Assembly: GCA_951406725.2 (NCBI GenBank)
Contig: OX597832.1
Location: 20,646,001-20,710,000 of the forward strand
Direction: 5' to 3'
DNA length: 64,000 nucleotides
Origin: Octopus vulgaris
Lineage: Eukaryota
Shown here: positions 1 to 64,000 of the stretch, piece after piece
How the letters are laid out: every line of letters begins with the position of its first letter
Numbering within the stretch: position 1 is the stretch's first letter
Position numbers and translations under genes: made by a program
Notes under the pieces: generated by a model
What the model saw: the letters and a program-made list of their open reading frames with translations, nothing else
The model's database searches: none
Told to the model about the DNA's origin: nothing

Positions 1-237
1 TAGAACAAATAGCAACTTGTGGATTTATAAGATACAGTAGGTATAATACACATACAGAAAAGTCAAATGCATATATTTGTGATGATATATTTGGAAATAT
101 TGTTACTTAGAAAATACTTCACAACTGATGAAGCCTCAACACGAAATGATAAACACGTACTTATAAGTATACGTACGTATATATAAATACATACACACAT
201 ACATATATAGATATATATATATATTTACATATGTACA

Positions 238-294
<57 letters not shown>

Positions 295-311
295 GTATAT
301 ATATGTATATA

Positions 312-525
312 TACTCTTTTACTTGGTTCTGTAATTTGATTGTGGCCATGCTGGAGCACCGCCTTTAGTCGGTCGAGCAAATCGACCCCCCAGGACTTAT
401 TCTTTGTAAGCCTAGCACTTATTCTATCGATATCTTTTGCCGAACCGCTAGGCTACGGTGACGTAAACACACCAGCATCGGTTGTCAAGCGATGCTGGAG
501 GACAAACACAGGCACACAAACATAT
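312..525 (-). mobile_element. SINE type A, 3' half
   Basis: GGCCATGCTGGAGCACCGCCTTTAGTC...GACGTAAACACACCAGCATCGGTTGTCAAGCG; runs into (TACA)n. Confidence 0.85.
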
Positions 526-564
526 ACATATACACATACATACATACATACATACATACATACA

Positions 565-597
<33 letters not shown>

Positions 598-614
598 GTA
601 TATATGTATAGATT

Positions 615-650
<36 letters not shown>

Positions 651-659
651 TAGATAGAT

Positions 660-719
<60 letters not shown>

Positions 720-921
720 ACAAAGGGTACGTACGTCGCGATATATATATGTAAGAAATACAAATGGGACAAGAACGCAAAACATCCAAATAGACGATAC
801 AAAATATAAGAACGGGTCATTCGAAGCTTCTAATCTTCAGTCAAGAACCGGATCATCCTCGCAATTTCGACACTTATATATACATGCATACATACACACA
901 TATATATAGGTGTATGTATAC

Positions 922-987
<66 letters not shown>

Positions 988-989
<2 letters not shown>

Positions 990-1290
990 ACCCTTTTGTT
1001 CATGAATGACTAGAAAGTTTCCCTATAAGGCACACATCCAAGCAAGTTTGTTTATAGAAGACCAGTAGTCACCCATGCATAACATCTTCCCTTCTCAGCG
1101 CTGCTGATATTATCCAAGGGATATCGTCAATCCAGCTTGGTACCAGTGACGTCACAACTCATTTCTACAGCTGAGTGGGCTGGAGCAATGTGAAATAAAG
1201 TGTCTTGCTCAAGAACACAATATGCAGCCCGGTCCAGGAATCGAACTCGTCATTGTGAGCCCGACGCTCTAACCACTGAGCTATGTCCTC
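988..1290 (-). mobile_element. tRNA-derived SINE type D
   Basis: Minus strand TAGCTCAGTGGTTAGAGCGTCGG...AGTTCGATTCC...GTTCTTGAGCAAGACACTTTATTTCAC...CAGCTGTAGAAATGAG. Confidence 0.8.
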
Positions 1291-3906
1291 ATAGGCAAAT
1301 CCACGTGCGCGCACACATCTTTATGCACATTTTACATCCTGTTTTTCTGGTGCATTCAACCGTCGAAAATTTAAATTTCAAGGATAGAAATATAAGACAT
1401 TTTTTATATAATTTTCCATCTCGTCACTTCAATTGCTTCTTCAAGCGATGCCTGTTCCTTTATCTGCTGTCGCTGTTTTGCATGTAGATAAAGTAGGTAT
1501 TTAGGGGATTACGAATACAAGTGACGCTTACAATGCTTGAGGCAAAATGAAACCATCCAAAGTTCGTCCCCAAATCTTCTATCCGATCGAATTAATTCTT
1601 CTATCACGGATTTTCCATGCAATCGGTCGAAGATTCTCATCAAATAGTAATGTCTCCATCGTACCAACATTTCCATGTCTTATTCTCTGAAGTTATAACC
1701 AGGAGCTTCGAACTTTTCTCTGATTCATTACTCGGAGTGTCATTTATAGCGAGATACAGCGATCTCGAAAGCCCAGATGTCCCAGGGTCACTTGCGTGAA
1801 TGAATCGAGTATGTACGATTATATATTCATCGTAAAAGGGAAGTTATTTTCTTGTGACAAAGCACAAGAGTGATTTTCATATTCACGTCCCAATCTGTTT
1901 GAACGTATTGAGAATGAAATTTGCAACTCAACTTTGTTTCCCTTGCATTTTAAACACTACCTGAATTTGTTTTAGTCAAAATATTACTAGTTAAGTTTTC
2001 AGCTCTCTGTATAACATATACGAGGCCCGATCACTTGTGTTAGAATTGTCATATAAATCTCCCTCAAAATTCATACCGAGACACTAAAACAATGAGACAT
2101 GTTGTCTAAGATGCGCTGAATGATAATATCCGTCGAAACTAAGACAACATAGTGATAGAGAGAACACTTTTTTTTTATATATATAAATAAATTCATTCAA
2201 TCTGATACGCACTGGGATATCGTTGAAAATAATGATCACTGTAGAGCAAGACATTGACAACAACAGCAACGACAAAAGGTTTATGGTGCAAAATGTTGAG
2301 ACTTGATACTAAATTATATTAAAGCATTTAGTTCGACGCTTTATCGGACCCATTTCATTTATTTCCGTTATGGACAAAACAAATATAGTTAATATAAATC
2401 AATGAAAGGGTGTTTATGTGGTTCTTGGACATGCTAGATATAAGAACCAAATCTCCTTAAAAGCATAGCATTTTCTGCTAAATAAAATGTCACAAATGAT
2501 GGGGTAGTTTTGCATATACTTCGAAAGATGACATGATATTATCTGAAATATCCTTGATCAGATGCCTACGCCGGCCGGACCCCGGTTGCCTGCGGTTAAG
2601 CAGCAATTGCAACAATAACTATCGATGATCACATAAGATAATATAATCCAAGATACACCGTTCCATAAAAGTAAATTAGGATGGTCATACATTGAATAAT
2701 AACAACAGCAGAAGAAGAAACAACGACAGCAACAACAATAACAACAACAAGAGCAGCTACAAGAACAAGAGGAACGACAACGCAACACTAACTGTGACAA
2801 CATCAACAACAACAGCAACAATAATTGCAGAATATTTCAGAGAATGTATCCCATGGTAAACTTCTCTTGAAAAAACAAGACATGACGGTTATAGTAACGA
2901 ATATGATTTGACTATAAGCCTAATTGATCGGGGCTGGCCTGGGGCTAAACGAAAAAAAAAAAAGAACACTAAAAACAATGACTTCAACAACAACGGCAAG
3001 AATAATATATTTCATATAATAACCAAACAAAGCCTTGTTAAATAAAATATATCTTAATCATATCAAGTGATCTGGCGTCGTAAATACTGCGAGTACATTT
3101 TGAATGCGTGTTCCAACATGTGTACATATGTACTAACTTCGGCGATACATTGGTATATAAACATACAATTACAAGCAGAGTAAGAAAATAGAGACACGGT
3201 AGATAAATAGATGTGATTGTCACAGCGGTGCAGTTCGTTCCTGTACGCAGAGAAAAGCATGCTTTGAATAATAGCAAATTATATTCTTCTATCATCTGCA
3301 GAACAAACAAAACAAGACATTTTCATATTTTATCCATACACGATTTTGATATTTCCATTGGCTTCGTTAGAACATCTCGGTACAATGTGAGTTAAGCACG
3401 TATATTAAACTATTAGGCCGGGAAGAACACACGAGCAGTTGTTGATATACATTTAATTATGCGTATAATCAAACATATACTCAGAGGCATGCATACATAT
3501 ATGTGTATACATACACACAATCAAAAACAAGCACGTGCGCACACACAGATATATACACATACACATACACACATACATTTCACAAACGATTGTATGTTGT
3601 TGGACCGTTGCGTGCAGATATTAGGACGTTACGTATGTGTATGTATGTAGAATTGAACACATCTATATAAGCTTATGTACAAAACTGTGTATATATACTG
3701 TATATATATATATATGTAATATGTATACATATATATATATTGCATGTATGGTATACATACATATATTTCATTTATATACACGTGTGTGTCTAGACATATA
3801 TAATATTATACGTGTTTGTACCTGCAAGTATATACGCCGACATGGGTGTGTACGTGTGTCTGCATGAGTTCTGTATCTACGTATGTGTGTGTTTCGTTGT
3901 ATGTGG

Positions 3907-3951
<45 letters not shown>

Positions 3952-4124
3952 TAAATGTATGTATGAGTCTGTGAATAGTCAGTGTCCCCGAAAGAGCAGA
4001 TGAGTATTTTTCATCAGATCCTTCCATCAATATTGTGAATGTTATTGAAATGCTGCTACAATGTTTACCAATTCCATGTAATTATACCCGGGTGCACACA
4101 CATACATATGTGCATATACACATA

Positions 4125-4198
<74 letters not shown>

Positions 4199-4332
4199 CA
4201 ACTGTATATACATATACGAGTGAGTGAACAAACGAAAGAAGGGCGCTCTAAAACATTTATTTATTTATTGGGAGTTACATGTATGGATCATCACGCTTGG
4301 AACTCGGTGTACCAACGAATTTGAAACAAAAT

Positions 4333-4372
<40 letters not shown>

Positions 4373-4402
4373 TCTCCTCTTTTCTCTGCTTGTTTTTTCT
4401 GT

Positions 4403-4444
4403 GTCCCTTTCTGTAGAAGAACGTAGGCTCGAAACGTAAAAGAC
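4403..4444 (+). ncRNA. Degenerate hammerhead-like motif in a TA-flanked short element (about 4371-4533)
   Basis: GUCccUUU-CUGUAGA-A-GAAC-guag-GCUC-GAAA-CG-UA-AAAGAC. A6 is replaced by U and stem II has one mismatch; stem I GUC..UUU/AAAGAC is retained. Confidence 0.45.
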
Positions 4445-4547
4445 TTTCTCATTTTCCCGAGCGTCAAACTAATACATCTGTTTGTTTTGTACACCACTTG
4501 TCTTCGTATTTTTATTTTTTCGTAAACTCTCCCTATATATATAGATA

Positions 4548-5592
4548 CAGAGTGCGATGGGTAAATTAGCGCCGTTTTAGTTTTTTTTTAACTTCACGCA
4601 TACGCATTGTTTGTTTTTGAATTTGTTGACTACACTGTATAGTAGGGTTATGTGGGCACCGTCTGTGGGAAATACAGCACCATGACGCGAGTAACTCTGT
4701 CAGAAATTTGGAAACGACATGCTGTGCTGCTTGGTATTCGCTATGGAACTCTAATACGAACTTCTCAGAGTGTCTGGTTGTCAATCTGAGAACATTGTAG
4801 CGGATTCGGAAAAATTTTTTAAGTTTAATGGTGATCACGAAGGTATGGTAGCTAGAAAAATCACTCTGATCGTTCTGATAAGAAAAGAACTCCTGGAATA
4901 CTTGGTGAGGTTCAAGACATGATTGACAACCGAAGATATTTGGTATTTCTCATACAATATGGGAAAGAGCCAAGTTTTATCGCAAACCATCAATGACAAG
5001 AGGAAATCCCCGCTACGTAACTTTTTAACAAACTCAAGCATCCCTTCCAACCGGTCATGATTTGGATTTTCTCAGACGAGAAATAATTCTGCCGGGATCA
5101 GATGCTGAACACACAGAACAACAGTTGGCTTGCTGTGTCCTCAACATATGTACCGAGAGTGGTAAAAGTCTAACATCCTGTCAACATCATAGTGTTTGGA
5201 GTGATCACTAGTGAAGGCGACGTTATGACTTCCCACATGGCCTCAGACTCAACACGGAGGCCGACATCAACTGCTTGGAGAAGGTAGTGCTGCCCTGGGT
5301 CAAGACGGTGGCTTCTGGAAGACCCTATGCTGACAACAGGACTCTGCACCATGCTACACAAGGAAGATAAACTAATCGTGGCTGTCAGACAATTTCTGCG
5401 ACCACATCACGCCTAACATCTCCGATCACATCAACCCGAACATCTGGCCGCCTAACACCCACCCACCCGACTGCAACCCCCTTGATCATTATTTGTGGGG
5501 CGCAGTTGAGCGAAGGACTTGTAACACCAAAGATGAACCGAAGGCAAGGATTATGGCAGCATTCACCAACTTAAACAAGGAGACCGTCCGGA
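4548..5592 (+). mobile_element. Decayed Tc1/mariner-superfamily transposon, DD37D (maT) type
   Basis: Begins TA|CAGAGTGCGATGGGTAAATT. Disrupted translation gives IWIFSDEK (5060-5083), VVLPWVKTVASGRPY-QQDSAPCYT (5284-5360) and WPPN..PDCNPLDHYLWGAVER (5445-5513). After removing small duplications, 37 residues separate the second and third Asp. Stops and frameshifts present; right end missing. Confidence 0.88.
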
Positions 5593-5799
5593 CGATCTTT
5601 ATACTTGCTCAGTTTTTGTTAGGTCTTGACAGATGCATTTATATCGATTGGGACATTCATATCAATGGGGTGATATGGTTTTTGTCTGAAGTCATTCAAT
5701 ATGATGTCTGGCCTATTTGCATCTATCTTACTGTCAGTTTGAATTCTGAAGTTCCAGAGGAATGAAATGTGGTAACTTTCAAGCACTGGAGGTGGTTTT
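5593..5799 (-). mobile_element. Fragment of an R4/Dong-like non-LTR retrotransposon (restriction-like endonuclease domain)
   Basis: Translation FLWNFRIQTDSKIDANRPDIILNDFRQKPYHPIDMNVPIDINASVKT*QKLSKYKD matches the LWDxxIQTD...NRPDI...ID.xVP...K.xKY motif of RLE-type LINEs. Abuts a (TAA)n tract. Confidence 0.8.
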
Positions 5800-5809
5800 G
5801 TTGTTGTTG

Positions 5810-5824
5810 TTATTATTATTATTA

Positions 5825-5897
<73 letters not shown>
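5810..5897. repeat. (TTA)n tract
   Basis: Nearly pure TTA run. Confidence 0.97.
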
Positions 5898-5899
<2 letters not shown>

Positions 5900-6347
5900 C
5901 ATCCTCTATCTTTTCTGTCTTACTATATTATCTTTCGGCCCTTCATTGTTTCAATCATTGGACTGCAGCCAAGGTGATGCAATGCATTAAAGAGTTGTTA
6001 GTCAAAGAAATTGGCCACAGTATTGATATCTAATTAATTTTATATCACTTTAAATACATTGACCTCAGGAGTGTCATACACGTCACACATAACTCTATAA
6101 TTTCCTCATCTGAGCAAACACAAAGAAGAACTCGCCGTATCTTTCTTACCCTTAATCACACGAATAGAAAATAAAAAACTCAACGAATTTTTTTAAAAAT
6201 TCAATTTCCATTTTCGATTTCAGCATTATTTATCAAATTTTATTTTCGAATCATTTCACTCTCTATATTCAATCTTTCTGAACTTGGGGCTAGAGCAAAA
6301 TCTTGTTTTCTCCATTTTTACTATAACTATCATCATCCTCATCATCA

Positions 6348-6405
<58 letters not shown>

Positions 6406-6523
6406 TAGCATCCTCATCATCACCATTATAATCATCATTGTCGTCGTCATCACTACCATCATCATCATCATCATCATCATCATCACCATCATCATCATCA
6501 TAATCATCATCATAATCATCATC

Positions 6524-6568
<45 letters not shown>

Positions 6569-7377
6569 CATTATTATTATTATTCATTTTCATGATTGTT
6601 TTTTTTTTCGAGCTTCGTTGCGGTTTTAATATTACATAGAATTATTTCTAGCTATTTGCCAAAATAGATCTGCCAGTTCCATATGTCTTGCTTACAGTCT
6701 AGTCTTCGTTAAGTTGCCTTAGAAAATGTTAATTAAAAGCAAATTACCAAAACTGGATACTTATAACAATAAAGAAAAAGATAATAGTAACAAAAACAGG
6801 GAAAAAAAGACACTGACAATAATAAAATGTTTACATCTATATATTTATATATTCGTACACATATATACATACAAATATATATACACACACATCTATATGT
6901 ATATATATATATGTATATAAATATGCATATTTTGTATAGAAAGTCACGTATGGGAATATATATGCACAAAGAGAGAGGAAGCGAGAGAGAGAGAGAGAAT
7001 ATGATAGATAGGTAGATAGATAGATAACTATAATATTTAATATAATTGGATGTTTATGTAAATACATGCATGTATATATATATGTGAGTGTGTGTGTATA
7101 AATATATATGCGTATATATGTATGTATCTATACATATATATATTTACTATATATATATTACATATATTACGTATATTTGTAAATACATATATATACATAG
7201 AAATATATGTATATATACATATATACATAGACAAAATGCATATACGTGTATGTGTTTGATAGAGAGAGAGAGAGGTGTATGTACAATTATATCCAAAAAA
7301 CATGTATACGTCAATAGAGAATTAATCAGATATATCGTACAAAAAGAACTTAATATTCAACCCTATTAGTACTGCAA

Positions 7378-7528
7378 GCCTTTCCCTTGGATAACAGTGG
7401 TGGCATGGAGAGGGGAGGCCGGTACGCATGTGTGATTACTGGTCTTCCATAAACAACCTTGCTCGGACCTCTGCCTGGGAGGGTAACTTTCTAGGTAAAA
7501 TCTCATAGTCAGTCATGACTGAAGGGGA
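7378..7528 (+). mobile_element. SINE type D 3' fragment
   Basis: CCCTTGGATAAC...CTGGTCTTCCATAAACAACCTTGC...AACTTTCTAGGT, shared with 988-1120 (-) and 63770-63860. Confidence 0.7.
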
Positions 7529-7808
7529 TGTAAACAGTACTGCAAGTGTATCTCAGACTAAGCATGTGTGCGGAACTGAGTATAAAGCGAAATATTATTC
7601 AAAATTTCCTTTTAAGGCTTTCCGAATGAATGTCTGCGAAATTCAATTTTGGGGGAACGACTAACTGATCATGTGACCATTCTGGTCTCGAAGAATTTAT
7701 TTATGAATTCCCTCCGAAAAAATTGTCTGGTGTTCTTCAATTGTACGATATCTGAGCGATGTCCTTCACGTTGCAGTGGCGTACATACATACATAGATTC
7801 ATAGATAC

Positions 7809-7863
<55 letters not shown>

Positions 7864-7892
7864 CATACATATACATACATATATATATATAC

Positions 7893-7968
<76 letters not shown>

Positions 7969-9129
7969 GATTCACTCTCTCGTCGGTAGACGTCGTATAA
8001 GGGTTCGACTATCTCTAAACGAAGAACCACAGAAAGGATTTGCTTATAGTTATCAAATGTATCTGTAGACATAAGCTCACTCCCTCCATCAGATCGACAT
8101 TACCTGTACAGGTGCAACCGGATGCCACATATCAGATATCGAAAGGATCGTGAAATGAAGTGGTTTGCTCAAGAACACAGCAAAATGCCCTTACTAGAAT
8201 CGAACCCACGCGCAATCGTGAGTGAAAGACACTAACACTTAAGCCATGCATACATACATATTTATACCCACCCACCCATATATACACAGGCATATTTACA
8301 CACAGATACACACATATGTGCGTATATATGCAGATAGATAGATATATACGTGGACACAAATATATTTATAACCAAGCTCCATAGATGTATGATAGTATAA
8401 TACTCTGGAATCTCAACAATTATTTATCAAATGATATTTAAATATCACCTCTTACGCCTACTTTTTTAAAGTGGAATGACTAATCTCTACCCTAGAACGC
8501 TTTTATTCCGTATTCATTTCTTGAGATAGTACTTTGTAATCCGCCTGATAACATTTTAATTGTTTTGATAAAAATAATTTTCCGTTATTACGTCGCGAGC
8601 TATTCATGATATTTTCGCGAATTGCAGTTTATCCACAATCAATATATGTTGATAATTCGTGGAAACAACACGAGAATGTGCGCCATGTTGCTCGAATCCA
8701 TAGAAGTATCAGAGTTAAACTATACACCAATATCTTAGATACGTGATAACAAAACCTAATGTACAAAGTCAAACATATCCACTGTGTTAAAATACAAATA
8801 AAACATCTTTTGCACGACAGCAATATAAAAAGTCGCCGTGTACACTACGTCAGGGGCTGTGATCATGAATCTACTTCTATATGTTTGACCTGTGGCTATA
8901 GGAAAAAAAACAACAACAAAACGACAAACATTTTATCTGGAGAAGGAAATCCCTCTGTTTCACTCTTTCATTAATGTCGTGCAATTCATTAATTCCATTG
9001 CAATTAGTGTCTCTTCATATTCCATACGGGCAATTACCTTATCTTCCCCTTCTTTTGGAAACAACACTCTTCATCTCTTTCTCTCACTCTCTCTCCATCC
9101 CTCTCTCTCTCTCTCTCTGTTTCTCTCCG

Positions 9130-9182
<53 letters not shown>

Positions 9183-9196
9183 TTTTTTTTTTTTTT

Positions 9197-9242
<46 letters not shown>

Positions 9243-9249
9243 TATTCTT

Positions 9250-9430
9250 TTATCATTTTACTTGTTTCAGTCATTTTGACCACGGCCAAGATGGAGCACC
9301 ACCTTAAGTCGAACAAATCGTGTATTCCTTGTAATGCTAGTACTTATTCTATTGGCATCTTTTGCTCGGTTGTCAAGTGATGGTGTCAGGACAAACACAG
9401 ACACACAAATACACACACAGACACACAGAC
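9250..9430 (-). mobile_element. SINE type A, deleted 3' half
   Basis: TTACTTGTTTCAGTCATTT...GGAGCACC...TCGGTTGTCAAG...GGACAAACACAGAC. Confidence 0.75.
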
Positions 9431-9740
9431 ACATATCTCTCTAATTATCTATCTAGCTATATATATATATATATATATATATATACTTTATAATTAGGGT
9501 TCAGCAAAGATTTGCTTTGCCACATACCAAAGTATCGAAATAGCAGCCCAAAAAACCTTATCTATTTCTCCTACTTTAAAAGGGGGACTCCCAGAAAACC
9601 AAAATACTTGGAAACAATCCACGCAGGCCGAGAGGAAAAATAACGAAAATCAATCTATATCTGGTCACCCATGTACGCATTTCGGAATTAGATCGGTATA
9701 AAGAATATAGAATTATACTTTACCCATATATATATATATA

Positions 9741-10070
9741 TCTTGGGCAAGTGTCTTCTGCTATAGCCCCGGGCCGACCAATGCCTTGTGAGTGGATTTG
9801 GTAGACGGAAACTGAAAGAAGCCTGTCGTATATATGTATATATATGTATATATGTGTGTGTGTGAGTTTGTGTATCTGTGTTTGTCCCCCTTGCATTGCT
9901 TGACAACCGATGCTGGTGTGTTTACGTCCCCGTCACCTAGCGATTCGGCAAAAGAGACCGATAGAATAAGTACTGGGCTTACAAAGAATAAGTCCCGGGG
10001 TCGATTTGTGCGACTAAAGGCGGTGCTCCAGCATGGCCGCAGTCAAATGACTGAAACAAGTAAAAGAAAA
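9741..10070 (+). mobile_element. SINE type A, head-truncated
   Basis: CTTGGGCAAGTGTCTTC...GGATTTGGTAGACGGAAACTGAAAGAAGCC...CAGTCAAATGACTGAAACAAGTAAAAG. Confidence 0.9.
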
Positions 10071-10081
10071 AAAAAGAAAAA

Positions 10082-10133
<52 letters not shown>

Positions 10134-10422
10134 AAACACACATACATATTCCTCTCTTTCGCTACCACATCATCTCATTCTCTAGTTTTCATGGACCTCC
10201 GTCTTTCCTTAACTAATTTCCTCAATGATCCTCTACTGATTCGTTTCCAATTCACTTTCCAACTCTTTTGTCTACTTATCAATTTTGCATATTTACTCTT
10301 CATTCATTTTTAGTTTTGAATTCCTAATTCTTTAAGTAATAAATTCGTTCATATTTTCCAACATCAACCCGTTTTTGCTTTCTTCCTTTTTTTCACCTCT
10401 TATCTTTCTTATATTTCTGCTC

Positions 10423-10594
10423 TGATGCTGGTGAGTTTAGGTCCCCGTAAATTAGCGGTTCGGTAAGTGAGATCCGATAGAATAAGTACTAGGCTTGGAA
10501 ACAATAAGCTCTGGGGGGTCGATATGTTCGACCAAAGGTGGTGCTCCAGCATGGCCGCAGTCAAATGACTGAAACAAGTAAAAGTGTAAAAGAG
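10423..10594 (+). mobile_element. SINE type A, 3' fragment
   Basis: GATGCTGGTG...GATAGAATAAGTACTAGGC...CAGCATGGCCGCAGTCAAATGACTGAAAC. Confidence 0.8.
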
Positions 10595-10634
10595 TCTTTG
10601 AACGTTCGTATGTACGTATTCATACGGGGAGAGC

Positions 10635-10684
<50 letters not shown>

Positions 10685-11039
10685 AAATAAAAGAGAAATA
10701 GTTCACCATGTGTACACATGTGCCCGTGTTTGGATGTTTGTAAAGCATGTGATGTAGTTTTTCTAAATCTTTTCTTACCTCTCGTCTTAATTTATTTACA
10801 AAACAAAAAAGCACATACGAGTGTAAATAAAAATTAAACGTATTGTAACGGCCATTTTAGACAATCAACACTCTTAGTGTTCATAAACTAAATCAAAAAC
10901 ACATACGGACAATGTACACATGCGTGTGCGTGTGTGTATGTGTGTGAGTGTGTGTGTGCGTGTGCGTGTGTGTGTGCGCACTGAGTTGTGTGGCTGTACA
11001 TACATGCACAAAAAAACCTGCACATTCACAGACACACGC

Positions 11040-11178
<139 letters not shown>

Positions 11179-11840
11179 AATAGATAGGTAGATACATACA
11201 TAGATATATATAGATACAAATATACATATATATATATACATACGTACATACATCCATATATATATACATATTCATATATATATATATACATAAATATATA
11301 AATAGATGTACATATGTATATATATATACAAATATATATATATATATTGTGTGTGTATTCTGACAGTGCGTGTGTGCGTGCGTGTGTATGTGTGTGTGTT
11401 TGTGTGTGTGTATGTGTGTGTGTGTGTGTGTGTAGGTAACATTTCCCATTCTGAACACATCGGCGACCTATGTGTCTAAGCGAGGAAAGAACTATAAGAA
11501 CCTCATTAAAAAAATGTCTTTGAAGTTATCACTTCGATCTTAGCAAAAGATATTGAATAGCTGATCGAGAAGCCCCACTCCATGGTTTGATCTGGGTACA
11601 TTATATTTTCTCTTGTGGGTTTCTCATGAAATCTCTGATGATTGGCGTGAGGTGCCGAACTTTGACATTTTGATAACAAAAACAAGCAAGCGTGATGCTG
11701 GATGCTGTGAACTTTTCCCTTCAAGGCTAATGTACACAAAACAAATACACAGAGACACCGACTCTCACGTAGTAGTGGCGCAAACCCGAAACACTCACAC
11801 ATTTAGTGATACAGGCGCACGCGCTATATATATATACTAT

Positions 11841-11880
<40 letters not shown>

Positions 11881-11966
11881 CTATATACACATATATACAT
11901 ATATATACATATGGGTATACATGTATATAAATGTACATATGTATATATCTGTGTATATATATGTAG

Positions 11967-12010
<44 letters not shown>

Positions 12011-12699
12011 ATATTCACACACATATATATGTATATATGTATGAAGATATATATATAGGCGTATATATACACACACATATATGTATATGTATAGACAAAT
12101 ATATATACATGTATGTATATATGTATGTAAATAAAAAACAGTATATGTATGCATTCATGTATGCATGTGTATATGTGTGTATATATGTCTATTTATATAT
12201 ATTTTTTAAGAATATATACAAGACATACATACCTACATACATAAATACATATGTACATCCATCCATACATATATGCATACATGAATACATACGTAACTAC
12301 ATACATACATACACACATACATACATACATACACACGTGCATACATACATACATACATTCATACATACATACATACATACATACATACATACATACATGC
12401 ATATATACATACATACATACAAATGTGCATACATACATATGCACATATTTAGCTATGTATCCAAAACGTACTTGAAATAGCAGCATAGACAAAATACTGC
12501 AAATAGAGACAGTGAACCGAATTCCCTCACGCAGTCTCTGTTGAACTTCCATACATATATAATGCATATTGTAACTTAGACTATAGAAGATGGAGTAAGG
12601 GAATGTGATGGCGGTTAGAATAAATATGACCTATTCAGAACAATAGTCTGTTTAAAGCCAAAGTATCACAGAATATACGAATGACCGTTAGCGTATACA

Positions 12700-12740
<41 letters not shown>

Positions 12741-12788
12741 ATTTGTAAATATGTATGTGTGTATCTATATTTGTATGTATGTATGAAA

Positions 12789-12835
<47 letters not shown>

Positions 12836-12909
12836 TATATGTATATGTATACATATACATGTATGCATACATATATGTATATATGTATGTGTATGAATAC
12901 ATATATATT

Positions 12910-13115
12910 CTTTTAGTCTTTTATTCATCTACTCGTTTCTGTCATTTGAGTGCGATCATGCTGGAGCACCTGCTTTAGTGCAACTTATTCTTTTGTACGC
13001 CTACTACTTATTCTATCGTGCCCTTTTGCCGAATCGCTAAGTTACTCGGATGTAAGCACACCAGCATCGGTTGTCAAGCGATGGTGGTTGTGCGAGGGAA
13101 ACATAAACATACAAA
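12910..13115 (-). mobile_element. SINE type A, 3' fragment
   Basis: CATGCTGGAGCACC...CACCAGCATCGGTTGTCAAGCGATG. Confidence 0.75.
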
Positions 13116-13351
13116 TGCATACACACACACACACATATATAAGTGTCTATGTGTGCATGTGTTTGTGCGTGTGTGTATGTGTGTGTGTGTGTGTGTCTTT
13201 GTATCTGTGTTTGTCCCCTCCACAACTACGACCACCAACTGACAGCCTGTGTTCGTGTTTTTAAGACCCTTGTAGCTTAGCGATACGATGATTTAGATGG
13301 CCGAAATTTCCAAGACACCGCCAATAACACATATATACCAATATACATACA

Positions 13352-13409
<58 letters not shown>

Positions 13410-13415
13410 GGTGGA

Positions 13416-13481
<66 letters not shown>

Positions 13482-13521
13482 TTTCATACGTATGCATTTT
13501 ATAACTATATGTTTATTCTTT

Positions 13522-13713
13522 TATTCTTTTATATGTTTCAGTCAATTTACTGCGGACTTGCTAGATCACCGCTTTTAGTCGAGCAAATCCACTCAGAAGG
13601 CTTTAATCGGCCCGAGGCTATAGTAGAAGACACTTGCCCAAGGTGCCACGCAGTGGGAATGAACCCAGAGCCATGTGGTTGGTATACAAGCTACTTATCA
13701 CACTGCCACTCCT
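13522..13713 (-). mobile_element. SINE type A with large internal deletion
   Basis: Tail TTTAGTCGAGCAAATC joined directly to AAATCCACTC of the 5' half through shared AAATC. Confidence 0.75.
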
Positions 13714-13749
13714 ACATCTGTATACAAGTATATATATATATGTATATAC

Positions 13750-13798
<49 letters not shown>

Positions 13799-14255
13799 AG
13801 TGTGTATGTGTGTATGTGTGTGTGTGTGTGTGTGTGTATAAATACATCCAGACACAGACACAGGTATATTTCTGACAAAGCGACAAGCAATGGGTCTGAA
13901 CCCGGAAACGTGTGATTGAGTGACAGCATCCGTACCGCACTGTTTGCACATAGATTGGACCTCTCTTACGTATCTGTACACGTTGCTTGCGTGTGCAATG
14001 TTTTTCTTTCTTTCTCTGTTTTTTTTTTTCATTTTTCATGCTTTTTCGTTTGCGCCAGCATTAAACGTAATCCTTACAGTATCGAACAGGTGTTCTATGA
14101 CCAGGTGGCGTGTATGTATAGAGACCTATGTAATATGAAGGTATCAACTAACGGAGGAGGAGATGCTGCCTCCTTAAATGGATGTAACGGAAAATATATG
14201 ACGAAAATTGGGGACAAAAAGAAAATTACACATACATATATACATATATATATAC

Positions 14256-14371
<116 letters not shown>

Positions 14372-14593
14372 ATATGTATGTATATATATAACCCCATAAA
14401 AGGAGAAGGATTACAAAAGAAAAGTGTAGGAACAACAACAAACAAACCAACACCAACCCTACTAATAGTAATTCGGCAAAAGTACGGCAATGAACAATCA
14501 ACATTGCCACGACGTCTTGTTCTTCGTTTCCTTCTTTTCTTCACTCTTCCTCTTCTTCGTCTTGTTCTTCTAATGTAATCTTCATTATTATTA

Positions 14594-14633
<40 letters not shown>

Positions 14634-14689
14634 CATCATCATAATCATTATTAATATTGATCCTCTTCTCCTAATTCCTCTTCGTCGTC

Positions 14690-15062
14690 TTCTTCTTCTT
14701 CCACTTCTTCCACTTCTTCTCCTTCCTCTTCCCTCCTTTTCTTCTCTTTATCCTCCCCCTCTTCTTCTTCTTCTTCTTCTTCTTCTTCCTCTTTTTTCTT
14801 CTTTTTCTTCTTCTCCTTCTTCTTCTTCTTCCGCTTCTTCTTTCTTCTTCTTCTTCCGCTTCTTCTTCTTCTTCTTCTTCCGCTTCTTCTTTCTTCTTCT
14901 TCTTCTTCTTCTTCTTTCTTCTTCTTCTTCTTCTTCTTCTTCTTCTTCTTCTTCTTCTTCTTCTTCTTCTTCCGCTTCTTCTTCCTGTTTTTTCTTTCTG
15001 TTTCTTCTTCTTCTTCTTCTTCTTCTTCTTCTTCTTCTTCTTCTTCTACTTCTTCATTTTCT
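14690..15062. repeat. (TTC)n trinucleotide tract
   Basis: Long interrupted TTC run. Confidence 0.95.
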
Positions 15063-15691
15063 TCACTTACTACTACTACTACTACTACTACTACTAATAC
15101 TACTACTGGTAATAGTAGTAGCAGTTATGCTGCTGCTGCCACTTGACATGGTGGTGGTAACGATGATAGCGATGATGACGATAGTAATGATGGCGACGAT
15201 GATAATAATATGAAGAAGTAAAATGACAACAATAACAAGAAAAAGAAGAAAATACCAACAATAAGAAGGATAACAACATCAATATCAACATAATAATAAA
15301 AACAAATTTAAAAATAAAAATAACAATAATAATGATGATCATGATGATAGTAATAATAACATTAATCAAAGGTTCGGTCGCAGCATGGGACCGAGGGAGA
15401 CACAAAGGGTTTTTCTGGTTGGTGGAATGAGGGCGGGAAGCGACCTGGAAAAACATTGCAGCGGTTTCTTATGTTCAGGTGGTAAAGTAGTCATCCATTA
15501 ATAATAAACAACGTTGACAATGCTAACAATAATATCGTCCATCCTCCCCCAACACCACCAGCACACACCCCGCATCACTGCCCCACCTCTCTATCTAACT
15601 ATCTATCCATCTGTCTATATATCCATTTATCTATCTATCTACATATCTATCTGTCTGTCTGTGTATCTATCTATCTATCTACCAATATATT

Positions 15692-15729
<38 letters not shown>

Positions 15730-15816
15730 TCTATCTATATATCTATTTATCTACTCTGTCTATCTATCTATCTATCTATCCATCCCTCTATCTCTCTATT
15801 TCTCTATCTATCTCTA

Positions 15817-15848
<32 letters not shown>

Positions 15849-15870
15849 CACCCCCTCTCTCTCTCTCTAT

Positions 15871-15938
<68 letters not shown>

Positions 15939-16412
15939 GTCTGTCTATCTGTCTGTCTATCTATCTCTCACACTTTCTCACTTGTATACACTAGTTCACA
16001 TACGCATACACGCACTCATATACACATATATGTGGTGAGAGAGCATATAATTTGAATCCAGACTGGAAGTTATAGGTTGTTTTCTGGGTAGGTAAGTATG
16101 TATGTATGTATGTATGAATATATGTATGTATATATGCATGTGTGTATGCACTATGTATGTATGCGTGTATATATATATTTATGACTTCATGTATGTATTT
16201 ATGTATGCATGTATGTATGTATGTATGTATACAAGCATGTATGTATGTATGCATGTATGTATATATACAAGCACGTATGTATGGATGTATATATACAAGC
16301 ATGTATGTATGTATAAATGCATGTATGCATGGCTGAATATATCTGTTATGTCTGTATACATGTATATATGTCTGTATGTACACATACAATTTGTATGTAA
16401 GTACCTACGTAT

Positions 16413-16774
16413 TACTCTTTTACTCTTTTACTTGTTTCAGTCATTTGACTGCGGCCATGCTGGAGCACCGCCTTTTAGTACTTATTCTATCGGTCTCTTT
16501 TGCCGAACCGCTAAGTAACGGGGACATAAGCACACCAGCATCGGTTGTCAAGCAATGCTAGGGGGACAAACACAAACACACACATACATACATATATATA
16601 TATATATATACGACAGGCTTCTTTCAGTTTCCGTCTACCAAATCCACTCACAAGGCTTTGGTCGGCCCGGGGCTACAGTAGAAGACACTTGCCCAAGATG
16701 CCACGCAGTGGGACTGAACCCGGAACCATGTGGCAGGTAGACAAGCTACTTACCACACAGCCACTCCTGCGCCT
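16413..16774 (-). mobile_element. tRNA-derived SINE, type A, near full length
   Basis: Minus strand head AGGCGCAGGAGTGGCTGTGTGGTAAG...GGGTTCAGTCCC (Pol III A/B boxes), CORE-like CTTGGGCAAGTG, internal (TA)/(TG) tract, tail ending AGTAAAAGAGTA repeats. Confidence 0.9.
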
Positions 16775-17069
16775 GTCTGTATGAATGTACTACTTGTGCA
16801 TGTATATACATTTATATGTATGTACGTACGTATGTATGTACGAATGTGCGTATGTGTTTATGAAAGCATGTATGTATGTTGGTAGGTATGTTGGTAGCTA
16901 CGGATGGAGGGAGGATGTTGGTTAGATGACTAGGTATGTAGATAGAGGTGGGGATAGTTTGGAAGGGATTTATGGTGAGAGGGAAGGAATTAGCGAGACA
17001 AATCCCACATCCTTTGACAGCCCCTACAGAACCGACAGGAACATCACAAGAAGGGAACAGTAACCGCTG

Positions 17070-17559
17070 CTGCTGCTGTTGCTGGGGTTGACGACGATGG
17101 TGATGAGGATGATGCTGATTATGATGATGGTGGTGTTGTTTTTGGTGGTAGTGGTGGTGGTGGTTGTGGTGGTGATGATGATGATGCTAGTGGTGGTGGT
17201 GGCGGCCGTGGTGGTGGTTGTGGTGTTGATGATGATGATGCTTGTGCTGTGGTGTTGTTGCTGATGATGATGATGGTGGGAATGGTAGTGATTGGTTGTA
17301 ATTACAGTGATGAGGTTAGCCACGATGATGATGATATTGGTAGTGATGTTGGTGAAGGTGATGGTAGTTATGGTGATGATGGTGGTAGAGGCGGTGTTGT
17401 TGTTGTTGTTGTTGTTGTTATTGGTGGTGGTGGTGGTGGTGGTGGTTGTGTTAATCGTTGACGCCGTGGTCGTCCTTCCGTTGTCGTGGTGTTGGCACTA
17501 GTGAAGATGATGATGATGATGATGATGATGATGGTGATGATGGCGATGATGGCGATGAC

Positions 17560-17603
<44 letters not shown>

Positions 17604-17655
17604 AAAAGTTGCTGTTGTGGTGGTGGTGGTGATGATGATGATGATCATCATCATG
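17070..17655. repeat. Compound (GAT)/(GGT)/(GTT) triplet region
   Basis: Degenerate triplet runs. Confidence 0.9.
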
Positions 17656-18257
17656 AAGAGGAGGGCGAGGAAGAAACTGATGATGCCGCTAAGACGAATA
17701 ATTTATCTTAGATTAGTAAAAGAACGAGCAATCTTCACTAAAGCATTATTAGCCGAATGCAATAATAAAAAGAAAACAAAAAAATGAAACGTTTCAGCTA
17801 CAATTCCTACATACAACTGAGAAAGCTGCTTTTTATCGACCTCACTAAACATAGCAGCCAAATCCGTTCCTCAAATCAAAGCCCTACCGTCTGGAAAAAT
17901 GGGATAAAGAGAAGACATGCCGAAATAAGAATAGGAAGATAGAAAGTTAATATCTGAGAAAAAATATACTCTGAACGTCATGGCGCTACAAAATTACCAT
18001 TTCGGTCAATTAGGAATTGCCAAGGAATAACAACCACCACTAATACTACTACTGTTATAGTGGAATTCGATTTTGCTAACAATTATATATATATAATTAC
18101 ATATATATAAGAGGGATGACCACTAATTGGACATCCATATGCTAGAAGTCGACCCCCTATAGTCTTACCACTAAGAAAAGAATGTTCTCAAGAAATTTTA
18201 GCAAACCTCAGAACGTAAGCGAGCAAGACAAATGAAAAGATACAAAATATACAGATT

Positions 18258-18330
18258 AATCACAAACCAGTTTCTTTGTTACCACTTACGTAATCACTTG
18301 CGTAGATGTCCGCCACTTGTCAGTGTAATC
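18258..18330 (-). ncRNA. Degenerate hammerhead motif (G8A)
   Basis: Minus strand GAUUACA-CUGACAA-...-GAAAC-UG-GUU-UGUGAUU. Stem I pairs 7 bp including G-U. The changes fit CpG decay from CUGACGA and GAAACCGGU. Stem II is poorly paired. Confidence 0.4.
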
Positions 18331-18602
18331 GCCATAGCAAAATATAATTTGCAGAACTATACACAGAGCGTCTGCATGAGATTGAATATTTATATAGTTC
18401 TACCAATTACATTTGGGGTAATATTTCAACTAGTAATATATCTAACTAGTCTAGATCTGCTCATATCTGAACACTGCTTTGGGTTAACGCTTCGTTGTTT
18501 ACCTTAATCGGGCGATCTACTAGCGTAAATCAGTCAATGTAATGACCGGATTATACATAAAGCTATAGCTTTCTATAGCTTGCCTCACTTGGGTACATTT
18601 CA

Positions 18603-18655
18603 TTGACGAGAGCCAAAATAGCTTGAAAGATCAATGTCGCTCGAAACATCGTGTC
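18603..18655 (+). ncRNA. Degenerate hammerhead motif (C3U)
   Basis: UUGACGA-GAGC-(25 nt)-GCUC-GAAA-CA-ucg-UGUC. Stems II and III are well formed with a GUC triplet; stem I is eroded. Confidence 0.5.
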
Positions 18656-18820
18656 AGATTCCTAATAGTGGGTGATACAACGAACCGGTGTTTTAACACC
18701 ATTTTACCATAAGAGAGAGTTTTCTTCACGGTAACTGCAAACAATTTGCGTTTTAGCAGTTAAAATTGGTGACAAACATATTTCAACTACCCTAGACCTT
18801 GCTCATTCAAATATACACAA

Positions 18821-18921
<101 letters not shown>

Positions 18922-19741
18922 TGAGCATATGTGCAAAGATATGCATATACATATATGTATATATATTTAAATATATCTATGTGTGTGTGAAGTGGGTGAG
19001 TCTGTGTATGTGCATGTGGTATCTTTAGGTGTGAGTGTACTCACGTGCGTATGTGTATATGTTGCTTGTCTGTATGTGTGTATGCACGTCGATGAGTGTG
19101 TGTGTATGTGTTGTGTATATGAAGCATGTATATATGAAGACGAAGACAGTTAAATTGATAGTGTGAGAAAGAGAGTAAAATGAGTGAATGAGTGATTGAG
19201 TGAGTGAGTAAATGAGTGAGAGAGTGAGTGAGTGAGAGAGTGTGGGAGAGAGATAGAGAGTATACAAGAAGGAAAAGAGACATCTTATGAACATGTTATA
19301 GGATGATATATATGTATATATACATTCTTTTATATATGTGTAGAAACCGATAAAATCCTTAGAACTAAGGTAAGACATGCGCAAAGGAACAGATTTAAAA
19401 TTTCCAACAAGAAATCACTTGGTTATGATATTATTTGTTTGTTTGTTTGTATCGCGTATTATATATAATTATACTAATATGACACGCTTCAGTGGCTTCT
19501 ATAAGAATTCATCCATGCACCGTTTTGTATATATACGAAATCCCATCATGGAAATTTCAATCTTTCTTTGAGGATGAATGTAGAAAAAAAAAATATCAGA
19601 GTAGAAAGCAAAAATAAAAAAAAAAACTGGATAAATAGATAAATAAAAGTCATACAGGAAGTGGTAAAGAAATAATTTTAAGGATGAAATGAAATTATCT
19701 CCCTACCTACATACTTATATATATATATATATATATATATG

Positions 19742-19797
<56 letters not shown>

Positions 19798-20172
19798 ATG
19801 TATGGATGTGTATAGATGTATGTGTGTATATATATCTATAGCTATCTATCTATCTATATCTATATCTATATACATATATATTTGTTTATATGTATATATA
19901 AGTATATATATATATATTTAAATATGTATGTTTATTATATATTTAAGTGCATATGTATATATGTGTGTGTATGCATGTGTGTATGTATTTCTTCATAGAT
20001 TGATAGATACAGCCAGACAGAGAATGAGTGAGAGAAATATCGTCTTTCTATCTATTCTACACACATGTATGTATACACTCGCTTCCATATATACAAAAAA
20101 TGTATATGGATACATACGTATATATATATATATATATGTATATATACGCATATGTACAGGTATCTATCTATC

Positions 20173-20220
<48 letters not shown>

Positions 20221-20598
20221 CACACACACATATATATAGGTATATATATGTATATATATATGTGTGTGTGTGTCTGTGTGTGTGTGTGAGTATATGTATG
20301 TATGTATGTATGTATGTTTGTATGTACGTATGTATGTATGCCTTCATGTATGTAAGTATATATGTTTGTACATGCTTGCACGGAGAAAGGCAGACACGTA
20401 GCATGTAATAGAAACAAGGAAATAATTGCTTTACGTGAAAGGAAATATGGCGAATTAGAGCTATTAACATAAATCGAAATACTATAACATATAGACACAC
20501 ACACACGCACTGACTCACACACAGAAACACATACACACATACATACACACACACACATATATACAGAGAGAGAGAGAGAGAGAGAGAGGGAAAAAGAC

Positions 20599-20672
<74 letters not shown>

Positions 20673-20802
20673 GCTATCCCTAAATATAAAGATAATAGCA
20701 ATAAACCAAAAATTGAATGAAATATATAAATAATAAAGAAATTAATTTTAAAAAATACCGTAGGATGTGTACATACAGATATATAGGTAGATCGTTTAAT
20801 CT

Positions 20803-20853
<51 letters not shown>

Positions 20854-20972
20854 CATACATACATACATACATACATACATACATACATACATACATACAT
20901 ACATACATACATACATACATGGTGTCACGATCACATATAAATACATGCACTCGTGAACGCACACACACACAT

Positions 20973-21004
<32 letters not shown>

Positions 21005-21778
21005 CATATATACATTCATAGATACATAGGTACCTACGTATATATCAAGTGTAGAAAAAGCAGAATGAGAGATAGAGAGAGAGAGAGATTGGGAGAGAGA
21101 TAACTGAAAGAAACCAAATGCAAAACAGAATACAGAAATGATAAAGAAATTAAGAAATAATGGCAAAAAGGCAGAAAGAGAGAATAAGATGGAGGATTAA
21201 AAGAAATAAAATAAAATAAAATAGGGATGGAAGCGAAAATTGATAGAAAAATAAAAGAAAGAAATTATAACAGAAAATAGATTTAAAATTGCGCATTCAT
21301 CTAATGCGCCTCAAATGATCATTTATCGAGGCATTCTTCTGCTGTATTTCCTCCAAACATGGCCACTTCGCAGCGATGTTCAAAGATTTTGATGAAATCT
21401 GTTTAGTTTTGATTTCTTTAAATATACTTCATTGCGTCATATATTCTTTAATTTCATAGTTTTTTTTTATAATTTCGATGTTTGTTTCGTTTTTTTTTTT
21501 TTAAGATTTGGATTATTTTAGATATTTTTATTTTTGTCTTTTTTTTATTCTCCGCTTCTTTTTTCTACCGCTTCTTGTTGGAAGCCATTTGCTTCGCTTG
21601 AAGTAAACTACATTTAAACTTAATTTTCGAATTTAGCCTATGTGATTGTGTTTTGTACGTCTGCGTATACGTGAGTAACGAAAAAAATATTCAGCTTCCT
21701 GTACACATAGACATACGCACAGAAGCGCACACATCCAAAGATACATACGCATGCGCATGAGCACACACATACATGTTA

Positions 21779-21822
<44 letters not shown>

Positions 21823-21924
21823 AGTATGTATATATATACATACATATATATGTCTATAACAGTATGTATGTATATACATACATATATATGTATATATATA
21901 CATATATATATATATGTATGTGTC

Positions 21925-21956
<32 letters not shown>

Positions 21957-21960
21957 CTTT

Positions 21961-22092
21961 ATTTAAAAGCAGCAGAAATTCAACAAAAGCTGTTACTCGG
22001 AGTTTCACGTTCCCGTCCGTCGAACTCTCCGACGAACGGGAACGTGAAACTCCGAGTAAGAGCTTTTGTTGACATTTCTGCTGCTTTTAAAT
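21961..22092. repeat. Long imperfect palindrome (about 62-bp arms, short spacer)
   Basis: ATTTAAAAGCAGCAGAAATTCAACAAAAGCTGTTACTCGGAGTTTCACGTTCCCGTCCGTCG is the reverse complement of CGACGAACGGGAACGTGAAACTCCGAGTAAGAGCTTTTGTTGACATTTCTGCTGCTTTTAAAT with few mismatches. Confidence 0.95.
22025..22062 (+). ncRNA. Variant hammerhead-like fold (U4C core) in the right arm of a long palindrome
   Basis: CUCU-CCGACGA-ACG-GGAA-CGU-GAAA-CU-CCG-AGUA-AGAG. Stem I CUCU/AGAG, stem II capped by a GNRA tetraloop, stem III ACU/AGU, GUA triplet. Core differs from CUGANGA at position 4. Confidence 0.55.
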
Positions 22093-22166
22093 TATGCATA
22101 TTAACTCTACCTTTGGTATTTGACTACTCTTTTTTCCACCTTGTTTCACATTTATGTGTTTATTCC

Positions 22167-22242
<76 letters not shown>

Positions 22243-22280
22243 TTAAATTACATATATAAATATATACGAACGTATAAATC

Positions 22281-22672
22281 TCGGGTCATCCCATAAATAA
22301 TGCGGTTTCTTTATACTTTTACTTTTCAAAATTAAGATAAACAAAGTTCGTATTTAAATCTAAAATATACTCTACTTCATTTTCTACAATTATCCTCCAT
22401 CTATCTGGTAAACTCGAAAATTCACTTGTCCGTGACAAAAACACTCCTCCAGTACTGTCCTCACTCCGTTTACAGAATTTATACTTTTTCACTCCATATG
22501 ATTTTGAAGACTGCGGCATAAATAATAATCACACAATGTCCGGCGAATATGGTGGGTCCGGCATCGTCTCCCATTGAAACTCTTCCAGCCTTTAGAATGT
22601 GATCCTCGACTTATGTGGCCGATAGAAGAAGACCTTTCGTCTTGGAACCATAGATGGTCGTTTTGAATCTCT
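22281..22672 (-). mobile_element. Mariner transposase remnant (3' end plus one TIR)
   Basis: Minus strand fragments KRPSMVPRRKVFF, RPHKSRIT, WETMPDPPYSPDI, DYYLCRSLQN and LPDRWRIIVENEVEYI match the mariner YSPDLAPSDY region and C-terminus. TIR-like TCGGGTCATCCCATAAATAATGCGG at 22281. Confidence 0.85.
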
Positions 22673-22818
22673 TGTGGTAGCGAAGAACAAATGAGATAAA
22701 GCAGTAAGAGATAAATTAAAAGTGATTGAATCGCTTATGACTGACCAAAGCCTTGTGAGCAGATGTGGTAGAGAGATATTGTCTGTACAGGTGCAGAGTA
22801 CGCTTAACATAAAACTTG

Positions 22819-23598
22819 GAAGACCTCGCAGAGCAGCGTTAAATGAACTGCTTTTCCCAATAACACAACGTACCAGTCGGACCGGCGATCGAAAGCCGCG
22901 ATCCTGATATCGTGAGGGAAACAACTTAACTACTACGTCATGCGACCTGCACTGTAACAGAATCTTTAGCTCGGTAATGGAATATATATACTCTACTCTT
23001 TTTACTCTTTTTACTTGTTTCAGTCATTTGACTTCGGCCATGCTGGAGCACCGCCTTTAGTCGAGCAAATCGACCCCGGGACTTATTCTTTGTAAGCCCA
23101 GTACTTATTCTATCGGTCTCTTTTGCCGAACCGCTAAGTTACGGGGACGTAAACACACCAGCATCGGTTGTCAAGCAATGCTAGGGGAACAAACACAGAC
23201 ACAAACATATTCACATATTCACACACACTTATATATATATACATATATACGACAGGCTTCTTTCAGTTTCCATCTACCAAATCCACTCACAAGGCATTGG
23301 TCGACCCGGGGCTATAGCAGAAGACACTTGCCCAAGACGCCACGCAGTGGGACTGAACCCGGAACCATGTGGTTGGTTAGCAAGCTACTTACCAAACAGC
23401 CAAAGCATTTCTGCCTAAAGATTACACAGGGCTAAAATTCCATTGCCGAGCTAAAGATTGTTACAATGCAGGTTGCATGAAGTAGTAGTTAAGTTGTTTC
23501 CCTCACGATATAAAGATCGCGGTTTCGATCGCCGGACCGACTGGTACGTTGTGTTCTTGTGAAAAGCAGTTCATTTAACGCTGCTCCACGAGGTCTTC
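22819..23598. repeat. Inverted duplication (arms 22819-22983 and 23437-23598) enclosing a SINE A
   Basis: GAAGACCTCGCAGAGCAGCGTTAAATGAACTGCTTTTC...TCTTTAGCTCGGTAATGGAAT is the reverse complement of ATTCCATTGCCGAGCTAAAGA...GAAAAGCAGTTCATTTAACGCTGCTCCACGAGGTCTTC with scattered mismatches. Confidence 0.93.
22989..23401 (-). mobile_element. SINE type A, near full length
   Basis: Co-linear and highly similar to 16413-16774. Confidence 0.9.
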
Positions 23599-23606
23599 TA
23601 TATATA

Positions 23607-23819
23607 TATCGTGAAGCATATTTGCCACCTAAATGTGGCTAACCCTTAAGGGTGGATGCTACTGCAGCTTGTAGCCCCAGGAGGACTCCTCATCCAGCTG
23701 GTTATTGACACACTTTCTGTGCCCTATCAGTATTTGCAAAGGGAAGTCACCTTTCCCATCTTCAACTTGACGTGACACACACGGAGCCGGGTTTCTAGTG
23801 ACACATATACTTCACGATA
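23607..23819. mobile_element. Unclassified MITE-like element with 22-bp terminal inverted repeats
   Basis: TATCGTGAAGCATATTTGCCAC versus the reverse complement of the right end TATCGTGAAGTATATGTGTCAC (19/22). TA context on both sides. Confidence 0.65.
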
Positions 23820-23906
23820 TCGTGCAGTTACTGTGTATACCTCGCTCAGAGATTTATTATATATATATATATATGCGTGTGTGTGTGTATGTGTGTGTGT
23901 GTGTGT

Positions 23907-24213
23907 GGAGGCGCAGTGGCTCAGTGGTTAGGGCAACGAACTCGCGGTCGTAGGATCGCGGTTTCGATTCCCAGACCGGGTGTTGTGAGTGTTTATTGAG
24001 GGAAAACATCTAAAGTTCCACGAGGATCCGGCAGGGGGTGGTGGCGATCCCTGCTGTACCCTTTCGTCACAACTTTCCCTCACTCTTTCTTCTGTTGTCC
24101 TGCTCGTTTAGCCAGCGGGGTGGCGTCATTTGGATGCTAAAACAATGCCCAAGCGCATTGTGACCAGCGATGTGCAGCAACATCTGATAGCCTGGTCGGT
24201 CACGGTGATCACG

Positions 24214-24217
<4 letters not shown>
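23907..24217 (+). mobile_element. tRNA-derived SINE type C
   Basis: GGAGGCGCAGTGGCTCAGTGGTTAGG (A box)...GGTTTCGATTCCC (B box); tail ends in CACGGTGAT repeats. Confidence 0.85.
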
Positions 24218-24259
<42 letters not shown>

Positions 24260-24297
24260 AATAAATGAAAGAATGGAGTTGAACGACGAATTAACAA

Positions 24298-24400
24298 AAT
24301 TCCTTTATATTCGACATATGTTTCGAAAGCTGCATATTCCTAATTTCGAAGGAATAAGGGGTGCATTATGCCGCCTTCTCATCAGGAAAAACAAGGAATT
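24298..24400 (-). ncRNA. Type I hammerhead ribozyme fold, complete catalytic core
   Basis: Minus strand reads AAUUCCUUGUUUUUC-CUGAUGA-GAAGGCGGCA-uaaugcacccc-u-UAUUCCU-ucgaaauu-AGGAAUA-UGCAGCUUUC-GAAA-C-AUAU-GUC-GAAUAUAAAGGAAUU. Core CUGAUGA/GAAA/GUC is intact. Stem I pairs 12 of 15 positions with an internal loop. Stem II pairs 9 of 10 and carries an extra hairpin. Stem III is minimal, with palindromic ACAUAUGU. Confidence 0.85.
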
Positions 24401-24469
24401 ATCCATAATAAGATAATTCAAGGATAAAACAAGGAATTATCCATAATAAGATAATTCATTCAACTACTC

Positions 24470-24511
<42 letters not shown>

Positions 24512-25194
24512 TCATCTACAAATACATTTATACATCTATGTCTACATTTACCTATTGGCATTCTTACCAATATGCACATACCTACGGTATTAACGTTTTC
24601 TCTATGATTTTTTTCTGTTTTTAACTTGTACTATATTTTGGGCATACCCATAAACTGTCGATCAAGTTGTGTGTGCGTGTTTGTTTGCGTAGGTGTGTGT
24701 GGATGTGTTTGTGTATGCGTGTAACTGTGCGTGTATGTGTGTATATGTGTGTGTAAAAGTACAGACAGAATGGTAAGTAGATAAATACGGTGTAGCATCT
24801 ATCTAGCTTTAACCTATAAGTGATATATCGACTGCACTCATTTAAATGAAGTCGGCAACCTCTCCTATCGGTTAGTCATTGTGCCAGCTCACAGAAGACA
24901 AAAAAGATATATCATAAAGCCAACTATATTTGCTAAGCGCTATTGAGATTTTATATAAAATTGTATATTTGTTTGGTGTACACTTTAGATTTACCTTGAG
25001 ATTTCCGCAACAGAATTCTCGCTCATAAAATATCTCAGAATGAATTGAACACTTGTTGGGATTTTGTTTGCAGTTATGTTATTTATTACTTTATTCTTGA
25101 ATAATTTTGTTGCTTATTGTTTTGATGCTTTAAGTAAACACACACACACACAGACGTACATTAAATATTCACTCGCTCTCTCTCTCTCTCTCTC

Positions 25195-25447
25195 TCACTC
25201 ATTCTATCTGTTTATTTATCTATCTATTGCTATCCCCCTCTCTTGCTTTCTCGCTCTCTCTTTCTCCCCCTCTCTTGCTTTCTCGCTCTCTCTTTCTCCT
25301 CTCTCTCTCTCTCTCTCTCTCTGTCACTCATTCTATCTGTTTATTTATCTATCTATTGCTATCCCCCTCTCTTGCTTTCTCGCTCTCTATTTCTCCCCCT
25401 CTCTTGCTTTCTCTCTCTCTCTTTCTCCCCCCTCTCTCTCTCTCTCT
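25195..25447. repeat. Local tandem duplication of about 125 bp in a CT-rich tract
   Basis: CACTCATTCTATCTGTTTATTTATCTATCTATTGCTATCCCCCTCTCTTGCTTTCTCGCTCTCT occurs twice. Confidence 0.85.
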
Positions 25448-25669
25448 GAAATTTTCTGTAGCTCTGTCGTTATTTTTCTGTTTATGTATGTAGGTGTAGT
25501 AAATATATGGCCCGGTGGTTTCGGTGTTAATATTAACATTGTGGTTTCGATTCCTGAATCTAGCAATGTGATATATTTATTCCCGAGCAAAAAAATTTAA
25601 TTTTTATCGCTCTAGACCATTCCAAATAACTCTACGCCTTAATATACAACTGCAGGCTCCGAGAAGCTT

Positions 25670-25960
25670 TATCCTAATCTTTGGCATGAAAGCTATACGA
25701 ACTCTAGAAAAAGTCAGCGTTGCTTAGTTCCTAAAATCCCATACTTGCAGTCAAATTTCAAGACTATATAAGGCAATACCTAGGTATTCGAAGGCTTATA
25801 ACTCTGTATTATCCTCCCGGTCGAACTGAGAGATCTGCATGAGATAGAGGTAGATGTCTTCAAAATTAAACTGAGTCAACTACTGTCAACAGTAGGAGAT
25901 GAGCAAACTTCTGAAGAACGCAGGAATGATGGCATCAGGCTCCCTTGTTCATGAAATGCC
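25670..25960 (+). mobile_element. CR1-like LINE 3' end fragment
   Basis: SYTNSRKSQRCLVPKIP...IILPVELRDLHEIEVDVFKIKLSQLLSTVGDE aligns by eye to the C-terminal part of the 30030-30710 remnant. Confidence 0.65.
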
Positions 25961-26002
25961 AACTAATAAAAGGGGATTAATGAAGGTGAGTATACATATA
26001 TG

Positions 26003-26493
<491 letters not shown>

Positions 26494-26817
26494 GTCATGT
26501 TTGGCTACTTTCTTGTTTGTAAATTTTAAGAATTTATACGTTCAGCCACCTGCATCTCAATCAATCTTTCTATTTGGGCTTGTCCCCTTCTGCCGCTTTA
26601 CAATTGAGGACCGGTGTCAGTGTGTTTATATCCCGTATTCTAGCATTTCGGCTAAGTAATCAAGGGAAGAGGTAACACACACACATAAAAACATTTTAAA
26701 TTAAACTATGTTCTGGAGTCGATTCAGTTGACAAACTTTTTTCAAGGCTATGCACCACTTCGGCCATAGTCTAAAGACCAAAACAATTGAAAAGTAAAAC
26801 ATATGTACACGTACACA

Positions 26818-26885
<68 letters not shown>

Positions 26886-27075
26886 GTGTGTGTGTGTGTT
26901 TGTATGTGTGTGTGTGCGTGTGTGTGTGTGTTTGTATATATATATATATATATTAGAAGAAATTAGTTACCCTTCTAATATATATATATGTATAAATATA
27001 CATATGTATATATGAATGTATATATATACATATGTATATATATATGTATATATATACATAGGTATATATATACAT

Positions 27076-27133
<58 letters not shown>

Positions 27134-27214
27134 ATGTGCACAGAGAGAGACAGAGACAGAAAGAGAGATGCGGAAGTAAGGAATGAAGATTAAAGGGGTA
27201 AGAACGAGAGAGAG

Positions 27215-27275
<61 letters not shown>

Positions 27276-27891
27276 GCGTGCGTGTGTGCGTGTGTGTTTG
27301 TGCACGTTCTGTAATATGCATAAGGGAAAAATAATTTTATGATACGATACTACAGTATTATCTGCATATTTTTAATATTTTTGTACCGGTATATTGTATT
27401 CCCAACGTGCAACACAACCTTACATGTTCAAACATCGTCATATATGCATAATAGAAATATGGCAGTAATAATTAAGTGTAAACGCGAAATACAAATTCGA
27501 AAGCCGCCATTTTCTTTCTAAAGTACAAGAAGTAAAAAGAAAATATAGTAAAGCAAAAAAATAATCGGAATACAAATAAAACTATTTCCCTTTAGATTGG
27601 GATGCTTGAACACAAATATCATAAATGTGGGTGGTTTATTTAAAGATTAATGATTGTTGGAGTGAGAAAGGGGAACGAAAATAAATATATTATCGAGGAG
27701 AACACTAAATAAAAAGAGAAAACTTAATTACAAAAATGATAATAGAAATATATATAATATGAATAATACGATGAATAATAATGGGGAATGCGAAAGTGAC
27801 GATAAATAACCAAACTTGCAAACTAGAGTATGACTATGCGAAAGATGAATATGAATGTGTATATGTAAATATATTTGTGTGTAGATAGATG

Positions 27892-27958
<67 letters not shown>

Positions 27959-28010
27959 CAAACATACATATATACATACATACGTGCATGCATTGACAAA
28001 CAGATAGAGA

Positions 28011-28068
<58 letters not shown>

Positions 28069-28160
28069 GATAGATAGATAGTCATAAATAAATGAAAAAA
28101 TTATATATATATAAATTAATGAACATTTATGTGTACTTCCAATATACATCTGTATGATGC

Positions 28161-28213
<53 letters not shown>

Positions 28214-28336
28214 CACAGTCAAACATGCATTCACACGCACGTTCATATACATTTTTATATATGTAAATATGTATATACGTAAACGCATAAATTTACACAT
28301 GTATACATATATATAGATAGAGATAGATAGATAGAG

Positions 28337-28372
<36 letters not shown>

Positions 28373-28551
28373 CATACAAACATAGACACATATATAACAT
28401 ACATACACGCATCGATACGTACATACGATTTATAGGCCAGTTTGTTCAAATATTGTATTATTAATTACAATTTGTGTTTCATCAAAGACGTCGAGAGCAA
28501 TTCAGCCCACCTAGCTACCAATACCTGAAATACTCCGAGGTATAAATTCTC

Positions 28552-28618
<67 letters not shown>

Positions 28619-30029
28619 TATATATATGTATATATATATATATGGGAAATATTTTGAGTACTGGTGTATGTGTTTATATATGCGTCTATATATTCGTACG
28701 TGTGCGTGTCATATATGTAACTATGAATGGTTATATGTCGGAATGCATACATATTTATATTTTTGTATCATAGATATCAAAAAAATAGTTTTGGTCTGTA
28801 ATATGACTGTTTGCGCAAGCATCATTATCATGATAATCATCTTGGGCCCCATCGTCCTCATCATAAACATTGTCTTCTACACTATCAACATTATCCTCTG
28901 AGTCAACTCCAAAATAATGTTTTATATTCTAGAAGCAAGCGACTGATATTCGATACGCTAAAAGTACGCAACCAAACTGGTGCTGTTACAAATTAGAATC
29001 GTCTGAAAGGATTCGAGAAATGTGAAATAGAATGTTTTTTTTTCTGAAGAATATAACACACTGTCTATTCAAAAATTGGAAACCATGATCGCAAGAACGT
29101 TAGTAGTTTTCACATAACGATTACGTGAATGAGGGCAGGATAGACCTTCACATAATCATTTAATCAGGTTGTAGATGTACCAGTTCATGTACGTGTATAT
29201 GCATGTGTTTTGTATGCTATTATGCATAGTTATATATTTACATGCATATATACACGCAGGCAAACACAAACATATGTTGTGGAGATGAAGAACGATGGCA
29301 AAAGGAACGACTACAGAGTAGGAAGAATTTGTAACAAACGCTTTAAGAGTTTAACGCGCATATTCTCACAATAAGTCAGGCAATCGGCAGCTTAGGCTGG
29401 TCTGTGAACTCTTATCCACCGTACAGTTCGAATCGGGAGCCGTCTAACTTCGATATGTTGCGTCCAATAAATAATAACATTGGAGACATTGATTTGAAGG
29501 CAGAAATGAGATGAATGTGGTTTTGAAGTAGATAATATGACAAGGTAGTCCTTAATTTAATCCAAAGACAATTTAAGGCTTGAGTTTTGTGATGACATTA
29601 TTTGTGTTGGAGACAAATGTTCAGTATTACTTCTGTATAGAGGTCAATTTATTCCACAAACATATACCATACAAACGATCTATAACTCTGTTCAGAGCGA
29701 TTTGTTTTCACACAGATTAAATGTATCACATTAAACAAATGATACTTCCGGCTAGTTGAATAGAAAGTTTGAGTAAGACGGCGCGGATTTCGTTAAAACC
29801 CGAAATTTACGGCTTATGAAGAGGAAGTTTATATATTTTATATTATGAGAATCCCACACATATACAGACCAAAATATCACATCATACATATTGATATCTA
29901 AACAATGCATACACACATACAAACTAATACGTTTACATATTGTTTCCTCCTCAAAGCTGCGGTCATGCTGGGGCACCACGTTTGATTGACTGTGCTACAC
30001 TATTATTTGGAAACTCCTGTGATATGTGA

Positions 30030-30710
30030 TATTTGGTGAATGAGAACATTTGATGATGCTGCCCTAATCTATATTTCCTGCTGTGCGATACGCTCATCTG
30101 AAACCCTTGACAGGGGAAGATCCAACTTTGTTTTGAAGACACCTAGATCCACTTATGCATGCTTCTGAGACATTTTGGAAGGATATTAAAGAGTTTTGGG
30201 ACCTTGAAATTCAAGCTGTTGCGGTCTGGTCTTGTATGTTGATGGAGATGCTGGTATATTTAGCACTGTGTTGTAGAGCCCCGTTCTGCTGTTTGTGTAA
30301 CTTCCAATGACAAAGTTTGGTACAAGGCTTTCCAGGATATTCCAGATGTATATCATTGCATATGTTTCCCGCCTTCATTCTAAGAAGTGTTTTAATTCTT
30401 TCAATCTTGCATTAAGACGATTTTCTTTATCTAGCTTCGTTGGATTGTAAATTTTATATTGTGTTGTGGCCATAGTTGGGAGCAGTAATCCAATTTGCTG
30501 AGGACGTATGCCCTCAAATGGACCATCATTGACTCCTTTTCTTTTATTTTTAAAATTTGAAGGGTCCATCCAGCTACCCATCTGCATTTTATTACCAAAA
30601 TAGTAATATGCACTTGGAAAGATGCATCATTGCTCATGTCAATGCCCAGGTCACGCACCGAATTTATTCAGAGATTGCAATTCCTCCCGGGCCAGTGTAC
30701 CTTGTTTGGT
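30030..30710 (-). mobile_element. CR1-like LINE remnant (3' part of ORF2)
   Basis: [46 protein letters not shown] followed by RLKELK, YAMIYIWNILESLVPNF and PKLFNILP. Typical RT thumb and C-terminal region of CR1/L2-group LINEs; frameshifted. Confidence 0.85.
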
Positions 30711-30711
30711 C

Positions 30712-30821
<110 letters not shown>

Positions 30822-30861
30822 TATATATATATATATATAATTCATATATATATTATATATG

Positions 30862-30916
<55 letters not shown>

Positions 30917-31873
30917 GTATATTATTAGAAGTGATGTGCATGCATACATGTAAGCAGGTCCAAATTAATATCGTCTTCAGAAGTGACAGGGTGGATATCT
31001 GGCAGACCCGTAAGAGATTTGCTGTATTTGTGCTGACTGTTGAGTCAAAATCCCAAGACCAACATGTCAAAGACACGCAAATCATTTTCTGATGACATTA
31101 AAATTAAGTACCAGCTAAATAAAGGATAAAATGGCATCAGCTCATTCAGCCTGCAAAATTCTATCATTGCCCGTACGTGAGAAACCATTCTCTTCAGAAA
31201 TATCTAGAAGCTGAAATACAGCTACAATTCAAATTATCATTTGGGGGAATCTTTAATTCTTCATAGATTAGAGGAGAATACGATTATATAATGTTAGAAA
31301 TATTATCGCAGTTTTTTTTTTTAAAGAAGTTTTAAAAATAGTTTGCTCTTGAAGAAATATCTTAATTGGTTCCAAAGATAATAACGATCAATTTTGCGTT
31401 GTGTAATAGCAGAATGGTAATTTTAAGAGATGCCCTAAATTTTCAAGTGATTAACATTCTGAAAATTGGAATGCCAGGATTTACACACGCATAAACTCAA
31501 AGAGACAGTTATATCAACATACCCATACACACATACAGAAACAAATACACACACACACACTCACACACACACACACACACCTATATGTACCATACATATA
31601 TGTACTTAGATAGGAATTTTAGCAGTATATATTGTAGTAGTATATATATAAATATACATACATATAGAGAGATCCATTTATACATATAGATATATAAGAT
31701 AGATATAGATAGATAGATACATTCATACATACATACTTACATACGTACATACATACATACATACATACTTAGACAGATACATTGGTAGATTTAAGAAAAT
31801 ATATCTAGCATCTCGTACGACAAGAAAAATACAAAAAACATAAGTATTAGTTTCTCGTAAAAAGTTTTTAAAA

Positions 31874-31914
31874 ATCTTTAACGTTTCTGACAAACAGCCC
31901 TTCATCAAGAAGAC
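31874..31914 (-). ncRNA. Degenerate hammerhead motif in a short element (about 31787-32003)
   Basis: Minus strand GUCUUC-UUGAUGA-A-GGGC-uguuu-GUCA-GAAA-CG-UU-AAAGAU. Downstream AAACTAATAC...CTTGTC is shared with the 4371-4533 element. Confidence 0.4.
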
Positions 31915-32205
31915 AGAAAGAGAAAAGAGAAGGAAATTATAATCGATAAAATTTAAAGAAAGACAAAGTCTCACCTCAGTATATTCCACATTATACTAAT
32001 TTATATATATCAAACTGTTTTATAATGCAAGGCTTAATAGAATAAATGTATCAATACATGCGCACGAAATTATTTCGATTGAAAGTTGATTGCCACCTTG
32101 AATTGATAGAGTACATGAAGAAATGAATTTTATTGTTGCTATTGCATAAAAGGAATTTGGTGATAATTTTAATACACATATGTATATATATCAATCAATC
32201 AATCA

Positions 32206-32279
<74 letters not shown>

Positions 32280-32301
32280 TTCTTTATCTATCAATATGTG
32301 A

Positions 32302-32364
<63 letters not shown>

Positions 32365-32831
32365 GATATATATATATATGCATGCATGTATGTATGAATG
32401 TATGTACATATGCATGTATGTGTATATGTCTTTATTCAATAGAGAAAGAACCGGTTACGAACCTAGGTCCAAGGCCTTTTCATTGGAATTTCAACATCAA
32501 CAGCAGGGTATTTTTGTTTGTGTGTATATATGTAAGGATGTTTGTATGTGTGTGTGTATGTATGTATTCCATATGTATGTGCAGATTTGTGGGTTTTTAT
32601 TCATGTATTCTCATGCATATAGTTGCATACCTAGAATGCTCATATAGGTTTACATGATAAACATCTGAAAAGTTTTACATATTTTTACAGTACCAGTTAC
32701 GGATCGGATCTGTCGTTTTCAAATTCGCTTTCTCCTTTCTAGTTTTGAGAAACCTAATTTCTTAAGATTTGTATATAGGCAGTGTGTTACATATCCCAGC
32801 GCCCCGTATGTGTGCGTATACGCACCATCAC

Positions 32832-33097
<266 letters not shown>

Positions 33098-33299
33098 ATT
33101 TAGGAGTATAACTCCAAACTTACAGGGAAAATTTCAATTTAGTATTAAATCAAATTTCACAATATAAATATATATTAGAGAAAAACCATATATATATATA
33201 TATATGCGATTTTAACTCTTGGATCAGACATATACGTCTACATTTATAAACATGCATTCTCATTTACCTACTTATTTATCCATATGCACACATACACAA

Positions 33300-33338
<39 letters not shown>

Positions 33339-33903
33339 CATACATACGTGTGTGCTTGCACTTGCGTTTGATCTCTAGGAGAGCTTCCACAAGCTATGAT
33401 GTTGCTTCTGTTATTACTGATTCATTTTCTCCATAATTCCTCTGAAATTATAAGTGTGTGTGTGTGTGTCTGTGTGTATGCGTGTATACATATATATATG
33501 CATAAACATATATATATATATTCATACACTGACGTACATCCTTCATGCAACGAACGTCCATTTTTTTTCCTAGTCTGCTTTTAAAAGGAATTGTTCTTTC
33601 TTCTGTTTATATTGCATCTGGTTCATTTGGTCAATTTAATTTCTCGATCTAAATTCCCTTATAAATTTTCTCTTTTTCTAATTCGATTCCAACATTTTGG
33701 TGTATATCCTTTTATATTTGATTATCTATTTTTATATATTGTGATAGGTTTCTTTTTAATGTTGGTTAATATATAATTGAAGGCATACGTGAAACGATAA
33801 TAATGTTTGGAATTGTAAATAAACATGTAATTCCTTTTTACGTATATGCCAGAAACAGCGAGAAATTGAAAAAGTAAATACGTTCTAAAAGTTACTACAC
33901 ACA

Positions 33904-33961
<58 letters not shown>

Positions 33962-34170
33962 CATATATATATTTATATTTATATATAGATATATAAATGA
34001 ATATATATATAAAGAGAGATGAATATACATATATATGTATGTATAGAGGAATATATATGTATATGAACACATGTATGTATAAATATAGATGAATGTATAT
34101 ATATGTATTTATATATATACACACACACACACATATATATATATGCATAAATGTATAAACAGAAATCTGT

Positions 34171-34219
<49 letters not shown>

Positions 34220-34971
34220 TGTATATACACATATGTTCACATATATATAAATACATATATGTGTGTTTATGGGTTCCTACATATATATATATATATATAT
34301 AACCATACACATACACACAAACATACGTACACGTATGTGTATGCGTGTGTGTGAGAATAATTTATATTTCTACCTGCATGTATCAGGGAAACATCAAGGC
34401 ATATGGTGTGTTCATGTGTATATAATTATGACTATTTCCACAGAATGCTAAAATCATATGTTTATAAATCTCTATGTAGTTCAAACATCGTATACACACC
34501 AGAAATAAAACAGGCGATTTATTTAAAAGAAATATTTCGTAACGTTTTAATAATTTTAATACGAATAAAATTACGAATGATATTTGATATAAATATCTAT
34601 AATTTACATAATTCAACTCACTTTGTCTGCATTATTTTTCTAAATTAGGCCTTATTGCTCTATCTTTAGTTTTAAGTGAAATGTCATATTAACATTTTAG
34701 AAATGTTTAAAATTGCCATGTGAATTTCAATACAGGAAAAGAGCGATTACAACAACGAATCTAATATCTTCTTAAATATAACCTCTTCTACAAGAGGGAA
34801 AGAAATATTTAGTTGTATATATAAATTGCTCCTGAAAATTGCTGATGTGTATTTTATTCCATCTACGTATATTTTGGTATTTCTGCTAAAATTTATCGAA
34901 TAATTTACGGTTTTAAGCGATATTTTTTTTTCGTCTTGCATAAGTTTCGTTTAGTATTGGTACATGCATGT

Positions 34972-35406
34972 CTGCGTGGCTAAAAAGCTCGCTTTGCTAA
35001 TCTGTGGTTTTGGGTTCAGTTCCTTTGTGGGGAACCTTCAGCTTTTTTAATTTTTCTGCTATTGTCCCAGGTCGATTAATGCTCCGCAATTGAATTTGGT
35101 TGGCGGAAATTGAACGGTAACCCGTCTTGTATATACACACACACACGCACGCATACACACATATATACAGACACACACACACACACACACACAAACACAA
35201 ACACACACGTCTCTGTGTGTGTACGTCCACGCATGAGTCTTTATGTTTGTCCCGCCCCACCACTTCACAACCGGTAACCAAACACAACCAGAACCCTTTA
35301 GTCGGCCCGAGGCTATAGCAGAAGACATTTGACGAAAGTTACTTGCAATGGGATTGAACCCGGAAATCTGTAGCGTTGAAGCAAGCTTCTTACCAAGAAG
35401 CCATGC
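34972..35406. mobile_element. Two diverged SINE type A 5' halves in opposite orientation
   Basis: Plus head GTGGCTAAAAAGCTCGC...GGGTTCAGTTCC near 34976-35023; minus head CGGCCCGAGGCTATAGCAGAAGACA...GGATTGAACCCGG near 35303-35363. Confidence 0.6.
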
Positions 35407-35465
35407 ATACATGTGTGTGTGTGTGTTTGTGTGTGTGTGTATGTTAGTGTGTGTGTGTTTTTTTT

Positions 35466-35880
35466 AAGGTGAGCTGGCAGAAACGTTAGCACGCCGGGCG
35501 AAATGCTTAGCGGTATTTGGTCTGCCGTTACGTTCTGAGTTCAAATTTCGCCGATGTCGACTTTGCCTTTCATCCTTCCGGAGTCGATAAATTAAGTACC
35601 AGTTACGCACTTGGGTCAATGTAATCAACTTAATCCCTTTATCTGTCCTTGATTTTCCCTTTTATGTTTAGACCCTTGTGGGCAATAAAGAAATAAGAAA
35701 AGTTAGCTCGCCGGGCAAAATGCTTAGCGGTTTTTCGCATGTGTTTACGTTCTAAGTTCAAATTCCGTCGGGGTTCACTTTGCCTTTCATCCATTCGGAT
35801 GTACCAGTCGCGTAAAGGGGTCGATGTAATCGACTGGACCACACCTCAAAACTTTCGGACCTCGTGCCTAGTGTAGGAAA
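35466..35880 (+). mobile_element. SINE type B dimer
   Basis: GGTGAGCTGGCAGAAACGTTAGCACGCCGGGCG...GAGTTCAAAT (B box)...GCCTTTCATCCTTCCGGAGTCGATAAATTAAGTACCAG; second unit starts about 35697. Confidence 0.85.
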
Positions 35881-36164
35881 CAATAAAATATTTCTACTTT
35901 TCTTCAGATGAGACCATCCAGAACTGTTGCTGCTTAAGTTTATTGTCTGCACACATATAAAGGTAGTAAAATAAATGAGTCGCATCTATGATACAATTCG
36001 TGTATGTGTGTGTGTGAGTCTATGTGTGCATATATGCGCATGTGCATATAAATGGAAATATAAACGCATATGAATGTGTGTGTGTGCAAAAGCCTAGTGA
36101 CGGATTCGATCCTTGAACTACGTGGTAGTGAACCACTCTACTACACAGGCTTGCCTTTGTACAT

Positions 36165-36248
<84 letters not shown>

Positions 36249-36919
36249 TGTGTGTGTGTGTATATATATACGTATAAATACATACATATGTATATATATA
36301 TATATATATACATATATATATACGTATATATATACATATATATACACATATTTATGTATATATGTATGTATGCATGTATGTATGTACGTACGCATGTATG
36401 TATGTATGTATGTATGTATGTATGTATGTATGTATGTATGTATGTATGTGTGTGCGCGCGCTTATGTGTGCCTGTGTGTATATACATATACATGTACATC
36501 CATGTATGCATATATATATATATATGCATACACACACATACATAAAGATATGCACATACACACATACATTCATGAAAACACACTCGCACCCACATATTCA
36601 AACACACACACACACACACATGTATTAATAGAGAGGGCGAGTAATTGGGAAATAAGAGAAGAAATATGACATCTCAGCTCTAGTAATGTCTGTCACGTAA
36701 GATATAACGATTGTATCAGGTTGGTTAAATGTGATGAAGAATCTAGGGAAAACCTATCAATTTTTCATCAATCGATTATATCCAGCAATCTTCCACATAT
36801 CAATTCTTTGATCTTTTTCAATTACTTAGCAGTCTCTAAAGGAAAGATGTTCTCTTTAGAAAAAATATCTATGTATGTCTGTGTAGATATGTGTGTGCTT
36901 ATGAGCAATTAAATTTATA

Positions 36920-36963
<44 letters not shown>

Positions 36964-36965
36964 TA

Positions 36966-37044
<79 letters not shown>

Positions 37045-37190
37045 ACATATATATATGTACATATATGTATATGTACATATATATCTATGTATATATATAT
37101 ATATGCATATATATGATATATATATGTATATTTATACACATATATATATATCTATATATACATGCATGTATATTTATATATATGTACATA

Positions 37191-37267
<77 letters not shown>

Positions 37268-37372
37268 ACATATATATATGTACATATATGTATATGTACA
37301 TATATATCTATGTATATATATATATGCATATATATGATATATATGTGTATATTTATACACATATATAATGCG

Positions 37373-37418
<46 letters not shown>

Positions 37419-37906
37419 TTGTTTAATGTACTCAGTATATCGTTATGAGCAAATAATAGTTTCGTTCAGAGATGTAAGGTGAAAAAAAAAATCAAAAAGG
37501 AAAAACAAGAGAATTAGAGTTATGTCCTCTCTGACCAAACTCGAAAGGCGAGATTGTGTAGAATCAATGGAAATTATCCAAAGTCTTCGGTATAACTGCT
37601 CAATGCAAAAACGGTGGTGTTTCTTTTGGCGAGTTGGCGAAACCGATCTTTCCCGCCATCCACTTTTTGCATGCAACTTCATCTGCTATTTTCTCCTGTC
37701 TTCTCAAGTATTGTACTGATTTTTAACTTGTGTACGCGATGTGCTCAGAGCCTGTCTATTACTTGAAAATTCTCGGCACGTTTTAAAACATGCTCAGATA
37801 ATATCTTCGCATTTCGTCTGTTTTTACATTCTGAGTTCGAATTCTGCCGATTTCGAATTTGCTTTTCATAATTTCGACATCGATAAAATAAACACCATTT
37901 GAGCAC

Positions 37907-38300
37907 TGGCGGTGTGGTAAGTAGCTTGCTTAACAACCACATGGTTCCGGATTGAGTCCCACTGCGTGGCACGTTGGTCCAGTGTCTCCCACTATAGCCA
38001 CGGGTCGACCAATGCCTTGTTAATAGATTCGGTAGATGGAAGCTGAAAGAAACCCGTCGTATATATGAACATATATGTGTTATATGTGTGTCTGTGTCTG
38101 TGTCTGTATTTGTCCCACACCATCCCTTGATAACCGACATTGGTGTGTTTACGTCCCCGGACTTAGCGGTTCGACCAAAGAAAACGATAGAACAAGTACT
38201 AGTCTTAAAAAATAATAACTCCTGGGGTCGATTTGTTGGACTAAAGGTGGTGCTCCAACCTGGCCGCAGTTAAATGACTGAAACAAATAAAAGAATAAAG
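37907..38300 (+). mobile_element. SINE type A
   Basis: TGGCGGTGTGGTAAGTAGCTTGCTTAACAACCACATGGTTCCGG...AAATGACTGAAACAAATAAAAG. Confidence 0.85.
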
Positions 38301-38496
38301 GAACAAAAGAATGATATTCAGAATTTTTCATCTCTAACATATAGAACAGTATTATCTTATCGGTACGAAGCCGACATTAGACTTCAGTGTTGAGACATAC
38401 AGAGAAACTCCATCAGAAACTATTTCGTGTGAAGTTGTAGAGACTGAAAGCTAATATTAACATCAGCAAGAAAATACCTTAGGAATGAGAACCCAA

Positions 38497-38598
38497 GGTG
38501 CGTATTATACACAAGGTTTAGGTTTTTCAGAGGTACAGCCTCCTAAAAATTCCCTGCGTATTATACTCAAAGGCGGACCATACTCGAGGATTTACAGG
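38497..38598. mobile_element. One end of a pogo/Tigger-like MITE
   Basis: Ends ATACTCGAGGATTTACAGG (reverse complement resembles CCGTAAATCCTCGAGTAT-type TIRs). Subterminal TGCGTATTATAC occurs twice. Confidence 0.5.
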
Positions 38599-38735
38599 AT
38601 ATATATTTGTGTGATGTATATATAAGTATATATGAGTACGTACTTATGTCCATATGCATTTTGTATGCCCATATGCCTGTATGCATGGAAACACATACAT
38701 GCGTGCGAACGTATTACTCGCATATATACATATGC

Positions 38736-38772
<37 letters not shown>

Positions 38773-39079
38773 TACATATGTACATATAAACATTCGTAGA
38801 GCATGCATAAATTGGTGCATACCAACATGCATGCATGCCTATATATGTTTACGTGTATATGCATGTAATTTAAGTTGTATCGAAAATCGCTTGTTCCTGA
38901 ACGAGAAATCGGATATTTTCAATTTGGGAAGTGAAATGAGATCATATAGACAGAGCTACATAAATACTTGCACAAATACTTATACGAACGATCATACACT
39001 CACAGACACATATCTACTTTTATGCGTAAATACACATATTATTCAACGAATCTTCTTTACACGTGTAATTCAAAATATA

Positions 39080-39298
39080 CGATGTGGGGCTGCTGAAAAT
39101 TTCCTGTCTTTGAGGGTATCGCGAAAGGCCTGTGTGGAGGCCCCGCCTTCAGAGTTTTTTTACGGGGCTTAGAAAAAGTCGAAGGAACACTGCAAGCGCG
39201 AGAATCTGAGAGAGGAATATGTTGAATAAAATCATAATTAACTGATAATCCTGTATTTTCTTTTACCAAAACCCAGGAACTTTTTCAGCATCCCCTGG
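39080..39298 (+). mobile_element. Mariner-derived MITE / internal deletion derivative
   Basis: Imperfect TIRs CGATGTGGGGCTGCTGAAAATTTCCTG and CAGGAACTTTTTCAGCATCCCCTGG, TA on both flanks, and internal GAATATGTTGAATAA (EYVE-stop, a typical mariner transposase end). Confidence 0.75.
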
Positions 39299-39782
39299 TA
39301 TATATATTGTGTGTGTGTGTGTATGCATGTAGACACACACACAGACACACACACACACACACACTCACTCACACATGCGCGCTCGCTGACTTACATATGT
39401 GCATATAAATTTACACGTATATACCTATGCATCTGAGAATCCATTTAAATCTCCACGTATTCGTCCCCACAATATCCGTCAATCTATCCATCAGTTGATC
39501 CATCCGTCTCTCTATTCCATCCAATTAGCTCCGTGAGCAGATATATCTGCATTGCATCCATCCATCCATCCATATATCCATGCACTCGTCCATGCACGGA
39601 TCGCTACACAGCCAGTCAGACAACTTTCGTTAATGTGAGAAAAAATGGTGGAGGAATGGAAGACTTTTGCTAATAAAAACCATGGATCTATTGGATGGAT
39701 ATTAAAAGGATGAATGATAGAAATTGGTTGAAAGAAGGAGAGAGGGAGAGAGAGAACGACAGAAAGAAAGAAAGACTAGTGA

Positions 39783-39863
<81 letters not shown>

Positions 39864-40047
39864 GCATATATATTTATGTATATATGTATGCATTACATGC
39901 CTAGGAGGGACGCATCATTCTAATTTAATCACAAATGAATAAGATCCGAAAATAACACATCTTTACATCTCAAATACTCACTTATTGAAAATAAAAACAA
40001 GTTTGCCTGTTGGACGGCTTTGGGAAGGTACTTCAAGGAGTAATAAG

Positions 40048-40086
<39 letters not shown>

Positions 40087-40231
40087 ATAGATAGATAGAT
40101 AGATAGATAGTTAGATAGATAGATAGACATGCTTATATATACATATATATACATATATATACATATATGTATATAGCATATATATATGTATATATATATA
40201 CATATATATATATAAATACATATACATATAT

Positions 40232-40278
<47 letters not shown>

Positions 40279-40296
40279 TATATATATGTACGTATG

Positions 40297-40333
<37 letters not shown>

Positions 40334-41328
40334 TTACATATATATATACATACATACATAAATATATATACATTATACAGAAGGTGCATAAATTACAAGA
40401 AAGCAATATCTACATAGAATGAGAGAGATATTGTGATTATACATATGTGGAGAGAAAGATATACATTTATATATACATAGCGAGAGAGAGAGAGAGGGGG
40501 AGAGAGGGAGAGAGAGGAAGAGACAGACAGACGGACAGACAGACTGACTGATGGATGGATAGATAGATAGATAGATATATAGATAGATAGATAAGGAGCG
40601 AATACGAAGTGGAGGTGGGGGAAATTGCTTCAGAGAAGGCAGACAGTTGTATACGTATTTTGTATTGGCATGTAGGATGCGCACACCCACACGTGAACAC
40701 AAACATGTCCACATGCACAAACAGAAATCAAACACACATTCGTATATTAGCAAATATATTTAAAGTTAGTTATTGTTGGTGGTTTTGTTGATCCTTTTTC
40801 TTTCTTCTTTCTCTTTATTTTCTTCCCTTTTTTTTTTCCTTCCTCTCTTCTCCTTCTGTGACGCAGTGTGATATCAAATTAAGCCGAAGATCTTAAGCAT
40901 TGAAATGTGATCCAGATGGAATGAGAAAATTAATCAAACTCCTCAACCATAACGAGGAAGGATTTCCCTTCCATACATAAACGGCGCAAACTTTATTTGC
41001 ATTCCTCGTTCAAATACAAAAATAAATGATCCAATCTACCAAACTAACTGGAACATTAATATCAATGGATTCCTGGGGTAACTAACAAAACATTACAAAA
41101 CCAGCTATCAGATCAGCAATATTAATATTAAGAGCAAATGCCGACGGAGGGAAAAATCGTTAGAGCGTTCGACTTCATTCCTTGTTGTATTCGGTTTCTT
41201 ACTCCGCTTTAAGATTTGCATTCTGAGTTCAAACTATGTTAAAGTTAATTTCGGGTTGAATTCTTCCTGGGTCGGTACAATAATGTGTAAAGAATTCTTA
41301 GGATTAATAAAATCGTCTATTTATCTTC

Positions 41329-41933
41329 TTTTCTACTCTAGGCACAAGGCCCAATTTTTTTTTTTTAGCCACTCGATTACATCGACCCAGTACGCAGTTG
41401 GTACTTAATTTATCGACCCCGAAAAGATGAAATGCAAAGTTACCCTCAGCAGAATTTGAACTCAGAACGTAAAGACAGGCGAATAACGATAAACATTTCG
41501 CCTGGCATGCTGACGTTTCTTATTTCTTTATTGCCCACAAGGGGCTAAACATAGAGGGGACAGACAAAAGAATTAAGTCGATTACATTGATCCCAGTACG
41601 TAACTGGTACTTAATGTACCCACCCCGAAAGGATGAAAGGCAAAGTCAACCTCGGCGGAATTTGAACTCAGAACGTAGCGGCAGACAAAATACTTGTAAG
41701 CATTTCTCCCGGCGTGCTAACGATTCTTTTCTACTCTAGGCACAAAGCTCGAAATTTGGTGGGGAGGGGGCCACTCGATTAGATCGAGCGCAACTGGTAC
41801 TTAATTTATAGACCCCAAATGGATGAAAAGCAACGTCGACCTCAGCGGAATTTGAACTCAGAACGTAAGGACAGACGAAATACTGGTAAGCATTTGGTGC
41901 AGCATGTTAGCGATTCTGCCAGCTCGCCGTCTT
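41329..41933 (-). mobile_element. SINE type B trimer
   Basis: GAATTTGAACTCAGAACGTA occurs three times (about 41452, 41658, 41848); junctions near 41520 and 41727. Confidence 0.88.
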
Positions 41934-42633
41934 AATACCGGCAGAATAAAGCATTTTCTATCGACAGTGCCACTGCTCTTTAACAGTTAGAATAGTATAC
42001 CAAAGTCTGAAGTATGTATTACTGAAAAGGTTGAGCATCATAAAGTGTATTTTCGGTTATGCTATTTACAACACTTGTTTCTATTCTCCGATTTCATGCA
42101 CTGCAGAGAAGCTGTTTTATTTATTTCTCACCTTTAAGAGGACGAATACACAGAAATATGCCGTGTACTACATCGAATGAAACTAGCAAGGGTTTCCTCT
42201 ACATTATATATTGAACATTATTATTAGAAAGTTATTATTAGCAAGATATGATCAGCAATTTAGATTACCTGTAAACTTTTAATATTAGTAGTTGCTGTTT
42301 TCCTTTAGTAACAGATAAGCACGAAGAACTGAAAAGATCTAAGATCAAAGATGTTTCAAAAGCAATGACTATCACATCTTCGAGATCATTGTTTATACAG
42401 AACTACACGAAATAATGCGTATTCCCCACTGAAATTTACTATGGCTCTTTTCCACTTGGTACTTTCCGCTAACGCATTGATTCCTCCAAGAATCTGTCGA
42501 ATCTCTGCTAAATTTGAACCTATCGTTGTTATTACCAATAATAAATCGAAAGATGTAATGTGCATGTGTGTGTGTGTCTCTCTCTCTCTATCTTTCTCTC
42601 TCTCTCCCTATATATATATATATATATATATAA

Positions 42634-42680
<47 letters not shown>

Positions 42681-42748
42681 TTATGTATATATATATATAT
42701 ACATATATATATACTTATGTATATATATATACATATATATATATATAC

Positions 42749-42807
<59 letters not shown>

Positions 42808-42811
42808 TGAC

Positions 42812-42865
<54 letters not shown>

Positions 42866-43678
42866 GGATACGTCTTCGTACCGGTGGATTATGTTTCTAA
42901 TACTCTGTTTGTATGAGAGATATAATTCAATAATTGCAACCAATACGGTAGGGAATCAGATTGCTATGAAATTGTACATCACAAACACTATAAATATCGA
43001 TACCACGATTTGCTTTGATCTTATAACGATCGTGTTGTGGCTGTTTTCAACCTATATATCAAATACAAATATTTTATGAATTTATAACTAAACACAGTAT
43101 CACCTGATTGACAACAGACTGCGACGACGAAATCGTGGTTCTGCCGACATGTGTGTATCGTTCTGGTATATATGTATGTAGTATCAATAATTTTATATCT
43201 ATACATCTATGCATGTCTGTACGTAGGTGTATAGTTACGTACGTTTCTTTGTGTATGTGTACGAATGTACGTAGTTTTGTATGTAGTGGTATGTACACAC
43301 ATATGCGTGTTTATGAATGTGTCTACGTGTGTAGTAGGGTGCGTGTATGCTTGTGTCAATGTGTGAGTATGCATGTATGCATGTATGTACATAGTACTGG
43401 GTAATGGCAGTTTAGCGAAACTTCATCAAATCGCGTAGACTAAAGAAGTTAAAGTGCAAACTTTGAGAGTCAACTCGTTACAACAGAAATAATGAGCGAA
43501 TAATAAGCGAATATGTATGCGTGTATATATATAAATATATCTGTGTGTGCACGTGTGTCTGTGTACATGTGTGCGTGTGATACACGTGCAAAATCCATCG
43601 GTGGGAAGATGTATCCTTTGTTATTATGTATCTGTTTTTTTTATAAACATAAATCTGTCCTCAAATATCTTACGCACC

Positions 43679-43734
<56 letters not shown>

Positions 43735-43854
43735 AGGACAGCTTTTTGTTAAGAATATTTAAAATGTTTAGCCAATAAAAACACACGCACTATATATTTG
43801 GTGTTAATTTGCTTCAGTGTTATTTATTTTTCACATTTATCTTAATCTTATATC

Positions 43855-43899
43855 GGCCAGAGTTCTTTCGTCACGCTTCTGTAACCTCATCAGTGGTCC
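43855..43899 (-). ncRNA. Minimal type I hammerhead ribozyme fold (copy 1)
   Basis: Minus strand GGACCA-CUGAUGA-G-GUUAC-agaagc-GUGAC-GAAA-G-aa-CUC-UGGCC. Core intact, 5-bp stem II, stem I GG(A)CCA/UGGCC, CUC cleavage triplet, stem III only 2 bp. Confidence 0.7.
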
Positions 43900-44670
43900 T
43901 TTGCTTTCTTCTTTCTTGTTTGTGTGTCTCTCCTTACTAACGGTCAGCAGATTGCTATGAAATTGTACATCACAAACACTATAAATATCGATACCACGAT
44001 TTGCTTTGATCTTATAACGATCGTGTTGTGGCTGTTTTCAACCTATATATCAAATACAAATATTTTATGAATTTATAACTAAACACAGTATCACCTGATT
44101 GATAACAGACTGCGACGACGAAATCGTGGTTCTGCCGACATGTGTGTATCGTTCTGGTATATATGTATGTAGTATCAATAATTTTATATCTATACATCTA
44201 TGCATGTCTGTACGTAGGTGTATAGTTACGTACGTTTCTTTGTGTATGTGTACGAATGTACGTAGTTTTGTATGTAGTGGTATGTACACACATATGCGTG
44301 TTTATGAATGTGTCTACGTGTGTAGTAGGGGTGCGTGTATGCTTGTGTCAATGTGTGAGTATGCATGTATGCATGTATGTACATAGTACTGGGTAATGGC
44401 AGTTTAGCGAAACTTCATCAAATCGCGTAGACTAAAGAAGTTAAAGTGCAAACTTTGAGAGTCAACTCGTTACAACAGAAATAATGAGCGAATAATAAGC
44501 GAATATGTATGCGTGTATATATATAAATATATCTGTGTGTGCACGTGTGTCAGTGTACATGTGTGCGTGTGATACACGTGCAAAATCCATCGGTGGGAAG
44601 ATGTATCCTTTGTTATTATGTATCTGTTTTTTTTATAAACATAAATCTGTCCTCAAATATCTTACGCACC

Positions 44671-44710
<40 letters not shown>

Positions 44711-44830
44711 AGGACAGATTTTTGTTAAGAATATTTAAAATGTTTAGCCAATAAAAACACACGCACTATATATTTGGTGTTAATTTGCTTCAGTGTTATT
44801 TATTTTTCACATTTATCTTAATCTTATATC

Positions 44831-44875
44831 GGCCAGAGTTCTTTCGTCACGCTTCTGTAACCTCATCAGTGGTCC
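44831..44875 (-). ncRNA. Minimal type I hammerhead ribozyme fold (copy 2)
   Basis: Same sequence as 43855-43899, 976 nt further along, inside the second unit of the tandem duplication. Confidence 0.7.
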
Positions 44876-45615
44876 TTTGCTTTCTTCTTTCTTGTTTGTG
44901 TGTCTCTCCTTACTAACGGTCAGCCATTTTGTATTTTGTTATTTGTTTTTGTTTATTTTTTTTATAAAAGAATAAACAAAAACTATTTTTAAAAAAATGC
45001 ATTTTTCAAGGAGAGGTGCTACGAAACTCCATTGGCCCCAGTTTAACTTACCAAAAGCATCATCTATGTTACCAAAATTCACTAAGTACCAACAAATATT
45101 TATCATGAAATCTTTGTATTATCCTGTCTCCCTATATATCTGTACGTCCAGTCTACTAGCTCGTCATCTCTCTAGCCATATTTGACATAGAGTCTTTCGG
45201 TCACTCAGTCATCTTGTATCTTCCTCATCCTGTTCCTTAATCTTCGCTTATCTTTCATTTTCTTTCCTAATTCCCTTTCTATACAGAGTTGTCTTTCTAC
45301 TACGCTTGTTCTTCATTAACTTTCCCCATATATTTCGCCAGATCAGAATATTCCATTTATTATAAGTAGCGTTGTTTCTTTTTGTTTTTATTTGTTTAGT
45401 TGTTTTTTTTTCTCATTGTATATAAATTTCTCCCTATCTGTTTTTCTTTCTCCATATCTTTAAAATTTTTCCTCTCACCATTGAAGTTTTTTTGGGCTTA
45501 AAATTCTTTCTCTATTTATTTATTTATTTATTTATCTATTTATTTATCTATCTATCTACCTACATATCTATCTATATTTCTACTTGTCTATCTATCTATT
45601 AATCTCTGTATTTAG

Positions 45616-45677
<62 letters not shown>

Positions 45678-45753
45678 GTCTATGTATCTATCTATGTATT
45701 TATCTATCTATCTATTTATTTATTTATGTATTTATCTATCTCTCTATTTATCA

Positions 45754-45811
<58 letters not shown>

Positions 45812-46733
45812 ATATATATATATATATAACTATCTATCTATTTATCTATCTAGTTAGCTAGCTATCTATTTCGTATATTTCTAACCATATGTCAGTCTAC
45901 CTGACTGTCTGTAATATTCTTTCTCTCTCTCCGTCCCTCATTCGCTCCGTCTCTCCCTTCTCTCCCTCTCCCCCCTCTCTTCCTCTCTTCCTCTCTCTAA
46001 ATATTACTGTCTATCTATTTCTATATCTAACTATCTTAGTATTTCCTTATGTATTCTCCTTCCTTCTCTTCTCTGCAGCTGGCTATCACACACCGTTATG
46101 AAGACATCAACCAAATATCTCTGTATCTATTTAGTGTCGGATACACCGAGTAAGATTGTCATTATAGATTTATCCATAAGCAATATAAACTGCTGGCAAA
46201 TAAGCTATCAGAGTATTCCTAATTAGATCATTGAGTCTTCCCTTACCAACATTTTGAACCAGAAGTTGAGAATACGCACCTGGTATCATATTTATAATTA
46301 TATTAAAAATAAAAAAAAAAATAGACTATATTCCACTGGACTTTCGGCTGGTAATAAACGGTAGTGAAAGTAGAAATAAGTATAGACGCAGTCGGAGTAG
46401 GAGTCATAAAGAAAAAGTGTGTATGTCAGGTTGAATTAGTAGAAGCAGTGTAGGATTTTCCGGGATTTTAAACCGCATTGACTATAGAGCGGCCAACAAA
46501 CCAATTAGCTGAAACTGCACTAATGAAACAATACCGCAGCTCAAACAATAGACGATGCAAAATCTCTGTGCTTGCCTGCAAGATAAATATTGATTATTTA
46601 GTCATTAAAACTAAGAAGGACCCTCTTCTTTCTCCGACACCAGTAGTCACCTCCATTCCTTACCCAATGCACGCGTATGAGGCTCTGTGTTTGAATTTAT
46701 GTATTAAGTGTCTACGTATATGCGTGTGCTTGT

Positions 46734-46773
<40 letters not shown>

Positions 46774-46851
46774 TGTATGCATGTATGCATGTATGTATAC
46801 GTGAGTGTCTCAGGGTGTGTATGTATATATATGCATGTATGTATGCATATA

Positions 46852-46916
<65 letters not shown>

Positions 46917-46941
46917 ATACATATATATACATATATACGTA

Positions 46942-46992
<51 letters not shown>

Positions 46993-47113
46993 TTGTATGT
47001 ATGTATGCATGTAGGGATATATACATGCATGTGTATATGCCTGTATATATATGTATATATTATATGCGATTATACTTCGATAATTAGATAGATATATTTA
47101 TAGATAGATAGAT

Positions 47114-47262
<149 letters not shown>

Positions 47263-47527
47263 CGTGGAGCACCGTGATTTATAGTTAGTCTATTCAACAC
47301 ATCATCGTAAATTTGTGGTTTTGATACCTTGTGTGATCGATGGGTTATGTTCTTGAGTAAAACACTTCAATATGCGCTGCTCCATTTCAATCAGCGATCA
47401 AAAATTCGAAATCTGTCGCCACAGAACCTGAGAGACGGTCTCATGAGCCTACGAAGCCCAAAAAAATATGCGATTCCGCATTGTTATATAGCTATGAATC
47501 TCTCGTGCAAAAGTTTATGTATGTGTG

Positions 47528-47571
<44 letters not shown>

Positions 47572-47588
47572 AATATATATATATATGT

Positions 47589-47638
<50 letters not shown>

Positions 47639-48427
47639 CTATGTAAAACTCTGAGTAGCAGATGCTTCTGTGATGTTTTTGTAGCATATAACTCTATCTC
47701 CGGTATTCGAGTACAATTGCTCGCCCTCATTTCACATTTACTGTGGTGTATATATATATAAGTATATATATATATGTGTGTGTGTTTGTGTGCTTGTGTG
47801 TTTGTGTGTGTGTGTTGTGGTTTTATGTCTGCATTGATTGATTTATTTATTCGTTTATCTATTTACATGCCTGTATCCATATCATTGAATACATTTTAGT
47901 ATTCTATCTTGCAAGTAAAAGATTAGAATATACTTTGAAATTTTGGCTATGGATAAATATATGTTTATGGGTACGCCCACATATCACATACATACCATGC
48001 TCTGATATGGTGAAAGGTATAAAGGGAATAGTTAGAGAGAGATAGAAATAGATAAATTCAAATATAGAGAAGGGATATGTTGCTATCATAGCTTAGTGAT
48101 AATTTGTGGAGAGTCGTAATTAGGAGAAATTACAGAGACTTTACGTAAGGGGCAAACGAGAAATACAATTTCTGTTTACATGAAAATATAAAATCAGAAA
48201 ACATGTTGTGTAATGGGGTGATGGAGGATCGCGAGTGATTCCTTTGAAAACAATTTATGAAGACGAAGTTTAGTATTATATGAAGTATCTATATGTATAC
48301 ATCCCTTTATATATTTTTACATGCGTGTATGTATGTATATTTTCACGTGGTAAGCCGAATCGTGTTAGTTTGCAACACACTGTGTGTGCGTATTTGTGTT
48401 TGTATATGTATGTATATACATATGTGT

Positions 48428-48805
48428 GGAGGCGCGATGACGCAGTGGTTAGAGCAGCGGACTCGCGGTCATAAGTTCGTGGTTTCGATTCCCAGACCTG
48501 TCATTCTGACTGTTTATTGAGCGAAAGCACCTAAAGCTCCACGAGGCTCCGTTAGAGGGTGGTGGCGAACCCTGCTGTACCCTTTCACCACATCCTTCTC
48601 TCATTCTTTCTTCCTGTTTCTGTTGTACCTGTATTTTAAATGGCCAGCCTTGTCACATTGTGTGTCGCGCTGAATCTCCGCGAGGACTACGTTAAGGGTA
48701 CACGTGTGTGTGGAGTGCTCAACCACTAATAAGTTAATTTCACGAGCTGGCTGTTCCGTTGATTGGAGCCACTGGGACCCTTGTCGTCGTAACCGACGGA
48801 GTGCC
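48428..48805 (+). mobile_element. SINE with type C head/body and an alternative tail
   Basis: Head and body match 23907-24090; tail ...CGTCGTAACCGACGGAGTG matches 53103-53284. Confidence 0.85.
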
Positions 48806-49776
48806 TTAGTAATACATACATACATACATATATATATATATAATCATATATATGTATGCATGTATGTATCTATTTGAGCGTGGTTGGATTATCAGAAACG
48901 TGGTTACATAACTATCGACAGGAAAAGTTATCAATCTGTCAATTTCCATTTCTATTAAACCAATTTCAAAGATCAGTTAACACATCAACTGCCGTTATTT
49001 ATAATATACAATATTAACAGAATTCTGTTTCATTATTCACAAACTTAGATCGCATTAAACAGTGGGGAAGCCATTGTACTTACTTTTCGCATTGAATATA
49101 CTCTATAAATAACTATAAATTACAGCTTACTTTCTCTGTCCCTGTGGACAGCCAACAGTTCTGCGATCTTTGATGACATTTTAGTCAAATCTGAAACAAA
49201 GTTGGATCGGTTGCTGTTTAGTTCTGATTCATATATGCTATACTGTACTTTTTATGGAAACCTCATTTATACAGGACGTTTTCAAATGTCATTTTTCTTA
49301 AGATTCCGGAGGCTGATGTGTGCTTTTACAATAACCACAAATTTAACATTTTCCTTGCACTTGATACACCGTTCTGTTACAATTTGTGAATCGTATAAAT
49401 AATAACCATCCAGCCATTAAATTATCATAGCCATAGAAACCTCGCATCCAGCTTCCTTATTCTGGTTTACTTGCATGTGTGCCGTTAGCGATCTCCGTAG
49501 TACTTTATAAAATACTAGACAGATCAAGAGCTAAAATGATAGTGAGACATATGTAGGTCAGTGTATTTAAGTGACAATAGCCTGTTCAACACTTTCTTCT
49601 CTTTCTCTCTCCCGGTTGACATATTAGGTTCTAGTGACAAGCATTGCAACATAACTTGTACTATTATATTTACAAATTCTATGTCAGAGAATCTTTCTGT
49701 AAGAAGAGAATCCTTCCTCAAAGCACGACAAAAGATAATGGGAGCCTTCTAAACTCTCGGGAAATCTACATACATA

Positions 49777-50259
49777 CGCAGGAGTGGTTGTGTGGTCAGT
49801 AGCTTGCTTACCAACCGAATGGTCCCGTGTTCAGTCCCACTGCGTGGCACCTTGGGCAAGTATCTTGTACTATAGCCTCGGACCGACCAAAGCCCTGTGA
49901 GTGGATTTGGTAGACGGAAACTGAAAGAAGCCTGTCGTATATATGTGTGTGTGTGTGTATATGTTTCTGTGTCTGTGTTTGTCGTCCCAACATCGCTTGA
50001 CAACCGATGCCGTCGTGTTTACGTCCCCATAACGTAGCTGTTCGGCAAAAGAAGCCGATAGAATAAGTACTAGGCTTACAAAGAATAAGTCCCGGGCTCG
50101 ATTTGCTCGACTAAAGGTAAGTGGCTTGCTTACCAATCACATGGTTCCGGATTGAGTCCCACTGCGTGACACCTTCGGCAAGTGTCTTCTACTATAGCAT
50201 CAGGCCGACCAAAGGCTTGTGAGTGGATTTGGTAGACGGAAACTAAAAGAAGCCTGTCG

Positions 50260-50290
<31 letters not shown>

Positions 50291-50464
50291 GTGAGTGTGT
50301 GATTCTGTGTCTGTGTTTTCCCCCCAACATCGCTTGACAACCGATGCTGGTTGTTTACGTCTCCGTAACTTAACGATTCGGCAAAAAAGACCGATAGAAT
50401 AAGTACTAAGCTTATTCGACCAAAGCCTTCTGAGTGGATTTGGTAGACGGTAACTGAAAGAAGC

Positions 50465-50505
<41 letters not shown>

Positions 50506-50742
50506 TGTATGTATGTATATATGTGTGTGTGTATGTATTTGTTATTTTTACCTGTTTGTCTTCCCACTGATGCGTTTACGTCCCCATCACTTAGCAGTTC
50601 GGCAGAAAGCGAACTATAGAATAAGTACTAGGCTTACAAAGAATAAGTCCCGGGGTCGATTTGGTCGACTAAAGGCGGTACTCCAGAATGTCCGCAGTCA
50701 AATGACTGAAACAAGTAAGAGAGTAAAAAGCGAGTAAGAGTA
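49777..50742 (+). mobile_element. Head-to-tail array of three partial SINE type A copies
   Basis: GAGTGGATTTGGTAGACGG occurs at about 49899, 50221 and 50432; units restart at about 50117 and 50417. Confidence 0.88.
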
Positions 50743-51922
50743 TACATACATACATACATACATACATACATACATACACACAGACACACATACATACATA
50801 CATACACACAGACACACATACATACATACATAAACACATACATACATACATTAAATGGCGGTGCCCCAGCATGGCCACAGCTCAAGAGCTGAAACTGGAA
50901 AACATAAAACATAAAATAAAAACATAAACACATACATATATACATTTGTGTGTTTTTGTTTCAGTGCTCCTGTATGTATAAGGGTGGAGTATGTTTGCCA
51001 GCGTGTAAACTAAACGTTAAACATGCACACAGATTTCAAAATCATCCCTCGATGGAGTTAGTGGCGATTTTGTTTCTCGAGGGTTATGTTTATTTAATGC
51101 CGTACCTATTGTTTCGCTTCGTTATCGTCAATGCTGTTGCTGTTAGCTTGATGTTCATGTTGTTATTTATCATTGTTGCCGTTGTATTTTTATTCTAGTC
51201 GTTAATAATATCACCCATGCTGCAAAGCAATTTCTCTATTAATTTTCCTTTAAACTTAAATTCAATTTAGAAAATCTTAAGATACCTTTCTATCGCGTTT
51301 GTTTTGTTTTTTTTTTAATGAAATACCATTCAAATTTAGAAAATCGATTAAGTTCTTTCATCAATATCCCACCGCACCCGATATTCTATATTCGAAATTT
51401 TTGCATATCTTAATTAGGCCGCTCATTAAATGTAGCATGAAATTCTAAGAAATATATCCAGTTTATAGTCCAAGCAGTTTCGTAGCTGAAAATTTGTAAC
51501 TTTAATGTGAAGCCACGACGTGACAAATCGTTGGCGAATCGTTCATCGTTTTATAGCTAATTATCAAAAGGCACGACCGTTGTTGCAAAACTTTATGTTG
51601 TTCGTGGCATTGTTGATGATGTCATCACCGTTGCATCTGTATTCGTCATTGTCGTCATCGTTTCCTTCATCGTCATCGTCAGAGACTTTCCATTGCTGTC
51701 ATCGTCTCTTAATGTTTCATAGATTAAGCAATCAACGAGAGTATGTGTTTTTGTTTGTGTGTGTGTGTGTATATTCATTGTCTGCACACTCACCCCACAC
51801 ACACATGTACACACACAATACACACACACACAACACACACATATAAATATACATACATATATATATATATATGTGTGTGTGTGTGTATAATTATGTATAT
51901 ATATAAATATATATATATATAT

Positions 51923-51967
<45 letters not shown>

Positions 51968-52963
51968 GCATATACGTATATAAATATTTATATAAGTGTA
52001 TATATGTCCTATGTTTGCTTCAGAAATATATAAGCATAAACATGAATATATGTACAAATTTATATACGTATAATTGTATGTGTCTGTGTTTATACACATA
52101 TATAAATATATGTGTGTTTAAACACACACACAGACATATATATGTATGTGTGTACGTATGTATGTATGTTTGTGTGTGTATGTATAAGTATAAAAACTAA
52201 ATAATTTTTGCATAAGAAACCTACTGATTTAAAATATAAAATGAGAAGAACGCCATAATCATGCTATTTTGCATGATTAATCATTTTCGTATACACTCGA
52301 AGAAAAAAATGCCCCCTCATTACCAACTTATCAACAAAATCATCGTCATCACATTCATCATCATCATCATCATCACCATCGTCATCATCATCCTCGTCGT
52401 CATCATCATCGTCATCATCGTCGTCGTCATCATCATCCTCCTCCTCCTCCTCCTCCTCCTCATCATCATCGTCATCATCATCATCATCATCATCTTCTGC
52501 CGCTTCTTCTTTTACTTCTTCTTCTTCCTCATCAATATTATCATCTACTGAATTATATTTTTTTCTCCCCGCTTCCTCATTTATTTATTTTAGCTTTATC
52601 TCATTTCCACGAAAATTTAAACAAAAAAAAACAAAAAAAACAAGTTCTCGTCTATTGTATTGTTTCACCTACGATCTTTCTGCCATTTTTTTTTGTGCAT
52701 CCATTTTTTTGTTTTTAATAAAATTTCTCTACATTTCTTCGCCATTTATTCACAGAAACATAATTCTAATTTGTCTTTCATTCATGGCATATATTAAATT
52801 TACATATTTATGTCATTTTCTTATAGAAAAATTACGCATTTGTCTTGATTCTTGCCAGTTACTCTTGTTGGTGGTGTTTATGTTATTTCGACTTTTCATT
52901 TTTATTTAATAGTTGTTGATGTTACTATCTTTGTTTAGCTTGCTTGTTTTATACTTGTTCCGT

Positions 52964-53287
52964 GAAGGCACGTAGCTTAGTGGTTAGGGCATTCGACTCA
53001 CGATTGTAAGGTCGTTAGTTTAATTCCCGGCGACGCGTTTTGTCCTTGAGCAAGCCACTCTATTTCCCGTTGCCTCAGTCCACTCATCTGGCACAAATAA
53101 GTAGTACCTGCATTTCAAAGGGGCCAGGCTTATCACATTCTGTGTCATGCTGAATCTCTCTAAGAACTACGTTAAGGGTGCACGTGTCTGTGGAGTGCTC
53201 AGCCACTTGCACGTTAATTTTACGAGCAAGCTGTTCCGTTGATCGGATCAGCTGAGACCCTCGTCATCGTAACCGACGGAGTGTTCC
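52964..53287 (+). mobile_element. SINE with type D body and the tail seen in the 48428 copy
   Basis: TAGCTTAGTGGTTAGGG head, GTCCTTGAGCAAG core, tail ACTACGTTAAGGGT...AACCGACGGAGTG. Confidence 0.8.
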
Positions 53288-53535
53288 TTTATTTTCGCTT
53301 GTTGTTTTGTTTAATTTTTTTTCAAGTCTTACTCAGATTGATGTTGTTGCTTATATTGTTGCACCACCACAACCACCACCGCCACCCCACCACCATCACC
53401 ACCACGACCACCACTACTACTATTACTACTATGATTATGATTATGATCATAATTTTATAATGGTCGTTGTGATGCATTAATTGTGATAAGTCATCTTTTG
53501 CGAGTTCTTTCCTGCTGATCGTAATGTGTGTGCCT

Positions 53536-53630
<95 letters not shown>

Positions 53631-53931
53631 CATTACCTTCGTTCCTGAGCCTTACACTTTTTGCTATGTACTGGAAATTCTAAATACGAGGGTTTCTGCT
53701 AAGGGTCTTCAAACGCATGATATTTTCGCAATATTATTAAGGGCTGGATCGCAGCAATGCACTCTGGCGCTAGCAAAGTGGCTAAAGTAAACGGTCACCT
53801 ATCAGCACCGATTAATATCTCCCGTTTGATGCGTCAGGGGTGTTCTTTCTCATCCTTTCTTTATGCTCTTCGCTAGATTCTTTACTGCAGAAGTTAGAAC
53901 TCCCAAAAGGCATCCCTTCGAACTGGGATGC

Positions 53932-54081
53932 GAAGGAATTGCGTCGAAATATGCGGAAGAGTAGTGTTGATTCGATATATGCAGAAGAGCTGCGTCAATA
54001 TATGCGGAAGTGCTGTGTCGACATATGCGCAAGAGCTGTGTTGAAATATGCAGAAGATCTGGGTCGACATATGCAGAAGAC
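53932..54081. repeat. 23-bp minisatellite, about 6 degenerate units
   Basis: Consensus near GAAGAGCTGTGTCGACATATGC(G/A), repeated head to tail. Confidence 0.85.
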
Positions 54082-54289
54082 TTCACAGTTATGGTGTCAT
54101 ACACCACGGAAGTTCAGGTAGTCGATTCTATTTTTTTAAAAATACGAGCTGATGGCAGGAGCTAAGGTAAATACAAACATTTAAAAACATAATTAAATTT
54201 TAATTAATTCTAGTATATTCTCTATGTATTTTCAACTTAATTTCTCTCTCTGAAACAAAAACACTCCAGGTCACACAAGTGTGAACTGT

Positions 54290-54510
54290 GGTAAGATACA
54301 ACGTCAAGCAGTAACTAATTAAAGAAGTATTTGCCACCTCTGTTCTACCTTTCAGGGGTAATTTCTTCTCTGTCAATTTCTGAGAAAGACTGTCCACCTT
54401 GTTTGTAAATTCACAGTCGTGCTTGTACATTTCAAGATCCGGGAAAAACCAAACAGTGAGCAATTTCATTGGTTTGTCTACCCGTCGACCTACAATGCTT
54501 TCATTAGCAT
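54290..54510 (-). mobile_element. Tx1/L1-like LINE ORF2 fragment
   Basis: IVGRRVDKPMKLLTVWFFPDLEM...KVDSLSQKLTEKKLPLKGRTEVAN resembles the KxLGVxF...WxxRxLSLxGR motif following the RT domain in L1/Tx1 elements. Confidence 0.6.
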
Positions 54511-55173
54511 AGTTTTGCCTCTGCAGTTGCCGAGCTGGAGCGTTTACTTTTCTGGTTCCTGTGGAAAGGGTGTGTTCCACTGGTTCACCTGATGACGGTC
54601 TTAGTACGCAATGTTTGCTAATACGATAGGCATGCGCTGCGGTTATACCGGTTACAGATTTTCCTGGACTGTGAGCCGGTGTATTCTACAATTGTATGAC
54701 ACGCTTTTCTGCAGCACTTATCTTTAACGGAGATGCAGTCATGTGTCAGGAAAAGACCAAGATTAAGCCCGTGGAACCTTTAGAATCGCCAGGGGCTCAC
54801 TGCTCTCTACCAGTTTGGTAATACAGTAATTTGAAGTTTTATGGTAGTAATATATAGAAATTTAGTGGTTAGTTAGACATTTTTGGGGTAACTCTAGACG
54901 TCGACGAAGATGAACTAGTTCGTCCATTTCGTAGGAGTTTCGGGCTCATTACCGCCTTAGATACTTTCCAGAAATCCTTAGCCTGATAGTACTACTGAAT
55001 AGCATTGACAGTTCGAGATAAATTCTGCAGGCACGGAAGCGCTGTCAGGTGGGACGTAATCTTTCTGCATGCCCTCCGGCAGGGTCCGAGTATTGCTGAC
55101 TTGTGGAGTTATATCGAACAGCTGTTATCAAATGTGAGACGAATTCGACTATTTCTTTCAACATCAGCATACT

Positions 55174-55235
<62 letters not shown>

Positions 55236-57103
55236 CCACCATCACCATCATCATCATCATCATCAACATCACCATCATCACCAACATCACCATCATCATT
55301 ATCATCATCATCAACATCATCATTATAGTCATTATTCTTTAATTTTATTTTTCATTTTTAATATTTTTTCTAATTTTTGTTATCTTGTCATTATTAGCAT
55401 CATTTCCTTTCACCTATATGACATTTTTATTGCGATTATTACTATTTTTATTATAATAATATCGATTATTATTATTATTATTTCAGGTTATCATTAATAT
55501 TAAAATGATTAACATTCTATGATATTAATAGTATTCATTTTCTTTTTAGCCTTCTACTTCTTATAAGTAACAGTCATATTTTGTTTTTCACTTTTTTTCT
55601 GTTTTAATTTATTCTTAAATATGAAATGCAGGAACAAAAAAAAATATATATATATCATACCATGCCAAAAAAAAAAAAAACGTATTTTTCTAATGTAAAA
55701 TTTTGCACGTTATATTTTAAACAGAAATTAATTTTATCAAGAAACAATAGCGAACAAAATCTATAAATAAATAACAAATATATGATTAATAAATTATAAC
55801 TTAGTACATAAAATAAACATAATAATAAAATATATTATAATTCATCTGATTTTAAATATATAATTTTTCCTTGAAATTTTTATATAATTTTCTTTGAAAA
55901 ATATTCCATTTTCTCAATATATTTCACTAATATATTTCCTTCTTAATTCCTCGCTCTCTTTGGGTTTGCACGAAAAAATATAGTGTTCTTTGTTTCTTTG
56001 GAGTTTTTTGTTGTTTTTTTTTCTCATTTACCTCATGTATATTTACTTTAATTTAATTTATTTCCAGAATTTTTTTTCGTTTTATCTTATTTTCTAGTGT
56101 TGCTTAGTTTATTAAATTTTCTGCAGGTTAATAAGGGCTATTTTGTTGTACTTTTTATTTTGTCTTGTAATGTGGTTGTATATCGATCTCTCTCATTTGT
56201 TGTCGTTTGTTGCTGTTGTTATTGTTACCGTTGTTGTTGTTGTCCATCATATATAAATCATCTGGGAACACAAAACAAACCCAAGCAAAAAACAATGACA
56301 ACAAACTATAGAGAAGAAAAAAAAACAGAAATAAAATATTGAAGGCGAAAGAGATATTTAGTAATAACAATACATAACACAGCAATTGAATGAGTGAACA
56401 TGCAAAACAGCATTTTTGTGAACCAAGCAAAATGATTTGAAAAGACAAAAAAAAAAACGCATTTTTATAACACAATATACAATATAAAAATAAAGATAAT
56501 CTTTAAGAAGAAATACATAAATAGCGGTGAAAATATGCAAATTAATATGAGACAATCTGGCTAGGGAGTGGGTAATAAGATGGGATAATTTCATACTAAG
56601 ATTTTCTCTGATGAAAAGAAAAACGAAATACATATTAAGGTATTTATTGAATGCTAATTCTTTTGTTTCCTAAATTTCTGCCTTCGTTTTATGTGAATCT
56701 GAGTATGTATATATTTGTGTGCGTTTGTGTGTTGCGTTTGTGTGTGTTTCTGTGAGCGTGTCTCATGCAGTTGAAGTTTTCGTGACACTATCATCGTATT
56801 CTTATGCTAAAACAAGTGTTTACTTTGAATCACAATAGCGTTGATGTTGTCGTTAATTTCGGTAACGAATTTTAACAAAGAAACCGAAACTGTTGCATAA
56901 GCCGCCTTCGTAAGCTTGCTATATCGTCAAATTATGCAAACGCATACATTCATAATACAAAATCTCATTCTCGTTTTGTTTTTCGTTTTTTTTTTTTTCC
57001 TTTCTCCCTCTTTATCTACCTGCATGTGTGTATGCATACATATATTTATGAATCTCTTTATACAGACTCTCTGGCACGCATGCATAGAAGCGCGCGCATA
57101 TAC

Positions 57104-57171
<68 letters not shown>

Positions 57172-57420
57172 ATGTGTGTTTGTGTGAGCGCGTGTATATA
57201 TATATATATATATATAAATATGTATGTATGTATGTATGTTCGTATGTATGCACATTTATGTATATATATATATATATAGACATTTATAGATATATAGATA
57301 TGCATATATAGATAGATACATATATAGACACACGCACAAATACACACGCATATAAATATATATATATATGTATATATATATGTATGTATATATATATATA
57401 TATGTATGTATATATATATG

Positions 57421-57486
<66 letters not shown>

Positions 57487-58267
57487 CATATGTATTGCAT
57501 TCCTTTGCTTAATTAGTTTAATGCAAAAAAAAAAACAAAACAAAAAATTTTAATATAAAAAAAAAAAATTAGCCTTTATATTTTTTCAAAAAGCGTAAGT
57601 GTAAATAACGGAGTGTCCTGCTATAACAAAGAACATCCATTTTGCTTCCTTTCTTTCTTTCTTTCTTTCTTCATCTTTCTTCTTCTTTTTTTTCTCCCCC
57701 CCCCCCGTTATTAAAGCGTGTGAAGGGTAATTCACAGTTAGATATAATTATGATTAGCACAACAATATATGAATATTCATGTTTGTTTTATTCAATTGTG
57801 ACTAACTGAACATGTTTTCTTGTTTTTTTCTCTTTTTCTGCAATATATGTTTTATTTTATATGATCTCCTCCATTTATATTTTTTGGTATTTTTGTTTAT
57901 ATTTCCCCCTTTATATTTTTTTTTTTGTTTTTTTGGTTTTTTGCTTATCTTTAGTGTTATGGCAGTCTTTGTATTTGGCTGTGGCCATTATGGCTCTTGT
58001 CGTGCGTTGTGGTTCTTGGTGATGTTACTTGTTGTTATATATTGATATTGCTGTGTATGTATTGATTTTTGTATATAATAGAGCAAAAAGGTGATTGCCT
58101 TTTAAGTTCATATCAGGAATACTGATTTCTTAATAAGCTACAAGGGCAAGAATTTCGTTCTTATAAACGAAACGAAGATCTGAAGTAAGTTGTATGATTC
58201 GCAAGCTTTTTGTATTATGTTTTACTTTTATTTTTGGAGTCAAACGTGTACATGGTTGTTGCTGTCT

Positions 58268-58838
58268 CTTCTTCTTTTTCTTCTTCTTCTTCTTCTTCTT
58301 CTTCTTCTTCTTCTTCTTCTTCTTCTTCTTCTTCTTCTTCTTCTTCTTCTTCTTCTTCTTCTTCTTCTTCTTCTTCTTCTTCTTCTTCTTCTTCTTCTTC
58401 TTCTTCTTCTTCTCCTCCTTCTTCTTCTCCTCCTTCTTCTCCTCCTCCTCCTCCTCCTCCTCCTCCTCCTTATCTTCATTTTTCTTCTTCTTCTTCTTCT
58501 TCTTCTTCTTCTTCTTCTTCTTCTTCTTCTTCTTCTTCTCCTCCTTCTTCTCCTCCTCCTCCTTATCTTCATTTTTCTTCTTCATTCTTCCTCCTCTTCT
58601 TCTTCATTTTTCTTCTTCATTTTTCTTCTTCTTCTCCTCTTTCTTCTTCATTTTTCTCCTTCTCTTTCTTCTTCTTCTTCTTCTTCTTCTTCTTCTCCTT
58701 CTTCTTCTTCTTCTTCTTCTTCCAATCAGGACTCACGCTATTCTTCATTCTTCTTCTTCTTCTTCTTCTTCTTCTTCTTCTTCTTCTTCTTCTTCTTCTT
58801 CTTCTTCTTCTTCTTCTTCTTCTTCTTCTCCTTCTTCT
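58268..58838. repeat. (TTC)n/(TCC)n tract
   Basis: About 570 bp pyrimidine-rich triplet run; source of the poly-K/R/L/F/S ORFs. Confidence 0.97.
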
Positions 58839-59025
58839 AATCAGGACTCACGCCATTAGCCACAAAGAATAATCTATAATTCAAGCCTACTCTAAGTTAC
58901 AAAGAATGCGTGTGGCAACTTGAAGGTAGACTGGCAGTTGCACGGGCGCGAAAGCTATGTTGTTATCCTCATTCCGTAAACGGTGGCTTTTTAACGGTTG
59001 GAGAGCTGAACCATCCTGGGTTCAG

Positions 59026-59061
59026 ATAGATAATGTACGTTTTGAAACGTACATTATCTAT
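59026..59061. repeat. Perfect 17-bp inverted repeat with 2-nt spacer
   Basis: ATAGATAATGTACGTTT-TG-AAACGTACATTATCTAT. Confidence 0.95.
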
Positions 59062-60000
59062 TTCGAATCATGTTTGACTGCTGTTTCTAGTTTTACTAGT
59101 AAGTTCTTAGATACTCTCTAATTGAGACAACATATCCTGGTTTGCGATACAGCTGCTGGAATCACTTGGGTTAATCATTTATCTAAAGTACGGACAGCAG
59201 GGTAACATAAGATCCTATAGGCATAAAAATATGTAGACACAGGGACGGACTAACTTCCATGGATAGAATATTTGGGGATTTAATTACAAGCAAAAGGTGA
59301 TTCGGTGAGGCAGATTCCTTTGTGGAAGACATCAACTAAGCTGAGTAATATCCTGGAAATAATTCTTGCAACTACGAAATGGTTTATTTGCTGCTGTTGT
59401 GCACCGACTGTAATTCCGCATGTTTTTACTCAAAGCCCTTTAATACGAGAATATTCCATCTTGAGAGTGTCTAGAGATATTGTATTTTCAAGTATATTCT
59501 TCAATATTTTGCGTTTCGTTTGACAGAATTCGGCCCCAAATATATTTGGATGGAATATTTTTCTATATGCTCAGATGATCAAATTTGAGACTCGTTTATT
59601 TGATGGGGAAACATGTGAGGAAAAGGAAATTTATTGCTTTATCTGTGACATAAGCTGCATTATATGTGATTGCTTTACAAACATTGAGCCTCCAGTAGGC
59701 GACCAATCTCTACCATAAAATTGGGTTTATTGAAAATAAGTCATTGCACGAAACACTTCAACGGTTTCCCATGCACATATATACAGAATCGAATATACAC
59801 GCATGCGCAGAAACACACACAGACACACATATAGACTTACCTATGAGAAATAAAGTTGAAAAAGCTCAGACAATAAATTAGAATTAATTAGACTTTAATT
59901 GTATTTAAAAATACTGGAATACGCTTACCGGTTTCATATTAGATTTTCAAAAGTGTACAGTATATAGATTTGTTATAAAAATAGTTTGTTTTTATTTTTA

Positions 60001-60339
60001 GTAAACACACCCATACCGGTTCTCAAGAAGTAATGGGACAAACACAGACACAGAGACACACATACTTGTATATATACAAACACACTAACACACACACACA
60101 CACACACATATATATATGTATATATATAAGCACACACACGCACACGCAAACTCTCATATACACACATATATATGATGGGCTTCTTTCAGTTTCCGCCTAC
60201 CAAATGCGCTCAAAACACCTTGGTAACTCCTAGATTATAGTAAAAAAACACCTGCGTAGGATTCCACGCTGTGGGACTGAACACGTAGGCATGTGGTTGG
60301 GAAGCAAGTTTCTTACCACACAGCCACTCAGCTCTGCCT
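60001..60339 (-). mobile_element. SINE type A, diverged
   Basis: GGGCTTCTTTCAGTTTCCG...GTGGGACTGAAC...TTACCACACAGCCACTC. Confidence 0.75.
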
Positions 60340-60360
60340 CATTCTTTCTCTGCATGTAAA

Positions 60361-60553
60361 GTGGCGAGATGGCAGTATCGTTAGCATGCCGGGCGAAATA
60401 CTTGTCGGTATTTCGTCTGTCTTTGTGTTTTGAGTTCAAATTCCGCTGAGATCGATTTTGCTTTTCACCCCTTCGCAGTCAATAAATTAAGTACCTGTTC
60501 CGTACAGCGACCGATCTAATTGACTGGTCCCTTCTCCCAAAATTTCGGGCCTT
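60361..60553 (+). mobile_element. SINE type B monomer
   Basis: GGCGAGATGGCAGTATCGTTAGCATGCCGGGCGAAAT...GAGTTCAAATTCCGC...AATTAAGTACC. Confidence 0.8.
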
Positions 60554-60731
60554 TCTCTGTATGTGTGTTTGTATGTGTGTGTGTATGAGCATCTATGTAG
60601 ATATACTTCTATATGTGTGTGTGTGTACGTGTGCATTTTTGTGTGTATGAATATGTATGTAAATATCTATCTATGTGTGTGTGGGTGTATGTGTGTGGCT
60701 ATATATATATGAGCATCTATGTAGATATCCT

Positions 60732-60786
<55 letters not shown>

Positions 60787-61624
60787 TTGTGTGCAAGTGC
60801 ATTTTGTGTGTATGACTATCTATGTAGGTATCTATATATATTCGTGTGTGTATTTGTGTGCGTATAAGTATTTTTGTAGGCAGGCATCTATATGTGTGTG
60901 TGAGTGTGTGTACATGTATGAGTATGTATGTAGGTATCGATCAATATATACGTGTGTATGTATTTTTGTGCTTATGATAATCTATGTAGGTATACATCTA
61001 TATGTGTGTATGCGTGTTTGTGTATGTAGGTAGGTATCTATCTATATGTGTATGTGTGTGTATGAATAGATATCCAGCTATATGCGTGTGCACGTGTATG
61101 TATGCGTGAGTGTGTGTGTGCGTGTATGAGTATGTAGGTGTCTATCTATATGTGTATGTGTGTGTGTATGAATATCTATCGAGCTGTCCATCAATATATA
61201 CGTGCGTGTGTGTGTATGTATTTGTGTGCGAATGATCATGTAAATATGTATCCATCTACATGTGTGTGTGTGCATGTGTGCATGTGTGTGTGCATGTGCA
61301 TATGTGTGTATTTGTGTGTGTGTGTGTGTGTGTTTGCGTGAGCGGGTAAATACATAAAGATTCACCCAAATACGAACATGACTGCATGCTCAAAAAATGT
61401 TAGTGATGCACTCATGCAAAGAATGCACTCCAGTTGTTTCGTTGAAGACAGAAAGAAACCTTGTCGATGTTTCTACCTTCCTGCTTCAGAGACATCGTCG
61501 AAGCAGAGTGCAGTGTGCAGTGTGCAGTATGCACTGAGCCTGCAGCTGTAGAATCTATTCAAAAATACACGATAAATTTAAAAGAGTGTAAAGGAGTTGC
61601 TAGAATGAATAGGAGAGGGCAATG

Positions 61625-61667
61625 TCGTAGCAGCAGCAGCAGCAGCAGCGTTATTGTTCTTCTTATT

Positions 61668-61699
<32 letters not shown>

Positions 61700-61823
61700 C
61701 ATTAGAAGTAGTAGGAGGAGGAGTGAGAGGGGGAGGGGTAATGAGTGTTGTAGAATAGTAGTAGTAGTAGTAGTAGTAGCAGCAGCAGTGGTGGTGGTGA
61801 TGATGGTAACGGAAGTTATACTA

Positions 61824-61855
<32 letters not shown>

Positions 61856-61992
61856 ACAGTAGTAGTAGTAGCAGTAATAGTAGTAGCAGTAGTAGTAGTA
61901 CGAGAAGGAGGAGGAGTGTTGGTGGTGGTGGCGGTGGAATTTGTAGATGCAGTAGTAAGGGTGATGGTGATGGTGGTGGTGGTGGTGGTAGT

Positions 61993-62032
<40 letters not shown>

Positions 62033-62035
62033 GTT

Positions 62036-62086
<51 letters not shown>

Positions 62087-62489
62087 TTTGCGGTTGTTTT
62101 TGTTGTAGACAAACCAATAACAGCATGATGATGGTAACGATGAGTGCGAGGAAGAGGTGGAATCGAAGAGGACGAGGATAGGAAAAAGATGAGGAGGAAG
62201 AAATATTGTGGTAAGTCTGTTAATGACGATGATGATGATAATAATGACGATGATGATGATGATGATGAGAATGATGATGATGATGATGGTAAAGGTGGTG
62301 ATGCTGATGACTATAAAACAGAGGGAAAAACAACGATGGCGACGACGAACACGACGATGATGATGAAGAGGAGGAGGAGGAGGAGGAGAATGATGATGAT
62401 GATGATTTTGTTCATGTTAGTAATTGTGATAATGATAATGATGACATCGATGATAACTTTTAACGGTTAAGGTGAAAATGACAGGATGT

Positions 62490-62526
<37 letters not shown>

Positions 62527-62543
62527 AATGATGATAGTGTTGG

Positions 62544-62589
<46 letters not shown>

Positions 62590-62832
62590 AGTGGTGGTGA
62601 TGATGATGGTGGTGGTGCTGGTGATGGTGATGACGATGATGACGATGAGAAAGGACATAAATACTAGAACGGAATTGGGTTTTCCATCGCCTCAAACATG
62701 CCTGAGTGAAGATATTGAAAAACACGAAGATAAAGCCATAAAAAATTATAACAAGGATGGATGTGTACATAGACTTCCGGTTATAGCCTTCACCGTCACC
62801 ATCACTATCGTTATCATCATCACCATCACCAC

Positions 62833-62868
<36 letters not shown>

Positions 62869-63004
62869 TTTAATCATCGTCGTCGAAGTTGTTGTCTTCG
62901 TTGTCGCCTGGGTCGTGAACGCGATAGTCGCCGTCGTTGTCATCGTCATCAAATTCATCTTCAATTATGTCAAACCCATTCAAATCTTTCAACTGTTTTT
63001 CACT

Positions 63005-63048
<44 letters not shown>

Positions 63049-63080
63049 AATCATCATCATCAACTTCATCATCATTATTC
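61625..63080. repeat. Compound triplet microsatellite region (GTA, GGT, TTA, GAT, CAT)
   Basis: Consecutive triplet runs; source of the poly-T/V/M/H/I ORFs. Confidence 0.9.
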
Positions 63081-63124
63081 TAATTCCAGTACTAATACTA
63101 TTGTCATTGTCAGAACTTAAAAAC

Positions 63125-63305
63125 GGACGAAATTCCGCGAAACTTTTCACCCGTCTTTATATACTTAGTTCAAATTCCACCTGGGTCAAATCTTTGCATT
63201 TTCACCATTTCGAAACCGTTAAATTAAGTACCAGTTAAACACTGGGATCGATTTAATCGAAATGCCCTCTACCTACGAAATTGCTAGCCTTGTGCCAAAA
63301 TTCTA
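63125..63305 (+). mobile_element. SINE type B, diverged
   Basis: AGTTCAAATTCC...AAATTAAGTACCAGTT...GCCTTGTGCC. Confidence 0.55.
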
Positions 63306-63566
63306 AAACAAAAGTATCATTATAGTTCTTATTTTTGTTGTTGTTTTCTCACCATCATCATTGCCATCGTTATCAATATCTGTTGTGTCCCCTACAGAAG
63401 TTTCATGAAATCGCTTTTCAACTCATTCGAACTTTCGAATCTGCAAGTGCATAAAAATGTGATTTATTTTGAATTTTATTTTCAAGGACGTCACTCTCGA
63501 AAATGTATTCAAAAGAAACCTACATTTGGATTTCAACAGAAATTTACATTCTTCTATGTCTAACCT

Positions 63567-63868
63567 GACGCTATAATGGTTAGAGCGTCGGACTCATAAT
63601 TATGGGGTAGTAAGTTCGAACACAGGACTGGGCTGTGTGTTTTGTTCTTGAGCAAGACACTTTATTTCACGTTGCTCCAGATCACTCAGCTGTAGAAATG
63701 AGCTGCGATGTCACAGGTGCCAAGCCGCATCGCCTGTTGTCTTTCTATTGGTCAACTTCGGTGGTGTGGAGACAGGAGGCTGGTATACATGGGCGAAACA
63801 CTTTTGCGGAACATTTGCCGTAGAGGGAAACTTTCTAGGTGCAATCCTATGGTCATTCATACCCTTTA
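63567..63868 (+). mobile_element. SINE type D
   Basis: TGGTTAGAGCGTCGGACTC...GTTCTTGAGCAAGACACTTTATTTCACGTTGCTCCAG...CTTTCTAGGTGCAATCC. Confidence 0.8.
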
Positions 63869-64000
63869 TATGTCGAACTATATGTTACGGGGTCGGCTTA
63901 CTGGTATATTTACTGAGGTTTCTAGAATTTTCATTGCATCAGTGTTGTAGAGCATATAGTTACATATGCGTCCCATTCAATATAGAATAAGCTAGCGAAA

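Follow-up and report, generated by a model that had tools for sequence, protein, structure and literature searches.

The locus described here raises the question of whether two hammerhead ribozyme motifs, set in tandem in a duplication of about 1 kb, are the product of a ribozyme-bearing element that copied host DNA, or whether an ordinary duplication took along a ribozyme relic that was already in place. It lies in a stretch of 64 kb of the Octopus vulgaris genome (contig OX597832.1), which was analysed as a whole and is called the window here; its features are collected in Table 1. The window is free of N, has a GC content of about 26-41% and gives 213 TRF rows, mainly microsatellites; we take its content to be octopus intergenic or intronic DNA. 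As argued below, the locus is probably an older, decaying terminal-repeat (pLTR) relic of a Penelope-like element (PLE) that was captured by a young local duplication, the latter likely assisted by microhomology.

Table 1. Coordinates of the features of the duplicated locus (positions in the window).
Feature	Position	Strand	Remarks
Repeat unit 1	42957..43947		non-coding; decayed GT/AT microsatellites, (TA)n run, hammerhead-bearing segment
(TA)n run, unit 1	43682..43731		16 nt longer than 44674-44707 of unit 2
Putative 5'-truncated pLTR relic of a PLE, copy 1	43732..43947	-	suggested by motif type and (TA)n adjacency; 3' end taken at (TA)n
Hammerhead motif copy 1, minimal PLE-type type I	43855..43899	-	C3 43893, predicted cleavage after 43860 (C17)
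Hypothetical 976-nt monomer between predicted cleavage sites	43860..44835	-	predicted fold
Duplication junction	43944..43950	+	1-nt exact microhomology, or TCAG (also 42956-42959) + extra CAG
Repeat unit 2	43948..44923		compared with unit 1: 3 substitutions, 1-nt indel, 16-nt shorter (TA)n
Putative pLTR relic, copy 2	44708..44923	-	true 5' end may lie beyond 44923
Hammerhead motif copy 2, minimal PLE-type type I	44831..44875	-	C3 44869, predicted cleavage after 44836 (C17)

The two units (991 and 976 nt) form a head-to-tail, two-copy repeat, as both the alignment of 42957-43948 with 43948-44924 and the TRF result (period 991, 2.0 copies) indicate, and the tandem, near-identical units of the original prediction are thereby borne out. 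Apart from the (TA)n length, the units differ by three substitutions (43112/44103, 43560/44552 and 43742/44718) and by the indel, which falls within a G run (after 43336 / at 44328). Counting substitutions only, their divergence is 3 of 975 sites, or 0.31% (95% interval 0.06-0.90%). Divided by twice the neutral rate of 0.0036 per million years quoted for octopus (PMC13282606), this places the duplication at about 0.4 (0.1-1.2) million years ago, if that rate applies. At the junction a CAG had been described as shared between the units; the exact microhomology is only 1 nt, and CAG occurs twice there (43945-47 and 43948-50). Equivalently, both ends can be read as sharing the 4-nt homology TCAG, with one extra CAG at the join, an arrangement like those left by slippage or end joining at microhomologies. 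Between the 40-nt flanks no word of 4 nt or more is shared, and therefore no target-site duplication (TSD) is present; no poly(A) was found at the unit end either. Features of a microhomology-mediated local tandem duplication are present (a head-to-tail copy of unique DNA, homology of a few bases at both ends and a small repeated insert), the sole departure being the ribozyme motif near one of the breakpoints.

Each unit carries one type I hammerhead motif on the minus strand; the two copies are identical in sequence and 976 nt apart. The expected distance of about 50 nt between hammerhead and unit boundary agrees with the measured ones (54 nt for C3, 48 nt for helix I), and 87-88 nt separate the predicted cleavage site from the breakpoint upstream of it. 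The core had also been called intact, which is correct for the conserved core bases, all of which are present, but not for helices I and III, which are imperfect: helix I consists of 3 bp, a bulge and 2 bp, and helix III of 2 bp, with complementary positions 15.2/16.2 and a non-palindromic centre. An extra G follows A9, and a G10.1-C11.1 pair then closes a 5-bp helix II with a 6-nt loop. A descriptor modelled on the published consensus of minimal hammerheads (PMC4209133 Fig. S3) matched two independent loci in the window and was matched in 4 of the 300 block-shuffled windows (mean 0.013), a null that is somewhat generous because the descriptor was widened after the motifs had been seen (a stricter first version missed the duplicated motif owing to its extra base and was relaxed afterwards). 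Variant cores (U3-A8, U3, or one inserted base) gave no descriptor match in the window. Rfam returned no hammerhead match for the two motif regions, and no hammerhead family was among the matches listed for the whole window (150 of 634). A hammerhead-like stretch picked out by eye on the plus strand (about 43098-43139) failed the descriptor; the right arm of a perfect 10-bp inverted repeat (43002-43011 / 43130-43139, 118 nt apart) falls within it.

Minimal hammerheads sit in the terminal repeats of PLEs, and most of them are isolated remnants that truncated copies left behind (Cervera and de la Pena, PMC4209133). The motif has in common with them the core CUGANGA ... GAAA ... UH in type I topology, an extra nucleotide between A9 and position 10.1 together with the G10.1-C11.1 pair, a short helix I (about 3-5 bp in the PLE hammerheads), a 5-bp helix II, a tiny helix III that needs a dimer, and an AU-rich 3' flank; the closest layout in Fig. 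S3 of that paper is Adineta vaga(1), where helix III has 2 bp and encloses two bases. The motif deviates from the consensus in its extra base (G against H, although Nasonia also has G), in its upstream side, which is A-rich rather than U-rich, in the bulge of helix I, and in helix III: in the PLE hammerheads 15.2-16.2 and loop 3 are palindromic and permit a dimer, whereas here only 15.2 and 16.2 are complementary. The locus is without an attached PLE open reading frame, as is usual for truncated copies. Judged from these sequence features, the architecture is of the minimal PLE type and not of the canonical retrozyme type, in support of the link to PLEs that had been proposed.

From the predicted cleavage site, a 3' tail of about 130 nt extends to the (TA)n run; a bias towards insertion at microsatellites is reported for several PLE clades (PMC8557442). 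A 19-nt inverted repeat encloses the (TA)n run (43646-43664 / 43732-43750 in unit 1, 44638-44656 / 44708-44726 in unit 2), and its arms may be the ends of two related elements that face each other. The arms match at 18 of 19 positions in unit 2 and at 17 of 19 in unit 1, and the base at 43742 is therefore likely the derived one. The remainder of each unit is decayed microsatellite and unique DNA, so that the content of the unit as a whole is composite and host-like, and parts of it recur elsewhere in the window as low-complexity matches only. The plus strand is mostly pyrimidine-rich from 44801 to about 46100.

Among the three short motifs with which the supplement of PLE consensus sequences (PMC8557442) was queried, none gave a relevant match. 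Pfam searches of 281 of the 285 non-repetitive ORF fragments of at least 45 aa in the window (the four omitted being unit-2 duplicates) gave nothing at E<=0.01, and in 27 read-through frames from the surroundings of the locus and of the second motif described below Pfam found neither a reverse transcriptase (RT) nor a GIY-YIG domain. The frame that spans motif and breakpoint (44784-44972), compared with proteins of 34-111 aa only, had five candidates, none of them at E<=0.01; the sole phmmer match of 44966-45118, a NACHT/TPR-repeat protein of 1381 aa with six weak stretches, was judged spurious. Dispersed repeat families of 150-400 bp and 70-96% identity, which we take to be octopus SINEs, occur across the window (e.g., 317-496, 9887-10061, 16476-16771, 22983-23402, 35479-35890, 41318-41928 and 49777-50748). 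Some short ORF pieces resemble, by their motifs, parts of other transposable elements, namely a Tc1/mariner transposase end and an R4/Dong-type endonuclease (5376-5810, at 5.4-5.8 kb), a CR1-type RT end (30378-30667) and an L1/Tx1-type RT piece (54203-54685); Pfam gave no match for any of these pieces.

The second motif is an unrelated PLE-type hammerhead on the minus strand, 19 kb from the duplicated one (24258-24472; C3 24385, C17 24313). Its segment of about 215 bp has (TA)n on both sides, helix II is extended to 54 nt, helix III is a perfect 8-nt palindrome, and Rfam again gave no hammerhead match. Directly 5' of its core lies a 38-bp tandem duplication (24384-24458, 97%), the size of which matches the end extension of 30-40 bp reported for PLE insertions (PMC8557442); once this duplicate is discounted, the element starts about 50 nt upstream of its C3. 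Tandem duplications without hammerheads are found at 25172-25447 (129 bp, 95%, CT-rich) and 60578-61041 (52-110 bp, 67-84%), and they show a background of local duplication events. Hammerhead relics appear to be common in the window, at about one per 30 kb (n=2), and a random 1-kb segment of it contains such a motif about 3% of the time.

With regard to activity, the isolated 51-nt motif folds helices I and II with a predicted probability >0.9 (MFE -8.6 kcal/mol, with a folding z-score of only -0.57), and within a 1241-nt transcript the pairing probability falls to 0.05 for helix I and 0.00 for helix III. The intermolecular helix III duplex that dimer activity needs is predicted at +1.4 kcal/mol, against -7.0 kcal/mol for the second hammerhead, which by these models is the better candidate for activity. 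Published tests agree with these predictions: on its own a minimal hammerhead showed no cleavage, and multimers showed weak cleavage (PMC4209133), while 8 of 9 predicted Xenopus retrozyme dimers showed none in vitro (10.64898/2026.07.22.740005). The original prediction envisaged a 976-nt monomer released from a minus-strand transcript; the spacing fits, and such a monomer would be bounded if both hammerheads cleaved. A minus-strand transcript with both motifs is predicted to self-cleave poorly, if at all, so that little or no circle of 976 nt would be expected. Its predicted energy as a circle is -203.5 kcal/mol, and 23 of 30 control windows are at least as stable, i.e., the predicted structure of the circle does not exceed that of ordinary window DNA. 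An AATAAA is present on the minus strand of each unit (43828 and 44804), 32 nt downstream of the predicted cleavage site.

Under the reading that we prefer, a relic caught in a later duplication, a 5'-truncated PLE copy would have inserted next to a (TA)n run long ago; the minimal hammerhead that remained of it would then have become imperfect (bulged helix I, non-palindromic helix III). Because the units are near-identical and the helices are imperfect in both copies, decay of the motif before the duplication is suggested. In the duplication itself, a growing strand with TCAG at its end may have paired anew with a second TCAG some 1 kb behind, shifted by three bases and copied the segment again, roughly 0.1-1.2 million years ago if the octopus rate applies. 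Ordinary duplication, which had been listed as an alternative, thus fits best, and the proposal that ribozyme-element activity duplicated host DNA is not supported, given the offset of the breakpoint, the lack of a TSD and the poor predicted folding; in particular, copying of a cleaved RNA would be expected to begin at its cleavage site, whereas the breakpoint is 87-88 nt upstream. Some findings count against the preferred reading. The prior that a random duplication in the window breaks within 100 nt of a hammerhead is only about 1.3%, and the only other high-identity, non-microsatellite tandem duplication found there, the 38-bp one, also abuts the 5' side of a hammerhead (n=2, noticed after the fact). 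The isolated motif does fold its helices I and II, and microhomology and near-blunt joins are also seen with reverse-transcriptase insertions (PMC3846280).

It is unlikely that the duplication is an assembly artefact, an alternative already named with the original prediction, in which the assembly would have placed two alleles, or two contig ends that overlap, one after the other, and the true sequence would have a single unit with one hammerhead. Five differences in 975 nt are within the reach of allelic variation, and the G-run indel and the (TA)n length are typical of alleles or of long-read error. The heterozygosity of O. vulgaris is 1.22% (10.1101/2023.05.16.540928), at which five or fewer differences have a Poisson probability of P=0.02, although heterozygosity is patchy. 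The lack of any N in 64 kb suggests a long-read contig, the reads of which should span 2 kb, and the TCAG/CAG join has the appearance of a scar left by biological repair.

Rather unlikely, too, is copying in place by a PLE reverse transcriptase from an uncleaved read-through RNA of its own locus. Such an RNA would have its start some 55 nt 5' of the hammerhead core and extend about 760 nt into the flank; a nick at 42956/42957, priming on the homologous RNA, would then yield an exact tandem copy that ends at the 5' end of the RNA. The position of the breakpoint, 54-55 nt upstream of C3, is in agreement with this, as is the similar start of the 24258-24472 element. PLEs form partial tandems (PMC8557442), and 336 recently active PLE insertions in 31 families are known in O. 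vulgaris (PMC13282606). There is also a precedent for the capture of host DNA by rotifer Penelope elements, families of which hold 0.9-1.5 kb of it between pLTRs (PMC3846280), and the arrangement of pLTR, host-like spacer of about 0.8 kb and pLTR at this locus is like that of Pen1 and Pen3a of Adineta vaga and similar in size. In A. vaga, however, the captured DNA was relocated, with an 8-bp TSD (Pen3a) and an ORF (Pen1), whereas here the spacer copies the adjacent flank and neither a TSD nor an ORF is found. Further points against in-place copying are that the putative nick site is not a microsatellite, that the AATAAA below the predicted cleavage site could end the RNA early, and that the motif looks decayed and its transcription is hypothetical; the mechanism is moreover our own proposal and is not taken from any paper.

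We consider it very improbable that the locus is a true non-LTR retrozyme dimer, i.e., that the whole 976-nt unit is mobile and that a cDNA with two copies of a circular RNA was inserted here. Like metazoan non-LTR retrozymes, the units are tandem, in the same orientation, non-coding and low in GC, each with a complete type I hammerhead. With a period of 991/976 and a motif MFE of -8.6 kcal/mol the locus would also pass the operational screen of 10.64898/2026.07.22.740005 (two consecutive units, period <1000, complete type I motif, MFE < -5 kcal/mol), whose families span 51-972 bp, the unit here being at the top edge of that range. The units of characterised animal retrozymes measure 150-450 bp, which 976-991 nt far exceeds, and their circles are highly self-paired and 170-400 nt long (PMC7229834), unlike the unremarkable 976-nt circle. 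Retrozymes carry a canonical type I hammerhead rather than a minimal one with a short, bulged helix I and an extra base, and a TSD >4 bp (an optional feature) is missing here. Characterised retrozymes are multi-copy families, whereas no further copy of this unit, with its composite, microsatellite-rich content, occurs in the 64-kb window. Of the retrozyme-like arrangement in the original prediction the layout alone thus holds, while unit size, canonical ribozyme, circle structure and TSD fail, and the locus is not filed as a retrozyme.

A hammerhead that arose fortuitously in ordinary DNA, which then became duplicated, is likewise highly unlikely: the missing Rfam match, the folding z-score, the lack of linked PLE coding sequence and the A-rich upstream side would agree with it, but the descriptor was matched in few shuffles, features such as the extra base after A9, the G10.1-C11.1 pair and the complementary 15.2/16.2 need not arise by chance (PMC4209133), and the window holds another motif of this class. 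A circle-first origin was rejected on logic, because a 976-nt circle requires two ribozymes, and hence the duplication, beforehand.

On the preferred reading, that of a relic carried along by a duplication, the locus matters little in itself, as one of thousands of PLE-type minimal hammerheads in animal genomes. It does call for caution, in that automated retrozyme screens would score it as an active dimer. In a limited literature search, octopus hammerhead families were not seen described, and surveying them across the genome may be new. Were duplication breakpoints enriched just upstream of such motifs, the way in which retrozymes arise from PLE terminal repeats would become directly testable. 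It is conceivable, if quite improbable, that a retrozyme-like dimer was born here from host DNA: a read-through RNA started by the PLE terminal repeat, about 55 nt 5' of its hammerhead, would have been copied in place by PLE reverse transcriptase, and the tandem so formed would have armed ribozymes that need a dimer and had been silent before, with release of a 976-nt circle of ordinary DNA; if this were true, hammerhead-bearing PLE relics would systematically give rise to tandem duplications in this genome.
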